From an uncultured Smithella sp. (GTDB taxonomy: Bacteria > Desulfobacterota > Syntrophia > Syntrophales > Smithellaceae): a stretch of DNA of 64,000 nucleotides. Shown in pieces: positions 1 to 64,000 of this stretch. The translations under genes and the position numbers were made by a program. The stretch lies in NCBI GenBank assembly GCA_964443625.1, contig CAYUDM010000009.1, positions 10,005 through 74,004 of the forward strand. The letters are read 5' to 3'. Within the stretch, counting starts at the first letter, position 1. The number at the start of each line of letters is the position of its first letter. Under the pieces are notes generated by a model, which saw only the letters and a list, made by a program, of their open reading frames with translations, did not search any database and was not told the origin of the DNA.

Positions 1-167
1 GCGTAGCATTTTCCGTCTGTAAGATCACAGGAAAAAAGCTGCACCGTCCGGTCGGCATGGATGACCTGATACGGACAAAGTCCCACGCAGGCCCCGCAGC
101 CCGTGCAGAGAGATTGCTCCAGAACCTGTTTTTTGAGTTTTGCCTGAGCGCTAAGCCTTTTGGCCAT
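1..167 (-). CDS. 5' part of a 4Fe-4S ferredoxin-domain protein (FrhB/F420-hydrogenase-beta-like N-terminus); the rest lies outside the window
   Basis: My own reverse-strand translation from the ATG at 167 gives MAKRLSAQAKLKKQVLEQSLCTGCGACVGLCPYQVIHADRTVQLFSCDL. It contains a CxxCxxCxxxCP motif. An AGGTGAT Shine-Dalgarno sequence lies upstream. Confidence 0.45.
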   Translation of the reverse strand, partial: MAKRLSAQAKLKKQVLEQSLCTGCGACVGLCPYQVIHADRTVQLFSCDLTDGKCY

Positions 168-260
168 GGATCACCTAAAAAAAGAGTTGGAAGTGTATAT
201 CGCATCAAGAACTTTCAGGCAAGTCCATGATGCATTAAACGCTCACTTTATTGATCTCTT

Positions 261-1088
261 TTAGCGGTTGTTCGGGCAGGCCTTCACGCACTCGTCGCAG
301 TCGAGCCAGTAATCATGGCCGGCCGTATTGATGACGCGCTCGATGTGTTTCAGCGCGTCGGGCCCTTTGAGCGCAATCGGATAAATGGCGTGTTTGATGG
401 TGTGGCCCATGCACACCATCTTTTGAAACGCGCCGTCAGGTGTAAAGGCCGCAGCCAGGCAGGCCTTCTGGCAGGCATGGCATTTGGGCGGACAGGGATC
501 TTCCGTGATAACGGGATCGCCGGGCATGTCCGCGTCCGTGACGACCGCAGCCAGGCGCAACCGGCCGCCGTATTCGGGATGATAGACTTGGCCGCTGCGG
601 CCGAAGGCGCCCAGTCCGGCAAATACCGCCGCGTGCTTGAGCGACAAAAGCCCCCAGGGTTCCGCACCTGAAAAAACCATCGGCGCATAGCTGGGAACCA
701 TGATCGCACGATGCTTCCCTTGCGCTTCGATAAAGTTACTCAGATCGAGGCTGATCGTATCGAGCTGGCGGTAAACCGTATGATAAGAGCGGTGCAAACC
801 GTAAAGGTTATAGTCGGGCGAGTCAAGCACACCGCGCGGAACCGGAATGCCGAAAACAATCACAGTTTTCGCGTTTTTGCAGACATTTTCGGGATGATGC
901 TTCTCAGGCGCCTCACTGAAGCGGTAGGCGGGCGCGAATCCCACTGCGGCCACACGGTTTTTCAGATAACCGGTAATCGATTCCCTAAGCGCGCTGTCCA
1001 TTCTTGCCCTCCAAACCTGAACGTGACTTGCTCCGTCATAATGCTCGAAATGCCCGTCAATACGAACACTTTTTGCGTATTTTTTCAA
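261..1088 (-). CDS. Fe-S protein, epoxyqueuosine-reductase/reductive-dehalogenase-like
   Basis: 275-aa ORF with C-terminal Cys clusters (CPPKCHACQKAC, CDECVKACP). The family assignment is from memory only. Confidence 0.45.
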   Translation of the reverse strand: MKKYAKSVRIDGHFEHYDGASHVQVWRARMDSALRESITGYLKNRVAAVGFAPAYRFSEAPEKHHPENVCKNAKTVIVFGIPVPRGVLDSPDYNLYGLHRSYHTVYRQLDTISLDLSNFIEAQGKHRAIMVPSYAPMVFSGAEPWGLLSLKHAAVFAGLGAFGRSGQVYHPEYGGRLRLAAVVTDADMPGDPVITEDPCPPKCHACQKACLAAAFTPDGAFQKMVCMGHTIKHAIYPIALKGPDALKHIERVINTAGHDYWLDCDECVKACPNNR

Positions 1089-1169
1089 TAAAACAAATGC
1101 AGGAAACGGCTTTTGAGTCCGGCGCCTGCTGGATCGAACCGTTGCCTGACTTCCATTAATCCGTATTTT

Positions 1170-2294
1170 TTAGGTTCCCGGCTGCAGTGTCACGGCCACA
1201 TCCTGCGTTTTGCCGTCGCGCCAAATCGTGACCGTCACGGTGTCGCCCACGGCGAATTCATCCAGACGCGACTGCAAGCGGCTGACCGTTTCCACCGGCT
1301 TTTGATTGACCGCGGTAATGATATCGCCCGGCGTCACTTCCCCCTGCCGTGAAACGGTCGCTCCGACAAGCCCCGCGCGCTCGGCCGCCGATTGAGGCAA
1401 AACCCGCAACACTAAAATGCCGTCAATGCGCAAAACTTCCTTCATCCGGTCGTTTAACCGCTCGTCGAATTCGACGCCCAAGGCAGGCCGGATAAACCGG
1501 CCGTGACGGATGAGTTCCGGAACAACACGGTTGACCGTGTCGACCGGCACCGCGAATCCGATGCCGGCGCTTGCGCCGCTGGGGCTGTAAATGGCTGTGT
1601 TGATGCCGATGAGGCGGCCGGCCGAATCCAGAAGCGGCCCGCCGGAATTGCCCGGATTGATGGCCGCGTCGGTTTGAATCAGATGCTCGATGGTTGCCCC
1701 ATTGCCGGAAAGCGACCGGTCGAGCGCCGATACGATCCCCGTGGTGAGCGTCCAGTCGAGCCCGAAGGGATTGCCGATAGCGAACACTTTCTGGCCGACT
1801 TTCAAGTCATGGCTCGTCCCCAGAGGAACGGGCTGAGGCCGCTTGAATCCCACGCCGATACGCAGCACCGCGATGTCGTGCGCGGGGCTTGCTCCGACCA
1901 GCGCGGCGCGATAATCGCTTCCGTCGCTGAGCTTGACTGTGGCTTCACTGGCGTTTTCGATGACATGATAATTCGTGACGACATGGCCTGCGTCGTCCCA
2001 GATAAAGCCCGAACCTGTGCCGCGCGGCACGGTGAAAACGTTGCGCGTCCAGAAATCGCGCACTTGCGCCCGCGTGGTGATAAAGACCACCGAATCGCGC
2101 GCCTTTTCAAAAAGTTCGATGGTCGCCTTTTCATCGGCGGCCAGATCGCCTCTGGCGGCCACGGTGCGCGGCGCGGCATCGGGTTTGGGTGAAAACCAGC
2201 GCCGGATATCCTGCGCGCCGCCGAGATACAGCCACAAAAGAAGAAACCCCAGAGCAATCAGCATCAGGCGGAAAAATATCCGGCCTCGGGACAT
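1170..2294 (-). CDS. HtrA/DegP-family serine protease with one PDZ domain
   Basis: N-terminal TM segment, trypsin-like core with GNSGGPLLD around the active-site Ser, and a C-terminal PDZ-like region. Confidence 0.85.
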   Translation of the reverse strand: MSRGRIFFRLMLIALGFLLLWLYLGGAQDIRRWFSPKPDAAPRTVAARGDLAADEKATIELFEKARDSVVFITTRAQVRDFWTRNVFTVPRGTGSGFIWDDAGHVVTNYHVIENASEATVKLSDGSDYRAALVGASPAHDIAVLRIGVGFKRPQPVPLGTSHDLKVGQKVFAIGNPFGLDWTLTTGIVSALDRSLSGNGATIEHLIQTDAAINPGNSGGPLLDSAGRLIGINTAIYSPSGASAGIGFAVPVDTVNRVVPELIRHGRFIRPALGVEFDERLNDRMKEVLRIDGILVLRVLPQSAAERAGLVGATVSRQGEVTPGDIITAVNQKPVETVSRLQSRLDEFAVGDTVTVTIWRDGKTQDVAVTLQPGT

Positions 2295-2321
2295 GGCATC
2301 ACCCTTTCTTTCTTTATGGCC

Positions 2322-4235
2322 TTACCCGGCAAGCGATCCGGCCATCAAATCTCCGATCACCTTACTGAAGCGCGAGGGATTATCGACTTTTCCGCCCTCG
2401 GCAATCATCGCCAGATCGTAGAGCAGTTGGCTGTAGTCTTTCAAAACCGCCGCTTCACGGTCTTTTTCAAACACCTCACGGATTTTCGTCAAAAGCGGAT
2501 GGTCCATGTTGAGCTCAAGCGCCCGTTTCGTTTGCGGCACATTCTGACCCGTGGCGCGCATCACCTTCTCCATAAACGCGCTCATATCATAGGTCTCCCC
2601 TGTAAGACACGCGACGGAATCTTTAAGGTGCGTCGAGGGTTTGACCTCTTTGACTTTGTCGTCAAGCGACGTTTTGAGAAATTCGAAAAGCGGGCCGTAT
2701 TCCTCTTTCTTTTTGTCATCGACCGCCTGGCCGTCCAGATCGCCCTTTTCCGCGCTTTTAAACGGCTTTTTTTCAAACTCACCCAGATCGCGAATCACCC
2801 ATTCGTCAATGGGATCGTTCATGAGCAAAACTTCATAGTCCTTGTCTTTGAGGCACTCCAGATGCGGACTGTTGGCGAGCATCGTCAGGTTTTCGCCGGT
2901 AATGTAGTAAATATCGTTTTGATCCGGCTGCATCCGCGAAACATAGTCTGCAAGCGAGGTCCACTTTTCGTCGGATTTGGTCGTTTTGTAGCGCAATAGT
3001 CCGCCGATCTTTTCGCGGTTTTCAAAATCTGCCGACACGCCTGATTTGAAGATGGGGCCGAATTCGGCGTAAAACTGTTCATACTTGTCTTTATCGAGGC
3101 CGGCCAGCAGTTCCAGAACTTTCTTCACCAGATTCTTGCGGATGTTTTTCACCAGTGTGTTGTGCTGAAGAATCTCACGGCTGACGTTGAGGTTAAGATC
3201 CGGCGCGTCCACCACGCCTTTGATGAAACTCAAATAAGGCGGCATCAGATCGGCACAGTCATCCATAATGAACACTCGCTTGGAGTAAAGCGCGATGCCG
3301 TGCTTGCGCTCGGGTGAAAAAAATTGAAAAGGCGCTTTAGACGGCACGTACAAAAGCGCGCTGTATTCCGTTGTGCCTTCAAGCTTCAAATGAAGCCGTG
3401 CCAATGGCGGGTTCCAGTCATGGCTGACATGCGAATAAAACTCGTTGTATTCCTCATCCGTCACTTCGGATTTGTCTTTGGCCCAGATGGCCTTCATGGA
3501 GTTGAGGGTTTCTTCCTCGATCGCCGTTTCGGTTTTGTCTTTTTCGGGCTTGCCGTCTTTGTCTAAAACCGGTTTGGTCTTTTTCACATCCATTACAATC
3601 GGATAGGCCACAAAATCGGAATGCTTTTTTACGACATTGCGAATCACCCATTCTTTCGTGAAATCCTGCTCGTCGTCGTCGGCTTTTTTAAGCTTCAAGA
3701 TGACAGACGTGCCGCGGGCAGGCTTTTCCACCGCTTCGATGGAATAGGTGCCGTCGCCCGTCGATTCCCATTTCGTCGCCTGCTCGCTTCCGGCCGCGCG
3801 GGTGACCAGCGTGACTTTATCCGCCACGACAAACGCGCTGTAAAACCCCACGCCGAACTGGCCGATCAGCTCCGGCGCAAGCGTGGCGTCTTTTTTGGCC
3901 GCGTCCATCGCTTCCAGAAATCCGGCCGTGCCGCTTTTAGCGATGGTGCCGATATTTTCAACCACCTCGTCATAGGTCATGCCGATGCCGTTGTCGGAAA
4001 CGGTCAACGTCCGGGTGTCCGGGTCCACTGCGATTTTGATTTTGAATTCCGTATCGTCACCCAGAATCGACGAATCGAGCTGCGATTTGAACCGTAGCTT
4101 GTCGATGGCGTCGGAGGCGTTCGAGATGAGCTCCCGAAGAAAGATTTCGGGATGCGAATAAAGAGAATGAATAATGATGTTGAGAAGCTGGTTGATTTCC
4201 GTTTTAAATGCATGCGTTTCCTTGCGAGCGTCCAT
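2322..4235 (-). CDS. htpG: Molecular chaperone HtpG (Hsp90)
   Basis: 637 aa. The N-terminus FKTEINQLLNIIIHSLYSHPEIFLRELISNASDAIDK is the Hsp90 ATPase signature. Confidence 0.95.
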   Translation of the reverse strand: MDARKETHAFKTEINQLLNIIIHSLYSHPEIFLRELISNASDAIDKLRFKSQLDSSILGDDTEFKIKIAVDPDTRTLTVSDNGIGMTYDEVVENIGTIAKSGTAGFLEAMDAAKKDATLAPELIGQFGVGFYSAFVVADKVTLVTRAAGSEQATKWESTGDGTYSIEAVEKPARGTSVILKLKKADDDEQDFTKEWVIRNVVKKHSDFVAYPIVMDVKKTKPVLDKDGKPEKDKTETAIEEETLNSMKAIWAKDKSEVTDEEYNEFYSHVSHDWNPPLARLHLKLEGTTEYSALLYVPSKAPFQFFSPERKHGIALYSKRVFIMDDCADLMPPYLSFIKGVVDAPDLNLNVSREILQHNTLVKNIRKNLVKKVLELLAGLDKDKYEQFYAEFGPIFKSGVSADFENREKIGGLLRYKTTKSDEKWTSLADYVSRMQPDQNDIYYITGENLTMLANSPHLECLKDKDYEVLLMNDPIDEWVIRDLGEFEKKPFKSAEKGDLDGQAVDDKKKEEYGPLFEFLKTSLDDKVKEVKPSTHLKDSVACLTGETYDMSAFMEKVMRATGQNVPQTKRALELNMDHPLLTKIREVFEKDREAAVLKDYSQLLYDLAMIAEGGKVDNPSRFSKVIGDLMAGSLAG

Positions 4236-4631
4236 AAGGTCCTCCTGAAATCTTTATCTTTTTTCCCCGATGCAGGGTTTTTATTCAGCGGCGATAAATT
4301 GGCAATGAAATTGAGGTTGTCAAGTAAGGTGTGCTCCCCAAACGCGCCTTTTGGGCACGCCTCTTGCTTTCTCTATGTTTTTGTTCTGTCAGAATAATTT
4401 CTGGAAAACAGAATCAGCTGTGCTATACTGCCAAACATCCAGCGGTTATCATATTCTTCCGTATCACCCCTCTCAAACGCCGGCGTCTCTCAGAATATCC
4501 GTAAACCCGTTTACCGGTCAACCAGTCCTCACTCATTGAGTATGGGACTACAGCCGATTCATTAACCAGCGTCGATGGGCGTGCCCTTATTCGATGTGCC
4601 AAAGGCATTTTTGCAGAAAGGAGGAAAGAAG

Positions 4632-6224
4632 ATGGACCATTTTCTCAACAGGCGGCGTTTTCGAATGGTGGTCCCAGCCTATCCGGCTTTTAATATCTAT
4701 TCCCGAATCGCCAGCCGGACAACGTCCCTGGGGCCGCTTTCCATTGCCACCGTGGTCAGCCGGATGCCCGGTTGGGATGTTGAAGTGATTGACGAGAACA
4801 ACTACCGCAAATTCGGCCCACGCGACCGCGATGGCCGGCCCGACCACAGGACCCTGCAGGAGATCCGTCACGCCGACGTTGTCGGCTTTTACGGAGGGCT
4901 GAGCTCGACCATTCCGAGACTCCATGATCTGGCCCGCCTGTATAAGCTTAGCGGCGCCGTCACCATTGCCGGGGGCCAGCACTTTGTGGCTGACAATATC
5001 CGCGAGGCGCTGGAAAACGATATCGATTATATCGTGGTCGGGGAGGGGGATCACACCATCCGGGAGCTTCTTGAGGCCATTCAGACGCGAGGAATACCGG
5101 CAAATGTTGACGGGATTGCTTATCTCAAAGAGGGAGAACTGATCCAAACCCCGCAGCGCCCGCCGATTACCGATTTCAATGCGCTGCCTCTTCCCGACTT
5201 TACGCTTCTGAGATACGCCAGAGTCAGAATCTATCCGATAGGCTGGATTCGCGGCTGCGGAATGAACTGTGAGTTCTGCACCGTGAAAGGCAAACCGCGC
5301 GCCTCCGCTCCGGAACGCGTGGTGGAACAGATGGCGTCGCTTCTGGAAGCTCACAACGCCCGTCATTTCTTTATTGTGGACGACCTGTTCGGGCACGGCC
5401 GGACCGAGACGCTGAAACTCTGCCGCATGCTGGCCGAGTATCAAAAGGCCGTGGGCATCAAGCTGGACATCACGGTTCAGACCCGGCTCGACCGCGGTCG
5501 GGACAACGAGCTTTTGGTCGCCATGCGCTCAGCCGGCGTGAACACCGTCTGTATCGGTTTTGAATCGCCCATCGCCGAGGAATTGACGGCCATGGATAAA
5601 AGAATCAAGCCCGATGAGATGCTGGCGATGACCTGGCTTTTTCACAAGGCCGGCTTTCTCGTGCACGGCATGTTCATCTTCGGGTATCCGATGCCCGAGG
5701 GCGTCACCCTGAAAATGCCGCTTGCCGAGCGCGTCAAGCGCTTCAGGCAATTCATCCGCAAAAGCAGGCTCGACACGCTCCAGGTGCTCCTGCCCGTTCC
5801 CTTGCCCGGCACCGCGCTCACCGAGAGGCTTGCCGACTCCGGCCGGATTTTCCCCCGCACGGATATCGGATGGGAATATTATGATGGAAATTTTCCGGTG
5901 TTCATGCCCGATGAACCGCTGACCCCCGAAGACATGCAGCAGGCTGTGCGCAAACTCATGAAACGCTTTTATCGTTTCCGGTATCTGTTTGCCATCGGGC
6001 TCAACGTGTTGATCTTTCCCGCCATGATGCTGACAGCATGGAACATCCGCTTCGGCTGGCGCAGGTGGTATCGCCTCTGGCGTAACGATCTCATTCGATT
6101 CGGAGGCTGGGTTATCCTGCGGCGCTGGGCGTCTCTTGTCCGCCGGGGCACCTTCTTTGAGAAGCTGACCCGAGCCAAAGAGCATCTGGGCTTTGGCTCC
6201 AGAACATCGCTGTCCGCTCGGTGA
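4632..6224 (+). CDS. B12-binding-domain radical SAM protein
   Basis: CGMNCEFC (CX3CX2C) follows an N-terminal Rossmann-like B12-binding region. I chose the start at MDHF because of the AGGAGGAAAG SD; the ORF track opens at 4575. Confidence 0.8.
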   Translation: MDHFLNRRRFRMVVPAYPAFNIYSRIASRTTSLGPLSIATVVSRMPGWDVEVIDENNYRKFGPRDRDGRPDHRTLQEIRHADVVGFYGGLSSTIPRLHDLARLYKLSGAVTIAGGQHFVADNIREALENDIDYIVVGEGDHTIRELLEAIQTRGIPANVDGIAYLKEGELIQTPQRPPITDFNALPLPDFTLLRYARVRIYPIGWIRGCGMNCEFCTVKGKPRASAPERVVEQMASLLEAHNARHFFIVDDLFGHGRTETLKLCRMLAEYQKAVGIKLDITVQTRLDRGRDNELLVAMRSAGVNTVCIGFESPIAEELTAMDKRIKPDEMLAMTWLFHKAGFLVHGMFIFGYPMPEGVTLKMPLAERVKRFRQFIRKSRLDTLQVLLPVPLPGTALTERLADSGRIFPRTDIGWEYYDGNFPVFMPDEPLTPEDMQQAVRKLMKRFYRFRYLFAIGLNVLIFPAMMLTAWNIRFGWRRWYRLWRNDLIRFGGWVILRRWASLVRRGTFFEKLTRAKEHLGFGSRTSLSAR

Positions 6225-6280
6225 CGGTTTGAATCACATTTGGATCTTTCGCGAAGACTCACGAGCGAAACACCCTTAGA

Positions 6281-6383
6281 TTTATAAATGAACAGATCCA
6301 GGAGGCACAGGAAAATACCATTCAATCGTGATTCATGAGAGCTAAGACCCTTTTTTCGAAATCGTAGAACCAGCCATACGCAT
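6281..6383. repeat. Repeat family copy C (left-end fragment only)
   Basis: Aligns to 11571-11680 and 8662-8755: ..cacaggaaa..ttcaatcgtgattcatgaga..aagaccctttttt.gaa.tc.tagaa...gccatacgcat. Confidence 0.7.
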
Positions 6384-6396
6384 TTCGGACCTTGTT

Positions 6397-7566
6397 TTAA
6401 CAAGGCGGACCGTACCAGTCTTTGAACACCTGGTAGGGCACTATGCGCGGTCTGGCAAAAGGTCTGGCGACACCGGACAGGCTTTCTCCAACAATCGCAA
6501 TGTCCTCCATACGGCGCGGCTTCATCCCGGCCTTCCAGGCCCACTGGAAGGTGTCGATTTCATCCAGCATAAAGCCCATCACACGGGCGGCAACCATGTC
6601 CGCAGCCAGGGCATTGGTTCCTGCGATGATCAAATTCATTTTAACGGGCTTGCCGCCTTGCGCGGTGGAAGGACCATTTCCTTCCATGGCCATGGTGGCA
6701 TCGATGACATTGAGGCCGATTTTATTGGCCTTAACCATATCAATGATGGCCGTGGACGTTCCGGTCGGTTCCAGTTCACTGGCCCTGCTGTGCACGGCCG
6801 ACCGGACCGATCCGTAAACCAGTCCGGGGTAGGCGCCGATGCCGACATTTTTCATCGCCAGCGTCACGCCGGCCAGCGTGTGCGTCTTCATCATCGGCAT
6901 CGAACAAACCATATCGGCATGGTAAAGCGCTTCGTGAAGATGGATTTCCTTAAAGACAAAATTATCCGGAATGCCCAGCTTCATCATTTTTCCCACATGC
7001 AGGTTGACCAGGGGAACCTCTATTCTGCGTGACAGGTCGCAATATCCCAGCGTGCGAAACACGTCGTCCTGAATCGCCTGGAGGTCCTGATAGCCTTTGG
7101 CGCTGCATACATTGCCTTTTACAAACACCTTCACATTGCGCCAGGACGCCACACTGGCCTCGCCGATAGAAACGTTTTTCCCCGCTTTTTTCATCAGACA
7201 GGCCAGAGCTTCGACCACAAGAGGATTGGTCGTATCGGCAGGCGACAGGTTCAGCAAGTTCGGCTTGAGCAAGATATTTTCTTTCCCCGCGGCAACCTGA
7301 TGGATCCCTCCGATCAGATCAATCGCGCGGGTTACGGCGTAATTGATGCCTTTGGCGTCGCTCCATTTTTCATTCACCTTCACGATACTGACAATCGGTT
7401 TTGGGTCTGAATAATACAGAGGGTAAGGCGTATAGGAAGCGGGGGCAATTTCAAATTCCTGCTCACGGACGTCGCCCGACGGCATGGCATGCCTTGAGCA
7501 TCCCAGCATAGTGCTCAGGCACAACAACGAACCCTGCTTTAAAAGTTGCCGTCTGGTCAGATGCAT
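6397..7566 (-). CDS. DUF362-like protein with Tat/lipoprotein-type signal
   Basis: N-terminus MHLTRRQLLKQGSLLCLSTMLGC (RR motif plus lipobox-like Cys). The DUF362 call is from memory of the overall sequence. Confidence 0.55.
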   Translation of the reverse strand: MHLTRRQLLKQGSLLCLSTMLGCSRHAMPSGDVREQEFEIAPASYTPYPLYYSDPKPIVSIVKVNEKWSDAKGINYAVTRAIDLIGGIHQVAAGKENILLKPNLLNLSPADTTNPLVVEALACLMKKAGKNVSIGEASVASWRNVKVFVKGNVCSAKGYQDLQAIQDDVFRTLGYCDLSRRIEVPLVNLHVGKMMKLGIPDNFVFKEIHLHEALYHADMVCSMPMMKTHTLAGVTLAMKNVGIGAYPGLVYGSVRSAVHSRASELEPTGTSTAIIDMVKANKIGLNVIDATMAMEGNGPSTAQGGKPVKMNLIIAGTNALAADMVAARVMGFMLDEIDTFQWAWKAGMKPRRMEDIAIVGESLSGVARPFARPRIVPYQVFKDWYGPPC

Positions 7567-7574
7567 GCGTGCGC

Positions 7575-8372
7575 CTATCGGAAAGCCCCCAGGCCGAAAG
7601 ATAGGGGAAAGGTGTTTTTAAAGTAATAGGCTAAAACCATTTCCGACGGCTTCAAGCCGAAGACCTTCGCCAGCCGCTCCGAGTGCGCCCCTGCGGCCTG
7701 AGGGTCGCACAGAAGACGCGCGCTTCCGGTTCTGACGATGATGCGATCCGGATAGATTCGCGATACCTCCAGCAGATTGGCTTTGCCGCCGAAGTCGGGC
7801 TCATAGACTTTGCCGTCCAATAAATTAAAATTCGGCAAGCCCCGAAGTTTTTCAAACCATTGCGATTCGGACACAGAAACATCGTTTCGCTCTTTGGCGG
7901 CAAGCTCAAGGGTCATAACGGTTTGGTTGTTGAGCTTCAGTATCCCGGTATAGGTGGACGGTTCGCGGACAAGGTCGATATCGCCCATGATTTTCGGAAA
8001 ACCGAGGTATTTGATCCCTTTAACCCGGGCATCATCCGACGTCACCGGCATGGTCAGACAATGCCATCCCGTTTTGCCTTTGTATTTCGCCAGAAGCGAA
8101 ACCGCCACTTCGCGGTAGGGTGTTGTGCGCTTGTCCATTTTATAGTAGTCCATCACAAAGGCCATCATCAACGGTTCATCCGGCATGTCAAAGATGCGAG
8201 GGAGCAAATCGCGATAGGCGGCGGTGTCCTGAGTTTTATAAAACACAAACAGGCCGTCAAATTCGTGATACGTGTAAGGACGCTCCAGATGGACGCATCC
8301 GGCCGTAAGCAACAGGTAAGCGCATCCGAAAATCAGCAGAAGCGGGTGAACAACTTTTTTTAAATTCATCAT
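7575..8372 (-). CDS. Putative lipoprotein, possibly acetoacetate-decarboxylase-like fold
   Basis: I trimmed the start to MMNLKKVVHPLLLIFGCAYLLLTAGC (signal peptide plus lipobox). The upstream 74 codons of the ORF look non-coding. The family guess is weak. Confidence 0.4.
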   Translation of the reverse strand: MMNLKKVVHPLLLIFGCAYLLLTAGCVHLERPYTYHEFDGLFVFYKTQDTAAYRDLLPRIFDMPDEPLMMAFVMDYYKMDKRTTPYREVAVSLLAKYKGKTGWHCLTMPVTSDDARVKGIKYLGFPKIMGDIDLVREPSTYTGILKLNNQTVMTLELAAKERNDVSVSESQWFEKLRGLPNFNLLDGKVYEPDFGGKANLLEVSRIYPDRIIVRTGSARLLCDPQAAGAHSERLAKVFGLKPSEMVLAYYFKNTFPLSFGLGAFR

Positions 8373-8661
8373 GACATCCCACAACCTCTTTTTGTTTTGG
8401 CATCTTGTTTGTGTAGCAACAATCGCGCGATGACGATACGCACATCTGTCCTCAAGTGGAGACACAGCCAATGAGCCATCAAAGGAAGCTGAATGAACGC
8501 AAGAGGGACTATGCGTAATTTTCATTTTGAAATCAAGATATTTATCTATAGGATGCCGAGCACATCGATCGCACCTGACCACCGATGGCCGCAAAGTTTT
8601 TGGGCATATTCAACGTACAAGCGCTCCACAAGCAGGGGCCCCAACGCTCTTAGATTGTTAT

Positions 8662-8970
8662 GTTAACAGATTCGATGTATACAGGAAAACGTCCGGCCAT
8701 CGTGATCCCGGAGACGTAAAATCTTTTTTGAACCCATAAAAGGCCATGCGCATGATACATCCGAAGAAAAATTATATCGGACATCCCTCTAAAAGACCGG
8801 CGGACGAACCTCTTATTTCCTTTTCACATCTTTCTTTCCCGACGGACGCAGACAGGATCGACGACACCGAATCGGTTTTCGGCTTTCCCGAAACGAAAGA
8901 ATCACAACTGTATGAAACAGGCTATCTGGCGAAAATATTTCTGAGATGCTGAGTAACCGCTTTGCGCCAC
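8662..8970. repeat. Repeat family copy A (full length, about 300 bp)
   Basis: About 75-80% identical by eye to 11571-11896, with no indels across the embedded 68-codon ORF. Shares the CATGCGCATG palindrome and a CCGAATCGG(Y)TTTCGG hairpin. Confidence 0.8.
8746..8952 (+). CDS. Conserved 68-codon ORF inside repeat copy A (coding status uncertain)
   Basis: It has the same length, start and stop position as the ORF at 11669-11875. Several differences between the two are third-position synonymous changes. No convincing SD. Confidence 0.3.
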   Translation: MRMIHPKKNYIGHPSKRPADEPLISFSHLSFPTDADRIDDTESVFGFPETKESQLYETGYLAKIFLRC

Positions 8971-9103
8971 GAACTGAAAAGTCAAGGATACTGAAAATAG
9001 ATCTAAAATATAACTGTCATTATATCCATAATTACGGGAATATGCAGACATTGCTTAATAATTTATGGGTGTCTCCATTGCACATTGCATTTCACCCAAG
9101 TTA

Positions 9104-10177
9104 TCATGATACCCTTTTCCCGCTGACAAATACGGCAAGTGATTCCACAAGCGTCTTTAACTCAGAGGATTGTGCAGACAACTCTTCCGCAGTGGACGCG
9201 GATTCCTCGGCGCCGGCTGCCGTCTTTTGTGTGACCATATCCATTTCCGCCACAGCTTTGCCGATCTGACCGATGCCCTGTGCCTGCTCATTGGACGCTG
9301 CGGAGATCTCGTCAATCAGAAGACCTATCTTGTTGGAAATTTCCACATTCTCCTTAAATCCTTCTTGCGTCTGCAGGGTGAGCTCGTTGCTGTTCTTAAC
9401 TGTAACAATCGTTTTTTCAATCAGACTGGATGTATTCCTTGCCGCTTCCGCCGCCCGCATCGCCAGATTCCGAACCTCGTCTGCCACTACGGCAAAGCCT
9501 GCACCGGCTTCTCCTGCGCGGGCTGCTTCGACGGCGGCATTGAGCGCCAGCAGATTCGTCTGGAAAGCAATCTCATCTATCGTTTTAATGATCTTGCCTG
9601 TTTCTTCACTGGAGCGGGTCACTTCCTGAATCGCCTCCACCATGCGATTCATCTGATCACCCACTTTATCTACAACCTGTCTGGCTTCAGCTGTCAGCGC
9701 TTTCGCCTGAGCGGCGTTATCTGCATTGTGTTTCGTCATGGAGGACATTTCCTCCAAAGACGCAGACGTTTCCTCAAGCGCGGAGGCCTATTCCGATGAG
9801 TTTTCGGCCAGATGCTGACCCGAATTTGCGATCACTGCGGAGGCGCTTGATACTTCATCCGCTGCCAGATTAACATTTTCGAGCGATTTGATGATATTTT
9901 TTTCAAAATACATCCCCGTGTATATAAAGCAACCAAGGATGAGTGCAACATCGATCAGGCTTGTAACCGCAAAAATAAACGGATTTGATGCCATATTAGT
10001 TCCTGCGACCCAATATATCATGATTAATACCGCAGCTATCGCCGGAAAAATCCTGAGCCACATTTTATAGATCATGCCTTTTCCAAAAGCTTTTAAAAGA
10101 ACAAAAGAAATAAGCGCGGCGCCGGAAATAACCGCGACAGATACCAAAATAAACTGCTGATTGAAAGTAAGAGTCAT
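9104..10177 (-). pseudogene. Methyl-accepting chemotaxis protein interrupted by one in-frame TAG (9788-9790)
   Basis: ORFs 9788-10177 (TM region) and 9104-9757 (signalling domain [38 protein letters not shown]) are in the same frame. Read-through gives ..[22 protein letters not shown], so the TAG sits where MCPs normally have Q. Confidence 0.75.
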
Positions 10178-10286
10178 AACATTGCCCCCCGCTTATAATA
10201 TTGGACGATACCCCGTCTTCAGCATGTATCGGCTGCCTGCCAGTACGACTGTAATATTATTTACATAACTTTAGAATGCCAAGTGG

Positions 10287-10562
10287 GACGCTGTTTCCTT
10301 ATGCTTCCTGAAAACTAAGACCATTTTTGAAGTCATAGAAACATTCAAAACCATGACACACCAGAAGATAAAACATATTCAGAGATATAATCAAAATAAA
10401 CGTTGGTTAAACAAAGGCAGCTGTCCAGACGCTGACGGGATTGGCCGCACCGGCATAGGAGATATCCAGCTTGGAACAAACGACAGACTCAAAAGTTCGG
10501 GAAGAAACCGGATGCCGCCCTCAATGAGATTTTGATCACCGGCAATAGCCTGGAAAAATGCA
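10287..10562. repeat. Repeat family copy D (degenerate)
   Basis: The left about 90 bp match clearly (cctgaaaactaagaccatttttgaagtcatagaaac...ccatga). The remainder shows only patchy similarity (ccagacgctgacggga; aatagcctggaaaaatg). A 60-codon ORF starts at the homologous ATG (10353). Confidence 0.5.
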
Positions 10563-10657
10563 CGCCCCGGCACAAGCGAAAAAGCGCAATCGGCAGCCAT
10601 CGCGGGGTCTGCAGATGAAACCCCTGATGTCGAATTCTTACCCGCTTTGAGTCACCC

Positions 10658-11446
10658 TTATCTTTTTGCCCTCCAGGCGGGTTCGTTGTGCATGCGGCCG
10701 CCGTCAATCACAATCGTCTCGCCCGTCACATAACTTCCCGCCTCCGATGCCAGAAAAACCACGATACCGCGCAGTTCCTCGGGCTCGCCGAGTCGCAGCA
10801 TGGGGATTTGGGCGATCGCTTTGGCGTTGACCTCCGGGTTCTTCCAAAGCGCTTCGCTTAAGCGCGTTTTAATGATGCCCGGCGCAATGGCGTTGACACG
10901 GATATGGTATTGCCCCCATTCTTTGGCCATGGTCTGGGTAAGCATGACCACGGCCGCCTTGGAGGCGCAATACACGCCCAGCTCGCCCGCACGGAGACCG
11001 CCGATGGAAGACGTGTTGATGATCGATCCGCCGCCTTGTTCTTTCATGATTCTGGCGGCCATCTGGCTTAAGACGAAGATACTCTTAAAATTGACATTCA
11101 TCGTGATGTCGAAGGTTTTTTCATCCTGGTCCATCATCGGTCCGAAATAGGGATTGGTGCCGGCATTGTTGACCAGAACATCCAACCGACCGAATTCCTT
11201 CATGACCTGATCAATGAGCGCCCGGCATTCATCCATTTTGCCGACATGCGCCGCAATGGCTTTTCCCCGGACGCCCTTTGCCGATACTTCCGCGGCGACG
11301 ACTTCGAGATCGGCGATTTTACGGCTGCTGACCACCACATGCGCACCCGCATCCGCCATGGCCAAAGCCGCGGCCCGTCCGATGCCCCTGCTGCCGCCTG
11401 TAACCACGGCGACTTTTCCTTCGAGAGAGAACTGGGATAGATCCAT
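10658..11446 (-). CDS. SDR-family oxidoreductase (FabG-like)
   Basis: Contains TGGSRGIGRA (the NAD(P)-binding TGxxxGxG motif), NNAG, and the YCASKAA catalytic YxxxK motif. Confidence 0.85.
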   Translation of the reverse strand: MDLSQFSLEGKVAVVTGGSRGIGRAAALAMADAGAHVVVSSRKIADLEVVAAEVSAKGVRGKAIAAHVGKMDECRALIDQVMKEFGRLDVLVNNAGTNPYFGPMMDQDEKTFDITMNVNFKSIFVLSQMAARIMKEQGGGSIINTSSIGGLRAGELGVYCASKAAVVMLTQTMAKEWGQYHIRVNAIAPGIIKTRLSEALWKNPEVNAKAIAQIPMLRLGEPEELRGIVVFLASEAGSYVTGETIVIDGGRMHNEPAWRAKR

Positions 11447-11570
11447 GATGTTTGTTCCTTTCTCCAGGCAATATTTTTTTCATGACGGATTTTGTATAGC
11501 ATACACGGACAGGATGGTCAAAAAACAGCGGCGCGAGGTGAATGACTAAGGAGCCCAAGAAGAGCGGGCT

Positions 11571-11896
11571 TAAATTATTAAGTGAATAGATCAGAAGCAC
11601 ACAGGAAAGACGCTCTTCAATCGTGATTCCTGAGAATTTAAACCCTTTTTGAAGTCATAGAAACGGCCATGCGCATGAATAAACCGAAGATTAAAAATCT
11701 TGGACCATCCCACAAAATGCCGGCAGAAGAACTTCTTATTTCCTTTTCGCACCCCTCCTTCCCGACGGACGCGGACAGGAATGAAGACACCGAATCGGCT
11801 TTCGGCTATCCTGCATCCGGTGAAACGGAACTCTACGAAACAGGCTATCTGGCGAAAATATTTTTTCGATGTTGAGTAACCGCCTTGCGCCGCAAG
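11571..11896. repeat. Repeat family copy B (full length)
   Basis: See copy A. This copy lies directly upstream (minus-strand sense) of the SDR gene. Confidence 0.8.
11669..11875 (+). CDS. Conserved 68-codon ORF inside repeat copy B (coding status uncertain)
   Basis: The product MRMNKPKIKNLGPSHKMPAEELLISFSHPSFPTDADRNEDTESAFGYPASGETELYETGYLAKIFFRC is paralogous to the 8746-8952 product. Confidence 0.3.
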   Translation: MRMNKPKIKNLGPSHKMPAEELLISFSHPSFPTDADRNEDTESAFGYPASGETELYETGYLAKIFFRC

Positions 11897-12348
11897 CTCT
11901 ATGCTATTCATTTTTTTAAGAGATGTAAAAAAGCTCTCATAATCTTGCATGCCGAATCAGCCAAACATCACCCAACGGGCATGTTTCCCGAACATACCTC
12001 TGGATTTTTCCCGTCTATCTTCTTCCACATTCGTGACACCATAAGTCAATTAGAGAAAAAATCAAGAAAGGGTAAAACTCTTCGCCGTCATGCTCTTCCC
12101 GCATTTTTCGTTTCGCTTCTCCAGGCGATTCGTCAAGCATTATCTCCCTTCGGGAAAATACGTAAAATCAGAAAGATGAAATGCCTCCGATAACTGTTTA
12201 AGATAAATGTCAGTAATGTCGATTAGAGTCTATATTTCGGCAGGTCATGTTTGCTGTGTTGACCTGAAACGGGTTATTCGGATTCAAGTTTGAACCCAAT
12301 CTTAGGTCAGGGTGAATTCGCTACGAGTAAAAATAGGGGAATTCAAAT

Positions 12349-13635
12349 ATGATCAATGTTGAATTATTTAGGGAAGTTATCTCAATGTCATTCAATCGGT
12401 TCCGACATCAAAAAAGTGTATTCATAATCCTCCTGTTCGGCTCGCTCATGTGTCTGGCGCTGATTTTAAGCTGCAGCAACGGAAATCATCGAGACTCGGC
12501 CAACTGTCTGAATTTTGTGAACTCCTTTGAAGGAGGAGCTTTGTATCTTACCCCCAATTCAATTTATCCTGTTTTGAACCTGTCCGGCAACTGGTATGAG
12601 ATGGGGCGCCAGTACGGTCACCTGCTGCAACACCAGCTGAGGGATTTTCACGATGACATCAGCTCCGATTTGACAGTCAGAGGGATGTCTTATGCCGCCC
12701 AACTGGAATCCGCCAGAGAATTCTACCAGCTCTACTCGCCTCATATTCACCAAATCATGGACGGTATGACGCAGACCTCCGGATTGAGCAAAGATGAAGT
12801 CCTTGTTCTCAACGCAGGAATGATGCTTCTGAGCGGAGTGATTCTTCAGGGCAGCCCGCCAAGTGTTTGCAGCGGCATTGCGGCATGGGACACATATACG
12901 CCGGACAATACTCTGGTGTTCGGCAGAAACTGGGATATCAGCCGCGCGGAGATGGTCCGATACATGAAGTATCTTGGCGTCGCGGTGTTTCATCCACGCG
13001 ACGGATATGCAGTGGCCAACATACATCCCATCGGGAATTTGTACCTCGAAACCGGAATGAATGAAACCGGTCTTTTCCTCGAGCTCAACAACGGCGAACA
13101 GTCCGACAATGGATTTAATCCTTCGGCAGAAGATACCGCCTCAGTTCTTTTCAGAGTCCTTGCCTCCAGCGCAACCATCGATGACGCATATGCCATGCTT
13201 GAAGCCACCCCGGCAGACCTGGCCTACATTATCCAGCTGGCTGATGCCTCGCGTGCTGTATCCATAGAGCGAGCCACATTCGGTTGCCGCCTCAGAGAGG
13301 GAAAGTATTTAGGACTTCTTGCCGCGACCAACAATTTCGTGCCGCCGTATCCATCCGAATGGGATGGGCTGGTCAATCCGCCACCGGATGCCACCCAGGA
13401 TCCCAGACTGGAAAATCTCTGGAACTTGGCTAATTCGCCGGCATTTAAAGGCAACCTCGATGTTTACGGCATGATGCGGCTCATGGAGATTGATATTCAA
13501 CAAGGCGGCGCTGTGCATGACGGGACCGTGGTTCAAGTGATTGCCTCGCCTGAAAACAAAACTATCTGGCTGCGTGGGTTGGACTATTCAGATTGGGAAA
13601 AAGTGGATCTGGGCTTTCTTTTCAGCCGGCATTGA
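12349..13635 (+). CDS. Peptidase C45 / acyl-CoA:6-aminopenicillanic-acid acyltransferase-like Ntn hydrolase, secreted or lipoprotein
   Basis: Signal peptide/lipobox (LALILSCSNG), a GNWYEMGRQYGHLL block, and an internal CSGIAAW that could supply the nucleophile Cys. AGGGGA SD before 12349; an alternative start is at 12385. Confidence 0.55.
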   Translation: MINVELFREVISMSFNRFRHQKSVFIILLFGSLMCLALILSCSNGNHRDSANCLNFVNSFEGGALYLTPNSIYPVLNLSGNWYEMGRQYGHLLQHQLRDFHDDISSDLTVRGMSYAAQLESAREFYQLYSPHIHQIMDGMTQTSGLSKDEVLVLNAGMMLLSGVILQGSPPSVCSGIAAWDTYTPDNTLVFGRNWDISRAEMVRYMKYLGVAVFHPRDGYAVANIHPIGNLYLETGMNETGLFLELNNGEQSDNGFNPSAEDTASVLFRVLASSATIDDAYAMLEATPADLAYIIQLADASRAVSIERATFGCRLREGKYLGLLAATNNFVPPYPSEWDGLVNPPPDATQDPRLENLWNLANSPAFKGNLDVYGMMRLMEIDIQQGGAVHDGTVVQVIASPENKTIWLRGLDYSDWEKVDLGFLFSRH

Positions 13636-14067
13636 TGAAAGCAACGGTTTGTTGGAAGGATCAATACTCATGCAGAAATTCCATAAAGGACAAATAGCAG
13701 TGTGCGCTTCGCGCAAATGAATCGTTAAAGTTCTTCAATTTCTGAGTTAACAAATCTGAGAGAACTTTGTCATATAATTTTACCTGCCGGATCAACCCAA
13801 CACGAATCCGCATGGCGCATTATCTGCACCTTGCAATCATTAAAAAAGAATGAATCAACAGTTTGACAGGAAGACGCCGAGTATGGTTTACTTCTGCATA
13901 CTTTCACAGATACGGACTTCGTCATGACTAGCATCACGGAACAGCCGTGCAATCATAATGCGCCTTGCTCTGTAAAAAAGTTTAGACCACCGCAGGTTAC
14001 ATAGAAGATATTCGTAGGGAATAATATAAAAGGCGTCAATCATTCAATTTTAGAAAAGGAGGACGAA

Positions 14068-14631
14068 ATGGGTAAAAATATTTTTCTAGGTGTAGGGATA
14101 TTTATATTTTTGTTTATCAGCGTTATTCCGGTCAGCGCTCAAATGAACCCAGGCAAATGGAAGATCACCACAACAACCGAAATGGCGGGAATGCCTCCGC
14201 AGTCTGTCACGCATACTCAGTGCACTACTCCAGATGATTTGATTCCCATGAGTCAAGACGCAAGTCAGGAATGCCAAATCTCGGATATCAAAAAACAAGA
14301 CAATACAGTGTCCTGGAAAATAGTCTGCGGGGGCGGGAACAACAAGATGAATGGAACAGGCGTCGTTACCTATAAGGGAAACACCATGAATGGCACAATG
14401 AATATGACTATTGTGTCCTACGGAACTCATGTGAAAAACAAAATTTCCGGACAGCGCATAGGCCCCTGCGACGGACAATCATCCAGCACAACATCCCAGC
14501 CAAGACAGAAATCCGAAATTGAAGAAACGGTCGCAGAAGACGCCAAGGATGTCGGCAGAGCCGCCAAGGACGAAGCTAAACAGGGTGTGGTTAACGAGGT
14601 TCGCGGGGCTATAAGGGGTTTATTTAAATAA
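14068..14631 (+). CDS. DUF3617-like secreted protein
   Basis: Signal peptide followed by PGKWKITTTTEMAGMPPQSVTHTQCTTPDD, which is typical of that family as I recall it. AAGGAGG SD. Confidence 0.5.
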   Translation: MGKNIFLGVGIFIFLFISVIPVSAQMNPGKWKITTTTEMAGMPPQSVTHTQCTTPDDLIPMSQDASQECQISDIKKQDNTVSWKIVCGGGNNKMNGTGVVTYKGNTMNGTMNMTIVSYGTHVKNKISGQRIGPCDGQSSSTTSQPRQKSEIEETVAEDAKDVGRAAKDEAKQGVVNEVRGAIRGLFK

Positions 14632-14804
14632 GTCATATGGGATTGATCCGGAATTCATCAAATCGGGTTCTGATGTTGGCACCAATCACTTTTGCGAAAG
14701 CTGAAATACCATAATGTTATGGGTGATTAGATTTATCCTAAACCAGATCTAAAAGAATCTACCTGCAAAGAGTGATTGCCAAATCCAATCCAGGAGGGAA
14801 AATC

Positions 14805-15659
14805 ATGAATCGTTTTAAATTTGCTTGGCTTGCTTTAATAATGTTGATCGTTTTCGCTTCTCCAACTCTTGCCGATGATGTGAAGGAACATCCGCTGATC
14901 CGACCTTTCCCGGGCTCGGTTTTGGCCAAGAATATGTCGAAACATAAAAACTTCGATGCCTACGAGTTTTACTATTTAAATGAGACAACAAAGAAACGCG
15001 AAAAGAAAACCATCAAGGGAGAATATTGGAAACTTCTGTATGAAGTTCGGACAAAGTCCGGCCAACGGGTCACAAACATTTCCATGGTGGAGTTTCTTGA
15101 AAACTACAGAGTTGCCGCAGAAGAAAAAGGCGGGCGGGTTGTTTGGGAAGACAGAGATAAAATCGTTCTTACCATCCCGCGTGAAGACGGCGGCATAACT
15201 TGGCTTCAGGTTCAACCCGCCTCCAGTATGGGGCAACAGTATCTGTACATTGTTGATGAAAAGCCGTTCAAACAATCGCTGACCTTCGGCCCCGTGCAAA
15301 TGAAGGAAGCCCTGGACAGAGACGGCAAAGTTGCTCTATACGGGATTCATTTCGATTTGGATAAAGCTACACTTAAACCCGACTCCGTCAAACAGCTCCA
15401 GCACGTTATCACCTTGCTGCTGACTTATCCGCAGTTGAAGCTCGAAGTTCAGGGGCACACCGACAACCAGGGAAAAGCCGACTATAATATGAATTTATCG
15501 CAACAAAGAGCTGAAACAGTTAACCAGTACCTCCAGCTATTTGGTATCACATCAGAACGTCTGCAACCAAAAGGTTACGGTCAAACAAAGCCTGTAGCTT
15601 CTAATGCAACAAAAGAGGGCCAAGCTAAAAACAGGCGTGTGGAGTTGGTAAAAAAGTAG
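14805..15659 (+). CDS. OmpA-family protein (C-terminal OmpA/peptidoglycan-binding domain)
   Basis: The C-terminus reads FDLDKATLKPDS...LEVQGHTDNQGKADYNMNLSQQRAETV...NRRVELV. I chose the start at MNRFKF after a GGAGGG SD. Confidence 0.8.
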   Translation: MNRFKFAWLALIMLIVFASPTLADDVKEHPLIRPFPGSVLAKNMSKHKNFDAYEFYYLNETTKKREKKTIKGEYWKLLYEVRTKSGQRVTNISMVEFLENYRVAAEEKGGRVVWEDRDKIVLTIPREDGGITWLQVQPASSMGQQYLYIVDEKPFKQSLTFGPVQMKEALDRDGKVALYGIHFDLDKATLKPDSVKQLQHVITLLLTYPQLKLEVQGHTDNQGKADYNMNLSQQRAETVNQYLQLFGITSERLQPKGYGQTKPVASNATKEGQAKNRRVELVKK

Positions 15660-15691
15660 CCATAAAACAGACCAGGCGATTCGGAAAAATC

Positions 15692-17020
15692 GAGACTGTA
15701 AATAAATCTGTGTAAATGGAATTTTTCTCACGTCGCCGCCAAATCGAAGCGGCCCTCGTACATAACAGCCAGCTGGGAGATTGTCAAAGCCCAGTTAGCC
15801 AACGGCATCGTCCATTTTTTCATAACGTCTTGAATCGCCAAAAATAATATTTTTGTTAACGCTTCATCATTCGGGAAAACGGATCTGTTTTTTGTTACCT
15901 TTCGGAGTTGCCGGTGAAGACCCTCCAAAGCATTGGTCGTATAAATGATTTTCCGGATGTGTTCCGGGTATTTAAAAAAGGTGGCGACATGCGTCCAGTG
16001 GTTTTTCCACGGGTTCACTGCCAGAGGATATTTCTGGCCCCACTTGGCCGTCAGCTTATCCAACTCATGCGCAGCCTTGTCTTCGCTGGGGGATTTATAA
16101 ATGGCCTTAAGATCGGCAATAAATTCTTTCTGATATTTTGAGCCCACATATTTGAGCGAATTGCGGATCAAATGCACGATGCACAGCTGAATCTCTGTTT
16201 TCGGAAAAGCGCTGTTAATGGCCGCCGGAAATCCTTTTAAACCGTCAACGCAGGCAATCAAAATGTCTTCAACACCCCTGTTCCTCAATTCGTTCATGAT
16301 TCCCAGCCAATAATGGGCGCCTTCGTTTTCCCCGACCCAGATGCCTAAAACATCCTTGTGCCCTTTTAAATCGATCCCCAGGCAGGTATAAGCCGCCTTA
16401 TTGATCACTTTGCCTTCCTGGCGAACAGGGTAATGGATGGCGTCAAAGAAAACGATCGCATAAACGGCCGACAGCGGCCGGGCCTGCCATTCTGCCGCCA
16501 GGGACATGACTTTATCGGTTATGTTGGAAATCGTGGTCGGCGAAATGTCTACGCCGTAAATATCTTTGATGTGTTCCTGAATGTCGCGAACGGTCATGCC
16601 TTTGGCGTACATCGATATGATCTTCTCATCAAATTCACTGATGTCGCTCTGGCGTTTCTTAACGATGGCGGGCTCAAAAGTCCCGTTCCGATCACGGGGC
16701 GTCTCTATTTTGACTTCACCAAAATCGGACCGGACGGTTTTGGCTGTTTTGCCGTTACGGTTGTTTCCGCTATTGTTTCCGTCTGTTGAATGTTTCTCGT
16801 AGCCTAAATGATCTGTCAGCTCTGCCTCCAGGATCTGTTCCGTCATCTCTTTCAGCATTCGCTTTAACAAACCGTTTTTCCCGGAAATATCTTCCAGGGT
16901 TTTACACTGGCTTAACGCCTCCTCTACATCAAACGTCAGCTTCATACTAAATCCTCCTGTCTATTCTGGTTTTATTCCTACCCTAAATAAAACCATTTAC
17001 ACAGTTAGATTTACACTCCC
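15692..17020 (-). mobile_element. IS256-family insertion sequence, apparently intact
   Basis: Imperfect terminal inverted repeats: GACTGTAAATAAATCTGTGTAAATGG on the left, and GAGTGTAAATCTAACTGTGTAAATGG on the right (reverse complement). Flanked by GAAAAATC / GAAAAAATC, a near-identical 8-9 bp target duplication. Confidence 0.85.
15728..16945 (-). CDS. IS256-family (Mutator-type) transposase
   Basis: 405 aa. Typical blocks include DHLGYEKH, YAKGMTVRDI, VFFDAIHYPVR, VDGLKGF, CIVHLIRNS and TTNALEGLHRQLRK. Confidence 0.9.
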   Translation of the reverse strand: MKLTFDVEEALSQCKTLEDISGKNGLLKRMLKEMTEQILEAELTDHLGYEKHSTDGNNSGNNRNGKTAKTVRSDFGEVKIETPRDRNGTFEPAIVKKRQSDISEFDEKIISMYAKGMTVRDIQEHIKDIYGVDISPTTISNITDKVMSLAAEWQARPLSAVYAIVFFDAIHYPVRQEGKVINKAAYTCLGIDLKGHKDVLGIWVGENEGAHYWLGIMNELRNRGVEDILIACVDGLKGFPAAINSAFPKTEIQLCIVHLIRNSLKYVGSKYQKEFIADLKAIYKSPSEDKAAHELDKLTAKWGQKYPLAVNPWKNHWTHVATFFKYPEHIRKIIYTTNALEGLHRQLRKVTKNRSVFPNDEALTKILFLAIQDVMKKWTMPLANWALTISQLAVMYEGRFDLAAT

Positions 17021-17173
17021 GAAAAAATCAATTTCTTGCGGCGACCGGGCCAAAAGGGATATTGGCCATTTATTTCTTGCCTGGCGGATCAGCCAAGATT
17101 CACGCCCTAGGAGCGTTCCCCGAACGCGCCGATACCACCACGTCACAACCAGAAATCGATTGGAGATCGATCC

Positions 17174-17241
17174 CTACGTAGATAGCGACGTCAACTTCCG
17201 TGTGAGCATGTCCCGGATGACTTTCGGGTTGGCTTTGCCGC
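17174..17241 (-). pseudogene. Orphan duplicate of the gatB 3' end (last 22 codons plus stop)
   Basis: The reverse strand reads GKANPKVIRDMLTRKLTSLST*, against GKANPKIIRDVLTRKLTSLST* in the intact gatB (19217-19284). The match is about 82% nt identity by eye. The preceding REP-like sequence is duplicated as well. Confidence 0.65.
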
Positions 17242-17306
17242 TTCGTTCACGTCCGCATCTCTAACTCTCTCAAAACGTTATCCTGACAACGGAAAGCCCT
17301 GTTTCA

Positions 17307-18971
17307 TCAAAAGAACTTTTTAATATAACCGGCTACAGCTCTCAAGGGGCCTGTGATTTTCCAACTACTAGAATTCATCACACTATCATATGTCATTTGA
17401 AGTCTTGAATTTTCAGACTTAAGTGCGTCAATCTGCGTCTTGAATCCCAACTCCATCGCTTGAATCTGATGTTTGTATGTAAATTGTCTATTGGCCTGAT
17501 CCTGGGAATGCTGCCTGTACTCAAGAAGGGTTCCATTGACTTTCTTTGCCTTCCATCCAGACTGAACGATTTTCAAAAACAGGCTGTAATCATCCGGCAT
17601 ATTCGGATCATCCGCATATCCCCCAACTCGTTCATAAGCCATTCTCCGGTACATGGAAGATCCATGAATATAGTTTCCCTTCTCTAATTCTTCACGATCA
17701 TATTCAGGGAAATTGATATAATAGAGCCCATTGTCTTTTTGTACGCGTCTGCTCTCTTCAAACAGGTTATAAACATGTTCCGCTTCACCGCCAAAAAGAA
17801 CATAGTCCGTGTAGGCTATCGCAACGTCTGGATGATCCTTCAATACTCCATACGTTTTTTCAAGGTAATCGCAATGGAAGCGGTTGTCGGCACCCAGGAT
17901 ACAAATCAAATCTCCCTTAGTCATGGATACCGCTTTGCGAAAATTTTTGACAATGCCTTCATTACGGATATTTCGATGATATTTCACGAGTGAGGGATAC
18001 TTTGTTGCATAGTATTCCCCGATTTCGAGTGTGTTGTCCTGTGAGCAATCGTCAACGATCAGGATTTCGTCCGGCAACAGTGTTTGATTCAGAACGGATT
18101 CGACTGCATCGGTTAGAAAACGACCGTAATTATAACTTGCAACGATAACACTGAGCGTATGCCCGGAAAGGGGTTTTATGAGTTCTTTATCTACATGTTT
18201 CTGTCGATCGGACACGCACTTTCGGTAATTTTCATCGGATAGATACTTTATACTTTTCCATGTCTCCGGTAGAGTTCTAAAATCATACTCCAGGTGTTCG
18301 GGCACTTTCGTTGATACCAATCCGTCATCATTCGTCAAATAATCATATCCGATCGATTGATAAAGACGCTCCGGATCAAGGGCTTTGTATAGATCGCGTC
18401 TTTTGATTCTGTCTTTCGGGTGCACCATTTTCAAGTGATAGGTTCTGTCATTGAGCAATACCTCGCACCCCCTCAACTCGATTGGATAATTTGGGGCATG
18501 ATATGGTTGACTGGACATTTTAACGCTATTCGGCACGGTGAATAAAATGGGCTTTATTTTTGCATTCCATACACCGTCGGATCGGTAATAATCCGCCTTG
18601 TTCCGACACTCGCACAATTTTAATACATAGACCGTCGGAATCTTAGACACAGCGGTGAGAATTTTCATTCTTTCTAAAAAACCCGTGGATATCCTCTCAT
18701 CCGGATCTGCGGTGAATATCCAGTCGTATCCATCTTTTTTAACAGCCTCATACAGTCGCTCCAAATCTTCCTGCTCTCTGAATTCGATGCCTTCATGTGG
18801 GGGGTTTTTCAAAAGCAGATTTAACTTGCGTTCCTTTTTGAGAAGCTCAACCGTTGAGTCTTCTGATCCATCATCCAGACAATACAATGCATCGACATAG
18901 TCCCGAACGCTGTCTAAAAAACCGGGAAGAAAGAATTCTTCATTTCTGACATGCAATACGCAAGCAATCAT
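17307..18971 (-). CDS. Family-2 glycosyltransferase, apparently two GT-A modules plus a C-terminal coiled coil
   Basis: Central block LSVIVASYNYGRFLTDAVESVLNQT..ILIVDDCSQDNT. The N-terminal block is similar (CLDDGSEDST). Composition is AT-rich compared with the neighbours. Confidence 0.75.
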   Translation of the reverse strand: MIACVLHVRNEEFFLPGFLDSVRDYVDALYCLDDGSEDSTVELLKKERKLNLLLKNPPHEGIEFREQEDLERLYEAVKKDGYDWIFTADPDERISTGFLERMKILTAVSKIPTVYVLKLCECRNKADYYRSDGVWNAKIKPILFTVPNSVKMSSQPYHAPNYPIELRGCEVLLNDRTYHLKMVHPKDRIKRRDLYKALDPERLYQSIGYDYLTNDDGLVSTKVPEHLEYDFRTLPETWKSIKYLSDENYRKCVSDRQKHVDKELIKPLSGHTLSVIVASYNYGRFLTDAVESVLNQTLLPDEILIVDDCSQDNTLEIGEYYATKYPSLVKYHRNIRNEGIVKNFRKAVSMTKGDLICILGADNRFHCDYLEKTYGVLKDHPDVAIAYTDYVLFGGEAEHVYNLFEESRRVQKDNGLYYINFPEYDREELEKGNYIHGSSMYRRMAYERVGGYADDPNMPDDYSLFLKIVQSGWKAKKVNGTLLEYRQHSQDQANRQFTYKHQIQAMELGFKTQIDALKSENSRLQMTYDSVMNSSSWKITGPLRAVAGYIKKFF

Positions 18972-19194
18972 ATTTTCACTTGATACGAGAGGAACGCTGT
19001 TTTCTTATTCTCCGCCTGCCTCATCCGTGTTCTCATTAAACCAGATCTGGACAAAAAGTCGGAGAGAAACATCCTTGGATCGTGAAGTTAACAGATACGA
19101 GAGAGCTTTGCCATAAAATATTGCCTGCTGAATCGGCAAAACATGAGTAGGCAGGAAGTGTTCCCCAAACGCGCCCAAACCATCTGCCAATAAA

Positions 19195-19215
19195 GGATCG
19201 GTCGGGGACCGATCC
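19195..19215 (-). terminator. Hairpin after gatB (REP-like unit), followed by TTTATT on the minus strand
   Basis: ggatcggtc-ggg-gaccgatcc forms a perfect 9-bp stem, 2 nt after the gatB stop. Confidence 0.5.
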
Positions 19216-19216
19216 T

Positions 19217-20659
19217 TTATGTAGATAGCGAAGTCAATTTTCGGGTAAGCACGTCCCGGATGATTTTGGGATTGGCTTTGCCGCCGGAGGCCTGCATGAT
19301 CTGGCCGATCAAAAAACCTGCGGCTTTAGACTGGCCGTTTTTAAAATCGGCCACCGCTGCGGCTTGCGCCGCGAGCACCTGATCGATAATGGCCTCAAGG
19401 GCGCTCGCGTCGGAGACCTGGGCCAAACCTTTTGCTTTTACGATCTCGGCAGGCGCGTCATTCGAATCGAACATCGACGACAGCACGTCGCGCGCGGCAT
19501 TGGCATTGATTTCTTCTTTGGCGAGCATCGAAAGAAGCGCGGCAAGCCTCGCCGGCGTCACAGGCGTCCGGGATAGCTCCTGGCGGCGCTGACGAACCGC
19601 GGGCAATAACTGCGTGGTCAGCCAGTGCAGAGCGGCTCTGGGCTGTACGCCTTCGCGGAGAAGCTCTTCAAAGTAGCCGGCCACCTCCGGATCGGAGCTT
19701 AGATACGTCGCCTCTTCGGCGGAAAGGCCATGCTGATTGACGAAGCGTTCGGCGCGGGTCGCAGGCATTTCCGGCAGTCGCTTGCGCAACGCCTCGATTT
19801 CGTCGGGCGACAGCTCAATCGGCGGCACAGACGGATCCGGAACGCAGGGGCCTTCAAATTTCTGCCGCATCGGGAGCGTGACTTTTTTATCCGGGTCCCA
19901 CAAACGGGTGTGCAGGACCACGGGCTCGCCCGCCTGCACGGCCGCGCTCTGGCGGGTGATCTCATAGGCGATGGCGTCTCCCACATGCCGGACGGAGTTC
20001 ATGTTTTTCACTTCCACTTTGGTGTTCATCTGGTTTGTGCCTTTAGGCCGTATGGAAATGTTCGCGTCCGCGCGCATGGTTCCGTTTTCCATGCTGCACT
20101 CCGATGAACCCACATAGCGCACCTGCGTGCGCAGCGCCTTGAGAAATTCCATCGCGTGGTGCGGCGTGCGGAAATCCGGTTCGGTGACGATTTCGACAAG
20201 CGGCGCGCCGGCGCGGTTGAAATCCACCAGGCTGATGGGGTTGCGGCCTTCCATTTCATGCACCAGCTTGGCAACGTCTTCCTCCATGTGGATATGATGG
20301 ATGCGCAGCCTTTTGACGGAGCCGTTCTCATCGGTGATGTCGATCCAGCCGCCGCGGGACAAAGGCAGATGCGCCTGTGAAAGCTGATAACCTTTGGGCA
20401 GATCCGGATAATAGTAAACCTTCTGATCGAACGCGCTTTTCGGCTGGATTTCGGCATTGAGACCCAGGCACAAAAGCGCCGCTTTATCCAGCGCGGCCTT
20501 GCTGAGGCGCGGCGCGGCGCCGGGATACCACAGGCAGACCGGACAGGTGTTGACATTGGGATCATCGCCGGGATTGTTGGGACAGTCGCAAAACAGTTTG
20601 GTGGCACAGTTGAGTTCCACGTGAATTTCCAATCCAATGACCGCTTCAAATTCCATCAT
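19217..20659 (-). CDS. gatB: Asp-tRNA(Asn)/Glu-tRNA(Gln) amidotransferase subunit B
   Basis: MMEFEAVIGLEIHVELN.. and the rest of the sequence are typical of GatB. I trimmed the start to 20659 (GGAGG SD; ATGA overlap with the upstream stop). The ORF track extends to 20818. Confidence 0.9.
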   Translation of the reverse strand: MMEFEAVIGLEIHVELNCATKLFCDCPNNPGDDPNVNTCPVCLWYPGAAPRLSKAALDKAALLCLGLNAEIQPKSAFDQKVYYYPDLPKGYQLSQAHLPLSRGGWIDITDENGSVKRLRIHHIHMEEDVAKLVHEMEGRNPISLVDFNRAGAPLVEIVTEPDFRTPHHAMEFLKALRTQVRYVGSSECSMENGTMRADANISIRPKGTNQMNTKVEVKNMNSVRHVGDAIAYEITRQSAAVQAGEPVVLHTRLWDPDKKVTLPMRQKFEGPCVPDPSVPPIELSPDEIEALRKRLPEMPATRAERFVNQHGLSAEEATYLSSDPEVAGYFEELLREGVQPRAALHWLTTQLLPAVRQRRQELSRTPVTPARLAALLSMLAKEEINANAARDVLSSMFDSNDAPAEIVKAKGLAQVSDASALEAIIDQVLAAQAAAVADFKNGQSKAAGFLIGQIMQASGGKANPKIIRDVLTRKLTSLST

Positions 20660-21849
20660 GATTTTCCTCCTGTGCCCGGCCGGGAAAGAAAAGTTCCCAG
20701 CGCCAGTATCCGCGCGTCGTCTTTGAGCGCGCCCACAAACTGCAGGGCGGGCCCGCCCGCCGCGAAAGGCGCCGCCGTCAACGCCGGACAACCTGTAACA
20801 TTGGCGTGCGCCGTCCATTTAAACTGATCGTAGAGGTTCTCCAGTGATTCCGGCGTGTCGGGTTTTTGCACAGGAAACACCAGAGCTTCAACCTGTTCAA
20901 AAAGGCGGCTGAATTCTTTGCAAAGCCGCGCGCGGATGCGGCAGGCGTTTTCATAGGCGTCATATCGTTCAAACTGAAAATACGCGCCCTGGATGAGATA
21001 GCTTTTAAGGAGCGTTTTGAAAAAAGCCCCGCGGGATTGCAGATACATGTCGTTCCAGTTTTTGGCCCCGGGAGCGCGTTTGCCGTAGCGCACGGAATCA
21101 TACCGGCCGGCCGAAGACGAGGCTTCAACCGATCCGACAATCCGGTGCACCAGCCCGCACAGGCCATAATCCGGCCAGGAAAGCATCTTTACCTTGAAGC
21201 CCGCTTTTTTGAGTTGCGCCAGTTCTTCGTCAAACGCCTTTTGCTCATCGCCTGCGAGTTCCGCTTTTGCTTCCTCGACAACGCCCAGGGTCATCCGATC
21301 CGGCCGAATCCCGGCAGGTGAACCCTCGGTATACGACAACACAGGCTGGGAAAAGTCTCGGTCATCCGGCCCGGCAACGGCGGCCAGAATCAGGCGGATG
21401 TCCTCAGGCGCACCGGCGAGAATCCCGCAGGCTTCCATCGACGGAAGAAGTCCGGCAATGCCCACACGGGGAATGAGCCCCCAGCTGGGCTTGAAACCCC
21501 AGATGCCTGCGCGGCAGGCGGCCAGACGCGCTTCGCCCGCAAGATCGAGCATCATTTCCGCCCGGGCGGCCTTTTGATCAATGGCCCGGCCTGCTGCGCT
21601 TTGGGCGTCAAGACCCAAGCCGAATTCACTCGTGTGCGTCGAGCCCACAAGGAAAGCGCCGTTTTGTTGAAGCCGCTCGACAACCGCCGCGTTTTCGGCC
21701 GCCTGGAAACCGGCCAGAGCATCCGAGCCCGGGTCCATAGGCCAGCCCGCGACGCCGATGCCGGATTGAATGGCTACGGTCATTCCCGCAAGCTTGCCCG
21801 CGGGACTTTCAGTTCTGTTGGGATTGCGATAGAAAAAAGTGGAATCCAT
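20656..21849 (-). CDS. GatA-like amidase-fold protein lacking the amidase catalytic residues
   Basis: 397 aa and collinear with GatA (..WGFKPSWGLIPRVG.., ..SSSAGRYDSVRYG.., ..NVTGCPAL..). However, IKD is replaced by IQS, the GGSSGG block is absent, and TGGSIR is replaced by AGEARL. See findings. Confidence 0.7.
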   Translation of the reverse strand: MDSTFFYRNPNRTESPAGKLAGMTVAIQSGIGVAGWPMDPGSDALAGFQAAENAAVVERLQQNGAFLVGSTHTSEFGLGLDAQSAAGRAIDQKAARAEMMLDLAGEARLAACRAGIWGFKPSWGLIPRVGIAGLLPSMEACGILAGAPEDIRLILAAVAGPDDRDFSQPVLSYTEGSPAGIRPDRMTLGVVEEAKAELAGDEQKAFDEELAQLKKAGFKVKMLSWPDYGLCGLVHRIVGSVEASSSAGRYDSVRYGKRAPGAKNWNDMYLQSRGAFFKTLLKSYLIQGAYFQFERYDAYENACRIRARLCKEFSRLFEQVEALVFPVQKPDTPESLENLYDQFKWTAHANVTGCPALTAAPFAAGGPALQFVGALKDDARILALGTFLSRPGTGGKS

Positions 21850-21859
21850 AGATCATCCT

Positions 21860-23980
21860 TTATTCCAGAATACTGGCGACTTTGAAATAATTGCCCTTGA
21901 CCGCCGGCGCGCTTTGAAGAAGTTTTCCGGTTTCGGCCAGTTCCGATCGCTTGGCATCCAGACCGGGCCGCGTGCGATGAGACGCGGGCAAAACCGATTG
22001 GATCGGCTCTTCATTTCCCGCTTCTTTGCCCGCAAGGCCGGCCAGCGCTTCGGCCTGGCTTAAAACCTCTTCCATCACGGACCGCTCCGCAGGATCAACG
22101 CCGATGCGCGACACCCACGACACGCGGTCGAGCAGATTTTCTTTTTCCGCGGTTCCGGGAAGAACCTCTTTGCCGCCCAGATTCAAAAGGCCCAGTTCAG
22201 CCAGTTGCTGATGTTTGACAACGGACGGCGCACCGGTAAGCGGACAACCTGCCGAGCGGTTTTTCGGAAATGCGATGACGTCGCGGATGGAGGGCGTTTT
22301 GAGAATCATCGAGACCACACGGTCCATTCCCAGCGCGAGGCCTCCGTGAGGCGGCGCGCCGTAGTCGAAGGCTGTCAGGAAAAAGCCGAACTTTTCCCGC
22401 ATGTCCTCTTCGGAAAGCCCCAGCGCAGAGAAGATCTTGCGCTGAAGATCGCGGTTGTTGATACGGATGCTGCCGCCGCCCAGCTCCTCGCCGTTCATCA
22501 CCAGATCGTAGGCGCGTGAACGCAACCCGAGCAGCTCCTCGACGTTTTTCGGGTCGAAATCCGTTCGGTCCGGCGCGGTGAAAGGATGATGGCTCGAGGT
22601 GACGCCCCCCTCCTCCGTGGGTTCAAAAAGAGGAAACTCTGTGACCCACAGCGGGCAGAAAAGATCTTCGGGAATCAGCCCCAGACGGTTGGCCAGGTGC
22701 AGGCGAAGCTGCCCCAACGCGGACGTGACAATCGCGTAAGACGGATCGGCCACCATGATGAGCACGTCGCCGTCCTGCACGTCAAAACGTTTCCAGAGCG
22801 CAGCCAGTTCCGCCTCGCTGAAAAACTGGACGATGTTGGATTCCAGTTTTCCGCCTTCGGCGCGCATCCAGGTTATTCCCTTGGCGCCGAAAGACGGCGC
22901 GATTTCTTTGGCGTATTCATTTTGCAGGACGTTTTTGCTCAGGCTCTCCGACCTGCCTTTGACGTTGATGCCCTTGATGCAGCCGCCGCGCTTGAGAATC
23001 TGTCGGAAGATTGAATAATTTGTATGGGTGAAAACATCGGTGACATCCACAAAGCGCAGGCCGAAGCGCAGATCGGGACGGTCCGAACCGGTGGTGTCCA
23101 TCGCCTCGGCGTAGGTCATGCGCGGAAATGGCCGGGGAAGCGAAATGCCGCCGACGTCGAACATCTGTACAGTCAGCTCTTCGATCAGATCGTAGAGAAA
23201 TTCTTCATCGATAAAAGACGCTTCAAGATCCAGCTGCGTGAATTCCGGCTGGCGGTTGGGGCGCAGGTCTTCATCACGGAAACACCGGGCCATCTGGAAA
23301 TAGCGCTCCAGGCCGCCGATCATTAAAAGCTGTTTGAAAAGCTGCGGCGACTGCGGCAGGGCGTAGAAATTGCCCGGATGGACGCGGCTGGGCACCAGAT
23401 AGTCGCGCGCGCCTTCAGGTGTGCTCATCGTCAGCACGGGCGTTTCGACTTCCATAAAGCCCCGCTCACCAAGGAAGCGGCGCACGCACTGGAATATTTT
23501 GTGGCGCAATAGCAGATTGCTTTGCATGGCCGGTCGCCGGATATCCAGATAGCGGTACTGGAGGCGCAGTTCTTCTGAAACGCTTTCGGAACCTGTTTTT
23601 TCCGCGCCCGCAACCATGGCTTTATCGGATATCGCAAACGGTAGCGGATCGGATTCGGCCAGAATTGTCATCCGGCCGACGACCACTTCAACCTGCCCGG
23701 TTTCAATATTGGGGTTTTCCGTTCCGGCCAGTCTTTTTCTCACCTCGCCTTCGGCTGAAACGCAATATTCAGCGCGAAGCGAGGAGGCCTTCTCGCAGAT
23801 CTCCCGGGGCGTGATCTCCGGATTGAAAACGATCTGCACAATGCCGCTGCGGTCGCGCAAATGGATGAATATCAGACCGCCGTGATCGCGGTAGGCGTCC
23901 ACCCATCCACAAAGCTGCACATTTCGTCCGACATGCTCCACCTTCACGCTGCCGCAAAAGGTCCGCAGGGAAAAACTCAT
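21860..23980 (-). CDS. aspS: Aspartate-tRNA ligase with a C-terminal GatC-like domain (fusion)
   Basis: The first about 595 aa are a bacterial class-II AspRS (FRDEDLRPNRQPEFTQLD, GGGSIR, ..AFPKN). The last about 95 aa resemble GatC and end in APAVKGNYFKVASILE. Confidence 0.9.
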   Translation of the reverse strand: MSFSLRTFCGSVKVEHVGRNVQLCGWVDAYRDHGGLIFIHLRDRSGIVQIVFNPEITPREICEKASSLRAEYCVSAEGEVRKRLAGTENPNIETGQVEVVVGRMTILAESDPLPFAISDKAMVAGAEKTGSESVSEELRLQYRYLDIRRPAMQSNLLLRHKIFQCVRRFLGERGFMEVETPVLTMSTPEGARDYLVPSRVHPGNFYALPQSPQLFKQLLMIGGLERYFQMARCFRDEDLRPNRQPEFTQLDLEASFIDEEFLYDLIEELTVQMFDVGGISLPRPFPRMTYAEAMDTTGSDRPDLRFGLRFVDVTDVFTHTNYSIFRQILKRGGCIKGINVKGRSESLSKNVLQNEYAKEIAPSFGAKGITWMRAEGGKLESNIVQFFSEAELAALWKRFDVQDGDVLIMVADPSYAIVTSALGQLRLHLANRLGLIPEDLFCPLWVTEFPLFEPTEEGGVTSSHHPFTAPDRTDFDPKNVEELLGLRSRAYDLVMNGEELGGGSIRINNRDLQRKIFSALGLSEEDMREKFGFFLTAFDYGAPPHGGLALGMDRVVSMILKTPSIRDVIAFPKNRSAGCPLTGAPSVVKHQQLAELGLLNLGGKEVLPGTAEKENLLDRVSWVSRIGVDPAERSVMEEVLSQAEALAGLAGKEAGNEEPIQSVLPASHRTRPGLDAKRSELAETGKLLQSAPAVKGNYFKVASILE

Positions 23981-24127
23981 GATATTTCGATCCTTTCTGC
24001 TGGAATATCAGGATACAAAAATGTTCCTGATACAAAATTGTTCGCGGAGCGTATCAAAACTGTTGAAATGTGACAAGATATTAAAATTATAAGATGTGAA
24101 TAAAGAAGTGAATTGCCGACAATAACC

Positions 24128-24234
24128 GGATTGATCGGGGATCAATCCCTACATTCAGACATCGACTGTAGGGCGTATCCCCCCGAACACGCCCATACCG
24201 TCTGCCAAAGCCGGATCGGTCGGGGACCGATTCC
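24128..24234. repeat. Two tandem REP-like hairpin units downstream of the radical SAM gene
   Basis: ggattgatc-ggg-gatcaatcc (24128-24148) and ggatcggtc-ggg-gaccgattcc (24213-24234), each followed by CTAC. The same unit occurs at 19195-19215, with a degenerate copy at 17155-17171. Confidence 0.6.
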
Positions 24235-25166
24235 TACAAACCCCGCATGTATTCGGGTCGAAGCAGGCGCGGATCTTTGCGCGACAACAGCGTGTTTAAC
24301 TGGCGAAGGACTTTTTCTTTGTCTTGCGGCAGGGTTCCCCGAATCGCGAAATAATTCGACGCGTGCATGGAGCTGAAAAAACAGTTCGTAAACGATGCGT
24401 TTTCAACCAGACCTTTCAATTCCCGCAGCGAATCAAAAGGCGTGATGAGCTCGAGCTCTCCGCGTTCGACTTCTTTATACAATTCGGTTCCGGGAACCAG
24501 CGTCAGCGTGAGCGCGCCCGCGTAATCCGGATCCATCTCTGTCAGGATTCTGGCGGTTTCAGCCACATGGCGCTCGCTTCCAGCAACACCACCCAAACCC
24601 AAAATAACAGTGGCCGAAAGCAAAATACCCGAAGCTTTGACTTTGCGCGCGGCTTCCACCATCTGGTCATGCGTGACGTTTTTCTTGATCTTTCGCAAAA
24701 CCTCGTCATCGCCGCTTTCGACACCCATATACAAAATGCCGAGTTTCTGGTCTTTGAGCGCTTTTAATTCATCCATGGAGCGCCGAAGAATATCCTGCGG
24801 TGTGGCGTAGCTCGCAATGCGCTCGAGACCGGGAAATTTGGCATTCAGATACTGCAGTGCTTCCATCAGTTTCGGGTACGGATAAACCAGCGCATCGCCG
24901 TCTTGCAGGAACACTCTTCTTCCGTCCCACTGCTGCAAAATGGCATAGACGATCGGATCCACACCAGGAAGCCACATTCTGGAATGCACAAACAGCGACA
25001 TGGCGTCGATTTCCCTTTTGACGTCGGCAAGATCGCGCATGCCGAGATTCGTGAAAGAAAAGTTGCAAAACGTGCAGGAGTTGTTGGAACAGCCCGACGT
25101 GAGCGGCAGATAGTAACTTGCGTGCTCGCTGGGAGGTCGAATTATATCCGGTCTTTCAAATGCCAT
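24234..25166 (-). CDS. Radical SAM protein with a CX4CX2C cluster motif
   Basis: The N-terminal LPLTSGCSNNSCTFCNF precedes a TIM-barrel-like remainder. Confidence 0.65.
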   Translation of the reverse strand: MAFERPDIIRPPSEHASYYLPLTSGCSNNSCTFCNFSFTNLGMRDLADVKREIDAMSLFVHSRMWLPGVDPIVYAILQQWDGRRVFLQDGDALVYPYPKLMEALQYLNAKFPGLERIASYATPQDILRRSMDELKALKDQKLGILYMGVESGDDEVLRKIKKNVTHDQMVEAARKVKASGILLSATVILGLGGVAGSERHVAETARILTEMDPDYAGALTLTLVPGTELYKEVERGELELITPFDSLRELKGLVENASFTNCFFSSMHASNYFAIRGTLPQDKEKVLRQLNTLLSRKDPRLLRPEYMRGL

Positions 25167-25294
25167 GATGTCACCTTACCTGTCGAATATTTATGTTCAA
25201 TATAGATGCCGCCCTCAGGTTGTCAAGCTACCGCCGTTAGATCCCTGAATGATCCGGTAAGTCCCTCTTAGAAACTTTCTCTGGTGTTTTCTGA

Positions 25295-25999
25295 TCAGAT
25301 ATCCTGATTTCGCGCGCCTGTTATCCGCACGTCAAACGTGAAAGAGACAAGCACGGGCAGAAGCGCGCCGAAAATGAGCGCCCAGGCGATTTCTCCTAAA
25401 GGAACACCGCACAAAGGTTTCCCCCATGTTCCATCGAGGTTCCACTGGTGGACAAAACCCGGCAGCAGGAAAAAAGTCGCCAAAACGATCAGAAACCAGG
25501 CCAGCCCGAAAATCACAAATCCCGTAGCGGCAAGCGGCCAGGCATCAGGCCGCAAGACCAAAAGACCGGCCGCCAAAGCCGTGCAGATGATCAACAGCAA
25601 GCTCATCGGATTGATCTGCATGTAAATCCCCATCAGATAGGCCAGATACGCCAGCGGCATCATACAGGCAATACGACGAAATGAAGCCCGCCATTGAAAA
25701 TGGACGGTCAATGTCTTTTGCCAAATCACAGCCACCAGATACCAGGGAATCATAGCCACGACTGCGGCAATCAAGATATCTTCAATGCCTACAACCATTC
25801 CGCCCACTCGCTTCGGCATCCAGTAATGCTCTTCCAGGAAGAAACAAAAAACACCGCTTGTGGCGTTGAGCAGCCCGGCATAAATCATCAGACGGAAGTG
25901 AACCGGTTGCAGAGTCAGACGGCCCAAAACCAGCGTGATCGTTAGATAAACCGTGCTGGATAGAATCAACGCGTATGAAAGAACGGACTCGCTCATCAT
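25295..25999 (-). CDS. Polytopic membrane protein (possibly lycopene-cyclase-domain-like)
   Basis: About 7 hydrophobic segments, with GIEDIL and GVPLGEI motifs. I trimmed the start to the MMSES adjacent to the upstream stop. Confidence 0.4.
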   Translation of the reverse strand: MMSESVLSYALILSSTVYLTITLVLGRLTLQPVHFRLMIYAGLLNATSGVFCFFLEEHYWMPKRVGGMVVGIEDILIAAVVAMIPWYLVAVIWQKTLTVHFQWRASFRRIACMMPLAYLAYLMGIYMQINPMSLLLIICTALAAGLLVLRPDAWPLAATGFVIFGLAWFLIVLATFFLLPGFVHQWNLDGTWGKPLCGVPLGEIAWALIFGALLPVLVSFTFDVRITGARNQDI

Positions 26000-26000
26000 G

Positions 26001-27122
26001 TCAGCGTTCCCGCAACGCGTCGATCGGATTGAGTTTGAGCGCACGCCAGGCGGGAATGAGCCCAGCGCCCAATCCGATGGCCAGGATGACGGCCGATTGT
26101 TCGGCCAACGCCGACCACGACGGTGCGACGAGAATAAACCCCTGAAGTTTCGGATGCAAAACGAGCAATTTCAGCCCCAAATAGCCGCAAGCGATTCCCG
26201 CCAAGCCCCCTGCCGCGCTCAGAGCAAGGCTTTCGAGCATAATGAGCGTGATGATTCTTCGTCCCGACCAACCCACCGCATTCAGAACGCCGATTTCGCG
26301 CGTTTTTTCCAGTACCGCGACCAACATAGTGTTAAAGACGATGAGAAGCCCCATGATCAGACCGACCAGCGATGCGGCCCAGGACATGCCGCGCCAGAAT
26401 CGGTATAACTCATTTTCCTGCGCGGCCGTTTGGGCCGCGACAAACAGGAATTGAGGATATTTTTCAGAAAGCCGGGCGCGGGCCGTCTCAAGGCCTTTTT
26501 CATGGTCGCCGCCTTCTACGCGAAGATGCACGACGGTGATCTTTCCCTGTCGGTCCAGAAGATCCTGCAGGCCGGACAGAGGCATCATCAGGCTGTTGTT
26601 GCCCAAAACATTGTCCAAAAGCGCCACACCGGCCACCCGCAGCTCGCCGCCGAAAGGCGACAGAACACCGCCCGCCTGGATGTCAAGCGATTGGGCAAGC
26701 CCCTCGCCGACCACAACCTGGTCGCGGGAATGAGGATCTGGAAGCCGTCCTGAAATCAGAGCAACCTGACTCCACAGCACGCTGTCGCCGGGCCAGCCTC
26801 GCACCAAAACGGAGGCGCCGGATTCCAGCGTAATCACATCAATCAGTTCCGTAGAAACAGATTCCACCCCCTCAACGGCTTTCAACTCGTCGGCAATGCG
26901 TTCATCAATCGCGCCGGTCAATAAATTCATCACTCCTTTGCGATGGGCCATCAAATGCGTCCCCTGCTTGACCAGGCTGCCGTTCCATGCCGTTTCCAGG
27001 CCGCGCCCCAATCCGGTGAGTACCGTAAACCCGCCCACTGCCGCCGCAACGCAAATCACCGTAACCGCCGTGCGCACCGGCCGCTGCACAAGATGCCGAA
27101 TGATGATGTGAACCAGACGCAT
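26001..27122 (-). CDS. ABC transporter permease, FtsX/LolC-E/MacB type
   Basis: The architecture is TM, a large periplasmic loop, then three C-terminal TM segments. I trimmed the start to MRLVHIIIRHL. Confidence 0.8.
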   Translation of the reverse strand: MRLVHIIIRHLVQRPVRTAVTVICVAAAVGGFTVLTGLGRGLETAWNGSLVKQGTHLMAHRKGVMNLLTGAIDERIADELKAVEGVESVSTELIDVITLESGASVLVRGWPGDSVLWSQVALISGRLPDPHSRDQVVVGEGLAQSLDIQAGGVLSPFGGELRVAGVALLDNVLGNNSLMMPLSGLQDLLDRQGKITVVHLRVEGGDHEKGLETARARLSEKYPQFLFVAAQTAAQENELYRFWRGMSWAASLVGLIMGLLIVFNTMLVAVLEKTREIGVLNAVGWSGRRIITLIMLESLALSAAGGLAGIACGYLGLKLLVLHPKLQGFILVAPSWSALAEQSAVILAIGLGAGLIPAWRALKLNPIDALRER

Positions 27123-27135
27123 AAACCGACTTTCC

Positions 27136-27867
27136 TTATTCTTCCCGCGGCATCGACGCTGAACCGGACACCACTTCAATCAACACGCGCAATTTCGTTT
27201 CGGGTTCCATATAGATTGAGCGAACAATCCCCTGCCCCCAAATGGTTGTGCGCACTTCGAGGATTTGAATGGAGGCCGTCAGGATATTTCGTCTATTGTA
27301 GCTCTCTATTCTCTGAGGCTCGCCGGTTATTCTGGAAACATAAACGAGACGCTTTCCATTTTCCGGCCAACCGCTTGGTCCCTCGGGAAGAATTTCATAC
27401 ACCTCGACCTCGTTGTCGGATTTTGCTTCGTGCCTTGCCGCTTTGAAAGAAAGACAGAGCCAATCCGTCAGCACATGCCAGGGCAGTAAAGTGCCGGCGA
27501 TTCGGTTCTCGGAAGACCCGGGAAAAGCGCCCGCTCCGTTGCGGCATGGATGCGGCGGCCCCGTCGGACCGCACTCGAGGCAAAATGACGCCGTTTGTAA
27601 CTGTTCATCGGTCGGTTCGACCGTAAGACGGATGATTTTGTCATTGGAGACGTAATGAACTTTCAGGTTTGAAACGGATCTCTTTCCTCTATGATCCAGG
27701 CCGGTCAACCTCAAATCGATCAGGGCTTCATCGACCGCCGGCCGACTCAGACATTGAAGCGGCTCTGTCAACGACTCGGACGCAAGAGCAGCACCGGCCG
27801 CCATGATGAGACTCCATAAAACGATGCTGAACAAAACAAAAAACAGGTGTCGATCCTGAATACTCAT
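27136..27867 (-). CDS. Secreted protein, LolA-like lipoprotein-sorting fold suspected
   Basis: It has a signal peptide and sits between the ABC ATPase and the permease. The family call is weak. Confidence 0.4.
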   Translation of the reverse strand: MSIQDRHLFFVLFSIVLWSLIMAAGAALASESLTEPLQCLSRPAVDEALIDLRLTGLDHRGKRSVSNLKVHYVSNDKIIRLTVEPTDEQLQTASFCLECGPTGPPHPCRNGAGAFPGSSENRIAGTLLPWHVLTDWLCLSFKAARHEAKSDNEVEVYEILPEGPSGWPENGKRLVYVSRITGEPQRIESYNRRNILTASIQILEVRTTIWGQGIVRSIYMEPETKLRVLIEVVSGSASMPREE

Positions 27868-28598
27868 AAGCCGCCTTTTTCGGTCAACGATGCGATTCGT
27901 CCGTCAAACAATTCGACGACGCGATCAGCGTCTCTGGCAATGGCATGATTGTGCGTGACGACAACCAGCGTTAAACGCTTCGCCCGGGAAAGGTCTTGTA
28001 ATAGATGCATCACCGCTTCCGAGCTTTTACTGTCGAGATTGCCGGTCGGTTCGTCCGCAAGCAGGATGGACGGGCTGTTGGCCAGGCTTCTGGCAATGGC
28101 CACTCTTTGCTTTTCACCGCTGGAGAGTTCATCCGGATACCTGTGGCGCTTCGCGTCAAGACCGACTCGATGCAGAAGGTCATGCGCCGCGTCAAGCCTC
28201 TGCGCGCGGCTTTTGACGACGCCGAACATGGGAATCTGGACGTTTTCCAACGCGGTGAACGCGGGAAGCAACTGAAAAGACTGGAACACAAAACCGATAG
28301 CCCGTGCGCGCAACCGAGCCCATTTGACGGCGCTTTCCGGCTCGGCGCCATTGATCAGGACGCTCCCCTGCGTGGGCTGATCCAGCCCGCTCATCAGGTT
28401 GAGTAAAGTCGTCTTGCCGCTGCCGCTGGGCCCAACGACGGCCAGAAATTCTCCCCGTCGCACCCCGAGGGTGATATCCTCAAGCGCGGTGACCGACCCG
28501 GCCGGATACAGACGGGAGACACTGGAAAATTCAATGGCATGACGGGAAAGCGATGAAAAACAAGACGAAGAGTCTTTTCTGGTAGCTGACTGCTGCAC
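27864..28598 (-). CDS. ABC transporter ATP-binding protein (LolD/MacB-like)
   Basis: Walker A GPSGSGKTT, signature LSSGEKQRVAIAR, and Walker B LLADEPTGNLD. Confidence 0.9.
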   Translation of the reverse strand: MQQSATRKDSSSCFSSLSRHAIEFSSVSRLYPAGSVTALEDITLGVRRGEFLAVVGPSGSGKTTLLNLMSGLDQPTQGSVLINGAEPESAVKWARLRARAIGFVFQSFQLLPAFTALENVQIPMFGVVKSRAQRLDAAHDLLHRVGLDAKRHRYPDELSSGEKQRVAIARSLANSPSILLADEPTGNLDSKSSEAVMHLLQDLSRAKRLTLVVVTHNHAIARDADRVVELFDGRIASLTEKGGL

Positions 28599-28730
28599 CT
28601 GGCCCCCTTTGCGGATGCCCGTCGGATTGGACAGGATCTTTTGAACACAGCCGGATCATGCGCTGCGTTTCGCGTCTCCGAAACAACGGAATATAACGGT
28701 TAAGTTAATAATGGAGGCCGGAATAACTTG

Positions 28731-29375
28731 TCAAGATGATTTTCCGGCTTCGGATCCTTTGAAAAGTCCCAGTTCTTGCATTTGCCGGCAAAAGGTTTTC
28801 TCATCGGTATAGAGCATGGCATGCATACCCTTGAGACTGGCCCGTTCAACATGTCCCGGAGAATCGTCAACAAACGCAATCGCGCCCGGCGCGGAGTTCA
28901 GGTGCCTGGCGATATCGTCAAAAAGCGAGGCGTCGCGTTTTCCTTTGCCCAGATGGTAGCTGTTGAAGACATGATCGAATTCCTTGAAGAAATCATCTCT
29001 TGCGTTTAATGCATCGAGCATTTCAATTTGATCGCTCAAGATGGCGACGCTCAAGCCGCGGGCTTTCAGCTTTCTGACACAATTGATCATCGACTTGCGT
29101 AAAATAAAACCGGAGAAAATCATCTGATAACTTTCAGCGGCATTCCCCGCAATGCCGGTTTTTTCCTGCAGAACTTTCCAGAAACCGGGCCAGGTCCCCT
29201 TCCCCAGAAGATAACCTGTTTCATAGGCCATGTCGGCCGCTTCCTCCACAAACTTCTCGCCGTCTATGCCGTTGGCATCGGCAATGGCCATCCAGCCGTT
29301 TTTCCAGCCTTCCTCGGCCAGTACCCCGCCGAAATCAAACAGCACGACCCGAATCTTTTCTTCTTGAGGCATCAC
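28731..29375 (-). CDS. HAD-superfamily hydrolase
   Basis: Motif I VVLFDFGGVL and a late FVDDSPGHV motif. Confidence 0.75.
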   Translation of the reverse strand: MMPQEEKIRVVLFDFGGVLAEEGWKNGWMAIADANGIDGEKFVEEAADMAYETGYLLGKGTWPGFWKVLQEKTGIAGNAAESYQMIFSGFILRKSMINCVRKLKARGLSVAILSDQIEMLDALNARDDFFKEFDHVFNSYHLGKGKRDASLFDDIARHLNSAPGAIAFVDDSPGHVERASLKGMHAMLYTDEKTFCRQMQELGLFKGSEAGKSS

Positions 29376-29634
29376 ACTTTCTTCCCTTTCGTTGATAAAC
29401 TTCGCCGCCTTCCCGCTTCAGATTCGAGACTATACGCACGGAGACGCAAAGTTGCAACCGAAAGCCTTTGACCGAAATGATTTTCTTAACAAGGAATTGA
29501 CATCTCGATAAAAGACAAGGTAAAAGCGCGCATGCAAAACGCCTTAGGTCATGCGGGATCTCTTTCTTGCTCAAACGCAGGACATTCCTGCAAAAGCTTT
29601 TTAGTCAATGGAGAATACTTAACGGGACCGATCC

Positions 29635-30204
29635 ATGAATCATTTTGAAACACCCGGAATTGTCGGAGGAATTCCCACCGAGGCTCAGTGCCTTGTCATC
29701 ATGGAAAGATATTCCATGCTCCCCAATATCATCGATCATTCTTTCCAGGTTATGCGCGTCGCCACGGCGATCACAGATCATCTCCAGGACGGACTTCCCG
29801 TCAACCGGCAAAAGGTGCTCGCAGGCGCGTTGCTCCATGATATTACCAAAACCCGGTCTCTTTCCACCCGAGAGCGCCACGACGAATCAGGCGGCGCTTT
29901 GATGCGGGAAATGGGTTTCCCCGATCTTGCCGAGATCGTCGAGCAGCATGTTCGACTTCAGAACCTCACACTTAACGGCATGATTGAGGAAAAAGAAATT
30001 GTTTACTATGCCGACAAACGGGTTATGCACGACAGAATTGTCAGCGTGGAAGACCGTTTTCAAGATCTGCTGGTAAGATACGGCCAGACAGAAGAAACCC
30101 GCCTCAAAATCCTGCAAAACAAAGATCATGTGCTTGTCGTAGAAAAGAAGATTGCCCGATTTATGAAAGTCGGTCCTGACTGCGCTCTCGGCATGATCAA
30201 ATAA
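29635..30204 (+). CDS. HD-domain phosphohydrolase
   Basis: H...LLHDITK...RHDESG pattern. Confidence 0.7.
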   Translation: MNHFETPGIVGGIPTEAQCLVIMERYSMLPNIIDHSFQVMRVATAITDHLQDGLPVNRQKVLAGALLHDITKTRSLSTRERHDESGGALMREMGFPDLAEIVEQHVRLQNLTLNGMIEEKEIVYYADKRVMHDRIVSVEDRFQDLLVRYGQTEETRLKILQNKDHVLVVEKKIARFMKVGPDCALGMIK

Positions 30205-30463
30205 TCCGTTGCAACCTCAACGAACGATTCCACTTGTCATTAATATTGCACCAGCCCGAACAATTTCTTGCTCCCCTTGCATAATTTTTTCTCAAAACAG
30301 CGTTTCGCTTTTCACCCCATTAAACACCGAAGTGAAATATTTCAAAGAGTTCTACAAGCCACTGTGATTACCATCACACGACGCAATCTATTAAGTATTT
30401 GTAATTATTATTAAAGTTAATTTTCCAGGCAGCCGAGAAGTATAAGCAGGAGGATTATTTTTT

Positions 30464-30691
30464 ATGCGCGCTATTGCAGTTCCATACAAAAGCCGTTTAG
30501 AGTTAACCCATATGTCAACCATCAGAATTCTGGCCCAAAGAAATTTCATATCGCGCCTGCATCGCTTTCTTAATCATACCCTCCACCGGGATGGATTGCA
30601 TCAGGACAGCGGAAGCCGGATGACCAGACTGTGCCGGATTCTTCTTGGATTTGCAGTGATTTACTTCACCTCGTCACTCTTTTTGAGATAA
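30464..30691 (+). CDS. Hypothetical small protein with a C-terminal hydrophobic segment
   Basis: AGGAGG SD 11 nt upstream. I recognise no similarity to anything. Confidence 0.25.
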   Translation: MRAIAVPYKSRLELTHMSTIRILAQRNFISRLHRFLNHTLHRDGLHQDSGSRMTRLCRILLGFAVIYFTSSLFLR

Positions 30692-30768
30692 GTCCGGCTT
30701 TCGCTAGTCCTGCTAGTCGCGGCATTTGTCCATGCAAGCACAAATCCATTGTTGGTTGTACGACTGCA

Positions 30769-31566
30769 TTATAAGAGCTTTTTATTTTTGAGGGCATGGA
30801 CCACCAGAAACGTGTTCCATTCATGATCTTCGCCGCCCCATGAACCGTCCTTCTTCTGCACGTTCACCAAAAGGGGAAAGGCCTTCTCCCATTGGAGGTG
30901 CGCCGGTTCGGAATCCAAATGCGCCAGGGCATTGAGGGTCAAAAAAAATGGAATCGGCGAGGGCCATATCCCTGAATCTTTTTGCTGCTTGGCCAAATCA
31001 TTAACCAGATTAAACGTGGCTGGATCTTTCGCGTAAACGGGATGAACGATCAATGCGCGCAAAATATTACTTCTATCCGGCCAGATATCTTCCTCCCGCT
31101 CCTGTGCGGCCAACCATTGGATAAGTAACTGATAGTGCGTCTCGACCCGATCTTCCTTTTCCATTTGGAATACGGAAGCCAGAAAAAGCGTTGCGCACAT
31201 CAGGGTCAATGGCTGCCTGGCCGCCACAAAAGGCAATCCCTGAAAATCATCGGATGCCCACTGTTCAGAATACAGCCCCGACAGATCTTTCGTTAAGGTC
31301 TGATTGATCAGCCATTCCAATCCCTTATGGATATCAGGCGTTCTTTCCCGGTAGGTGAGATGCAAACCAAACAAGCGTCTGATCGTTTCAAGAGGCGATT
31401 GAAACCAGGAGCCATCAGCCGACTGTTTTTCCATCAGTGAAAGCACCGTATGGTCGAAATCCCTTTTCCAGTCGGGATTATCGGATTCCCCAAGCCATTT
31501 TTTTCGCGCATACAACCCGGCCGACGAGGAACTGGCGTGAAATATTTCAAAAGCATTATACTTCAT
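30769..31566 (-). CDS. Prenyltransferase/terpene-cyclase-like repeat protein
   Basis: Repeated QxxDGSW-type motifs (EKQSADGSWF, QQKDSGIWP, QKKDGSWGG). I trimmed the start to MKYNAF, because the longer ORF (to 31779) runs through a tRNA remnant. Confidence 0.45.
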   Translation of the reverse strand: MKYNAFEIFHASSSSAGLYARKKWLGESDNPDWKRDFDHTVLSLMEKQSADGSWFQSPLETIRRLFGLHLTYRERTPDIHKGLEWLINQTLTKDLSGLYSEQWASDDFQGLPFVAARQPLTLMCATLFLASVFQMEKEDRVETHYQLLIQWLAAQEREEDIWPDRSNILRALIVHPVYAKDPATFNLVNDLAKQQKDSGIWPSPIPFFLTLNALAHLDSEPAHLQWEKAFPLLVNVQKKDGSWGGEDHEWNTFLVVHALKNKKLL

Positions 31567-31582
31567 TTCTGATTCCTTGCAA

Positions 31583-31659
31583 AAAATGCCCGCTTCTTTC
31601 GAAACGGGCATTTTGTTTGGCTCCACAGCGCGGACTCGAACCACGGACATGCTGGTTAA
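31583..31659 (-). repeat. Direct repeat 1: duplicated tRNA-Asn 3' half (anticodon loop to CCA) plus terminator hairpin
   Basis: 77 bp, with 1 mismatch against 31947-32023. The tRNA-derived part is 31618-31659. The ATGCCCG/CGGGCAT hairpin is followed by T6 on the minus strand. Confidence 0.85.
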
Positions 31660-31940
31660 TCCCGCCTTGGGCGGGACTCTATCGACTGAGCCTCCACCAG
31701 ATAACGAATAACACCTCTGCCCTTGATTCGCTTTTCCAGTATCATCGCCTCGGAACGACTTGAAACCTTTTGTGTCCATATCACTTTCCAGGGCCCTTTA
31801 AAACGCTTGGTTGTTTTAGAACCCAGGTAATCGGAATTGTTGTGTTCGGAGAATCGGCGATCCAAATTATCCGTATGACCAATGTAATGACGACCGCTTG
31901 CCACACTCTGTAAAATATAGACCCAATAAGTCATGTCCAT
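31656..31940 (-). CDS. GIY-YIG nuclease-family protein (small, stand-alone)
   Basis: YWVYILQSVASGRHYIGHTDNLDRRFSEHN matches the GIY-YIG motifs. The last about 16 codons and the TAA stop are encoded by tRNA-like sequence. Confidence 0.8.
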   Translation of the reverse strand: MDMTYWVYILQSVASGRHYIGHTDNLDRRFSEHNNSDYLGSKTTKRFKGPWKVIWTQKVSSRSEAMILEKRIKGRGVIRYLVEAQSIESRPRRD

Positions 31941-31949
31941 TTCACGAAA

Positions 31950-31975
31950 ATGCCCGCTTCTTTCGAAACGGGCAT
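31950..31975 (-). terminator. Hairpin immediately 3' of tRNA-Asn
   Basis: ATGCCCG-N12-CGGGCAT. The minus strand continues TTTCGTG, a weaker U-tract than in the duplicate copy. Confidence 0.5.
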
Positions 31976-31981
31976 TTTGTT

Positions 31982-32057
31982 TGGCTCCCCAGCGCGGACT
32001 CGAACCACGGACATGCTGGTTAACAGCCAGCCGCTCTACCGACTGAGCTACTGGGGA
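31982..32057 (-). tRNA. tRNA-Asn (anticodon GTT), CCA encoded
   Basis: Hand-folded sequence: TCCCCAG TA GCTC AGTCGGTA GAGC G GCTGG CTGTTAA CCAGC ATGTC CGTGG TTCGAGT CCGCG CTGGGGA G CCA. Confidence 0.9.
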
Positions 32058-32093
32058 ATATTCACTTTTCTAAAGATCCTCCCTCAACGGCAC

Positions 32094-32157
32094 CTGCTGG
32101 TTAATCCCGCCAACGATGGGACTCTAACGATCCTTCTGAAGCAGGACTACTGGGAAA
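32094..32157 (-). pseudogene. Degenerate tRNA-like remnant upstream of tRNA-Asn
   Basis: It shares ..ctactggg(g)aatattc with the tRNA 5' flank and acceptor. It also shares gctggttaatcccgcc..gggactcta.cga with the sequence at the GIY-YIG 3' end (31651-31690). Confidence 0.5.
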
Positions 32158-32392
32158 TATTCTTTTTTCACAGCTCTTTTCCCTTAACTTGTCCTAGTGT
32201 CGATTTCGAAGACTCGTCATCGGGAAAAAATTCAGCGGCTACATAATACAACTCGACCCCATTGTCAACCATTACAATTAAATATTTCCATATTGTTTTC
32301 CCTCAAGGAGAAACTTAGCTGACCGATGGAATCTGTCCTAAACCTAAAGGATCGGTGCCGGTTTCACCTTCGGAAAACATTTTTTCAAATAC

Positions 32393-33202
32393 CTACTCTA
32401 ATTTGTGCAGATAAATGTCCTGCTGGGGAAACGGGATGGTAACTCCGTTTGCATCAAATTGCTTTTTAATCTGCTCTTGTAAGTCGAAAAACACTCCCCA
32501 GTAGTCTTCGGTTTTGACCCAGGGCCGAACGGCAAAGTCAACACTGCTTTCGGCCAGCGACATGATGGCAATGGTCGGAGCCGGCTCGGACAAAATCCGT
32601 GAATCACTGGTGAGAATTTCTTTAATGATTGATCGGACCTTGTCGATGTCATCCCCGTAGCTGACAGAGGCGACCAGATCGACGCGCCGCTGATCCAAAG
32701 CGGAATAGTTGGTAATATTGTCCGCGGTCAGCTTGGCATTCGGAATAATGATCATTTTATTATCAGGCGTTTTGAGCGTTGATGTGAAAATACCGATCGC
32801 TTCTACGACGCCCGCCGTTCCAGCCGCTTCGATGTAGTCACCAACCTTGAATGGTTTAAAAATCACCATTAGGACACCGGCTGCGAAATTGGCCAGCGAT
32901 CCCTGCAAAGCCAGGCCGATGGCCAGACCGGCGGCACCGATCACGGCAATGAACGAGGCTGTCTGGACGCCCAGTTGTCCGAGCGCAGCAATCACCACAA
33001 ACGCTACAACCGCGACGTAGACAACGCTCGATGTAAAAGACACGAGTATTTCATCGACCTTCCCTTGTCTCATCAGGCGCCGCACAAGCTTGCGCAGCAG
33101 TTTCGCCGCAGCAATTCCGATAACGAGAATCGCGATGGCGGCAATGACCTTCAAGCCGTATAGCGTGATCCATGACATGGCTGTATCGAATATGTTTTCC
33201 AT
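32393..33202 (-). CDS. Small-conductance mechanosensitive channel (MscS family)
   Basis: Three N-terminal TM segments and a conserved pore helix (GAAGLAIGLALQGSLANFAAGV), followed by a beta domain. Confidence 0.85.
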   Translation of the reverse strand: MENIFDTAMSWITLYGLKVIAAIAILVIGIAAAKLLRKLVRRLMRQGKVDEILVSFTSSVVYVAVVAFVVIAALGQLGVQTASFIAVIGAAGLAIGLALQGSLANFAAGVLMVIFKPFKVGDYIEAAGTAGVVEAIGIFTSTLKTPDNKMIIIPNAKLTADNITNYSALDQRRVDLVASVSYGDDIDKVRSIIKEILTSDSRILSEPAPTIAIMSLAESSVDFAVRPWVKTEDYWGVFFDLQEQIKKQFDANGVTIPFPQQDIYLHKLE

Positions 33203-33583
33203 TGTTCACCTCCTGTTTATTTTTTCAGTAATTTTGTTGATGAAGGTAAAGCCTGCTGCCAAGGTCACCCTTTGACGCGCCGAGGCCAGTTTACATCCAA
33301 TTTATCGTTAGCACGGATATTTAATGATGTATACAATTGTTGACGATTTTCTTACTATTTGCAGTGTATCTAAATGGTTGCGCTGGATTTGCAACACACA
33401 TACTGCCACCGTAACATACGATTCCGGCTTGACAATAAAGTTGGGCCCTTTTAAAAGAGTTCAGCCTACTTTCGCGGTTTACGGATCAAGCCGGTTTGAT
33501 CCGCCACGCATCGGACGTCACTCCAGTCCGGCCGGACGGCGCCGGAAGAGCGTTTCACATTCCACTTAAAAGGAGATTTCGCG

Positions 33584-34837
33584 ATGAATGATGTGGTTAT
33601 TGTTTCAGCGTGCAGAACAGCGATCGGAACATTTGGAGGAACCTTAAAAGACATGATTGGCGCCCGCATTGCCGCCGTCGTGATGAAGGAAGCGATTAAA
33701 CGTGCGGGCATCGATCCGGCGATCATTGATGACGTCCGCTTCGGCTGCTGTATTGAATCCTGCAACACACTCAACACGGCCCGCGTGGGCGCGCTGTTGG
33801 CCGGTATTCCGGAAACGGTGACCGCCGTCACGATGAATCGCGTCTGCATCTCGGGCATGGAGGCGGTCTTAAGCGGCATGGCTATGATTCAGGCGGGCAT
33901 GGCGGACATCATTTTGGCAGGCGGTGTGGAACACATGTCCGGAGTTCCCTATGTCAATTTCGAATCGCGCTGGGGTTGCCGGCTTCAGGATACCGTTTTT
34001 ATTGACGCAATGATCCGCGCTTTGCATTGCGGCTCGTATGTTCAACCCTTATCCGACGATGGTCCCGTCAAATCCGGACAGCCCTTTGAAAGCCTGAAAG
34101 GCAAACCTTACATCATGGGGCATACGGCGGAACTGATCGCCCAGATGTTGAACATCAGTCGCCAGGAAATGGATGAAGTCGCCCTGCGCAGCCATAACAA
34201 TGTCGAGCGAGCTACCAAAAACGGCGACTTTAAGGAAGAAATCGTGCCTGTTGAACTTCCCTCAAGAAAAGGAAAACCGCCTGTTATTTTCGATAAGGAT
34301 GAACATTTCCGACCCGGATTGACTATGGAACAGCTACAGGCACTGCCTCCGGCGTTTATTCCCAAGGTAGGCAAGGTAACCGCGGGCAATTCCTCGGGAC
34401 TCAACGACGGCGCCGCTGCGATGGTCATCATGTCCGCCGAAAGAGCCAGGGAACTGGGTTTGACACCGATTGCCCGGATTCGCTCTTGCGCGCGTGGTGG
34501 CTGTCATCCTTCCGTGATGGGTTTGAGCCCGGTTCCGGCCGTCAGAAACCTGCTCAAAAACGATCCGAAACTTTCCCTGAAAGATTTTGAATTAATGGAA
34601 CTCAACGAAGCTTTTGCCGGTCAGTACCTTGGCTGCGAGAAAGAACTGGGCATCAACCGGGAAATCACAAACGTCAATGGTTCAGGCATCGGCCTGGGTC
34701 ATCCCGTCGGGGCAACGGGTTGCCGGATCATGGTGACTCTTCTTCACACAATGAAAAAACAAGGAAAAACACTGGGCCTGGCCACCCTGTGCGGCGGCGG
34801 CGGCGTGTCAATGGCCTGCGCGATCGAGATGATTTAA
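33584..34837 (+). CDS. Thiolase (acetyl-CoA C-acyltransferase family)
   Basis: MNDVVIVSACRTAIGTFGG.., NRVCISGM (active-site Cys), and the C-terminal GGGGVSMA. Confidence 0.9.
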   Translation: MNDVVIVSACRTAIGTFGGTLKDMIGARIAAVVMKEAIKRAGIDPAIIDDVRFGCCIESCNTLNTARVGALLAGIPETVTAVTMNRVCISGMEAVLSGMAMIQAGMADIILAGGVEHMSGVPYVNFESRWGCRLQDTVFIDAMIRALHCGSYVQPLSDDGPVKSGQPFESLKGKPYIMGHTAELIAQMLNISRQEMDEVALRSHNNVERATKNGDFKEEIVPVELPSRKGKPPVIFDKDEHFRPGLTMEQLQALPPAFIPKVGKVTAGNSSGLNDGAAAMVIMSAERARELGLTPIARIRSCARGGCHPSVMGLSPVPAVRNLLKNDPKLSLKDFELMELNEAFAGQYLGCEKELGINREITNVNGSGIGLGHPVGATGCRIMVTLLHTMKKQGKTLGLATLCGGGGVSMACAIEMI

Positions 34838-34890
34838 GCGCAAGACGTAATCCAAGCGTTGAGTTTTCGGTTACAAGCTTTAAGCGGGAA

Positions 34891-34921
34891 GGCCGGGGGA
34901 CGATCGTCCTCCGGCCTTTTT
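34891..34921 (+). terminator. Rho-independent terminator after the thiolase gene
   Basis: GGCCGGGGGACGATCGTCCTCCGGCC hairpin followed by TTTTT. Confidence 0.7.
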
Positions 34922-34951
34922 AGCCTGAAGCTACAGTCTATCAGTTTTTGT

Positions 34952-35311
34952 TTATACTTGCGCCACTCTTCTGGAGATCTTTTTGAGGCGACTGATCTGA
35001 AGCCTCAAAGTGACGGCTTTCTTATCATCTCTTTCCTCAATGGCCTGCCATCTTTGAATTTTAAGCTCCCGAATTTTTGCTTTCACTTGGGGCTTGGTCA
35101 GTTTGATTTTAACTTTGTGTTTGGATTTGTGAACGGGCGCTTCATCTTTGATGCCCTTGGCTTCTTTGATGAAGGCTACAAGTTCCTCTTTTTTCATGTC
35201 ATGGACGGCTTTTTCATGCGGGAATTCGGCCGCCAACTCCCGCAATTCCTTCACGGTTAATTTTTCCAGGGGTTTTTCTTCGGCATGTTTTTTGTGGGTT
35301 TCTTCAGACAT
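34952..35311 (-). CDS. Lys-rich small protein with a Rho-N/SAP-like N-terminal helix pair
   Basis: LTVKELRELAAEF..KKEELVAFIKEAKG. AAAGGAGG SD. Confidence 0.4.
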   Translation of the reverse strand: MSEETHKKHAEEKPLEKLTVKELRELAAEFPHEKAVHDMKKEELVAFIKEAKGIKDEAPVHKSKHKVKIKLTKPQVKAKIRELKIQRWQAIEERDDKKAVTLRLQISRLKKISRRVAQV

Positions 35312-35486
35312 CGCTTACAGACCTCCTTTATTTTTTTAGGTTTCAAGGAATCGACTGGCAATGCTTTGAAATGGCGATGGTCTTTTATGACACAGATTCC
35401 ACCCCGTTTCAATTGAGTATTTTCTACCGCCCATCCTATCGCCACTCGCCTATCGCCTAACCCCATTTTCCCCGTCCTTTTTCCCC

Positions 35487-35515
35487 TTGACATATTATGG
35501 GCATATGCTTATATC
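35487..35515 (+). promoter_or_regulatory. Sigma-70-type promoter candidate for the DUF134/sigma-54-activator pair
   Basis: TTGACA, a 17-nt spacer, then TATATC, located 22 nt upstream of the start at 35537. Confidence 0.5.
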
Positions 35516-35536
35516 TCTTAAAAAGGAGAAGGAAAG

Positions 35537-35890
35537 ATGCCCCGACCAAAATGTCACCGCCATGTCTGCGGAATGCCGGATGCCAATTACTTCAAGCCCC
35601 GCGGCATTCCCGCCCTTGAGCTTGAAGAAGTCGCGCTGCATCTGGATGAATTTGAAGCCATCCGCCTGGCGGATTACGAAAAACTCTATCAGGAGGAGGC
35701 GGCGGCCCGGATGAACATTTCCCGCCAAACCTTCGGCCGCATTATAGAGGCGGCCCGAGGCAAAATAGCCGATGCGCTCATTTCCGGCAAGGCACTCAAA
35801 ATTGAGGGCGGGCCCGTCAAAATGAAACCCAGTACCGCCGGGAAGGGCGAAAGCGCCCCCCGACTTCAAAAAGTCAAGGAGGGAAGATGA
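35537..35890 (+). CDS. DUF134 (UPF0251) putative DNA-binding protein
   Basis: MPRPKCHR..P....FKPRGIP......V.L..DE.EA.RL.D.....QEEAA..M.ISRQTF.R is the family pattern as I remember it. Confidence 0.7.
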   Translation: MPRPKCHRHVCGMPDANYFKPRGIPALELEEVALHLDEFEAIRLADYEKLYQEEAAARMNISRQTFGRIIEAARGKIADALISGKALKIEGGPVKMKPSTAGKGESAPRLQKVKEGR

Positions 35891-37239
35891 AGACCGCTGC
35901 GTCCTCAACGCTCAATTCCAGCGATGGACAAAACATCATTCTGGATTCCATTGCCGACGGCGTCTTTACTGTGGATCGCGAGTGGCGCATAACGTCTTTT
36001 AACCGCGCCGCCGAAAGCATCACCGGCGTGACCCGCGCCGAGGCGATTGGTCAGTTGTGCAAAGACGTGCTGAAGGCGGACATCTGCGAAAAAAACTGCT
36101 GCCTGCGGGCGACGATGAAAAGCGGTGAGCCCATCATCAATAAAAAAGTCCATATCATTGACGCGGGCGGCCACCGGTTTCCCATAAGCATTTCCACCGC
36201 GCTTCTGCGTAATGCCAAAGGAAGGCTTCTGGGTGCCGTTGAGACCTTCCGTGACATTCGCGTGGAAGAGCACTTGCGCAAGGCAATTTCGTCGAAGTAT
36301 TCCTTTGAGGACATTATTTCGAAAAATCACCGCATGCAACAGTTGTTTGACATCCTGCCGGACATCGCTGAAGGCGCAAGTACGGTGTTGATTGAAGGGG
36401 AAAGCGGCACCGGCAAGGAACTCATCGCCCGCGCCATCCATTCGCTGAGCGCGCGAAAAAAGCAGCCCTTTGTCGCCGTCAACTGCGGGGCGCTGCCCGA
36501 TACGCTTCTGGAGTCGGAACTCTTCGGTTACAAGGCCGGCGCGTTTACCGACGCGAAAAAAGACAAGCCGGGCCGCTTCCGTCTGGCCGAAAACGGCACG
36601 CTGTTTCTCGATGAAATCGGGGAACTGACGCCTGCGATGCAGGTCAAGCTCCTGCGCGTTCTTCAGGAAAAAACCTATGAGCCGCTGGGCGCTACCCAAA
36701 GTATTGCGCATAATGTCCGCATTGTGGCGGCCACCAACAAAAATCTTGACGAACTGGTCCGCAAAAGACAGTTTCGCGAGGATTTATACTACCGCATCAA
36801 CGTCTTTAAAATTTCATTGCCGCCCTTGCGCGAACGCTTGGAAGACATCCCGCTTCTGGTGGAACATTTTATTGAACGCTTCAATCTGCTCACGAAAAAA
36901 AATATCGAAGGCGCAAGCACCGAAGCAATGGCTGTCCTGATGGCATACGCCTGGCCGGGCAATGTCCGGGAGTTGGCCAATCTCATCGAGCGCGCTTTTA
37001 TTTTATGCAAGGGGGGGCTTATCGAAAAACATCACCTGCCGGAGTCGCTGGTTCGCCCCGCCGCCTCCAAAAACACTTCCCCGCCGCAATCGCTCTCTGA
37101 CGTCGAGGCAACCTACCTGATGGATGCCCTCCGGGCCAACGGCTGGAACCGTCTGGCCACCGCCCGGAAACTGGGGATGCACAAAAGCACGCTGTACCGC
37201 CGCATCAAGACGCTGGGGCTCATCCCTCCGCGCGCCTGA
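35887..37239 (+). CDS. Sigma-54-dependent transcriptional activator (PAS-AAA+-Fis HTH)
   Basis: [28 protein letters not shown] and the C-terminal [14 protein letters not shown]. Its start overlaps the DUF134 gene stop by 4 nt. Confidence 0.9.
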
Positions 37240-37365
37240 ATTCAGAGTCGCAATAATACGACTAAGTTGCAGATGAAGTCGCATCATTGCGACGTCCAGC
37301 TCGACTTCCCGACGCTTTGCCTGCGCAATATACCGTGAATATTACATTTATTTTTTTGGCTGATC

Positions 37366-37381
37366 TGGCCCCTCTCTTGCA
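37366..37381 (+). promoter_or_regulatory. Sigma-54 (-24/-12) promoter candidate
   Basis: TGGCCCCTCTCTTGCA has the exact GG-N10-GC spacing of TGGCAC-N5-TTGCW. It lies 52 nt upstream of the 37434 start. Confidence 0.55.
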
Positions 37382-37433
37382 TTATAAGTGATCAGACTTA
37401 AACCACGCCAGCGCTCGATGAGCGCCAGAGGAA

Positions 37434-37877
37434 ATGATGAAACTTGCCGTGTCCATATTTAAAGAAAGCATCTCCACCGTATTCGATGCCGCCGATCAAC
37501 TTTTGATGATTGAAATGGCGCCCGACGGATCGCGGCAAAGGTCGCTTTTAAAAATATCAAGCTCCGAGCCCGCGTCAAGAGCCTTCGAACTCAAGGCGCT
37601 CGGGGTGGATGTTTTAATTTGCGGGGCAATCTCCCGGCACATGCAGGCCTCGATGGCCTCTCAGGGGATTGAAGTCCACGCCTTTGTCCGGGGAACGGTG
37701 GATGACGTGGTTGCCGCTTACTCCGACAATCGGCTGGGTCAGTCGATTTTTTCCCTGCCGGGCTGTCACGGTCGCGAACCGGGGAATTCGTTCTGCGCCG
37801 GGCCTGGATCCAAGGCGATGCGCGGACGGGGACGCGGTCTGCGTTGTAAGCAGGGCTCACAACGGGGACGGGCGTAG
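37434..37877 (+). CDS. NifX/NifB-C-terminal-like (dinitrogenase FeMo-cofactor-binding fold) protein with an Arg/Gly/Cys-rich tail
   Basis: The core is ..VFDAADQLLMIE......VDVLICGAISRHMQASMASQGIEV. The tail is LPGCHGREPGNSFCAGPGSKAMRGRGRGLRCKQGSQRGRA. Confidence 0.65.
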   Translation: MMKLAVSIFKESISTVFDAADQLLMIEMAPDGSRQRSLLKISSSEPASRAFELKALGVDVLICGAISRHMQASMASQGIEVHAFVRGTVDDVVAAYSDNRLGQSIFSLPGCHGREPGNSFCAGPGSKAMRGRGRGLRCKQGSQRGRA

Positions 37878-37916
37878 GCCGGCTCCCGTACACTATTATG
37901 AAAAGGAGACAAGATA

Positions 37917-38465
37917 TTGAACGCGTTTATTCCAAAACAACTGTTTTTTACCAAGGGGGTCGGCACGCATCGGGAGCAACTGCATTCCTTCGAGCTGGCG
38001 CTCAGAGACGCGGGTATCGAGAAGTGCAACCTGGTCCAGGTCTCGAGCATCATGCCGCCCGGATGCAAAATTATTTCCAAAGCCGAAGGGCTAAAAAAGC
38101 TCAAGGCCGGCGCGATTACGTTTTGCGTCATGAGCCGCTGCTGCTCCAATGAACCGCGTCGTCTCATCTCGGCGTCCGTCGGGTGCGCGATTCCCGTGGA
38201 TAAAAAAACGTATGGCTACATCAGCGAACATCACGATTTCGGCTACACGGAGCGGCAGACGGGTGACTATGCGGAAGATCTGGCCGCGGCCATGCTGGCC
38301 TCGACGCTGGGCATCGATTTCAACGTGGATGAAAGTTGGGACGAGAAGAAGGAACTTTTTAAAATCAGCGGGAAAATTGTTGGGACGCGCAACACCACGC
38401 AATCCGCAGTTCTCAAGACGAAGGACTATACGACGGTTCTGGCGGCGGCCGTTTTTGTTTTCTAA
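37917..38465 (+). CDS. pdaD: Pyruvoyl-dependent arginine decarboxylase
   Basis: IPKQLFFTKGVGTH...ELALRDAGIEKCNLVQVSSIMPP contains the SS self-cleavage region. TTG start after an AAGGAG SD. Confidence 0.8.
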   Translation: MNAFIPKQLFFTKGVGTHREQLHSFELALRDAGIEKCNLVQVSSIMPPGCKIISKAEGLKKLKAGAITFCVMSRCCSNEPRRLISASVGCAIPVDKKTYGYISEHHDFGYTERQTGDYAEDLAAAMLASTLGIDFNVDESWDEKKELFKISGKIVGTRNTTQSAVLKTKDYTTVLAAAVFVF

Positions 38466-38530
38466 AATTGACGTCGAACGGTTGCGTTCAACGTCATGAG
38501 GACAGGCAGAAACTAAAGGAGGTCTATATC

Positions 38531-38746
38531 ATGAATGGAAGAAATCGCACCGGTTGTGGGCAGGGTCAGGGCAGCGGCCAGGGGCGTGGTGGTCAGGGCC
38601 GGGGGCGCATGGGCGGCCCGACGGCGGGGGGCGCAGTGGGCGTGTGTCACTGTCCAAATTGCGGCCACACGCAGCCCCATGAACGGGGCGTGCCGTGCAC
38701 ACAGGTCAAGTGTCCGAAGTGCGGGACGAACTTGATTCGGCAGTGA
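38531..38746 (+). CDS. Gly/Arg-rich small protein with a C-terminal CxxC..CxxC zinc ribbon (DUF5320-like)
   Basis: MNGRNRTGCGQGQGSGQGRGGQGRGRMGGPTAGG..CHCPNCGH..CPKCG. AAAGGAGG SD before 38531. Confidence 0.5.
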   Translation: MNGRNRTGCGQGQGSGQGRGGQGRGRMGGPTAGGAVGVCHCPNCGHTQPHERGVPCTQVKCPKCGTNLIRQ

Positions 38747-38909
38747 GAAAGGCAAAACCAATCCGCATTTTTGCAACATAGACGGAAAGACTCTTTCCGT
38801 CAGGACGCCGGTGGCGCTTGATACACCGCTTCGCGCCACCGGCGCCAATTAGCTTTCGCAGAAATCCGCTCGCGGTCGTTTCTGCATCAACAGAAAGAGG
38901 GATGAAAAC

Positions 38910-39272
38910 ATGAAAATAGCCATTACCACCTCCGGCAGTGACTTGAATGCGCCGCTGGACAGCCGTTTCGGCCGCGCGCCGAAATTTTTAATCTACGATC
39001 TGGAGACGAAAGGTTTCGAGATCATCGACAACGCGCAAAGCTTAAACGCCACGCAAGGAGCGGGTATCCAATCCGCTCAAAATGTCGCGCGTAGCGGCGC
39101 GATGGCGCTCATCAGCGGTCATTGCGGTCCCAAGGCGTTTCGTGTGCTTCAGGCGGCGGGCATTAAAATTTATACGACAACGGCAACGACAGTGAACGAA
39201 GCGATTGGTGAATATCATGCGGGCAAGTTGACACAAGCCGCCTCGGCGGATGTGGAAGGTCACTGGGTATGA
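38910..39272 (+). CDS. NifX/NifB-like cofactor-binding-fold protein
   Basis: MKIAITTSG.....LDSRFGRAPKFLIYD....F..I.N..........GAGIQSAQ.....G....I.GHCGPKAF..L..AGIKIY. Confidence 0.8.
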   Translation: MKIAITTSGSDLNAPLDSRFGRAPKFLIYDLETKGFEIIDNAQSLNATQGAGIQSAQNVARSGAMALISGHCGPKAFRVLQAAGIKIYTTTATTVNEAIGEYHAGKLTQAASADVEGHWV

Positions 39273-39763
39273 ACCATTTGCAGATCGTCTGCAAACCGAT
39301 CGGCGTGATCCGCAGCGAGCACACGATCGCTGAAGAAACACCCATTCAGCCCGTTTACGCCAAAGGCTGCAAGGGCCACGTTGAAGTGTTTCCCGAATAC
39401 GCCGAAGGTCTGAAAGACCTTGACGGCTTTTCGCATCTTTATCTGCTTTACCATTTTCACGCCTGCGGGACGGTCAAGCTGACGGTCAAGCCTTTTTTGC
39501 AGGACATCGACCGCGGCATTTTTTCAACCCGCGCGCCTTTTCGTCCCAATCCCATCGGTTTGTCCGTGGTGGAACTTCTGGGAGTGGAGGGCAATATTTT
39601 GCACATTGAAGGTGTGGATATTCTCGACGGCACGCCGCTTCTGGACATTAAACCCTACACGGAAAAGTTTGATTTGCGCGCCGTCACCAAAAGCGGCTGG
39701 CAGGATGATGTGGATGAATCAACCGCCCACCGGCGGGGAAAGAGAGGGTATAGCCGAGCATGA
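39269..39763 (+). CDS. TsaA/TrmO-like SAM-dependent methyltransferase fold (UPF0066)
   Basis: ..PIGVIRSE..........FSHLYLLYHFH......STRAPFRPNPIGLSVV....VEGN.L.I.GVDILDGTPLLDIKPY. Confidence 0.8.
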   Translation: MNHLQIVCKPIGVIRSEHTIAEETPIQPVYAKGCKGHVEVFPEYAEGLKDLDGFSHLYLLYHFHACGTVKLTVKPFLQDIDRGIFSTRAPFRPNPIGLSVVELLGVEGNILHIEGVDILDGTPLLDIKPYTEKFDLRAVTKSGWQDDVDESTAHRRGKRGYSRA

Positions 39764-40647
39764 AATCTTCCATTGACTGTATTCCCTGTTTCGTCCGCCA
39801 GGCGGCCGACGCGGTGAGCTTCGCGGCGCCGAAGGATGAAGATCGTAAACGTTTGATGCGCATTGTTCTGGAGTGGGTAAGCCATATCGATTTTGATCTG
39901 TCTCCGCCTGCCGCCGTTCAGATGATCCATCGACAATTGCGCGCCCTGACGCCTGCTGAGGATCCGTATCGTGCGGCCAAAGACCGTCAAAACGACCTTG
40001 CGGCGCGCCTGATGCCATCGGTCCGCAAAAGAATTCTCGCGTCCTTTGACCCGCTGGACATGGCCGTGCGGTACGCGATTACCGGAAATATTCTTGATCT
40101 GGGCGCAAAAAACAATCTGGGAATGGGGGATATTTACGCGGAATTTCAAAGCGCCTCGATCCAACCGGTTTTTGGCGACATGGCGGCGCTCAAGAAGGCC
40201 CTCTCGGGTGCCAAAAATATTTTGTATCTGGCGGACAACGCCGGAGAAATATTTTTCGACCGATTGCTGATCGAACAGTTGGGCGGCAAAAGAGTAACGC
40301 TGGCCGTGCGCGGCGCGCCGGTCATTAACGATGCGACCCGCGAAGACGCCCTTTCGGCGGGCCTCGACGAGATAACGGACATTATTGACAATGGCTCCGA
40401 TGCGCCGGGAACCATTTTGTCGGATTGCGGCGATGAATTTAGACGGTGCTTTGACGAAGCGGATTTAATTATCGCCAAGGGCCAGGGCAATTTCGAGTCT
40501 CTCTCGGACGAGCCGCGCGACATCTTCTACCTGTTTCGGGTAAAGTGTCCACTCATCAGCCGCCATGCAGGTTTCCCGGTTGGCAGCTATGTTGCCGCCA
40601 ACCGATTTGGCGCGCGCAATCCCGAATTCGAAGGAATCAACTCATGA
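39760..40647 (+). CDS. DUF89 (ARMT1-like, damage-control phosphatase family) protein
   Basis: N-terminal C.PC, then LADNAGEIFFD and IAKGQGNFESL motifs. Confidence 0.75.
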   Translation: MKSSIDCIPCFVRQAADAVSFAAPKDEDRKRLMRIVLEWVSHIDFDLSPPAAVQMIHRQLRALTPAEDPYRAAKDRQNDLAARLMPSVRKRILASFDPLDMAVRYAITGNILDLGAKNNLGMGDIYAEFQSASIQPVFGDMAALKKALSGAKNILYLADNAGEIFFDRLLIEQLGGKRVTLAVRGAPVINDATREDALSAGLDEITDIIDNGSDAPGTILSDCGDEFRRCFDEADLIIAKGQGNFESLSDEPRDIFYLFRVKCPLISRHAGFPVGSYVAANRFGARNPEFEGINS

Positions 40648-41507
40648 AAATTTCTGTCGCCTCCGGCAAGGGAGGAACCGGCAAAACCACCGTATCCGTG
40701 AATTTGGCCCGGACAATGGCCTCTTGCGTTGCGCTTTTGGACTGCGATGTGGAAGAGCCCAACGCGCACCTGTTTGTCCAGGGGGAGGTCATTGATGAGG
40801 AGGTGGTCACGCTGCCCATTCCCCGCGTGGATGAATCGTTGTGCGACGGATGTGGCCTGTGCAGTAAAATCTGCGCGTTTAACGCGATCGTCACTTTCGG
40901 CACGGCGCCGCTGATTTTTCCCGAGTTGTGCCATGGCTGCGGCGGCTGTGCACGTGTCTGCCCGCCCCAAGCCATTACCGAAGAAGGCCGACGCATCGGT
41001 GTAGTGGAGACGCGACACACGGCGGATATTACGCTCATCACCGGGCGGCTCGATATCGGGGTGGCCATGTCGCCGCCTCTGATCCGTGCTGTGAAGGCGC
41101 GTCTGACACCGGGGATGCCGGCGATTCTGGATGCGCCTCCCGGGACATCGTGCCCGGTGATTGCAGCAGTGCGGGACACGGACATCGTGCTTCTGGTGAC
41201 GGAACCCACACCGTTTGGCCTCAATGATCTCTCTCTGGCGGTGGATATGGTGCGCGAGCTTGGCTTGCCCTTCGGCGTCATCATCAACCGCATGGGCTCG
41301 GGTGACAACCGCGTGCAGGACTATTGCGCCAAGGAGGGCATTGACGTCCTGATGGAAATTCCCGATGACCGGCGCATCGCCGAGGCCTATTCCCGCGGCG
41401 AGATCATGGTGGATGCCCTGCCCGAATATCGCATCCTTTTTGAAAATCTTTTAACAACCATCCGGAATCGTATCGCTGAGGGAGAAAAACGTTATGCCAA
41501 CCTTTAA
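40644..41507 (+). CDS. MinD/CooC-type P-loop ATPase with inserted 2x[4Fe-4S] ferredoxin domain
   Basis: MKISVASGKGGTGKTT, then CDGCGLCSKIC and CHGCGGCARVCP. ATGA overlap with the upstream gene; the ORF track opens at 40545. Confidence 0.8.
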   Translation: MKISVASGKGGTGKTTVSVNLARTMASCVALLDCDVEEPNAHLFVQGEVIDEEVVTLPIPRVDESLCDGCGLCSKICAFNAIVTFGTAPLIFPELCHGCGGCARVCPPQAITEEGRRIGVVETRHTADITLITGRLDIGVAMSPPLIRAVKARLTPGMPAILDAPPGTSCPVIAAVRDTDIVLLVTEPTPFGLNDLSLAVDMVRELGLPFGVIINRMGSGDNRVQDYCAKEGIDVLMEIPDDRRIAEAYSRGEIMVDALPEYRILFENLLTTIRNRIAEGEKRYANL

Positions 41508-42462
41508 GTATCTTTACGGCCCTGTGCCATCGCGCCGCTTAGGCCGGTCGCTGGGGCTTGATCTGGTTCCTTATAAAACATGCACCTACGACTGCATTTA
41601 TTGCCAGCTGGGGAAAACGACGAATAAAACGATTGAAAGACGCGAGTATGTTCCTCCCGCGGAGGTTCTGGAAGAGCTTCGGGAAAAACTCGCCTCCGGG
41701 CTGAACTGTGATTATATCAGTCTGGCCGGTTCCGGAGAGCCGACGCTGCATGCGGGCCTCGAGGAGTTGATTGCCAAAATCAAAGAAATGACTAAGATTC
41801 CCGTTTCGGTGATCACCAATGGGTCGCTTCTGTATCTGCCTGAGGTCCGCCAGTCGCTTCTGGGCGCGGACCTCGTTGTGCCGTCTCTGGATGCCGGTGA
41901 CGCAGCGCTCTTCGAATATGTGAACCGGCCTTCTCCGGCCATTGATTTTCAGCAGATGGCCGAGGGTCTGGTTTCGTTTGCCAGAGAATATTCCGGACGT
42001 CTGTGGCTTGAAGTCCTCTTGGTTTCCGGTGTAACGGGGCTTCCTTCGGAGGCCAGAAAAATCGCGGCCTGGGCCGATAAAATCCATCCGGAAAAAATCC
42101 AGCTCAACACCGTGAGCCGTCCCGCCTATGAAGATTTCGCCTGTGCTGTGGATCCGAAACAGATGAAAACGCTGGCCGGCCTATTTTCTCCGGTGGCCGA
42201 GATTCTCGAAATCACGCATCCCGCTTATGCTGATGAAGCGAATGTGTCGAATGTGACGGACGCCGACATTATGAATCTTCTGGCGAGGCGGCCCTGTACG
42301 CTCGACGGGATCTCTGCGGGGCTTGGCCTGCATCCGCATGAGGCGGCCAAGCGCATCGAACATCTCAGAAACAACAACGCCATAGAAACAACGCGAAACG
42401 GGCGGAAAGTATTTTATAAATCAGTAAACACCCCTTCTGAGGAGGCGCCCATCCGCCCATGA
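41494..42462 (+). CDS. Radical SAM protein
   Basis: YGPVPSRRLGRSLGLDLVPYKTCTYDCIYCQLG contains a CX3CX2C motif. It overlaps the upstream gene by 14 nt. Confidence 0.8.
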   Translation: MPTFKYLYGPVPSRRLGRSLGLDLVPYKTCTYDCIYCQLGKTTNKTIERREYVPPAEVLEELREKLASGLNCDYISLAGSGEPTLHAGLEELIAKIKEMTKIPVSVITNGSLLYLPEVRQSLLGADLVVPSLDAGDAALFEYVNRPSPAIDFQQMAEGLVSFAREYSGRLWLEVLLVSGVTGLPSEARKIAAWADKIHPEKIQLNTVSRPAYEDFACAVDPKQMKTLAGLFSPVAEILEITHPAYADEANVSNVTDADIMNLLARRPCTLDGISAGLGLHPHEAAKRIEHLRNNNAIETTRNGRKVFYKSVNTPSEEAPIRP

Positions 42463-42908
42463 GTGACGTTTTGGAGACAAAAAAATATATTGAGGCCTGC
42501 CGGGAAATATTCTGGCAGAAAGTATTCGCGGTTGAAGCGGAATATCTCTGCGCAAAGCTTCGGGGCTGCTTAGACGTTTTGAGCGTCGGCTGCGGCCCGG
42601 CAATTATCGAAGGAGAGCTGGCCGCGAAAGGCTATCGCGTCACCGGGCTGGATATTTCCCAGGAGGCTTTGAAGTGCGCGCCGGATAGCATTCGGACAAT
42701 GGCTGGCCGGGCCGAAGACCTGTCGTTTCCCGAGTCCTCCTTCGATGCCGCCATTTTTGTGGCGTCTTTGCAATTCATTGAAGATTACCGGGCGGCGCTT
42801 AACCGTGCGGCGGCCGCATTAAAACCCGATGGCCGGATCATCGCGATGCTGCTCAACCCTGCGTCGGAATTCTACAAAGACCTGCGCCGCAAACCGGATG
42901 AATCATGA
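42459..42908 (+). CDS. Class I SAM-dependent methyltransferase (short)
   Basis: VLSVGCGPA (motif I), ..GLDIS, and a 4-nt overlap with the upstream gene. Confidence 0.7.
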   Translation: MSDVLETKKYIEACREIFWQKVFAVEAEYLCAKLRGCLDVLSVGCGPAIIEGELAAKGYRVTGLDISQEALKCAPDSIRTMAGRAEDLSFPESSFDAAIFVASLQFIEDYRAALNRAAAALKPDGRIIAMLLNPASEFYKDLRRKPDES

Positions 42909-42937
42909 TCTTGCGAAATTAAAATGACCGGGAGGGG

Positions 42938-43561
42938 ATGCGTTTTATGCCCATCGATGAAAACGAATTAGCTCAAAATCACAAGCGCTACCGCAAGCGG
43001 ATCGCGTTGTATCGGAAATACGGATATGATGTTGACGAAGAGCGGAATTTTGTGATTGAAAAAGCAATGCCTCTTTCCGGAAATATTCTGGAAGCCGGAA
43101 CCGGAAAGGGTTATTTTTCGCTGGCCCTGGCCCGGCGGGGGTTTTCCTTCACCACCGTTGATCATTCGCCTTCGGAGCAATGGTATGCGGGGTTGAATCT
43201 GGGCTTTTACGGTCTGGCGAGCCTTGTTCGTTTCGATGTGGCGGACCTGGAGCATCTTCCTTACGCCGATGCGTCTTATGATGTGATTTTTGCGGTCCAT
43301 CTGGTTCATCACCTCGCGTTAATCGAGCCCGCTTGCAGCGAAATTCTGCGGGTCTTGTCGCCTTCGGGCAAAATCGTATTAAGTGACTTCAATGAAAAGG
43401 GTCGGGCGGTGGTGGATCAAATTCACGCCCTGGATGGAAAAAAGCATGAGGTGGGACTGGTGACCCTGAAGGCCGTCAAGGATTATTTGACCGATCGGGG
43501 CTTGTGGGTTGAAAAACACGAGGCAACGCACCAGGATGTGCTGATTGCGTCCCGACCATAA
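42938..43561 (+). CDS. Class I SAM-dependent methyltransferase
   Basis: ILEAGTGKGYFSLALARRG, ..TVDHS. The start may instead be the second ATG at 42947. Confidence 0.7.
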   Translation: MRFMPIDENELAQNHKRYRKRIALYRKYGYDVDEERNFVIEKAMPLSGNILEAGTGKGYFSLALARRGFSFTTVDHSPSEQWYAGLNLGFYGLASLVRFDVADLEHLPYADASYDVIFAVHLVHHLALIEPACSEILRVLSPSGKIVLSDFNEKGRAVVDQIHALDGKKHEVGLVTLKAVKDYLTDRGLWVEKHEATHQDVLIASRP

Positions 43562-43627
43562 CGGCGGATGCCATGATGCTCAAAAAAGCAAAGGGTTGGG
43601 ATCCCTTGGAGGTTCATTTTCGAGGCT

Positions 43628-44497
43628 ATGAAAGAATTAGTGATTATCAGCGGTAAAGGCGGAACAGGAAAAACCAGCGTGACGGCGTCATTTGCGGTGC
43701 TCGCCTCGCGCGCCGTGATCTGTGATTGCGACGTCGACGCCGCAGATTTGCATCTGGTGTTGACGCCCCAAATCCGGGAGCGTCATGAATTTCGAAGCGG
43801 GCATGAAGCGCTCATCCGGCCGGAAGATTGCTCGGGCTGCGGCCTGTGCGAAGAGATTTGCCGCTTTGACGCGATTGCGTCTTGTGACGGCGTTTATCGC
43901 ATCGATCCGGTTGCCTGTGAAGGCTGCGGCGTGTGTGCGCATTTTTGCCCTGAAAAAGCAATTGACTTTCCCGAGCGTCTCTGCGGAAACTGGTTTGTTT
44001 CGGATACGCGCGTGGGGCCGATGGTGCATGCGCGCCTCGGCGTGGCGGCTGAAAATTCCGGCAAACTCGTCTCCACCGTGCGCACGGAAGCCAAGCATCT
44101 GGCTGAAGAAGAAAACTTCAATTGCGTTTTGGTGGATGGGCCTCCCGGCATTGGCTGTCCGGTCATCGCCTCGCTCACCGGCGCCTCGCAGGTTCTGGTG
44201 GTGACGGAGCCTACCGTATCGGGCGAGCATGATCTGGAGCGCGTGCTGGGGCTCGCAAGACATTTTCAGATTCCCGCGTTTGTGTGCGTCAATAAATGGG
44301 ACATCAATCCGGAGATGACCTGCCGCATTGAGAAGTTCGCCCGTGACGCAGGCGCCCGCATTGCCGGACGCATCCGCTATGACCGGGCTGTCACCCGGGC
44401 GCAGATTGATCAAAAAGCCGTCGTGGAAACTAAGGCCGCTTGCGCTCACGATATTAAAGCAATATGGACTTATTTAAATCAAGCAGGAGGATGTTAA
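43628..44497 (+). CDS. MinD/CooC-type P-loop ATPase with inserted 2x[4Fe-4S] ferredoxin domain (second copy)
   Basis: ISGKGGTGKTS, CSGCGLCEEIC, CEGCGVCAHFCP. Confidence 0.8.
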   Translation: MKELVIISGKGGTGKTSVTASFAVLASRAVICDCDVDAADLHLVLTPQIRERHEFRSGHEALIRPEDCSGCGLCEEICRFDAIASCDGVYRIDPVACEGCGVCAHFCPEKAIDFPERLCGNWFVSDTRVGPMVHARLGVAAENSGKLVSTVRTEAKHLAEEENFNCVLVDGPPGIGCPVIASLTGASQVLVVTEPTVSGEHDLERVLGLARHFQIPAFVCVNKWDINPEMTCRIEKFARDAGARIAGRIRYDRAVTRAQIDQKAVVETKAACAHDIKAIWTYLNQAGGC

Positions 44498-44503
44498 TAA
44501 AAA

Positions 44504-45412
44504 ATGGAGGACAAAGAAGTGGAAAACAAAAAAACGTGCAGTTCTTGCACAGATTCAAGCTGCTCCGCCAAAGCAAAACAGCAGGGCGAAAGCGATACGG
44601 ACTTTGCCGATCGACAACGGCTTCATGCAAGGCTGTGTCGTATTGGGCATAAAATTGCCGTGCTGTCCGGCAAGGGCGGCGTCGGCAAAAGCACGGTGGC
44701 GGTGAACCTGGCCACGGCGCTGGCGTTAAACGGCCTGCGCGTGGGGCTTCTGGATATCGATATTCACGGGCCCAGCGTTCCCACGATGTTGGGGCTTGAA
44801 GGCCAGTCGCTCAAAGGCAATCCCGGTGAAATTTTTCCCGTGGAATTCGGCGGGCTGAAAGTCATGTCCATCGGCTTTTTACTGCAAAATCCCGACGATG
44901 CGGTCATCTGGCGCGGGCCCATGAAAATGGGCGTCATCAAACAGTTTCTGACGGATGTCAACTGGGGCGATCTGGATTACCTGATTATCGATTTGCCGCC
45001 CGGCACGGGCGACGAGCCACTGTCGCTTTGCCAGTTGATCCAGCCGCTGACCGGCTCGGTGATCGTAACGACGCCGCAAAAAGTGGCGGCGGTGGATGTG
45101 CGCAAGTCCATCAGTTTCTGCCGACGGCTGGAGGTGCCGGTTTTAGGTGTGGTGGAAAACATGAGCGGCTTCGTCTGTCCCAAGTGCGGCGAGCTGACGC
45201 AAATTCTGCCCGAAGGCGGCGGACGGAAAATCGCGTCCGACATGGACGTGCCTTTCCTGGGCGCCATTCCTCTGGACCCGGGCATTGCGCAATCCGGCGA
45301 TTCCGGCAAAGTGTTTATTTATCATTCGTCCAAAACGCCGACGGGAATCATTCTGCAGGAGATTATCGATCAGATTACCGATCCGGATAAAACAAAAAAA
45401 ATTAACGCATAA
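44504..45412 (+). CDS. Mrp/NBP35/ApbC-family Fe-S cluster carrier ATPase
   Basis: Cys-rich N-terminus, VLSGKGGVGKST, DLPPGTGDE and CPKCG. Confidence 0.85.
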   Translation: MEDKEVENKKTCSSCTDSSCSAKAKQQGESDTDFADRQRLHARLCRIGHKIAVLSGKGGVGKSTVAVNLATALALNGLRVGLLDIDIHGPSVPTMLGLEGQSLKGNPGEIFPVEFGGLKVMSIGFLLQNPDDAVIWRGPMKMGVIKQFLTDVNWGDLDYLIIDLPPGTGDEPLSLCQLIQPLTGSVIVTTPQKVAAVDVRKSISFCRRLEVPVLGVVENMSGFVCPKCGELTQILPEGGGRKIASDMDVPFLGAIPLDPGIAQSGDSGKVFIYHSSKTPTGIILQEIIDQITDPDKTKKINA

Positions 45413-45425
45413 GGAGAATGGCTTT

Positions 45426-45764
45426 ATGAAAATTGCCGTACCGTTAGCCGAAGGCAAATTGACGCTGCATTTCGGGCATTGCGCAAGCTTTGCCCTGGTC
45501 GAAGTGGATGATCAGACGAAAAAGATTCTTGGACGCGAGGACATTCCCGCGCCGCCTCATCAGCCGGGACTTTTACCGCCGTGGCTGGCCGAACGCGGCG
45601 CGAAGATGATTATCGCAGGCGGCATGGGTCAGCGCGCTCAGCAGCTTTTCGCCGAGCAAGGCATCCAGGTGGTGGTCGGCGCACCGGCTGAGGCGCCGGA
45701 AAAACTGATTACAGACTTTTTTGCAGGCGCGCTGCAAACCGGCGCGAACGCCTGCGATCACTAA
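45426..45764 (+). CDS. NifX/NifB-like cofactor-binding-fold protein (third copy)
   Basis: MKIAVPLAEGKLTLHFGHCASFALVEVD... AAGGAG SD. The ORF track opens at 45285, inside the mrp gene. Confidence 0.75.
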   Translation: MKIAVPLAEGKLTLHFGHCASFALVEVDDQTKKILGREDIPAPPHQPGLLPPWLAERGAKMIIAGGMGQRAQQLFAEQGIQVVVGAPAEAPEKLITDFFAGALQTGANACDH

Positions 45765-45797
45765 ACCGTAAATGTTTGGATAGAGGAACAGGGTTTC

Positions 45798-47339
45798 ATG
45801 CCGTTTGATGAACTGCTGAAGGATTTGCAGATCCGGAAAGAAAAGGCCCTTGCCCAGGGAGGGGCCGATAAAACTCAAAAGCAGCATGACAAAGGAAGGT
45901 TCACCGCGCGTGAACGGATTGGACGACTGCTCGATGACGGTTCTTTTCTGGAGTTGGGCGCGCTTTGCGCCTCCGACATTTCCGGTATGGCCGAGAAAAC
46001 CCCTGCCGACGGACTGGTTTTAGGTTACGGCACCATCGGCGGGCGGCGCGTGGGCGTCTTTGCCAACGACTTCACCGTACTGGCCGGCTCCAGCGCCAGC
46101 ATCAATAACAAGAAAATGGGCCTCTTCAAAAACCAGCTCTACGATTACGGCTTTCCAATGATCTGGCTGGGCGAAGCCGGCGGCCAGCGCATTCCTGATC
46201 TTCAGGATGCGGGCCGAATGCTGTTTCACGGCGTGGGCTCCGACGCCGCGCGGCCCGGCTACAGCCATTTCCGACAGGTGCCTTACGTGATGGCGGCGAT
46301 GGGCGATTGCCACGGCGTTCCCGACTGGCAGGCGTGCCTCGCGGATTTTACGCTCATCGTGAAGGGCGCCTCCATTGCCGTATCCGGTCCGCGCGCGCTG
46401 GAAAAAGCCATTGGCCAGCAACACAGCGCCGAAGAAATGGGCGGCTGGCAGGTGCACGCGCAGGTGACCGGTATGGCCGACCAGGTGGCGGAAAATGAAG
46501 AAGACTGCTTTCGCCTGATTAAAACCTATCTGGACTATATGCCTTCCAACCAGGGTGAACTGCCGCCCAGGCGGACAGTGCTGGAAGGCTCGAATGATCG
46601 GGCAAAAAAGATTCTGGACATCCTGCCGGAAAAGCGTACGCGCGCCTACGACATGCATAAAATTATTACTTGTCTTGTTGACGGCGGGCAGTATCTGGAA
46701 TTCAAACCGTTTTTTGGGAAAATGCTGATTACCGCTTTGGCCCGCGTGGGCGGCGAAACGGTCGGTTTTATCGCGAGCAACCCCATCGTCAACGCCGGCG
46801 CCACCGACACGGACGCGCTGGAGAAATCCACCAGTTTTATGTGCCATTGCGACTCATTCAACATTCCTCTGATCTTTCTGGTCGATACGCCGGGACACCT
46901 GACCGGTCTGGAGGCGGAGCAAAAACGCGTGGGCGCAAAGGTGGTCAACAATCTCCAGGCGCTGTTTCAGGTGACGGTTCCCAAAATCACGATCCTCATT
47001 CGCAAAGGCTACGGCCAGGCGATGGTCAACATGTGCGCCGCCGGGGCGGGCGCGGATTTTCTGGTGGCCTGGCCCACGGCTGAAATCAGCTTCATGGATC
47101 CGCATGTCGGCGCGGATATCGTCTTCGGAAACCTTCCGGAAGCCGAGCGCGAAAAGCTGGTGGAAAAAATGATGGCGGATTCTTCGCCTTATCCGGCGGC
47201 GCGGGTTTACGGTATTTCCGATGTCATCCATCCCTGCGAAACGCGCGCCTATCTGATCAACGTTCTGGGCATTATCCGGGATTCGAAAACAAAAGGCATG
47301 AGCCGGCATCTTCTGGCGGGCTGGCCGACCAAATTCTAA
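45798..47339 (+). CDS. Acyl-CoA carboxylase carboxyltransferase subunit (PccB/MmdA family)
   Basis: 513 aa with the two crotonase-like halves typical of the carboxyl transferase domain (..GTIGGRRVGVFANDFTVLAGS.., ..ARVGGETVGFIASNP..). Confidence 0.85.
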   Translation: MPFDELLKDLQIRKEKALAQGGADKTQKQHDKGRFTARERIGRLLDDGSFLELGALCASDISGMAEKTPADGLVLGYGTIGGRRVGVFANDFTVLAGSSASINNKKMGLFKNQLYDYGFPMIWLGEAGGQRIPDLQDAGRMLFHGVGSDAARPGYSHFRQVPYVMAAMGDCHGVPDWQACLADFTLIVKGASIAVSGPRALEKAIGQQHSAEEMGGWQVHAQVTGMADQVAENEEDCFRLIKTYLDYMPSNQGELPPRRTVLEGSNDRAKKILDILPEKRTRAYDMHKIITCLVDGGQYLEFKPFFGKMLITALARVGGETVGFIASNPIVNAGATDTDALEKSTSFMCHCDSFNIPLIFLVDTPGHLTGLEAEQKRVGAKVVNNLQALFQVTVPKITILIRKGYGQAMVNMCAAGAGADFLVAWPTAEISFMDPHVGADIVFGNLPEAEREKLVEKMMADSSPYPAARVYGISDVIHPCETRAYLINVLGIIRDSKTKGMSRHLLAGWPTKF

Positions 47340-47355
47340 CCGAATAGGGGGGCAT

Positions 47356-48312
47356 ATGACGGCGCAAACCGGGTTAAAAGCGGTGGATAAGATTGAAATC
47401 TGGACGCTGCAGGACAACTACATCGAGATGACCGCGATGGACAACAGCGCGGTGGTGACGCGGGCGATGGCGATCAAGGACGGTGAAATCAAAGCGTCCA
47501 TTCTGGCGGAACACGGTTTTGCGGCGCTCGTCAAAACGACAGCGGAGGGCAAAACGCACACGCTGCTTTTCGACTTCGGTTTTTCCGAAGATGGGGCGGC
47601 CCGGAACGCGGAAAGCCTCGGCCTGAACATGCGCGAGGTCGAGGCGGCGGCGCTGTCGCACGGCCACAGTGATCACACCGGCGCCATGAAGGCCTTCGGT
47701 CAGGCGATCGGCAAAAAGAACCTGCCGCTTGCGCTCCATCCGACGGCGTTCAAGTCCGCCCGTTATCTGAAACTGGGAGAGGCACTCAAATTTTATTTTC
47801 CGAAACTCACGCGTGAAATGGTGAAAGACGCGGGCTTTGAACCGGTGGAAATCGAAAAATCCTGTCCCCTGCTTGACGGCGCGGTATTATTCCTGGGCGG
47901 CATTCCCCGCCGGACGGATTTTGAAAAAGGATTTCCCATTGCTTACCGTCTCGAAGACGGCAAGGAAATCTGGGACGCCATTGAAGACGACACATCGGTG
48001 GTGATGCATCTGAAAAACAAGGGCCTGGTGATTTTATCCGGCTGCGCCCACGCGGGCATTGTCAACACGGTGCAATATGCGATCGAGACAACTGGCGTTA
48101 CGCAAGTGCATGCCATCATGGGTGGTTTTCACCTGTCCGGGCCATTTTTTGAACCGATCATCGACCGCACGGCCGAGGCGCTGCAAAACTTCAAACCGGC
48201 CTACGTCATCCCGACACACTGCACCGGCCGTAAAGCGATCATGGAAATAGAAAAAAAGATGCCGAATCAGTTCATTTTGAATATGTCTGGAACGAAGCTC
48301 ACTTTTCAGTAA
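47356..48312 (+). CDS. MBL-fold metallo-hydrolase
   Basis: Contains the SHGHSDHTG motif. Confidence 0.7.
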   Translation: MTAQTGLKAVDKIEIWTLQDNYIEMTAMDNSAVVTRAMAIKDGEIKASILAEHGFAALVKTTAEGKTHTLLFDFGFSEDGAARNAESLGLNMREVEAAALSHGHSDHTGAMKAFGQAIGKKNLPLALHPTAFKSARYLKLGEALKFYFPKLTREMVKDAGFEPVEIEKSCPLLDGAVLFLGGIPRRTDFEKGFPIAYRLEDGKEIWDAIEDDTSVVMHLKNKGLVILSGCAHAGIVNTVQYAIETTGVTQVHAIMGGFHLSGPFFEPIIDRTAEALQNFKPAYVIPTHCTGRKAIMEIEKKMPNQFILNMSGTKLTFQ

Positions 48313-48471
48313 GGCGGTAGGAGTGAGGAGTGAGGTGAAAGGTTGAAGGCGAAAGGAAAAAGGCGATAAGTGCAAGACACAGCGGAGAGGAGTCCGGCGC
48401 ATGCTGGACAGAAGCTGCAGTTTCTCTTTACACCTGACACCTAACGCTTCACCGGATAAAAAGGAGTTTTC

Positions 48472-48945
48472 ATGACACAAAAAGCGTTTCAGGATTATTA
48501 CCCGGAAGATTTGAGCCACTGTTACGGCTGCGGCAGGTTAAACGATAAAGGACTGCAAATTAAAAGTTTCTGGGACGGCGAAGAATCCGTCTGCGTTTAT
48601 ACACCCAGGGATTACCATACGGCCATTCCCGGATTTGTGTATGGCGGGCTCATTGCTTCGCTGATCGACTGCCACTCGACCGGCACGGCCGCAGCGGCCA
48701 AGTACCGGGCGGAAGGCCGGGAAATGGATTCTGATCCGCCGATCCGGTTTGTGACTGCTTCTTTGCACGTGGATTATCTGCTGCCAACGCCGACGGGCGT
48801 TCCTCTTGAAGTCCGGGGAAAGGTCAAACTGATCAAGGGACGCCGCGTGGTCATTGAGGCGCGCCTCCTGGCCCAAGGAAAAGTCTGCGCACAAGGCGAG
48901 GTGGTGGCCGTCCAAATGCCGGAGCACATGCGTCCGGAAAAGTAA
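48472..48945 (+). CDS. Hotdog-fold (PaaI-type) thioesterase
   Basis: Contains the GFVYGGLIASLIDCH block. Confidence 0.6.
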   Translation: MTQKAFQDYYPEDLSHCYGCGRLNDKGLQIKSFWDGEESVCVYTPRDYHTAIPGFVYGGLIASLIDCHSTGTAAAAKYRAEGREMDSDPPIRFVTASLHVDYLLPTPTGVPLEVRGKVKLIKGRRVVIEARLLAQGKVCAQGEVVAVQMPEHMRPEK

Positions 48946-48972
48946 CTATATTTAACCGGGAACAGATCGGTC

Positions 48973-49797
48973 ATGATGAATAAAGCCATTAAAACCTTCT
49001 ACTTCAGCGCCACGGGAGCAACAAAAAAGATTGCGGATGCCATTGCCGGAGAGCTGGCAAAGCGCTTTGGTGTTCAGTCGGTCGGGAATGTCGATTTTAC
49101 ACTGCCGGAGGGCAGAAAAGAGCCTGCCTCTTTTTCCAGACAGGACATCGTCGTAGCCGGCGTTCCGGTTTACGCGGGCCGGGTTCCCAATGTCTTATTG
49201 AAATATTTAAACACTATCCACGGCAACGGCGCGCTGGCTGTTGCCGTGGTGGCTTACGGAAACCGTCATTATGACGACTCGCTCGTCGAATGGCGGGACA
49301 TCCTGAAATCCAGAGGCTTTCAAGTTGTTGCCGCCGGCGCCTTCATCGGCGAACATTCTTTTTCCAAAATCCTCGGGGGAGACAGACCCGATGCGCAGGA
49401 TATGGCGTGTGTCAAGGCATTTGCCAGGCGGATATTTGAAAAGCTTGCCGCTTCTCACGGTAGGGCAGAGACGCTATCCGTGCCAGGAAATCAACCCTAT
49501 CAGCCTTATTATCGTCCCAAAGACAAAGACGGCAACCCCGCCTCCATCCTCAAGGTCGTCCCGAAAACCAGCATAGACTGCATCTCCTGCGGCCTGTGCG
49601 CCAGTCTTTGCCCCATGGGCTCCATTGATGCGGATGACCCGTCCAGAATCACGGGCATCTGCATCAAATGCTGCGCCTGCATCAAAAACTGCCCGGTTGC
49701 GGCAAAGTATTTTGATGACGCCAATTTCCTGTGGCACAAGAAGGAACTGGAGGTTGCTTTCTCTTCCCCGCGCCGGGAACCGGAATTCTTTTTATAA
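48973..49797 (+). CDS. Flavodoxin-like / 2x[4Fe-4S] ferredoxin fusion (EFR1-type)
   Basis: N-terminal TFYFSATGATKKIA, and C-terminal CISCGLCASLCP plus CIKCCACIKNCP. Confidence 0.6.
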   Translation: MMNKAIKTFYFSATGATKKIADAIAGELAKRFGVQSVGNVDFTLPEGRKEPASFSRQDIVVAGVPVYAGRVPNVLLKYLNTIHGNGALAVAVVAYGNRHYDDSLVEWRDILKSRGFQVVAAGAFIGEHSFSKILGGDRPDAQDMACVKAFARRIFEKLAASHGRAETLSVPGNQPYQPYYRPKDKDGNPASILKVVPKTSIDCISCGLCASLCPMGSIDADDPSRITGICIKCCACIKNCPVAAKYFDDANFLWHKKELEVAFSSPRREPEFFL

Positions 49798-49878
49798 ATC
49801 TGCATTTCATTGATCGAAATCAATGCGCAAAGCTCATGCCTCTGTTAGAGTTTCAACGAAAAAAGGAGCAGAAAACCG

Positions 49879-50829
49879 ATGAGCGAGCGTTTAAAGAATT
49901 TCCCCATTTCATTTTTTGCGGTGGTCATGGGCCTGACCGGCGCAACCATCGCATGGCACAGGGCGGAAGCCTTGTTGGGTTGGACATCCGGCGTAAGTAT
50001 CTTTCTGCTGGGTGCAAGCGCGCTGATTTTTATCGGTATTCTTGCCGCCTACGCCTTGAAAGCCTTAAGGTACCCGGAAGAAATCCGCAAGGAATTTAAA
50101 AATATCACCAAGCTTTCTTTTTTCCCGACGATTTCCATCAGCCTCTTGCTTTTGAGTATCGCCGCCATGGATTTATTTCCGGGGCTATCGAAGAGCTTAT
50201 GGATCATCGGAACGGTCCTTCATTTCCTCATGAGCGTGACGGTCATTTCCATCTGGATTCGCCATCCTTCGCTGGAAATCAACCATATCAGTCCCGCGTG
50301 GTTTATTCCGGTCGTGGGCAATATCCTGGTGCCGATTGCGGGCGTCGCCTACGCCCCTGCTGAAATTTCGTGGTTCTTCTTCAGTGTCGGACTGGTTTTC
50401 TGGTTGGCTCTGTTTACTATTCTCTTCTACCGCCTTCTCTTTCACAATCCTCTGCCCGAGCGGCTGCTCCCGACACTCTTTATTCTGATCGCCCCGCCGG
50501 CTGTCGGATTTATATCGTATGTCAAACTGACCGGAGGCGTCGATTCGGCTGCCCGAATCCTGTATTATTTCGGCCTGTTTATTTTTGTCCTGATGATTCC
50601 GCAGCTTAAAATGCTGGTCCGGATCAAATACTACCTGTCCTGGTGGGCCTATACATTTCCGCTCGCGGCGCTTGCCATTGCCACGCTGTTAATGTATCAT
50701 CAGGTCGGTTTCATCTTCTTTAAATATCTAGCGCTCGCTTTTCTGATTCTGGTGTCCGCCGTCATTTTAATGCTCACCTTTATGACGCTTGCGGCTATGA
50801 AAAACAAAACCATTTGCATTGAAGACTGA
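49879..50829 (+). CDS. TehA/SLAC1-family anion channel
   Basis: About 10 TM segments. The N-terminus LKNFPISFFAVVMGLTGATIAW is typical of the family. Confidence 0.7.
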   Translation: MSERLKNFPISFFAVVMGLTGATIAWHRAEALLGWTSGVSIFLLGASALIFIGILAAYALKALRYPEEIRKEFKNITKLSFFPTISISLLLLSIAAMDLFPGLSKSLWIIGTVLHFLMSVTVISIWIRHPSLEINHISPAWFIPVVGNILVPIAGVAYAPAEISWFFFSVGLVFWLALFTILFYRLLFHNPLPERLLPTLFILIAPPAVGFISYVKLTGGVDSAARILYYFGLFIFVLMIPQLKMLVRIKYYLSWWAYTFPLAALAIATLLMYHQVGFIFFKYLALAFLILVSAVILMLTFMTLAAMKNKTICIED

Positions 50830-50867
50830 CGCAGTTTAAACCTATTAACCCACTTCAAGGAGCATGT

Positions 50868-52568
50868 ATGAACAGAAGGAAAAGAATTCTTGTGATCGGC
50901 GGTTCGGCCGCAGGACCCAAAGCCGCCGCCAAAGCCAGGCGCATCGACAATGACGCGGAAGTCGTCATTATACAGAAAGAAGCCGACCTCTCCATGGCTT
51001 CTTGCGGATACCCTTATTATGTCGGCGGTTATTTTGACGACCGCAATCAGCTTCTGTGCACGCCAACAGGTGTTGTAAGAAGCCCCATGTTTTATTTGAA
51101 CGCCAAGGACATTGACGCCCGTGTCAACACTGAAGTCACAGCTGTTGACCGGAAAAATAAAACCGTTTCCTTTAAGAATCTGGCAAGTGGTGAGACCGGA
51201 ACCTTGCCTTACGACAAACTGGTCATCGCCACCGGCGCGGTTCCGCGCATGCCGCCTGTGCCGGGTGTGGAGCTCGACGGCATCACCACGCTGCAATCCA
51301 TGAAAGACGCGGATTTCCTGCGCAAGGTCCGCGACGAAGGCAAAATCAAAAAAGCCGTGGTCATCGGCGGAGGGCTCATCGGCATCGAAACCTGCGAAGC
51401 GCTTCAGTTGGCGGGCATTGAAATCACCGTGATTGAACTGTTACCCCAGCTTCTGACCTTTCTGGACTGGGAGTTGGCCAAGCTTGTAGAAAACCATGTT
51501 AAAAGCAAAGGCGCCAACGTCATTACTGAAAACGGCATCGCCGCCTTTTTGGGCGAAAACGGAAAACTCACCGCCGTCAAACTGCAAAACGGCACGGAGC
51601 TTCCGTGTGAACTGGCGGTGGTGGCCATCGGCGTGCGTCCCAATGTGAAGCTCGCCAAAGAAGCAGGTTTGAAAATCGGCGAGTTGGGCGGCATCGCCGT
51701 CAATGAATACATGCAGACCTCCGATCCGGACATCTATGCCGTTGGTGACTGCGTGGAAAGCGTCAACCGCATCACCGGCAAAATAGTGCATGCACCTTAC
51801 GGTGATCTGGCCAACCTCCAGGGCCGCGTGGCGGGGGAAAACGCCGCTTCGACCAATTGTGTAACCTTCCCAGGAACCATTCAAACCGGTATTTGCAAGG
51901 TTTTCGATTACGGGGCAGGCGCCACCGGGCTTTCCGAAACGGTGGCCAGGCGGCTGGGGTATAACGACATCATCACTGTCATTAACGCCAGTCCCGACAA
52001 ACCCGGCTTCATGGAAGGCAAACTTCTGGTGACGAAATTAACCGCTGACGCCAAAACCGGTCGGATTTTGGGCGCACAGTGTATTGGACCGGGAAACGTT
52101 GCCAAACAGATTGCCCAGTGGGCCATGGCGATTTCGGGGGAAATGACCGTGGAAGATCTCATTAACGCGGATCTGCCTTACGCCCCGCCTTTTTCGCTGG
52201 CAATCGACCATTTCATCGCCGCCGCGCACATTTTGCAAAACAAGATGAAGGGCCGGATGAAGGGCATCAGCTGCAAAGAAGTGTATGAGAAGCTCAAGGT
52301 GGGGGAGAAACCGTTTATCATTGACACGCGCGGTCCGGAAGAATTCGAAGAGATGCGCCTCGGCATTGGCGAAACGCTGATCCCGCTGGGCGCGATCCGC
52401 AAACGCCTCAATGAACTTCCGGAAGATAAGAATCGTGAAATCATCTGCTACTGCAAAATTTCTCTGCGCGGCTACGAGGCGGCAATCGCACTGGAGGGCA
52501 ACGGTTGGAAAAACGTGAAGGTGATGGAAGGCGGCATCATGGCCTGGCCCTATCCGAGGGAAAAATAG
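50868..52568 (+). CDS. CoA-disulfide-reductase/NADH-oxidase-family flavoprotein with a C-terminal rhodanese domain
   Basis: ILVIGGSAAGPKAA, the redox Cys in SMASCGYPYY, and the rhodanese loop CYCKISLRG. Confidence 0.85.
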   Translation: MNRRKRILVIGGSAAGPKAAAKARRIDNDAEVVIIQKEADLSMASCGYPYYVGGYFDDRNQLLCTPTGVVRSPMFYLNAKDIDARVNTEVTAVDRKNKTVSFKNLASGETGTLPYDKLVIATGAVPRMPPVPGVELDGITTLQSMKDADFLRKVRDEGKIKKAVVIGGGLIGIETCEALQLAGIEITVIELLPQLLTFLDWELAKLVENHVKSKGANVITENGIAAFLGENGKLTAVKLQNGTELPCELAVVAIGVRPNVKLAKEAGLKIGELGGIAVNEYMQTSDPDIYAVGDCVESVNRITGKIVHAPYGDLANLQGRVAGENAASTNCVTFPGTIQTGICKVFDYGAGATGLSETVARRLGYNDIITVINASPDKPGFMEGKLLVTKLTADAKTGRILGAQCIGPGNVAKQIAQWAMAISGEMTVEDLINADLPYAPPFSLAIDHFIAAAHILQNKMKGRMKGISCKEVYEKLKVGEKPFIIDTRGPEEFEEMRLGIGETLIPLGAIRKRLNELPEDKNREIICYCKISLRGYEAAIALEGNGWKNVKVMEGGIMAWPYPREK

Positions 52569-52570
52569 CG

Positions 52571-52837
52571 ATGACACAGACATCCGATTCGGATTCCAAA
52601 GCAATTTCTTCCGATATGATCCGGCTGGACATTTTGTCGCACTGGCCGGGTACGGAACCGGTATTCCGACGCTATGACGAACAGGCGGGGGTTTGCATCT
52701 GTTGCAACTGCCTGTTCGATACCGTGACGGATGTCGCGGCAAAATTTTCCCTCGATTCCGATGTCTTTCTTTCCGATATACGAAAGGCGGCTGGAGGAAA
52801 TCCCGCCGTATCCGATCAGACACAGCGGCAGGTATAA
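52571..52837 (+). CDS. DUF1858-like small redox-associated protein
   Basis: ..ILSHWPGTEPVFRRY......C..C layout. The start at 52571 directly follows the upstream stop. Confidence 0.5.
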   Translation: MTQTSDSDSKAISSDMIRLDILSHWPGTEPVFRRYDEQAGVCICCNCLFDTVTDVAAKFSLDSDVFLSDIRKAAGGNPAVSDQTQRQV

Positions 52838-52988
52838 TTTTTAAGTCTTTAACATGTGAAAGGAGGTAAAGCGTATGGCTGAGGAAATCAAGGCCGGGTG
52901 CGCCCGTCCCACGGGCGGACCGGTCGGAGAAAAACCGAAAGCGAAACAGGAAACCCCGCAAGAACCGATCATTCAGGAGGGAAAAAGT

Positions 52989-53600
52989 ATGGTTACTGTC
53001 GGCAAGAAGGCGCCCGACTTCACGGCACCCGCGTATCATAAGGGTAAGTTTATTAATGTTCAGCTGTCCGAATATCTGGGCAAATGGGTGGTACTGTGCT
53101 TCTATCCCGGAGATTTTACCTTCGTTTGAGCAACCGAGATCTCGTCGGTCGGCGAGAAATATCCTGAGTTTAAAAAATTAGGTGTTGAAGTTCTTTCCAT
53201 GAGCGTGGACAGCGTTTTTGTCCACAAGATGTGGAACGATCATGAATTGTCCAAAATGGTCAAAGGCGGCATTCCCTTCCCGATGCTCGCAGACGGAGGC
53301 GGCAAGGTGGGCAGCATTTATGGCGTCTATCTTGAGGATGCGGGCGTGGAAGCCCGTGGCCGTTTTATCATTGACCCCGACGGTATCATTCAGGGCTTTG
53401 AAGTGCTCACTCCACCGGTGGGCCGCAACGTGATGGAGAGCATCCGGCAGATTCAGGCTTTCCAACATGTCCGCAAAACCAAGGGCGCCGAAGCCACGCC
53501 GTCCGGATGGAAACCCGGCAAACCCACGCTTAAACCCGGTCCCGATCTGGTGGGCAAAGTGTGGGAAGTCTGGAAAACCTCTTCTGCATTTGACGAATAA
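52989..53600 (+). CDS. Peroxiredoxin (AhpC/Prx1 type) with UGA (selenocysteine) at the peroxidatic position
   Basis: ORFs 52875-53129 and 53199-53600 are in one frame with only the TGA at 53127-53129 between them. The context [14 protein letters not shown] matches the FYPLDFTFVCPTE motif. The AGGAGGG SD favours [11 protein letters not shown] as the start; an upstream ATG at 52875 also has an SD. Confidence 0.8.
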
Positions 53601-53619
53601 CCTCACTAGCAAACTAACG

Positions 53620-53646
53620 GCGGGTGGAATTATTTTCCACCCGCCG
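53620..53646 (+). other. Perfect 11-bp hairpin between the two Sec-peroxiredoxin genes (no U-tract)
   Basis: ggcgggtggaa-ttatt-ttccacccgcc. Confidence 0.5.
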
Positions 53647-53668
53647 CAAAGACATTGAGGAAAAGATC

Positions 53669-54214
53669 ATGCAAATCAAAAAAACGATTTACGTTTTGCT
53701 CCTTTTATTTGTTTTATCCGCCTGCGCGGGCGCGGAAGTCAAAACCGATGCGATCCAGCCCGGTCAGAAAGCCGCGGACTTCACGCTGCCGGATCAGAAC
53801 GGAAAGATGTGGACGCTTGGCGAAACGCTCAAAGACTACAAATCTGTCATACTGGCCTTTTATCCAAAAGACGACACCGGGCTTTGAATAAAAGAGTTTG
53901 TTGAGTTTCAACAAAACATCGCCCAATACGAAGCAAGAAAGATCAAAATTCTCGGCCTGTCTCGTGATTCGGCCGAATCGCACCGTAAATTCATTTCCAA
54001 ACATGGCTTAAGCAACATGACACTACTGGTCGATGAAAAAGGCAAAATCGCCAAACGCTATGACGCAGACCACTGGATCCTGCCGCTTTCGAAACGTGTT
54101 TATCTGATTATCGATCAGAAGATGAATGTTATCTACCGCAAAGACATGGGCTTTGCGCTGCTGCCGGATCAGACGAAAACGCTTATTTACGAAATCGACC
54201 GTCATTTGAAATAA
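53669..54214 (+). CDS. BCP/PrxQ-type thiol peroxidase lipoprotein with UGA (selenocysteine) at the peroxidatic position
   Basis: 53624-53887 and 54017-54214 share a frame, and my translation of 53888-54016 has no stop. The context AFYPKDDTGL-U-IKEF matches FYPKD.TPGCT.E. Signal/lipobox LLFVLSAC. Confidence 0.75.
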
Positions 54215-54297
54215 TCCCGGATCGAAAGCGGCGCACTTCAAATCCATTTGGATGCGTCGGCCGGAGCCATCAAAGGCTCCGGCCAATCGAAACGGCC

Positions 54298-55026
54298 TTA
54301 CTGATAGCGCGGGTTAAAATTGGAAATGATCGCTTGTCTGGTTTTGTCGATCAACGTCTGAACATCGTCATGTGTGCAGGCGCGGGTGTCGATAGGGTTG
54401 CCGATCACCACTTGGATTTTTCCAGGCCTCAAAGACATACTTTTTTTGGGCAGCACCCGACGGCTGCCATTGATGGTCACCGGCAAAATGGGAATTTTCC
54501 GTTCAATGGCGGGCACGAAAGCGCCTTTTTTAAACTCGTGGATGAGTCCGTCCGGTGATCTCGTCCCTTCGGCAAACACCATGACGCTGACTCCGGCAGG
54601 CAGGCGGTCAAAACCTCTGTTGATACTCTCGATGGCTTTATCCCGATGCGTCCGATCAATGAAGATATTCCGCGAAGCGTATAATCCGTATCCGAAAAGC
54701 GGAATTTTCAGCACTTCTTTTTTGATGAACCATCGGTATTGAATTCCCAGCGCCGTGACAAGTGCAAGAATATCGTACAAGGACTGGTGGTTGGAAATAA
54801 TGATATAAGAGGTTTTCTTCTGAATATTCTCTTTGTTTATAATTTCAGTGCGAACAAAAGAAACGGCTAGCATAACGTAGGCCCATATTTTTGTGAGAGA
54901 AAACGCCAGATTCCCCGTGCGACTGAAAAGCCCTGTCACAATAACGGGCACGGCCAGCACAACAGTAGCTGCGGCAGCCCAGAAAAGCAGCCAGACGACA
55001 ACCAATGACGACAGTAGCGATCTCAT
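54298..55026 (-). CDS. plsC: 1-acyl-sn-glycerol-3-phosphate acyltransferase
   Basis: NHQSLYDI (the NHxxxxD motif) and FAEGTRS. Confidence 0.85.
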   Translation of the reverse strand: MRSLLSSLVVVWLLFWAAAATVVLAVPVIVTGLFSRTGNLAFSLTKIWAYVMLAVSFVRTEIINKENIQKKTSYIIISNHQSLYDILALVTALGIQYRWFIKKEVLKIPLFGYGLYASRNIFIDRTHRDKAIESINRGFDRLPAGVSVMVFAEGTRSPDGLIHEFKKGAFVPAIERKIPILPVTINGSRRVLPKKSMSLRPGKIQVVIGNPIDTRACTHDDVQTLIDKTRQAIISNFNPRYQ

Positions 55027-55350
55027 AGCAACCTTACCTCTCTAGAAAAAATCAAAGGGATGTTTCTTTGGATCCCCTCTTTCCTTTTGTCCTTTGAGGA
55101 TGGATTATCTAAACGATTCAAAATAAATTCAACTTCTTTGTGAGCAGAAGTGATTTTCCTCGCATGTCTGCAAAAAAGGAGAAATAATAAATTCATTGAA
55201 AAATATTTATTGATAAAGATCGGAAAAGCAATATGATTGCCGTCGACAAAATGTTCCGGACTGATCCGTCTTGAATAACCGGGCGGCCGGAACGAATAGG
55301 GTTTTTGGAAAACGGGTTTTTAAGCCCACAAAACACGAGGAGCTCACGCA

Positions 55351-56064
55351 TTGAACATTTCAGCGTTCTTCCCCGCCTATAACGAAGAGGCCAATATTGA
55401 AAAGCTTGCCCTTTCGCTTAAAAGCGTCCTGTCTGAACAATGCGAGGCCTACGAGATTATCATTATTAATGACGGATCAAGGGATCGAACACGGCAGATT
55501 GCCGACAGACTCGCAGAGGATAACGAACATGTGCGCGTGATTCATCATCCGACGAATCGCGGTTATGGCGGCGCCGTTATTTCAGGGCTTTACGCCGCCA
55601 AACTGGAATGGGTTTTTTTTACGGACGGTGACAATCAGTTCGATGTTTCCGAAATTCCCTTGCTAATCGCAATGGCTGACAAGTACGATTTTGTCGCAGG
55701 CTACAGGCTCAAGCGGAATGATCCGCCTTACAGAAGGCTCAATGCTTTTTTCTGGAATTTGCTTGTTCAAACACTTTTCGGGTTCAGCGCAAAGGATGTG
55801 GATTGCGCCTTCAAACTGATCAGAAAAGAGATCATCGATCAAATCCGTCCGGAAACAACAGGCGCCATGATCTCCACGGAGCTTTTTGCCAAAGCGACGA
55901 AACTGGGTTATCGCATCGGCGAGGTCGGTGTTCATCATTATCCCAGAAACGCCGGAACTCAGACAGGAGCCAAACCGAAAGTCATCCTGAAGGCCTTTCA
56001 GGAGCTCTTTCAATTTTACGGTTCAATGAAAATATGGGGGAAAAGTTCCTCGGGCTCCGTTTAA
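55351..56064 (+). CDS. Family-2 glycosyltransferase (polyprenyl-phosphate sugar synthase-like)
   Basis: FFPAYNEE, IIIINDGSRD, FTDGDNQFD. TTG start after a GAGGAG SD. Confidence 0.8.
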   Translation: MNISAFFPAYNEEANIEKLALSLKSVLSEQCEAYEIIIINDGSRDRTRQIADRLAEDNEHVRVIHHPTNRGYGGAVISGLYAAKLEWVFFTDGDNQFDVSEIPLLIAMADKYDFVAGYRLKRNDPPYRRLNAFFWNLLVQTLFGFSAKDVDCAFKLIRKEIIDQIRPETTGAMISTELFAKATKLGYRIGEVGVHHYPRNAGTQTGAKPKVILKAFQELFQFYGSMKIWGKSSSGSV

Positions 56065-56213
56065 ACAGCTGCCCGCAGGATCCCCTTTTTTATCCGCGAT
56101 TGATGTTCCGTCTTTATGCCCCTTGTAAACTTCGGCCGAGCCTTTCTCCGAATTTTTTTCAGCGCTTTTGCGTGAAAGGAGCCTACCTTTAAAGCAATAG
56201 CCCAGTGTGCGCA

Positions 56214-57404
56214 TCAGGCTGTGGCCCATTGATAGCCAAGCACCGCTGACAGAAACAGCAGCATCAGCAAGGCGGTTGAAAAAAAGAATATCATTTGCCT
56301 GGTGACGGGCCGGTTTTCCGTTAAAATAACGGGGATCAGCATCAGCGGAAAAATCATACCGATATAGCGAACAGAGCTCAGAAGCGATGCTTTGGTAAAA
56401 AGCAACAGGACATTGGGCAGGATATAAATCAAATATTCAACAGGGTATTTTCCTTTTTTCCAGAGAAACACACTCACGATCAGGGCCAAAAGGCAAAAAG
56501 TCAGAACCGTAAGCGTTACTACGGAAAGATCCCATCCCCAGAAACCGACAAATTTCGCCTCTCGGATCTGGCCGAGATAAGAGGTAAACAGGCCATTGAA
56601 TGTGTTTCCCCAGCAGACCTGAATATCCACCGCCGCAAAATAATTGCCGGTAATCAGATAAAGGTATAGAAAAAACGAGGCGACTGCCGCCGGCACGATC
56701 CCGATGAGGACATAGGACGGCTTAAAACCCTCTTTCAGGTACTGCCTCAGCAGGATGACAAACAACGGCAGCAAAACAAATATTCCCTGAAAACGGCTCA
56801 ATGCGCCGACAGCCCCGGCAAGCGATGCCGCTGTCCATCCCCCTTTTCTGGCATAATAGATTGAGCTTGAGATGCAAAATAAGAATAACGCTTCCGTTCC
56901 ACTCCGGAAGAAAAAATAGGCAGACGGAAAAAGATTGATCAAAAGCACGGCGTAAAGGGATACGGACTCTGAATAATCCAACCGGAACAGCAAATATAGA
57001 TAAATGCTGAATCCCATAGAAAACAGAAAAGACAACATCGCCGCCCAGACAATATGGTCAACTCCTGTAACCATACCAACTTTGAGCAGCGCAGGCCACA
57101 CGGGAAAGAACGCCCAGTTTTGCTGTTGTTGCGCGGAAAAAGGCGCTTTTGTATATCCGTCTTGAGCAATCTGCTGGTACCAGGCGCTGTCGCTTAAATA
57201 GACAATATTGCCAAGCGTTGTGTATATAATTGCGGAACTGAATAAGGAACGTGGCTTTTCCGCTTCCCCACTGATAGCCCCTGTTAGAATAAAAGCCATT
57301 AAGAAAAGGAATACCTTGACGAATAATACGCATGCCAATAATTTGATCAGCATTCGATGGTTTGCATAGAAACTCACAAATTCATTCCACCTTGTCGAAT
57401 TCAT
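56214..57404 (-). CDS. Polytopic membrane protein, probable GT-C-type (PIG-V/mannosyltransferase-like) glycosyltransferase
   Basis: About 10 TM segments. It is adjacent to and divergent from the GT2 gene. The family call is weak. Confidence 0.4.
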   Translation of the reverse strand: MNSTRWNEFVSFYANHRMLIKLLACVLFVKVFLFLMAFILTGAISGEAEKPRSLFSSAIIYTTLGNIVYLSDSAWYQQIAQDGYTKAPFSAQQQQNWAFFPVWPALLKVGMVTGVDHIVWAAMLSFLFSMGFSIYLYLLFRLDYSESVSLYAVLLINLFPSAYFFFRSGTEALFLFCISSSIYYARKGGWTAASLAGAVGALSRFQGIFVLLPLFVILLRQYLKEGFKPSYVLIGIVPAAVASFFLYLYLITGNYFAAVDIQVCWGNTFNGLFTSYLGQIREAKFVGFWGWDLSVVTLTVLTFCLLALIVSVFLWKKGKYPVEYLIYILPNVLLLFTKASLLSSVRYIGMIFPLMLIPVILTENRPVTRQMIFFFSTALLMLLFLSAVLGYQWATA

Positions 57405-58031
57405 ATTATTAATTCCAATGAAGTGATCAAACTATTGCGATTCATTCGAAAAGGTTCTCTATTGACACACAACGGTTAGTCTTATCCGTACCAACAACAA
57501 AACCAATCAGTGACGACCACGTGATCCATGCCTAGCAAGGTTGCTTATTACTTTCGTTAAATACCAAATTTCGCCTAGTCTGATTGCGCTGTTAGTCAAC
57601 AAATAACTCCTGTTCAACCTAAAGAACTGAAGAAACTTCTTATGATCCGATTTTCCCTCGAAACGGGAAAATCGGATATCCAATCTTCTTTACGCATCAT
57701 TACTGTCACTTTTTCGTTAAAAACCAATTTAAGTACGAGATAACAATGAGAATAAGCCATATAAAGTTATTTATCGATTTGAAATATTTTTTCTCAGAAT
57801 GCCGTAGCCCCGCATTTAATGGCAAGGAGAGGCCTGGTGAATTCTGGAAAAACAATCTTTTCGCAGATCATGGATTACCCGCCCACTTACGAGTTCCGGC
57901 AATGTGTAGAAAAACATACAGGGAACTAAGCTTTTCCTGCCGGGATCAGTTCTTAAGCATCGCCTTTACTCAACTGACATACCGGTAAAGCCTGCGGAAT
58001 ATTCAAGAATGCCTTCGCGCAGCAAAACATT

Positions 58032-59231
58032 TTACCCGGTGAAGATTCTCGATAGAAACGGCAGCGCGATAAACGTTCCCATCGACGATCCAATGGATGA
58101 AAAAATAAACACCAGAAAGATGATTGTGAGTCGGTTTTGCCACCATTGACGAATCTTCATGGCGCCGCCCTGGATCTGATCGAAATCTTTCACCCGGGGT
58201 TTGGACGCGAAGGTTTGCACCAATGCGGTGACAAAACCCGCTCCGATCGTGGGGTTGAGGCTCGTGATCGGTGCGGCAAGAAATCCCGCAACAATGGTCA
58301 GCGGATGCGCGCGAGCCAACACGCATCCCAGGGCCGCTAACGATCCGTTGACAACCACCCAATATATCAGGGCCTCACCGGCAAGATCCCGTCTGCCGAA
58401 CATGAAACCGTAAGCAAAGACAGCTATGATCACCAGGGGAATCACCCACGGCGCCGTTTTGGCAAATTTCGAAGGCGGCGGAACAAAATTGATTGCTTCA
58501 ATTTTTTCATCCGGAATAAATTTTTCGAAATGCCTGAGCATACCCGGAACATGCCCCGCGCCGACCACGGCAACCGTCACGTTCCCGAGGCGTCGCTGAA
58601 TGCTCGCCGCCAGATACACGTCTCGTTCATCAATGAGCACTTCCTTAGTCACGGGCAGTTCGTCGCCAAAGCCTTTAATCAGGTTGTCAATGGCATCCGG
58701 ATTTTTCATGCTTTCAATGTCGGCGCTTTCAATCTCCTTTTCGTCCTTGATGAAAAGCGAGGCAAGAAATTTCATTTTGTCGAAAAAACGCGTCAATCGC
58801 CATGCTCTTTTGAGCGTGATCCCGATATCGCGGTCGGAAAGCACTAACGTGGCGCCCGTTTCATGAGCGAGTTCAACCGCGCGCTTGAATTCCGCGCCGG
58901 GCATGCTGCCTGTCTTCTGAGCAATTTTCTTCTGGTAGGACGACAAAATAAACTGTCCGATAAAGTAAAAGAGCTGTTTGGCGCGAATAATCTTGATGAT
59001 GTCCAGGTCGTCGAAAACGTTTTTCTTCATGATGGATACCAAACGCTTATCATCAAGTTCAACGCAAATCGTGTCGGGAACGATATCCCGGATCGTTTTT
59101 TCAACCAGCAAGACGGACGCTTTGGAAATATGGGCCGTGCCGATCAGATACAGGACCCGGCCGTCATCAAATGTCAGGCGGTGAATTTCGTCACTGAGGC
59201 GAAAAATAGTCGGTTGAATGTATTTATTCAT
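58032..59231 (-). CDS. TraB/GumN-family protein with C-terminal TM segments
   Basis: VLYLIGTAHISKASV motif. I trimmed the start to MNKYIQ, because the longer ORF would overlap the upstream gene. Confidence 0.7.
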   Translation of the reverse strand: MNKYIQPTIFRLSDEIHRLTFDDGRVLYLIGTAHISKASVLLVEKTIRDIVPDTICVELDDKRLVSIMKKNVFDDLDIIKIIRAKQLFYFIGQFILSSYQKKIAQKTGSMPGAEFKRAVELAHETGATLVLSDRDIGITLKRAWRLTRFFDKMKFLASLFIKDEKEIESADIESMKNPDAIDNLIKGFGDELPVTKEVLIDERDVYLAASIQRRLGNVTVAVVGAGHVPGMLRHFEKFIPDEKIEAINFVPPPSKFAKTAPWVIPLVIIAVFAYGFMFGRRDLAGEALIYWVVVNGSLAALGCVLARAHPLTIVAGFLAAPITSLNPTIGAGFVTALVQTFASKPRVKDFDQIQGGAMKIRQWWQNRLTIIFLVFIFSSIGSSMGTFIALPFLSRIFTG

Positions 59232-59256
59232 TTTTTTATATGCATCGCTTTCGAAT

Positions 59257-60000
59257 TCAAATTTTTGCCCGATAAGACTGGTTCGGACAGAATTTTGAGT
59301 TGAACCTATATGGTGATCGAATGCCTCTGTCAAGATAATCGTTAGAGGACGTCCGGTTCGCCCGGAAACGGACAGGGCGATTTTCTTGCCGCACACCAGG
59401 CCGTCTTAACGGCCGGTCTCTGAAATCAGAGTTACCGATTCTATGCAAGGAATTGATGAGCCACAGGTATATCGCTTCGCTCATCACCTCGTGTCCTCTT
59501 TCGTTGGGATAGCGATCGTCGTCACCAACGAGATTGCGATTATTTAATTGATGTTCGTCAAGATACCCGGCCCAGTAAGTGTGAATTGGAATCAGATTGC
59601 AAAAAAGATCTTGCCCGGCAATACGCAGCGAGCGATAAAAAATATCAACCGCTTTCATATCTTCGGGATGATCGAAGGTGTGAGAAGTGGACAGGAAGAT
59701 GAGAGGTCTTAAGCGTTCACGGGCAAGCCTCACCATCTGAACCAGATTCTCCTGAAATTCGGACCGGTAAACACAGGCAACGGCATCATCCACACCGAAA
59801 TGAATCAAAAGAAGCTCTGGGCGAAATTCATCGATATCCCGGTAAAATGTGCCGATCCCGTCGAAAGACGTCTTCCCGAAACGGGATCTGTTGATCACCT
59901 CGATTCCCTGCTGCCCAAGTTTATCTTTGAGAATATCCGCGTAGCTTCTGGCCACCGCATGACCTGCCGCGATGCTGCCGCCGCGAATAAGCATATTCAT
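59257..60000 (-). CDS. SGNH/GDSL-like hydrolase
   Basis: Block I-like IRGGSIAAG, block III-like HFGVDDA, and a late D..H. The C-terminal about 60 aa look low-complexity. Confidence 0.55.
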   Translation of the reverse strand: MNMLIRGGSIAAGHAVARSYADILKDKLGQQGIEVINRSRFGKTSFDGIGTFYRDIDEFRPELLLIHFGVDDAVACVYRSEFQENLVQMVRLARERLRPLIFLSTSHTFDHPEDMKAVDIFYRSLRIAGQDLFCNLIPIHTYWAGYLDEHQLNNRNLVGDDDRYPNERGHEVMSEAIYLWLINSLHRIGNSDFRDRPLRRPGVRQENRPVRFRANRTSSNDYLDRGIRSPYRFNSKFCPNQSYRAKI

Positions 60001-60662
60001 GAATGAACTCCTGTTGTCTTTAATAGAAGCAAATATCCGATCCCCGAGATTAAATCAAATGGGAAAAAATCTAACACAAGCCATGCCGTGATTTTGTGTG
60101 GCTCAAATTCATTGTACGCCCCATCATGAAGTCCTGATGTTGTAATTCGATCCGGCATATTAGAAAATCGGAATTTGGCGCAAAATGATGCATCCATTGC
60201 ATCACAGCATGCTGTGCATTCTCAAAAAAAAGGAAATCTTAAGCCTGGCGCCCTAGCCTACTGGACGAGCCGCGCCCAGCATGCCGAGAACAACTGGGCG
60301 CTTTAATGGACGCATGATATAGCCCAAAGTCTTCGGAAAGGTTCGTTTTGTGAACTTTAACGGATGCAAAGGAATATTTGATAATAAAAAACATATTCAA
60401 TGCATTCATCAATCGTCATGGTTTTTTCCCGGCTGCATATTTCATCCAACCCCTCACCCCGCAGCAGTCGCAAAACCCCAATTGCGACCTATTTTTCGAA
60501 TTGGCGGCCCACACACCATCGATGAGGCAATGCTGCATGGCTATTGAGATACTTAATATTTCAGGATGCCTTTATTGTGTATTTGCGAAACAAGCCATAT
60601 AGCTTTTGAAGCCCACCCGGCTTGTCGGCACGCCTCAAAGAGGAATCCGGGGATGATCGGAC

Positions 60663-61877
60663 TTAAGGATTCCAACCGGCCAGTCTGGCCCAAAGCCACC
60701 AAACAGCATGACCCTTTAAAACACAATTCAGACGTTCGCTGTGCGCGCAACTGCCGCAACTTGCCGACAGAGTTGCCAATTCATGCAAAGGATTAGCTAA
60801 AATCCATTGCGAGGCCCAATTACCGGCAGAATAATCACATCCATCGTTGGCGAAAAGCTGCATAAAGTTGGTTGTTCCGGTCGGATCGTAGCTTTCAATA
60901 TCAGCAAAATCAAAAAGGATCTTGTTGTTGTTCAGACAGTAATTACGAATCTGCTGGTTGCGGACATGCAGATTTCCTGCGCTTCCGCCTCCGTCGAGAT
61001 GGCCGGTCATATAAACAAATTGAACAGCGGGATAATCCTGTTCCAATTGATTCATTAAAGCTAAGTAAGTATTGATATCCGATTCGGAAGCGCCGCTTAC
61101 CTGGCCGCACCATGACCAGATGACAACGTTGATGGCCGGGTTGGCGTTTAAAAATGTTCTTGTGGCCGTAGCCCAGGTCGTCCTATCGGGATTTCCCAAA
61201 TCAGAAGCGCCTGAAAAGGGGGTATCACGTAGTAAAAGAGCGTCGCCCGCGCCTGTGCTGTTATAAGAATATAGACTGTCGGAAGCAGCCAGCGCTTCCA
61301 TCCCTGTTATTAACTGGCTGCCGTGTGACGTGTGGCCATAAGCAATTTGAAGCGATGATTTTGCCGTATTAATCGCTGTTTGAGGAATGCTACCAAAAGC
61401 GGCGGCCGCCAGATGGTCGGCAATAATTGCGCCGGTTGACGTGGGCGCCTCGCTGACCGTAACCGTGTACACTTTGGTTGAGTCATCCTGCGCCGAAACA
61501 GTATAATAGACGGAATCGGTGAAATCATTAGCCGTTACGCCGCTCACCTGAAGTACGCTATCAATGTGGACCTCCTGTCCGGTTGTGGAAAAAGTCGCAA
61601 CCAAGCCGGTCCGGTTGGTCCCATTGGGAACGGTTGCATTGATATTAGTCCCTGAAATTGCGCCAATCACGTTTTGGGTAAGCGCATCGTTGGCCGCAGC
61701 TGAAAACGAGAATGCCGTGATATTCTTGGTGGAATCTGCTTCGGGCCAACCGATATACGGTGCGTCGGCACCTCCGCCACCGCAGCTGAGCAAAATAAAG
61801 AATAAAAACAAAAGGCAAAATTCACAAACCGGAGCAAACCGTTTTCCTCGTGTTCCGGAAATAAGGAGTCTTTTCAT
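60663..61877 (-). CDS. Putative lipoprotein with an Ig-like N-terminal domain and an unknown C-terminal domain
   Basis: Signal/lipobox FFILLSCGGGG and a GGAGG SD before 61877. No confident family assignment. Confidence 0.45.
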   Translation of the reverse strand: MKRLLISGTRGKRFAPVCEFCLLFLFFILLSCGGGGADAPYIGWPEADSTKNITAFSFSAAANDALTQNVIGAISGTNINATVPNGTNRTGLVATFSTTGQEVHIDSVLQVSGVTANDFTDSVYYTVSAQDDSTKVYTVTVSEAPTSTGAIIADHLAAAAFGSIPQTAINTAKSSLQIAYGHTSHGSQLITGMEALAASDSLYSYNSTGAGDALLLRDTPFSGASDLGNPDRTTWATATRTFLNANPAINVVIWSWCGQVSGASESDINTYLALMNQLEQDYPAVQFVYMTGHLDGGGSAGNLHVRNQQIRNYCLNNNKILFDFADIESYDPTGTTNFMQLFANDGCDYSAGNWASQWILANPLHELATLSASCGSCAHSERLNCVLKGHAVWWLWARLAGWNP

Positions 61878-62374
61878 GATCTTTCTCGCCTCCACGATTT
61901 CATGGATGAATTTTGTAAAGTGGCCCCATCTGTTTTTCAAGGATTCAGGTCACTTTATTGATTGATCAGATACGTTCCAAGGCCGTTTCTTCCGCATCCT
62001 TTATCCGCCTCGCTTACAGGAACCTTCTACAAAAATCTTGTTGATAATCCTGGATATAGCAGACATTAACGCCAACATTGACTTTTCAACATCAAAGGTT
62101 GCCTGATTAAACTATGCCATTTCGGTCGAGCCGATATTCTTCACATTCAGCCGAACAAGATTTGATAAGACTTTGATGATTCCGTTGGACACTATAGAAA
62201 GCGCGATTGTTTGCGTCAAGTAAAACTTGGCTATGAAAGGTATTGAAAAGAAAGAGCACGGCTCAGCTTTATGAGGGCTCTCACCTTAAAGCTTTCTGTC
62301 CTCCCTGTTCCTTAATCCTCATCGTCCCTCTTGAACTGAAACCCGGCCTAAAATCATTTCGTATTGTTTCTCGC

Positions 62375-62409
62375 GTGCAAACCGGGGCTAGAACGCCCCC
62401 GGTTTGCAC
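62375..62409 (-). terminator. 13-bp stem hairpin just after the reverse-rubrerythrin stop
   Basis: GTGCAAACCGGGG-loop-CCCCGGTTTGCAC. The U-tract is poor. Confidence 0.45.
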
Positions 62410-62418
62410 GAACTTGAT

Positions 62419-62937
62419 TTACTGAAGTCTTGCTTCCGACAGGTGCAGGTGGTCGGTTTCAACGTCCACCAGAGCTGCAAAGATCTGTTGAATCCTTGGA
62501 TGGTCCGCTGCGGAGGCCGCCTTTCGGTAGAAGTCAATCGCCCGGGTTTCACGCGCGTGAGATTCCTTGAGGTTTTCGACATTCTGCGTATGGCAGGCAT
62601 CCGTCCCCGGAGCGACAGCGCCCAGCTTAAGCACTTTTCTCCAGATGGAGGCATGCTCCGCCTCGATTTTGCCCAGCGCCTTGAACAGAATCTTCCCTTC
62701 GGGATCATCGGTCTGACCCGCGGCACACATATAGAAAGCGGCATTGCTGATTTCCACCTGCAGGGCGTGTTCGGCATTGGCGCGATCCTTCGCGGTCAGA
62801 TCGATATCGAAGTTCGCTTGAGCCTCTCTGGCTTCTTTGATGTGCTCGATATGTGCCCCGCAAAACGGACAGTTGGGCGGGGGATTAAAACCGATATAGG
62901 CATCGCCGCATATTTCGCATCGGTATAACTTGGCCAT
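62419..62937 (-). CDS. Reverse rubrerythrin (N-terminal rubredoxin-like CxxC..CxxC plus ferritin-like domain)
   Basis: MAKLYRCEICGDAY....CPFCGA followed by ExxH diiron motifs. Confidence 0.75.
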   Translation of the reverse strand: MAKLYRCEICGDAYIGFNPPPNCPFCGAHIEHIKEAREAQANFDIDLTAKDRANAEHALQVEISNAAFYMCAAGQTDDPEGKILFKALGKIEAEHASIWRKVLKLGAVAPGTDACHTQNVENLKESHARETRAIDFYRKAASAADHPRIQQIFAALVDVETDHLHLSEARLQ

Positions 62938-62961
62938 GATACATCCTTTCCTTAAAGAGTC

Positions 62962-63336
62962 TTACGCTTTCCACATACCGTGTAGATTACAGTATTCCCG
63001 CGCCGTTACCGTGGCGGCCTCAATGGGGAAAACCGCTTCGGGTGGCTGGCCCGGCGCTAAAAACTGACGACAGGATTTTCCGTCCGCGATCACTTCGATC
63101 CATTCGATGTAGTGCTTTTCTTCCATCGGGTGGGGAACGCTGCCAACGGTCACCTTGATGCCGCCTGCCACTTTTTCAATGACCGGCACATGCTTTTCTT
63201 TTGCGGCATCCGTGGTGTTTTCCGTCAAAAGTTTCATGGGCTGATTGCAGCAGACCAACTCGCCCACACCTTCATGCAGCACTTCGATGATATGGCCGCA
63301 GACATCACACTTAAAAACATCATTTCTTTTCGCCAT
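62962..63336 (-). CDS. dfx: Desulfoferrodoxin (class I superoxide reductase)
   Basis: [33 protein letters not shown] (desulforedoxin centre) plus the ..[16 protein letters not shown] neelaredoxin domain. GGGAGG SD. Confidence 0.9.
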
Positions 63337-63368
63337 GATGAACCTCCCTGTTTCTTTATGCGTCGTTA

Positions 63369-63866
63369 TCAATCTACTTTTTTAAACATCTTGCCTTTGG
63401 CGCCGCAAACCGGGCAGGTCTCAGGCGCTTCTTTTTCCGCTGTGAATCCGCAGACCGGGCAGACATAGTAGCTGTATGCTTCCTGTGCGTTATCCAGATG
63501 GTCCAGCGCCTGCTGATACAGGGCGGCATGAATCTTTTCCACTTCGTTGGCGAAAACGAAAGACCGCTCCGCCTCTTTATGTCCTTCGGCCTTGGCCGCT
63601 TCGATCATGCCCGGATACATGCTTTTGAACTCATGGGTCTCACCGGCGATGGCTTCGGCAAGGTTTTCCTTTGTGGAACGAATGCCTTTCATCGCCTTTA
63701 AATGGGCATGGGCATGAACAGTTTCCGCTTCCGCGGCCGCCCGAAAAAGTTTTGCAGCCTGGGGAAATCCTTCCTGGTCGGCCTTGGCCGCAAAAGCCAG
63801 ATACTTGCGGTTCGCCTGTGACTCTCCGGCAAAAGCCTCTTGTAACGCGTCTTCAGTTTTTGACAT
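63369..63866 (-). CDS. rbr: Rubrerythrin
   Basis: [19 protein letters not shown], and the C-terminal CPVCG....CPVCG. Confidence 0.9.
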
Positions 63867-63895
63867 AATTCTCTCCTCCATTTTAATTATTTACA

Positions 63896-64000
<105 letters not shown>

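Follow-up and report, generated by a model that had tools for sequence, protein, structure and literature searches.

The closest described counterparts of the locus analyzed here are lineage-restricted families of small proteins (at most 70 aa), an example being PKN18474.1 from HGW-Deltaproteobacteria-6, which is a member of the present family and is annotated as "hypothetical protein". The locus resembles such families in its free-standing gene of approximately 67 codons with conserved length and motifs, in lacking a domain model, and in its narrow taxonomic range and occasional local paralogues. It differs from them in that local multiplication involved both the gene and an upstream module specific to the lineage (m1), giving two intact genes, one pseudogene, and one stub in the window (the whole 64-kb stretch of DNA that was analyzed), whereas the family genes fetched from elsewhere are each the sole copy in their own locus. 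Like MITEs and REP-like repeats, the copies are short (100–330 nt), co-oriented, and intergenic, but they have no terminal inverted repeats (TIRs) or target duplications, their number is low, and they hold a protein gene under selection. As in multi-copy RiPP precursor systems, the peptides are short, disordered, and paralogous, a C-terminal segment is conserved among them, and there is a radical SAM gene nearby; however, maturation genes are not conserved beside family members in other genomes. Integron cassettes with attC sites are also comparable, being co-oriented gene units with a repeated element between them and an order that is permuted in a relative. In contrast to the 57–141-nt imperfect palindromes of attC sites, the repeats here are of 300 bp with a gene inside, and, unlike in integron arrays, the junction observed here is explained by homologous recombination. 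We rejected an integron cassette array because the repeat lacks palindromic architecture such as the R''-L''/L'-R' arrangement of attC; the scanned ORFs, located at 0.3–25 kb, included no integron integrase or tyrosine recombinase. Our conclusion is that the repeats are very likely local paralogues of a single small gene unit, and neither a mobile element nor a structured RNA.

Repeat copies and neighboring genes

An earlier note on this DNA had described four co-oriented copies of a repeat, and all of them (c1 to c4) are present on one strand at essentially the positions that it gave (Table 1). Similarity to c4 was determined by blastn, comparing independent contigs that carry c4 with the window. 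The c2 copy is 77.2% identical to c4 over 324 nt (E 2e-64) and c1 76.6% over 111 nt (E 7e-14), while in c3 only a 41-nt core matches (85%, E 2e-7), with weaker blocks of similarity visible outside this core in the alignment. No copies beyond these four were found in the 64-kb window. The full unit consists of m1 (approximately 105 nt), a 66-codon gene, and a tail of approximately 25 nt, and the copies would have arisen by duplication. The two intact paralogues, c2 and c4, had already diverged when the lineage separated from a sister species (locus L006). The c1 copy is limited to the stretch of approximately 105 nt that the other copies have ahead of the ORF, and its right junction is orthologous to the solo m1 of the sister genome.

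Table 1. Positions in the window of the repeat copies, their parts, and the adjacent genes.
Feature	Position	Strand	Basis and remarks
Copy c1	6275-6383	+	limits refined by nhmmer and blastn
c1, solo m1 (~105 nt) without gene	6275-6383	+	nhmmer with m1 alignment, E 6e-25; abuts the DUF362 3' end
Unit 1: DUF362 (6397-7566) and ADC-family protein (7575-8375)	6397-8375	-	Pfam
Copy c2	8649-8976	+	limits refined by nhmmer and blastn
c2 m1	8649-8751	+	nhmmer E 3e-26 and alignments
c2 small-protein gene	8752-8952	+	66 aa from conserved ATG; mechanical ORF from 8746; family HMM E 3e-29
Tail after c2 stop codon (GTAACCGCYTTGCGCC...)	8953-8976	+	~25 nt, common to c2, c4, and L006
Unit 2: short MCP, in-frame TAG at 9788-9790 (minus strand)	9104-10177	-	ORF list, Pfam
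Copy c3	10270-10562	+	limits refined by nhmmer and blastn
c3 m1, partly decayed	10270-10352	+	core 10302-10342, 85% identical to c4; E 1e-16
c3 gene body (pseudogene)	10353-10562	+	several indels; SFSHL, YGFP, and LYETGYL motifs gone
Unit 3: SDR	10658-11446	-	Pfam
Copy c4	11569-11898	+	limits refined by nhmmer and blastn
c4 m1	11569-11674	+	nhmmer E 3e-28
c4 small-protein gene	11675-11875	+	66 aa; mechanical ORF from 11669; family HMM E 9e-27
Tail after c4 stop codon	11876-11898	+	conserved

In c3, the ORF from the homologous ATG is kept as had been noted (10353-10535, 60 aa), but its product has none of the family motifs and gives no hit to the family HMM at E<=1. The 3' end of c3 is found also in L006, which indicates that the decay predates the species split; c3 is thus an old pseudogene. 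Among the neighboring genes, the presumed "lipoprotein" beside DUF362 turned out to be an acetoacetate-decarboxylase-family (PF06314) protein. The MCP gene carries its in-frame TAG in this strain and a CAG allele in other strains. The SDR gene has a promoter-like site (TTGACC-17-TATACA, 11521-11493, minus strand) that lies outside m1 and is conserved in L006.

The small gene and its protein family

The 68-codon ORFs reported for c2 and c4 (8746-8952 and 11669-11875) align to each other without gaps, and the reported codon tally is exact: 33 codons differ, 10 of them synonymously. Alignment of the family moved the start to the third codon (8752 and 11675), resulting in proteins of 66 aa. The observation that a convincing Shine-Dalgarno sequence is missing still holds at the corrected start, which is preceded at 8 nt by a weak AAAGG in c2 and AACGG in c4. 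In all 6 pairs among c2, c4, L006, and the further locus L007, dN/dS was 0.32–0.48 in the ORF frame and 0.63–2.36 in the other 2 frames. Differences between c2 and c4 at codon positions 1, 2, and 3 number 11, 12, and 25, respectively, with an excess of synonymous changes (binomial P=0.005). In 10 family genes from different genomes, the mean pairwise difference by codon position is 0.39, 0.29, and 0.54, and 10 of the 13 invariant residues are encoded by more than one codon. The coding reading, which the earlier note had left open, is thus borne out by purifying selection in the ORF frame only and by length-conserved homologues in other genomes, which form a family of approximately 35 clusters with an identical C-terminal end. 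Altogether, the sequence comparisons strongly support that the ORF is a real protein gene under purifying selection. As a hint of expression, unstranded metatranscriptome contigs of the sister species cover the L006-type gene (X25, 9959-10211; X27, 9681-10197), although DNA may have contributed to them.

Homologues were found in L006, L007, and a third species (L022), and full-length ORFs with the same stop occur in 2 Syntrophaceae MAGs and in metagenome contigs. The window copy nearest to the L006 and L022 orthologues is c2 (79%–81% nucleotide identity). The approximately 35 sequence clusters comprise "hypothetical proteins" of 53–102 aa, mostly 64–71 aa. A profile search retrieved 23 proteins of 53–74 aa, 20 of which have 64–71 aa (the remaining ones 53, 61, and 74 aa), and an exhaustive HMMER search added 13 representatives of 66–102 aa (plus P0007, already among the profile-search proteins). 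The Met equivalent to codon 3 is the start in all family members but one, and FL(R/K)C-stop is the protein end in all of them. Family traits are the SFSHL and YGFP motifs, an acidic stretch, and LYETGYLxKIFL(R/K)C at the C-terminus, giving the cluster-wide pattern SFSHL...YGFP..EE.LYETGYL.KIFLRC-COOH. The c4 gene codes for Pro at the near-invariant Leu of SFSHL, suggesting that c4 may be drifting; the same codon reads Leu in a strain from run X3. No domain or family match was obtained in Pfam, NCBIfam, PADLOC, or PDB, and PHROGs gave only noise (E>=0.09). These searches show an unnamed family of proteins of approximately 67 aa that is confined to Syntrophaceae/Syntrophales-like deltaproteobacteria.

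The small protein is hydrophilic and acidic. In the AlphaFold model, most of the chain is disordered and a short amphipathic helix lies at the C-terminus; confidence is low (pLDDT 58) and this structural statement is therefore weak. We infer that the protein is largely disordered, resides in the cytoplasm, and probably works through a binding partner contacted by its conserved C-terminal amphipathic helix and SFSHL motif; the invariant His and terminal Cys may serve as a metal or redox ligand. A type I toxin-antitoxin small ORF was ruled out on the basis of the modeled disorder and short amphipathic helix and of the lack of a hydrophobic stretch. Several of the single-copy family genes in other genomes have ArsC-family and KASIII neighbors; genes of the ArsC/Spx family lie near family members in 4 different contexts (5 loci), and MCP or other signaling genes in several other contexts.

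The upstream module and probable recombination in the sister species

The m1 module lies directly upstream of, and co-oriented with, the gene in c2, c3, and c4, and in L022 HtpG, m1, and the small gene are adjacent. Judged only by this position, m1 is probably the promoter and 5' UTR of the small gene. In a simple scan, m1 showed no sigma-70 consensus promoter, and distant family members do not have m1 upstream. Gene-less copies of the module exist as well, namely c1, one in L006, and one at an additional junction known from metagenome contigs only, and because the module persists in this form it may have a role of its own. The sister species has the same genes in a circularly permuted order with the junction within m1. 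Its solo m1 is a mosaic, in which the left part and flank match the c4/SDR side and the right part and flank match the c1/DUF362 side, with the switch located in the m1 core. The permuted order with its junction in m1 suggests that the copies served as substrates for homologous recombination; recombination between copies would have permuted the order of the units (SDR; DUF362-ADC; MCP) between the sister species.

Alternative readings and meaning of the finding

An incidental ORF within a structured RNA, or within a 5' leader or 3' element belonging to the minus-strand genes, appears very unlikely. Three of the 4 copies do lie 93–274 nt upstream of minus-strand start codons, c2 and c4 contain local hairpins such as CCGAATCGGYTTTCGG, and RNA contigs of the sister species span m1 between DUF362 and SDR. 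However, Rfam at the gathering threshold gave no match to the unit (only tRNA elsewhere in the window) and at E<=1 only a 20-nt chance match (E 0.96). RNAalifold found 0 consensus pairs over the 10 family genes, and for m1 it returned -0.16 and -0.46 kcal/mol on the 2 strands with at most one compensatory pair. Folding z-scores (-0.63 to +1.60) were no better than those of shuffled sequence, and substitutions in the gene of the unit are codon-periodic. Thus, no Rfam family matches, and neither strand shows a consensus structure or a stability above that of shuffled sequence. The CCGAATCGGYTTTCGG hairpin is indeed present in c2 and c4, but it encodes T-E-S-(A/V)-F-G and is lost in distant family members; likewise, the retained palindrome CATGCGCATG is there but is formed by the two ATGs of codons 1 and 3. 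Against a leader, the position upstream of a minus-strand gene, claimed for every copy, holds for 3 of the 4 but not for c1, which is downstream of one instead; moreover, the distance from module to start codon varies over the range given above, and the SDR gene has its own promoter-like site between m1 and its start codon. A MITE-like or IS-derived non-autonomous element, to which the several co-oriented intergenic copies with similar ends and an IS256-family transposase 4 kb away could point, is extremely improbable. TIRs are not shared by c2 and c4, whose inverted pairs differ and are not terminal, and the boundaries of c1, c2, and c4 show no target-site duplications. There are only 4 copies in 64 kb and none outside orthologous positions in the related loci fetched, the unit has no similarity to the transposase region, and its interior is a conserved protein gene, of which each locus fetched from other genomes has just one copy. 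Hence, of the interpretations offered by the earlier note, the coding option stands, and the structured RNA, the minus-strand 5' leader, and the MITE-like element do not.

The paralogue family of one small gene unit, which we prefer, can also be set against readings in which the peptide or m1 plays another part. The small proteins could be multi-copy RiPP-like precursors that mature through the B12-binding radical SAM enzyme encoded nearby (4575-6224). Several paralogous peptides that are short and disordered, have a conserved C-terminal region, and end in an invariant Cys would fit such precursors, and the radical SAM gene is 50 nt from c1; but the L006 and L022 loci lack this gene, which is a neighbor of the family in the window only, 8 other contexts showed no conserved maturase, peptidase, or transporter beside family members, and the copy beside it is the gene-less stub c1, so that we consider the idea highly improbable. 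Somewhat less remote, yet quite unlikely, is that m1 is itself a functional element (regulatory or for recombination) that can exist without a gene and organizes or shuffles the minus-strand units like cassettes. Arguing for it, a solo m1 lies between SDR and DUF362 in L006-type genomes at 6 loci from different samples (L006, L023-L027), as well as at c1 and the extra metagenome-contig junction; the m1 copies have a sharp left boundary in common; the junction of the circular permutation is inside m1; the 41-nt m1 core is the best-conserved part of c3; and a tiny in-frame (A/G)TG...TAA mini-ORF is found in the 7 known m1 copies, c4 having lost the TAA. On the other side, the ORFs scanned around the region include the IS256-family transposase (15.7–16.9 kb) but no integrase, m1 has neither inverted-repeat architecture nor RNA structure, 4 metagenomes contained no structural variants or joints between copies, and only about 5–7 m1 copies are known. 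Ordinary homologous recombination between 75%-identical repeats explains the rearrangement.

No new type of element emerges from this analysis. It is unlikely, although conceivable, that the family represents a new class of thiol- or metal-dependent small regulators or modified peptides specific to syntrophic deltaproteobacteria, or that m1 is a portable element favoring a reshuffling of the adjacent gene units like cassettes. What was an unexplained repeat becomes an annotatable gene for a conserved 66-aa protein, present as two intact copies, a pseudogene, and a stub; the protein is nameless in all sources searched and has no match in domain libraries. The comparison with the sister species provides a clean, small example of paralogous repeats serving as recombination substrates and of the resulting permuted gene order. 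In digesters and hydrocarbon-rich sediments, Syntrophaceae-like bacteria are the drivers of methanogenic degradation, and a conserved, clade-specific, and apparently transcribed small protein of these bacteria would be worth pursuing by metaproteomics and in functional studies.

Composition of the repeat and evidence for a coding function

Repeat search, blastn and nhmmer all confirmed the family of four co-oriented copies that the earlier note had described (c1 to c4: 6275-6383, 8649-8976, 10270-10562 and 11569-11898). The repeat search of the window returned a 238-nt pair with 78% identity (8738-8975 versus 11661-11898) and a 93-nt pair with 71% identity (10287-10379 versus 11609-11701). Independently assembled metagenome contigs bearing c4, used as blastn queries against the window, matched c2 over 324 nt (77.2%, E 2e-64), c1 over 111 nt (76.6%, E 7e-14) and c3 in a 41-nt core only (85%, E 2e-7). 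A full copy consists of an upstream module of approximately 105 nt (m1), a gene of 201 nt and a tail of approximately 25 nt. With a profile built from the upstream part, nhmmer detected exactly 4 copies in the 64-kb window, and both the profile of the ORF part and a six-frame hmmsearch of the window with the family profile detected c2 and c4 only.

Features of the locus and of related loci
Feature	Sequence	Position	Strand	Method or identity
m1 of c1	window	6275-6381	+	nhmmer
m1 of c2	window	8649-8751	+	nhmmer
m1 of c3	window	10270-10349	+	nhmmer
m1 of c4	window	11569-11674	+	nhmmer
tRNA-Asn	window	31982-32057	-	
L006 homologue (sister-species locus)	JAHDKI010000006			60% aa identity
L007 homologue (related locus)	UBA2280			52% aa identity
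Variable segment beyond ADC	L006	14227-16083		
Variable segment beyond ADC	L023-L025	10060-12201		

The 68-codon ORFs of the two intact copies (8746-8952 and 11669-11875) align without gaps, and the codon counts reported previously were exact: c2 and c4 differ in 33 codons, 10 of them synonymously. By codon position (1/2/3) the differences number 11/12/25, and the synonymous excess has a binomial P of 0.005. For c2, c4 and their L006 and L007 homologues, four divergent sequences in all, we analyzed selection by the Nei-Gojobori method. dN/dS was 0.32-0.48 in the ORF frame (6 of 6 pairs), versus 0.63-2.36 in the two alternative frames. Among ten family genes from different genomes, the mean pairwise difference by codon position was 0.39/0.29/0.54, and several codons are in use for 10 of 13 invariant residues; LYETGYL, for instance, appears as CTC TAC GAA ACA GGC TAT CTG and as TTG TAT GAA ACG GGT TAT TTG, among other forms. 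Altogether, the frame-specific selection and the existence of homologues show that the hint of a coding function was correct. Minus-strand ORFs also overlap the copies (119 aa at c4, 49 aa at c2) and were rejected because they are not conserved between them. A predicted tryptic peptide of the c2 protein is ESQLYETGYLAK.

The only RNA runs found were four sludge metatranscriptomes, which match the L006-type species and not the window strain; RNA contigs placed on the window at 90% left the repeats uncovered. Three RNA contigs cover the L006 small gene (253 nt, 9959-10211; 519 nt, 9681-10197; 213 nt, 9820-10031), at a depth similar to that of neighbouring genes. This is a hint and not proof of expression, because the Logan contigs are unstranded and may include DNA.

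Non-coding readings and the upstream module

The earlier note had also considered a structured RNA, a 5' leader of the minus-strand genes and a MITE-like element. A structured RNA was not borne out: Rfam returned nothing relevant (at the gathering threshold for the complete window and in evalue mode for 6100-12400), RNAalifold gave no structure signal on the gene (10 genomes) or on m1 (both strands), and single sequences folded with energies no better than those of shuffled ones (z -0.63 to +1.60). The leader reading drew on the position of the copies upstream of minus-strand genes, and three observations argue against it. Copy c1 sits downstream of DUF362, facing a convergent B12-binding radical SAM gene (rSAM); the start codons on the minus strand lie at varying distances from m1 (93, 123 and 274 nt); and the SDR gene has a separate promoter-like site, TTGACC-17-TATACA, between m1 and its start (11521-11493, minus strand), kept in L006 as TTGACC-17-TATGCA. 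Nor do the copies behave as a MITE-like element, since c2 and c4 have no terminal inverted repeats in common, no target duplications are visible at the copy boundaries in the alignment, and the 64-kb window contains no copies beyond the four.

The m1 module is lineage-specific, the upstream regions being unrelated in L007, L011, L013 and L014 and at the L006 gene itself. In a third related species (L022, from a hydrocarbon metagenome), HtpG, m1 and the gene lie side by side, and the association of m1 with the gene is therefore ancestral in the clade. A simple scan detected no sigma-70 consensus promoter within m1. By our own reading of the alignments, it holds a putative weak TTCAAT-16-TAA(A/G)A(C/T) motif, downstream of which a conserved CTTTTTGAAGYCATARAA stretch ends approximately 15 nt before the ATG; m1 would fit a promoter with a short 5'UTR. 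The seven known m1 copies carry an in-frame mini-ORF of 4 to 5 codons, [A/G]TG...TAA (M-I-P-E-x-stop), located at 11623-11652 in c4, where the TAA is lost, and at homologous positions in c1, c2, c3, the L006 m1 and the L022 m1. No suitably spaced Shine-Dalgarno sequence precedes it, and the conserved TAA may therefore be part of a -10 element instead.

History and surroundings of the locus

The dS between c2 and the L006 gene is 0.35 and that between c2 and c4 is 0.64. Because c2 is nearer to the L006 gene than to c4, the c2/c4 duplication predates the split from L006. Copy c3 contains indels and has lost all family motifs, and its 3'-most 30 nt or so are recognisable beside SDR in L006; it is therefore an old pseudogene. 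Beyond approximately 4.3 kb, blastn matched none of the window to the 20-kb L006 locus, bar the rearranged segments SDR, DUF362-ADC and the small gene. The order in the window is HtpG - rSAM - solo m1 (c1) - DUF362 - ADC - c2 - MCP - c3 - SDR - c4, and that of the L006 type, shared by the five other L006-type loci of sufficient length, is HtpG - DUF4124 - gene - SDR - solo m1 - DUF362 - ADC - defence genes. The L006 solo m1 is a mosaic: its left part and left flank follow the c4/SDR side, and at the core CTTTTTGAAGTCATA...CCATGCGC the match shifts to the c1/DUF362 side. The window and L006-type orders are thus related by circular permutation, with the joint inside m1. Such an arrangement is what homologous recombination between copies of the repeat would yield, and we record as a side observation that the copies appear to have mediated a rearrangement. 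No joints between copies and no such structural variants were found in four DNA metagenomes. These metagenomes contain an additional m1-like junction that is missing from the window (...ATGATTCCTGAGAAGTAAGCCCCTT, m1 core, ...TGATTTTCGGGCAC). It is seen in contigs of runs X1-X3 over window 11646-11682 and represents at least one further m1-like copy, flanked by AAGTTATGATTCCTGAGAAGTAAGCCCCTT before and AAATGATTTTCGGGCACAAATGC... after, which appears to be truncated just past the start codon.

Among the loci compared, family genes have no universal neighbour, and a co-oriented neighbour close enough for an operon is usually absent. In L007, L014, L015, L016 and L021, the opposite strand carries an ArsC/Spx-family gene no more than approximately 1.3 kb downstream; a KASIII-like gene pair also occurs in the three ArsC/Spx contexts outside L007, and in L017. 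GGDEF or histidine-kinase and response-regulator genes are found near the family gene in L014 and L013. L011 and L012 have nearby a fragment of an MCP signalling region that shares 61% identity with the window MCP; that of L011 (6711-7241, plus strand), truncated N-terminally, adjoins the HGW-Deltaproteobacteria-6 family gene. The proximity of small gene and MCP is thus recurrent. In L007, a 104-aa ORF (9676-9990, plus strand) with a strong Shine-Dalgarno sequence, Cys and His residues and no Pfam match ends 14 nt before the small gene, and in that genome the two are possibly an operon; we noticed nothing equivalent among the ORFs listed for the window or L006.

The window MCP gene (9104-10177) has an in-frame TAG at 9788-9790 (minus strand) where MCPs have Gln. 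Bioreactor-metagenome strains (X1, X3) have G at 9790, giving CAG, and ENA contig L001 shares the TAG; this is therefore a nonsense allele of the window strain and L001, which probably makes the MCP gene of the window strain a pseudogene. An IS256/Mutator-family transposase (PF00872, E 1e-117) is encoded at 15728-16945 (minus strand), 4 kb past the repeat region. Farther on, a 77-nt direct repeat (99%; 31583-31659 and 31947-32023) duplicates the 3' part of tRNA-Asn and the adjacent hairpin, and may be an att-like integration scar; the 364 nt between the repeat starts lie inside the 5' part of a 336-aa ORF (30769-31779) with no Pfam hit. In L006-type strains, the DNA beyond ADC varies, encoding a KAP-family NTPase or an OLD-nuclease and UvrD-helicase (Gabija-like); the ADC side of that locus is a variable defence island.

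The small-protein family

The window ORFs seemed at first to be orphans, as a single-sequence protein search returned just the two window paralogues; homologues came with a scan of genome contigs and a profile search. When one genome per species was scanned with a back-translated pattern, full-length ORFs with the same stop turned up in two Syntrophaceae MAGs, and JGI metagenome contigs carry near-identical L006-type copies. The profile search yielded 23 proteins of 53-74 aa. An exhaustive HMMER search across 1.84 billion representatives then listed 14 small proteins (66-102 aa), of which 13 had not come up before. Invariant are the S, F and H of SFSHL, the E, L, E, T, G and L of EE.LYETGYL, an F and the terminal C. 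FL(R/K)C, or FFRC in c4, directly precedes the stop in 23/23 profile-search proteins, and the ending is FM(R/K)C in 3 of the 13 representatives added by HMMER. The start Met corresponds to codon 3 of the window ORFs in all family proteins but one (P0020, N-terminally short), and the equivalent of codon 1 is TTG in L006 and GCG in L007. The genes are therefore 8752-8952 and 11675-11875, encoding 66 aa each. At the near-invariant Leu of SFSHL, codon 27 of c4 (11753-11755) is CCC (Pro), and CTC (Leu) in run X3 (11754 C>T); c4 may be present in the window as a slightly degenerate allele.

Members named by a source are called "hypothetical protein" (e.g., PKN18474.1). No domain match was obtained in Pfam, NCBIfam, PADLOC or a PDB profile search, PHROGs gave noise only, and a literature search for the motif YETGYL returned nothing relevant. 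AlphaFold2, run on the 23-sequence alignment, predicted two short helices (residues 50-57 and 61-65) as the sole secondary structure, with a mean pLDDT of 58 and a pTM of 0.14. The sequence is hydrophilic, basic at the N-terminus and acidic in its middle part. From these properties we infer a cytoplasmic, largely disordered protein, which probably acts by binding a partner through the SFSHL motif and a C-terminal amphipathic helix; a ligand or redox role is possible for the invariant His and the terminal Cys. The repeated element is thus a family of local paralogues of one protein gene, which is small, conserved and unnamed, and we file the gene family as lineage-restricted.

Follow-up and report, generated by a model that had tools for sequence, protein, structure and literature searches.

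Where does GatB obtain its amide nitrogen when the protein encoded in the gatA position appears to lack the residues that make GatA a glutaminase? [quoted passage not shown] The question was raised by a 64,000-nt stretch of DNA from an uncultured Smithella sp. (the window), in which three minus-strand ORFs were read: a 706-aa ORF (21860-23980), a 397-aa ORF and gatB (Table 1).

Table 1. Features of the locus, with positions in the window
Feature	Position	Strand	Basis
AspRS core, residues 1-598 of the fusion	22187..23980	-	Pfam tRNA_anti-codon, tRNA-synt_2, GAD
Linker of roughly 16 residues, AspRS core to GatC-like domain	22139-22186	-	
GatC-like C-terminal domain, residues ~615-706, with stop codon	21860..22138	-	Tail profile, Pfam GatC
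Spacer AGGATGATCT, 10 nt, Shine-Dalgarno-like AGGA, aspS-gatC stop to dead-gatA start	21850..21859	-	Read from sequence
GatA homologue, 397 aa, very probably glutaminase-dead	20656..21849	-	Profile matches, alignments, AlphaFold model
Gln28, codon CAA, at the catalytic Lys79 position of S. aureus GatA	21766..21768	-	HMMER alignments
Shortened loop, residues ~80-88, GLDAQSAAG	21586..21612	-	Alignments to GatA
Glu106, codon GAA, at the nucleophile Ser178 position	21532..21534	-	HMMER alignments
ATGA, gatB start overlapping dead-gatA stop	20656..20659	-	Read from sequence
gatB, canonical kinase/transamidase subunit, 480 aa	19217..20659	-	Pfam and NCBIfam
tRNA-Asn(GUU)	31982..32057	-	ARAGORN

The 397-aa protein scored 150 bits against the Pfam Amidase family PF01425, above the cut-off of 27, and 182.9 bits against the NCBIfam gatA model TIGR00132, well below the cut-off of 481.1; the S. 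buswellii orthologue reached 224.4 bits against the latter model. The best PDB sequence matches were the GatA subunits 3h0l, 3kfu, 3al0, 2df4 and 4wj3 (E 7e-37 to 1e-26), and the top seven were all GatA. An AlphaFold model (pLDDT 81, pTM 0.86) had as its best Foldseek match 3kfu_E, the GatA of the Thermus transamidosome (TMq 0.85, E 8e-29), and the leading Foldseek matches were transamidosome GatA chains. Judged by sequence and predicted fold, the protein is a GatA homologue that lies nearest to the solved GatA subunits. These matches agree with the first-pass annotation, which had described a 397-aa ORF (20656-21849, minus strand) that occupies the gatA position and is collinear with GatA.

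Residues were mapped to the numbering of S. aureus GatA by HMMER alignments, with the same mapping obtained from the family profile, and their conservation was counted over 92 non-redundant relatives. The catalytic Lys79 corresponded to Gln28 (VAIQSG versus GIKDN), and this position was Gln in 86 of the 92 relatives and Lys in none. The nucleophile Ser178 corresponded to Glu106 (LDLAGEARLAA versus SDTGGSIRQPA), with Glu in all 92, and Asp102, Gly105 and Arg108 of the nucleophile loop were likewise kept throughout. The 'vpGGSSGGsaa' stretch with cis-Ser154 had no counterpart, a shortened loop having lost about 22 residues, GGSSGG and cis-Ser154 among them. The stretch from Gly79 to Asp102 spanned 22-23 residues in 90/92 relatives compared to 44 in S. 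aureus, and the signature GGSSGGS was absent from 91/92. One relative (L078) carried a tandem-repeat expansion within the shortened loop, and in another (L075) a single 'GGSS' was located inside this loop and was not the canonical motif. Ser84 was considered as a surviving cis-Ser and rejected, since it aligned best with S. aureus Ser158, where the SAAAVA helix begins, and was Asn or Gly in several relatives.

The residues that bind glutamine in S. aureus GatA are Tyr309, Arg358 and Asp425 (bioRxiv 10.1101/733030). They corresponded to His235, Tyr284 and Phe343, with a less certain alignment near Asp425; the first position was His in 90/92 relatives, the second Tyr or Phe in 86/92 and the third Phe in 79/92. 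The hand alignment of the first-pass annotation, in which the catalytic Lys was read as Gln, the cis-Ser segment as largely deleted and the nucleophile motif as replaced, was thus upheld computationally, with no intact Lys/Ser/Ser set in the alignments. Its conclusion that the protein cannot be a glutaminase also held at the level of sequence, in that loss of the triad would make amidase-signature chemistry impossible. Having lost both the triad and the residues that bind glutamine, the protein should be unable to hydrolyze glutamine, and we consider it very probable that it is not an amidase-signature glutaminase. It is called dead GatA below.

Across the 92 relatives, Glu106 and His235 were invariant or nearly so and Gln28, Tyr284 and Phe343 were strongly conserved, and the most conserved block of the protein comprised residues 232-310. 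Arg128, Glu139 and Arg249 matched S. aureus Arg200, Asp211 and Arg323 and were conserved; we take the S. aureus residues to be tunnel-lining but place no weight on this. The conserved Glu106, His235 and Tyr284 could point to a novel ligand or novel chemistry and not to a passive port. One form of this idea is that the remodeled pocket binds a ligand such as glutamine, asparagine or ammonium and that the subunit is a sensor or gate that controls GatB or AspRS. The strong conservation of the residues now found at the six positions once used for catalysis or substrate binding, and of the 232-310 block, would fit such a role. However, Arg358 and Asp425, which recognize the amino-acid backbone of glutamine, have turned aromatic, the protein has gained no known ligand-binding motif, and a sensor by itself leaves the nitrogen source unexplained, so we consider this role improbable.

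The three genes are tightly joined. Direct reading of the junction between aspS-gatC and dead gatA gave TAA AGGATGATCT ATG, a spacer two nucleotides longer than the 8 nt stated in the first-pass annotation, and the corresponding spacer was 10-21 nt in 67 relatives. At the other end, the previously noted overlap of the gatA stop with the gatB start as ATGA was seen again, gatB beginning at 20659, and the last codons of dead gatA, GGA GGA AAA, supply the GGAGG ribosome-binding site of gatB. At all loci checked, 0-5 nt separated the dead-gatA stop from the gatB ATG, giving an overlap or an abutment. Both GatB_N and GatB_Yqey were found by Pfam in GatB, which scored 577.5 bits against NCBIfam NF004012 (cut-off 338); by these profiles, the GatB of this operon is canonical.

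The 706-aa protein upstream combined an AspRS core, with 758 bits against the NCBIfam aspS model NF001750, and a GatC-like tail. Against NF009460, 'bifunctional AspRS/GatC' (PRK12820), it scored 1309.7 bits with the whole model aligned (positions 18-723), narrowly under the cut-off of 1379. This near-miss was common to S. buswellii, ORM2a and one Smithella-type relative (1316-1356 bits). The model names the AspRS-GatC fusion and is silent on the dead GatA that adjoins it. The best PDB matches of a profile built from nine tails were the GatC chains 2df4_C and 4wj3_C, which were matched end-to-end but weakly (E 0.07 and 0.27), and against Pfam GatC PF02686 (cut-off 23) the S. buswellii tail scored 35.2 bits and that of the window 15.9 bits. 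On these sequence comparisons, the C-terminal domain of the fusion is homologous to GatC. Smithella-type relatives have a second aspS nearby. The His/Gly residues that we take to mark a non-discriminating AspRS were dropped as a feature separating the two copies, 'RDHGG' being found in both.

A gene that evolves faster than its neighbors and scores far under the gatA cut-off (183 versus 481 bits) might be taken for a degenerating pseudogene or for an artefact of annotation. However, as many as 299 species genomes, most of them from Syntrophales, carried a relative, and the ORF was intact, with a length of 394-401 aa among the 120 best-scoring of 462 database matches; the residue pattern was conserved across the 92 non-redundant sequences. 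Compared with its own operon neighbors, dead gatA had a dN/dS of ~0.23 (range 0.12-0.38) versus ~0.12 for both AspRS-GatC and gatB, and the mean identity was 0.61 for dead GatA, 0.79 for AspRS-GatC and 0.78 for GatB. The order 706-aa fusion, dead gatA, gatB was found without exception at the 80 genome loci whose flanks were long enough and also in family members that are just 41-43% identical. The flanking genes varied between loci, with no additional conserved partner gene beside the module. The relatives came from bioreactor, manure, digester and wastewater metagenomes, and contigs from sludge metatranscriptomes (95-99% identity) covered all three genes and spanned both junctions. As a partner of the AspRS-GatC fusion and GatB, dead gatA is conserved, under selection and expressed. 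The fixed operon structure, the dN/dS values and the RNA-derived contigs refute decay, which we regard as extremely unlikely.

Other triad-less GatA forms adjoin gatB in distant low-GC contigs, of which one set is labeled Clostridia, and at least two (two to three) of the low-GC genes are located behind an AspRS-GatC fusion. One full-length triad-less form exceeded the curated gatA cut-off. An acidic or amide residue at the Ser178 position recurred in these other lineages, in a list that is biased because the search profile carried Glu. With an invariant Glu106 and the retained Asp102, Gly105 and Arg108, this recurrence may suggest that the protein is still an ammonia-releasing hydrolase that works through residues other than the canonical ones, with Glu106 perhaps serving as general base. 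Against this stand the deletion of the cis-Ser loop, the loss of the substrate-binding residues and a rate of evolution about twice that of the partner proteins. To our knowledge, no amidase-signature enzyme works without the Ser-cisSer-Lys triad, and we consider retained hydrolysis very unlikely.

The window also contains a tRNA-Asn gene with U1-A72, G73 and an encoded CCA. The U1-A72 pair of tRNA-Asn is a requirement of GatCAB, and tRNA-Asn(GUU) is the likely substrate of the AspRS-GatC/dead GatA/GatB system. The first-pass annotation had asked for this gene to be read together with the operon, but a genetic linkage was rejected, since the two were not syntenic in 12 relatives, in which no tRNA-Asn was seen out to about 6-10 kb from the operon.

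We narrowly favor the reading that the three genes encode one covalently tethered Asn-transamidosome that has a structural, non-glutaminase A subunit and uses free ammonia as the donor. The AspRS part would charge tRNA-Asn with aspartate, the fused GatC tail would clamp GatB to the GatA-like protein, and GatB would phosphorylate and amidate Asp-tRNA-Asn to give Asn-tRNA-Asn. The GatA-like protein would be retained as the structural A subunit needed by GatB and GatC, with its remodeled former active site probably forming the mouth of the ammonia tunnel. No glutaminase domain was found anywhere in the three-gene module, and the amide nitrogen would be taken as free NH3/NH4+ from ammonium-rich habitats such as digesters, manure and sludge. 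This would spare one ATP per amide, the cost of making glutamine, a saving that would matter because syntrophs are energy-starved. Retention of dead GatA as a structural subunit of the AspRS-GatC/GatB complex is probable, whereas free ammonia as the physiological donor is an even call; the physical assembly of the complex, the tunnel-mouth role and the energetic rationale are what we infer. The first-pass annotation had proposed a structural scaffold. The structural role remains probable, but a mere scaffold is probably too weak a description given that the replacement residues are conserved.

Glutamine amidotransferases have ammonia-dependent counterparts, such as AsnA for AsnB and the NH3-dependent NAD synthetase. 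The logic proposed here is the same, the glutaminase having been dropped where free ammonia is plentiful, but in those enzymes the glutaminase domain is wholly absent and here it would be kept as an inactive shell. One of the closest known assemblies is the GatCAB/asparagine transamidosome of Thermus thermophilus (3KFU) and Pseudomonas aeruginosa (4WJ3), which has the same three protein parts and a non-discriminating AspRS. A canonical GatB, the GatA fold of the A subunit and a U1-A72 tRNA-Asn are shared. In contrast, the A subunit described here is without the triad or the glutamine-binding residues and is ~88 residues shorter, and GatC is not free but forms the C-terminal domain of AspRS, so that synthetase and amidotransferase are covalently joined. 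For the aspS-gatCAB of Bdellovibrio, complementation of an asparagine-auxotrophic E. coli strain has been used (PMC4206432). The AtzE-AtzG complex (PDB 6C62), which its depositors call vestigial and related to GatCAB, was among the Foldseek matches of dead GatA. It also pairs an amidase-signature protein with a small GatC-like partner on which that protein depends, but AtzE is an active hydrolase with another substrate and no GatB.

Amidation by a GatA/GatB-type enzyme with free ammonium, bypassing the glutaminase, is known from the yeast mitochondrial GatFAB, which transamidates with 20 mM NH4Cl and in which a loosened GatA site raised the activity with NH4Cl (PMC4027206). There, however, GatA is active, glutamine is the normal donor and ammonia is only an in-vitro bypass. 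The secreted type VI toxin Tse8 of P. aeruginosa is likewise a GatA-like amidase-signature fold without the glutamine-binding residues of GatA and is a proposed stand-in for GatA with GatB and GatC; placed in the P. aeruginosa or A. tumefaciens complex as a non-cognate GatA-like protein, it is toxic (10.1101/733030). Tse8 differs in that its triad is kept and it is foreign and harmful, whereas dead GatA is a native, selected partner. Because Tse8 is toxic in the complex, a dead A subunit together with ambient ammonium may not automatically be enough.

The harm done in other bacteria when GatB and GatC are left with a non-working A subunit also speaks for an active glutaminase elsewhere, either another canonical GatA or a docking glutaminase of unrelated origin, that feeds ammonia while dead GatA scaffolds or regulates a subset of the complexes. 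Duplicate gatCAB sets do occur in some bacteria, Clostridium acetobutylicum being listed with gatCAB = 2 and aspS = 3 (PMC4206432 Table S1), and the second aspS near the module in Smithella-type relatives means that parts of the pathway have been duplicated in the clade. However, tblastn found no second amidase or AspRS homologue in the window, no conserved additional gene flanked the module at any locus, and a second GatA would have to contest the same face of GatB with a translationally coupled partner. The inventory of S. aciditrophicus SB, a strain that we tentatively place in the dead-GatA family because the NF009460 model behaves like a close Syntrophales sequence, lists a single gatCAB with asnS = 0 and glnS = 1 (PMC4206432 Table S1); the S. 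buswellii protein, used as a database query, gave no match under the name of this strain. A separate glutaminase is therefore a doubtful source of the ammonia, and we retain free ammonia as the donor in the preferred reading.

No description of a triad-less GatA or of an AspRS-GatC fusion was found in the full-text literature searched. More tentatively, the complex may represent the first tRNA-dependent amidotransferase in nature to depend obligately on ammonia, with the Glu106/His235/Tyr284/Gln28 pocket as an ammonium intake port heading the GatA-GatB tunnel and the enzyme welded to AspRS by the GatC fusion. On this view the arrangement would have evolved repeatedly, both in Syntrophales and in Bacillota-like lineages, as an adaptation that saves ATP for anaerobes short of energy and living where ammonium is plentiful.

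The GatA shell has been kept and all of its chemistry very probably discarded across a whole order of syntrophs that matter in the environment; these Syntrophus and Smithella relatives drive the degradation of fatty acids, aromatic compounds and alkanes under methanogenic conditions. According to one published inventory, AsnRS is missing from at least one member of the order, and the enzyme would then have to serve every asparagine codon. The databases name the protein 'amidotransferase subunit A' (JGI) or, in one NCBI MAG record, 'Glutamyl-tRNA(Gln) amidotransferase subunit A', and metabolic reconstructions that trust such names will build in a need for glutamine that is probably not real. 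The AspRS-GatC fusion offers a ready-made covalent transamidosome for structural work. If the complex runs on free ammonia, it would be a natural system for tunnel loading and gating without glutaminase coupling, and translation in these organisms would be tied directly to the ammonium supply.

The three genes of the module, encoding the AspRS-GatC fusion, the GatA homologue without the catalytic triad (the dead gatA) and GatB, were tightly packed in that order on the minus strand. The 706-aa fusion protein covered the whole of NCBIfam NF009460, the 'bifunctional AspRS / GatC' model, with a score below its cut-off. The first-pass annotation had put the spacer ahead of the 397-aa gene at 8 nt, which needs correcting to 10 nt (AGGATGATCT); the overlap that it described with gatB is real, with the TGA of the 397-aa gene sharing ATGA with the gatB ATG. 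A homologue search of the whole window found no other amidase or AspRS homologue, and no other glutaminase domain was found on any part of the module's three proteins.

Coordinates of features in the window and in loci of relatives
Sequence	Feature	Coordinates	Strand	Details
Window	AspRS with C-terminal extension, 706 aa	21860-23980	-	NF009460 full-length, 1309.7 bits (cut-off 1379)
Window	397-aa GatA homologue	20656-21849	-	Pfam Amidase 150 bits; NCBIfam gatA 183 bits (cut-off 481)
Window	Canonical gatB	19217-20659	-	NF004012 577.5 bits (cut-off 338)
Window	Direct repeat	17175-17241; 19218-19284		67 nt
Window	GT2 gene	17307-18971
Window	Insertion sequence	15690-17022
Window	Transposase	15728-16945		Mutator family, 394 bits
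Window	Inverted repeats	15690-15726; 16986-17022		37 nt
Window	tRNA-Asn(GUU)	31982-32057		U1-A72, G73, encoded CCA end
L003/L004	Second aspS	13613-15391	-	hisS-aspS pair
L078	Locus with tandem-repeat expansion	6001-7257		GSAVTPGPSGSAVAPGPSGSAV
L088	P0293/P0155, 476 aa, full-length	6001-7431		Triad T/C/D; directly behind 699-aa AspRS-GatC fusion
L089	Locus with short triad-less GatA, 405 aa	4675-7656		Glu at nucleophile position; plain gatC-gatA-gatB operon, free-standing GatC
L090	396 aa			Behind ORF with GatC-like tail, then gatB; GatB cluster labelled Clostridia
L091	402 aa			Behind C-terminal end of AspRS-GatC fusion, then gatB

The direct repeat (85% identical) derives from the gatB 3′ end, codes for a 21-aa duplicate of the GatB C-terminus and brackets a lower-G+C family-2 glycosyltransferase (GT2) gene. 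The arrangement resembles the outcome of an insertion immediately behind gatB in which the end of that gene was duplicated. An insertion sequence with its own inverted repeats was also present. The suggested tie between the tRNA-Asn gene and the operon was not borne out, as the gene is 10 kb away and is not syntenic in relatives.

In a PDB sequence search with the 397-aa protein, each of the top seven matches was a GatA subunit, with E between 7e-37 and 7e-21, and a profile of 35 relatives gave the same ranking, with E down to 7e-58. The AlphaFold model (pLDDT 81, pTM 0.86) was best matched by 3kfu_E, the GatA of the Thermus transamidosome (TMq 0.85, E 8e-29), followed by GatA chains of 3h0l, 2df4, 4wj3 and 3al0. 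According to the model, the GatA fold is kept; compared to S. aureus GatA, the protein is shorter by about 50 residues at the N-terminus and by about 22 in the cis-Ser loop. Residues 251-275 (DSVRYGKRAPGAKNWNDMYLQSRG) were among the most conserved of the family, yet had the lowest model confidence (pLDDT 46-57, monomer). This combination suggests an interface element, which may be ordered only within the complex.

The Ser-cisSer-Lys mechanism of GatA, with Ser178 as the nucleophile, has been reviewed (PMC2330236), and Tyr309, Arg358 and Asp425 are listed as glutamine-binding residues (bioRxiv 10.1101/733030). In a single-stretch alignment with S. aureus GatA (2df4), the catalytic Lys79 was replaced by Q28 and Ser178 by E106, and the cis-Ser, Ser154, lay within an insertion ('vpGGSSGGsaa') with no counterpart in the 397-aa protein, in agreement with the earlier hand alignment. 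The glutamine-binding residues Tyr309, Arg358 and Asp425 were replaced by H235, Y284 and F343, and D174, G177 and R180 of the nucleophile loop were retained as D102, G105 and R108. Ser84 was rejected as a surviving cis-Ser; it pairs with Ser158 of S. aureus GatA and is not conserved.

A database search gave 462 matches, and the best 120 of these were all 394-401 aa long, under titles like 'amidase family protein [Smithellaceae]'. Among 50%-identity representatives, about 13 full-length clusters (36-52% identity to the window protein) were separated by a score gap, from 367 to 237 bits, from the onset of canonical GatA. With each species represented by a single genome, a scan detected a relative in 299 genomes; the best 80 of these were almost all Syntrophales, among them two complete genomes, that of Syntrophus buswellii DM-2 and that of the benzene-fermenting ORM2a. 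The closest relative was in a Syntrophaceae MAG (91% identity). Across 92 non-redundant sequences, the Ser178 position was Glu in all 92 and the Lys79 position was Gln in 86 and Lys in none; His235 was found in 90, Tyr or Phe at position 284 in 86, and a shortened loop of 22-23 residues in 90. Compared with its own operon neighbours only, the dead gatA had a dN/dS of about 0.23 (range 0.12-0.38; 135 pairs) versus about 0.12 for AspRS-GatC and GatB, and a mean identity of 0.61 versus 0.79 and 0.78, respectively. It is therefore under purifying selection, with an approximately twofold relaxation, and the triad loss is a trait of a conserved family rather than of a decayed gene.

Many module records carried other phylum labels (Dehalococcoidia, Chloroflexota, Acidobacteria, Verrucomicrobia, Gaiellales etc.; for example L020, L026, L036, L038, L044, L060, L072 and L079), and their AspRS-GatC was 70-79% identical to that of the window, with the AspRS of some such records at 70-78%. 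Mis-binned contigs or mislabelled MAGs are the likely source of these labels and recent transfer is a possible one; that one or the other applies is likely. In L078, the tandem-repeat expansion fell precisely within the shortened loop that once held the cis-Ser, after residue 79, which suggests that this loop has become a surface element tolerant of change.

The order of fusion gene, dead gatA and gatB was found in every locus with enough flank, including relatives at merely 41-43% identity. The spacer upstream of the dead gatA was 10-21 nt in relatives, the gatB ATG lay 0-5 nt from the dead gatA stop, and the final dead gatA codons, GG(K/N), supplied a GGAGG ribosome-binding site for gatB. 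The flanking genes varied between loci, and thus no further partner is encoded nearby. The AspRS tail is a divergent GatC: Pfam GatC scored 35.2 bits on the S. buswellii tail, and the best PDB matches of a tail profile were GatC chains, end-to-end but weak (E 0.07 and 0.27). NF009460 scores were alike for all tested Syntrophales (1310-1356 bits), which fits a seed from the genus of S. aciditrophicus. Smithella-type relatives (L003/L004, L009, L010, L014, L016 and L025) had a second aspS of ordinary length (about 590 aa, 47% identity to the fused AspRS), located 1-2.5 kb from the module in L003/L004, so some of the clade, at least, has the fused AspRS in addition to an ordinary one. Four sludge metatranscriptomes held contigs 95-99% identical to parts of all three genes and spanning both junctions, although these were assembled contigs of low depth for which DNA carry-over is possible. 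DNA runs with the operon were bioreactor, manure, digester, wastewater and sediment metagenomes.

Among 126 full-length proteins from the 150 best representatives, 33 lacked all three triad residues and 11 lacked some, in a list biased by a search profile that itself had Glu at the nucleophile position. Four of the listed proteins were placed in their loci (L088-L091; 32-45% G+C), which are distant lineages; where visible (L088 and L091), their AspRS was 45-48% identical to that of the window. A fifth triad-less protein, P0151, was labelled Dethiobacteria. The L088 protein exceeded the curated gatA cut-off (515 versus 481 bits), so annotation pipelines would label a triad-less protein as active GatA. 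With its free-standing GatC, L089 showed that triad loss is not strictly bound to the fusion.

The original observation holds, and it now extends to a module that is conserved, expressed and order-wide. The proposed reading as a structural subunit that is not a glutaminase is well supported. Since GatC is required for GatA folding and GatB binding (PMC2330236) and is here part of AspRS, the four functional units would form a single tethered Asn-transamidosome. The replacement residues are conserved, which argues for a pocket remodelled under constraint rather than mere decay, possibly as a tunnel mouth. In P. aeruginosa and A. tumefaciens, harm is caused by Tse8, a GatA-like toxin proposed to take the place of GatA in the complex (bioRxiv 10.1101/733030). 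A dead A subunit therefore cannot be presumed harmless, and a specific adaptation is implied. The sole published inventory found, for S. aciditrophicus SB, lists asnS 0, glnS 1, gatCAB 1 and asnB 1 (PMC4206432 Table S1), and by this inventory the enzyme is indispensable and has Asn-tRNA-Asn as its sole task; the strain had no match by name in the relatives search, and we infer that its inventory belongs beside the dead form. Because the module has no glutaminase, free ammonia would be the simplest nitrogen source. Yeast mitochondrial GatFAB is active with 20 mM NH4Cl, and a loosened GatA site increased that activity (PMC4027206). No description of this variant of the GatCAB system, with its non-glutaminase A subunit, was found in the literature searched. 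Direct use of ammonia would spare the ATP of glutamine synthesis, a plausible gain for syntrophs.

Follow-up and report, generated by a model that had tools for sequence, protein, structure and literature searches.

A natural AspRS-GatC fusion in Smithella and its relatives, most likely serving as a tethered Asn-transamidosome beside a GatA-like putative pseudo-glutaminase

Transamidosomes have been studied as a way to keep mischarged Asp-tRNA-Asn from the ribosome, and to our knowledge those described so far are non-covalent assemblies that range from stable to transient. Here, we describe a natural covalent fusion of an aspartyl-tRNA synthetase (AspRS), presumably a non-discriminating one, with the amidotransferase subunit GatC, found in a 64-kb stretch of DNA from an uncultured Smithella sp. 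(the window). The fusion most likely serves as a tethered Asn-transamidosome, a reading to which we assign a probability of about 0.78. Synteny and homology suggest that the complex would be "hard-wired" in this way, and the GatA-like protein encoded next to the fusion is predicted to keep the GatA fold while having lost its catalytic residues.

Architecture of the fusion gene

The fusion gene occupies positions 21860..23980 of the window on the minus strand. A sequence-only reading of this DNA had proposed a single aspS frame of 706 aa, and this was recovered as one ORF from ATG to stop (706 aa plus stop) that comprises an AspRS module, a linker and a GatC-like tail. Pfam and NCBIfam models delimit the AspRS module to aa 1-598 (22187..23980, minus strand), with an OB anticodon-binding domain (PF01336), a class II catalytic core (PF00152) and a GAD insertion (PF02938) that all lie within aa 21-575 and exceed their gathering scores. 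Both models of bacterial AspRS align with aa 6-598, TIGR00459 at 701.3 bits (cut-off 373.85) and NF001750 at 758.4 bits (cut-off 443). Motif 2 (FRDEDLRPNRQPEFTQLD) is legible in the translation together with QSPQ and GGGSIR, and the canonical AspRS end that had been quoted earlier, ..IAFPKNRSAGCPLTGAPSVVKHQQLAELGL, is present and stops at aa 598. The AspRS module is complete, intact and of the bacterial type, and is presumably a non-discriminating enzyme. The linker that follows (aa 599-612, 22145..22186, minus strand; LNLGGKEVLPGTAE) lies outside both the AspRS and the GatC alignments and carries a conserved LPG motif, whose residues L11, P12 and G13 (tail numbering) are invariant in 25 tails and mostly retained in divergent fusions.

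Profile comparison and GatC chains in the PDB indicate that the 94-aa tail (aa 613-706, 21863..22144, minus strand), which ends in ..APAVKGNYFKVASILE, is a divergent GatC homologue. Single-sequence searches with the tail are weak, so its identification rests on profile searches, with Foldseek matches in a supporting role. On the Pfam GatC model (PF02686), the window tail stays at 15.5 bits, below the gathering score of 23 (E = 0.02; profile positions 13-66 of 66), and phmmer of the single tail sequence against the PDB gave no relevant match. Two related tails, P0129 and P0137, score 23.2 and 23.7 bits on Pfam GatC. When a profile of 25 tails was searched against 1.84 billion proteins, it returned 35 matches at E <= 1e-3, all of them fragments or relatives of AspRS-GatC fusions or stand-alone GatC proteins except for one weak match to a 1262-aa repeat protein. 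Four stand-alone proteins of ~95 aa were reached by the tail profile with library-wide E values of 1e-6 to 8e-4 (1.84e9 proteins), and Pfam verifies these as GatC with 48-67 bits. When hhalign was used to align divergent tails with bona fide GatC, the probability was 99.4% with E = 1.6e-21; the alignment spans 92 columns from one end to the other and pairs tail positions 17-109 with GatC positions 4-95. The sequence-only reading had proposed collinearity with GatC over roughly 21863-22150, and hhalign agrees, placing the GatC-like stretch at aa 613-705 (nt 21866-22144). The proposed identity of the C-terminal extension is sub-threshold by Pfam but is supported by profile methods.

Comparison with the PDB points in the same direction. 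The top two matches of the tail profile among PDB sequences are GatC chains, and a low-confidence AF2 model of the tail (pLDDT 61.6) has one short and one long helix followed by an extended C-terminus, which resembles the secondary structure of GatC. Foldseek with this model gave three matches in all, every one of them a GatC chain and weak (E = 0.4-4). The tail also appears to be under constraint: across 56 species its mean identity is 64.9% vs 53.5% for the GatA-like protein, while gatB and the AspRS body stand at 77.9% and 79.9%. Tail residues W26, R29, P63, R75 and K104-V105 are invariant, and the C-terminal motif AP.VKG.YFKV..ILE, the hallmark GatC end, is near-invariant among tails.

The architecture was already named in NCBIfam, where NF009460 / PRK12820 is called [quoted passage not shown] and is identical in architecture to the window fusion. 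The window protein aligns with this model collinearly from aa 1 to 706 (model positions 18-723 of 723) at 1309.7 bits, which is 95% of, and so below, the curated equivalog cut-off of 1379 bits; the tail alone scores 131 bits (E = 3e-38). By NCBI's rule, the window protein belongs to the NF009460 architecture as a diverged member and is no equivalog, and since its score falls just under the cut-off, NCBI names the Smithella proteins only "aspartate--tRNA ligase". NF009460 is an annotation model, and a literature search on AspRS-GatC fusions, PRK12820-type names and Syntrophus amidotransferases found no paper characterising the fusion. The earlier suggestion of novelty was therefore overstated.

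The GatA-like protein and its neighbourhood

Two genes follow the fusion on the same strand. The first encodes a GatA-derived protein of 397 aa, here GatA' (20656..21849, minus strand), and starts 10 nt after the fusion stop; the second is gatB (480 aa, 19217..20659, minus strand), the start of which was corrected to 20659 so that its ATG overlaps the stop of GatA' (ATGA). The sequence-only reading had placed a gatA-like gene and gatB next in the operon, and both are there, but the GatA-like protein is no ordinary GatA and is without the Ser-cisSer-Lys apparatus. It had also noted that the operon contains no separate gatC, which holds for the whole window: profile searches of all six-frame ORFs of at least 40 aa found neither a stand-alone gatC nor another copy of gatA or gatB in the 64 kb. 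GatB itself is canonical and intact, with GatB_N (PF02934) and a YqeY tail (PF02637), and matches its models at full length (NF004012, 576.9 bits vs 338; TIGR00133, 495.3 vs 314.8); its orthologues are called at 474-475 aa. The GatA' gene lies directly 3' of the fusion in 80/80 species loci and is followed by gatB wherever the contig reaches. Outside the operon, a tRNA-Asn (GTT) at 31982..32057 (minus strand) was found by ARAGORN and Rfam (66.9 bits); its sequence gives U1-A72 as the first pair, and we presume it to be the substrate. Apart from this tRNA, scans of the operon for promoters, terminators and Rfam families gave chance-level matches only.

GatA' scores 182.9 bits on TIGR00132, against a curated cut-off of 481, with only profile positions 146-458 and one short stretch at the N-terminus covered, and its match to Pfam Amidase is partial. 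Its AF2 model (pTM 0.85) finds GatA chains as the best PDB matches (TM 0.78-0.86), and on this model GatA' is predicted to keep the GatA fold. Compared with five PDB GatAs, GatA' has Gln in place of the catalytic Lys and Glu in place of the nucleophile Ser, reads GEAR for GGS*IR and is missing 20-30 aa of the Gly/Ser signature loop. The Gln is found in 70 and the Glu in all of 71 sequences (the window protein and 70 orthologues), and a distant orthologue has the same catalytic changes. From these alignments, GatA' appears to be a pseudo-glutaminase whose Ser-cisSer-Lys triad has been lost in the orthologues examined. With its catalytic Lys and Ser nucleophile replaced and the signature loop lost, it should be unable to act as a glutaminase. 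The source of the amide nitrogen would therefore be free ammonia, or else a glutaminase or a canonical GatA with its gene elsewhere. A literature search for GatA-like pseudoenzymes returned nothing relevant and was dominated by GATA transcription factors.

Conservation, proposed mechanism and competing explanations

The fusion is conserved across syntrophic deltaproteobacteria. At least 162 species-representative genomes encode the tail, nearly all from Syntrophales and including the isolate Syntrophus buswellii, and 80 species loci were kept for comparison. A length of exactly 706 aa is shared by 116 of the 120 homologue clusters listed (76-96% identity). In about 60 of the 80 loci, the fusion is a single reading frame running from query aa 1 or 2 to 706, while in the others a contig end cuts it or an apparent frameshift splits it (L034 and L055). 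The frame is also uninterrupted in a closed isolate chromosome and in a fusion that is only 63% identical, where the operon is unchanged. The sequence-only reading had allowed for a missed stop or frameshift and for an extension confined to this locus; the homologues give no sign of a sequencing error separating two ORFs, and the extension is present in every relative examined. An assembly or sequencing artefact joining aspS and gatC, for which the unusual length and nothing else speaks, is ruled out by the recurrence of the same frame in 116 independent clusters, about 60 of 80 loci, the closed chromosome and the 63%-identical fusion, and we give it practically no probability.

Smithella genomes carry a second, tail-less AspRS in a hisS-aspS operon, which is 48.7% identical to its fused paralogue, and both copies are of the bacterial type with a GAD domain. 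A His in RDHGG and a Gly in the L1 loop are markers of non-discrimination in AspRS. We rejected these residues as a test here, as both Smithella paralogues carry them. For Syntrophus aciditrophicus SB, Table S1 of PMC4206432 gives asnS 0, glnS 1, gatCAB 1 and aspS 1. Going by the entries of that table, the amidotransferase would be required to form Asn-tRNA-Asn but not Gln-tRNA-Gln, and one aspS with no asnS implies a non-discriminating AspRS in that organism. Such an Asn-only need fits the fusion to AspRS. No match was found in the supplementary data with text from two proteomics studies of S. aciditrophicus.

In the mechanism that we propose, the GatC tail would wrap around GatA'-GatB in the manner of the free GatC of GatCAB, and each AspRS subunit would carry its own amidotransferase in a permanently tethered Asn-transamidosome. 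The AspRS would load Asp onto tRNA-Asn, and the acceptor end would then move to GatB for phosphorylation and amidation to Asn-tRNA-Asn, such that the mischarged intermediate would never be released. GatA' would act as a GatA-derived scaffold that is translationally coupled to canonical GatB, with the amide nitrogen drawn from one of the sources named above. That the parts assemble physically, that the fused AspRS charges tRNA-Asn and that the substrate is channelled is what we infer from the genes, as we do the amide donor. Much more tentatively, the fusion operon may encode the sole tRNA-dependent amidotransferase of Syntrophales and their sole route to Asn-tRNA-Asn: a glutaminase-less, ammonia-fed GatB that works via a dead GatA scaffold and is tied through GatC to a non-discriminating AspRS.

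The most serious competitor, which we consider possible yet clearly less probable than the tethered transamidosome, is that an ordinary gatCAB or an intact gatA lies elsewhere in the genome. The fusion operon would then be a second, specialised assembly, or a distant GatA would pair with GatB and the fused GatC while GatA' serves as a regulatory or assembly decoy. The inability of GatA' to hydrolyse glutamine by the amidase-signature mechanism would be explained in this way, AspRS paralogues are already redundant in Smithella, and the Alperstein survey, which checked active sites by BLAST, assigned S. aciditrophicus "gatCAB 1". However, searches of the 64-kb window and 82 flanked loci returned neither a canonical gatA (GGSSGGS motif) nor a gatC, and gatB is canonical and conserved to the same degree as the body of AspRS (77.9% vs 79.9%), as would be expected of a housekeeping copy. 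GatA' is also translationally coupled to gatB and kept in every genome, which implies that it is the stoichiometric partner.

We regard as improbable the explanation that the tail is a GatC remnant, vestigial or put to another use, which might serve in dimerisation, tRNA binding or regulation and no longer binds an amidotransferase. This explanation would account for the tail being further diverged than the AspRS body (identity of 64.9% vs 79.9%) and scoring under the Pfam GatC threshold, and for the degenerate GatA partner; vestigial complexes derived from GatCAB are known as well, such as the AtzE entry 6c62. It is harder to reconcile with the near-invariant hallmark GatC end or with the strict synteny with GatA' and gatB in 80/80 of the loci kept (162 genomes encode the tail), where no other gatC is nearby. 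In every characterised GatCAB that we know of, moreover, GatB requires a GatC-type subunit.

Relation to known systems and significance

The predicted system resembles the non-covalent Asn-transamidosomes of Thermus thermophilus (3KFU), Pseudomonas aeruginosa (4WJ3) and Helicobacter pylori in its parts, namely AspRS, GatC, a GatA fold, GatB and a tRNA-Asn with U1-A72, and chains from such entries are the best matches of the GatA' model and the tail profile. In those complexes, GatC is a free protein of ~95 aa and assembly depends on tRNA or protein contacts, whereas in the window GatC is part of the AspRS polypeptide and GatA lacks the catalytic triad. PMC3367201 describes the H. pylori transamidosome as dynamic. 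A synthetase covalently tethered to GatC is otherwise seen in chain C of 3AL0, a GatC-linker-GluRS chimera from the crystal of the Thermotoga maritima Gln-transamidosome. Unlike the window fusion, this chimera is artificial, has GatC at the N-terminus and combines GluRS and tRNA-Gln with an active GatA. Since it crystallised, a tether between an aminoacyl-tRNA synthetase and GatC is sterically workable.

Thermus and Deinococcus possess a discriminating AspRS1 and a non-discriminating AspRS2 that is dedicated to Asn synthesis. Smithella likewise has two paralogues, one in hisS-aspS and one beside amidotransferase genes, but both are of the bacterial type with GAD, whereas Thermus AspRS2 is archaeal-type. 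Fusions of amidotransferase parts with a synthetase or with one another have precedents in the GlnRS-YqeY of Deinococcus, in which YqeY is a paralogue of the GatB tail, and in the gatC-gatA fusion of Mycobacterium smegmatis (PMC1865053, PMC7541841); these involve other modules and partners, and neither joins AspRS to GatC. Among amidase-signature proteins that derive from or mimic GatA, AtzE partners the GatC-like AtzG (PDB 6C62), and bioRxiv 10.1101/733030 links Tse8 of P. aeruginosa to the transamidosome. Tse8 is a toxin and AtzE an active hydrolase that belongs to another pathway, whereas GatA' stays in the gatB operon with its triad lost.

A lineage-wide AspRS-GatC fusion would offer a ready-made stoichiometric model of obligate channelling and a target for structural work, where a similar tether had to be engineered by crystallographers for the Gln-transamidosome. 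Current names obscure this: NCBI lists the two proteins as "aspartate--tRNA ligase" and "amidase family protein" and JGI labels the dead subunit GatA, so that GatC goes unnoticed and GatA is taken to be active when pathways are reconstructed for Smithella and Syntrophus. More surprising than the fusion is GatA', which retains a predicted GatA fold and stays in the operon, but with the whole catalytic apparatus gone in every genome examined. This poses the question of whether the amidotransferase runs on ammonia alone or with a borrowed glutaminase. If our tentative proposal is true, organisms without AsnRS in ammonium-rich methanogenic habitats would depend on an ammonia-fed tethered amidotransferase. 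Altogether, the answer for GatA' bears on the evolution of glutamine-dependent amidotransferases and on the nitrogen economy of syntrophs.

AspRS and a GatC homologue in one polypeptide

The fusion gene is one uninterrupted ATG-to-stop ORF of 706 aa (window 21860..23980, minus strand), as a sequence-only reading had claimed. Pfam places the OB anticodon-binding domain, the class II catalytic core, and the bacterial GAD insertion at aa 21-575, while aa 6-598 score 701 bits against TIGR00459 (cut-off 374) and 758 bits against NF001750 (cut-off 443), both NCBIfam bacterial AspRS models. Since these models match and the class II signatures are legible in the translation (QSPQ, FRDEDLRPNRQPEFTQLD, GGGSIR, and GLALGMDR), the synthetase part looks fully functional. 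The ordinary AspRS end (..QQLAELGL) falls at aa 598 and is followed by 108 residues, so the reported extension past the canonical end is real. This extension opens with a linker, aa 599-612 (22145-22186, minus strand), whose LPG motif does not vary among 25 tails and mostly persists where the tail of the fusion is only 40-50% identical. Because the motif is conserved, the linker is probably not free-form, which suggests that LPG is a docking or turn element.

The remainder, aa 613-706 (21863-22144, minus strand), had been proposed to be a GatC domain. Single-sequence scans of this tail fell short: PF02686 (GatC) gave E = 0.02 and 15.5 bits, below its gathering score of 23, and a phmmer search of the PDB returned no relevant match. 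On the other hand, a profile of 25 tails had two GatC chains as its top PDB matches, S. aureus 2df4_C and P. aeruginosa 4wj3_C, which align with it end to end at marginal E-values (0.065 and 0.41). Among 1.84 billion representative proteins, the same profile had only 35 matches at E <= 1e-3, the majority being pieces of the same fusion. Four were stand-alone proteins of 93-101 aa (E = 1e-6 to 8e-4) that are bona fide GatCs by Pfam (48-67 bits), and one of these matched five GatC chains in the PDB (E = 1e-10 to 2e-8). When 14 divergent tails were compared with the four GatCs using hhalign, we obtained 99.4% probability (E = 1.6e-21, 92 aligned columns), a figure that is somewhat circular because the GatCs were chosen by the tail profile, while the library-wide E-values are not. 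This alignment pairs tail positions 17-109 with GatC positions 4-95 of 97 and sets the hallmark GatC C-terminus, NAP..G.YF.V..I, against SAPAVKGNYFKVASILE in the tail. For the tail by itself, AlphaFold2 gives a low-confidence model (pLDDT 61.6) in which a short and a long helix are followed by an extended C-terminal segment; Foldseek with this model found only three PDB matches, all GatC chains with weak scores. The profile comparisons therefore settle the tail's identity where single-sequence scans did not, and the profile, hhalign, and structure matches all point to a divergent GatC module. The GatC assignment thus holds on the library-wide matches to bona fide GatCs and on hhalign, but not on PF02686 by itself. 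One polypeptide carries an intact AspRS and a GatC homologue.

The suggestion that this architecture is new was overstated, since a curated model already bears its exact name: NF009460 (PRK12820), 'bifunctional aspartyl-tRNA synthetase/aspartyl/glutamyl-tRNA amidotransferase subunit C', aligns fusion aa 1-706 to model positions 18-723, with the tail alone scoring 131 bits (E = 3e-38). The total for the fusion, 1309.7 bits, is just below the curated cut-off of 1379, which is why the Smithella proteins are named merely 'aspartate--tRNA ligase' at NCBI. Their precomputed Pfam domains show no GatC. Our literature search found no paper describing or characterising an AspRS-GatC fusion; the sole 'aspS-gatC' match was an artificial operon. 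The fusion is a member of a catalogued but uncharacterised kind.

Distribution and gene order

The fusion is not an artefact. The same frame recurs in 116 of the 120 best homologue clusters, which are exactly 706 aa, 76-96% identical, and labelled Smithella, Smithellaceae, or Syntrophaceae. The extension is kept widely, with 162 tail-encoding genomes in a scan that took one genome per species. From these we kept 80 loci for comparison, among them loci on the closed chromosomes of Syntrophus buswellii DM-2, an isolate, and ORM2a, a MAG. About 60 of the 80 have a full-length single-frame fusion, and the others end at a contig edge or, in two, show an apparent frameshift.

The gene order read from the window, with a gatA-like gene and gatB next and no separate gatC, also holds elsewhere. 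In 80/80 loci the fusion lies immediately 5' of a GatA-fold gene of about 397 aa (GatA'), and an intact gatB of about 476 aa follows wherever the contig reaches that far. This order is shared by a Syntrophaceae MAG and by a metagenome contig whose fusion is only 63% identical. Neither a stand-alone gatC nor a canonical gatA (GGSSGGS motif) was found in the window or any locus flank. The window's GatB is canonical (NF004012, 577 bits; cut-off 338). The fusion stop and GatA' start are 10 nt apart, and the gatB start overlaps the GatA' stop as ATGA (20656-20659, minus strand), which fits translational coupling. A mechanically listed gatB ORF of 533 aa has a 53-aa N-terminal extension over GatA' (20660-20818, minus strand) that is almost certainly untranslated and spurious, because the start lies in the ATGA overlap and orthologues are called at 474-475 aa.

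Many public MAGs with the operon carry Dehalococcoidia, Chloroflexota, Verrucomicrobia, Planctomycetota, Acidobacteria, or Actinomycetota labels (loci L013-L015, L021, L025, L028, L029, L033, L037-L040, L056, L057, and others). Since these sequences are as near to the window as Smithella-labelled ones, we suspect mis-binned contigs or mislabelled MAGs. Some loci have gatB or the fusion split into two adjacent frames (L083 9409-10867; L034 4593-6333; L055 4202-6342; L063 7544-8844), and these look like assembly-error frameshifts rather than real gene fission.

The GatA-like partner

GatA' (20656-21849, minus strand) scores only 183 bits against TIGR00132 (cut-off 481). Alignments to five solved GatAs were made with the single sequence and with a profile of 30 sequences. 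All of them show Gln (vAIQSG) in place of the catalytic Lys (iAvKDNi), Glu (DLAGEARLAA) in place of the nucleophile Ser (DTGGSIRQPA), and a gap of 20-30 residues where GatA has the Gly/Ser-rich amidase signature; about 45 N-terminal residues are also missing. Of 71 sequences, made up of the window's own and 70 orthologues, 70 have Gln at the Lys site and all have Glu at the Ser site; a distant orthologue (locus L083) has His and Glu, respectively. The AlphaFold2 model (pTM 0.85) finds its best PDB matches in the GatA chains of transamidosome and GatCAB entries (TM 0.78-0.86), and GatA' is thereby predicted to keep the GatA fold. Lacking the catalytic Lys, Ser, and signature loop, it therefore cannot be a Ser-cisSer-Lys glutaminase, and we predict that this pseudo-glutaminase is catalytically dead. 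GatA' also diverges much quicker than the other parts of the operon (identity to the window, averaged over 56 species: GatA' 53.5%, tail 64.9%, GatB 77.9%, AspRS body 79.9%), which fits a scaffold freed of catalytic constraint. It is named 'amidase family protein' or 'hypothetical protein' at NCBI and GatA at JGI.

A second AspRS and a possible tethered amidotransferase

In Smithella, a tail-less AspRS of 589-591 aa, 48.7% identical to the AspRS body of the fusion, occurs in a hisS-aspS arrangement on the fusion-operon contig at L004 (2155-3927), L009 (1327-3117), L005 (9961-11736, minus strand), and L082 (10001-11770). Canonical tail-less AspRSs form >120 clusters in Smithellaceae, and none lies within the 64-kb window. 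For S. aciditrophicus SB, a published survey counts asnA 0, asnB 1, gatCAB 1, aspS 1, asnS 0, and glnS 1, with a U1-A72 tRNA-Asn (PMC4206432 Table S1). Taken at face value, these counts mean that its AspRS must be non-discriminating and, with GlnRS and one AspRS but no AsnRS, that the amidotransferase is needed for Asn-tRNA-Asn only. In the window, a tRNA-Asn (GTT) lies 8 kb upstream of the operon on the same strand (31982-32057, minus) and has a U1-A72 first base pair, the feature read by GatCAB.

We propose that GatA'-GatB is wrapped by the tail in the way that GatC wraps its partners in GatCAB, that a dimeric AspRS would bear two amidotransferase modules, and that Asp-tRNA-Asn made at the AspRS site may reach the GatB site without being released. 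The engineered GatC-linker-GluRS chimera (3al0 chain C) shows that a working transamidosome architecture can accommodate a tether of this kind. GatCAB can use ammonium in vitro, and the amide could come from free ammonia; alternatively, a gene elsewhere in the genome could supply an intact GatA or a glutaminase. Among known systems, the nearest are the NCBIfam fusion family, the 3AL0 chimera, the Thermus/Deinococcus two-AspRS scheme, and the Asn-transamidosomes of Thermus, Pseudomonas, and Helicobacter, which, unlike the fusion, are non-covalent. The lineage-wide pseudo-GatA partner and the Smithella AspRS paralogy appear to be undocumented. While the fusion itself is of moderate interest, we place higher value on the tentative hypothesis, to which we give a probability of roughly 0.3, that the operon encodes a glutaminase-less, ammonia-dependent, covalently tethered amidotransferase.
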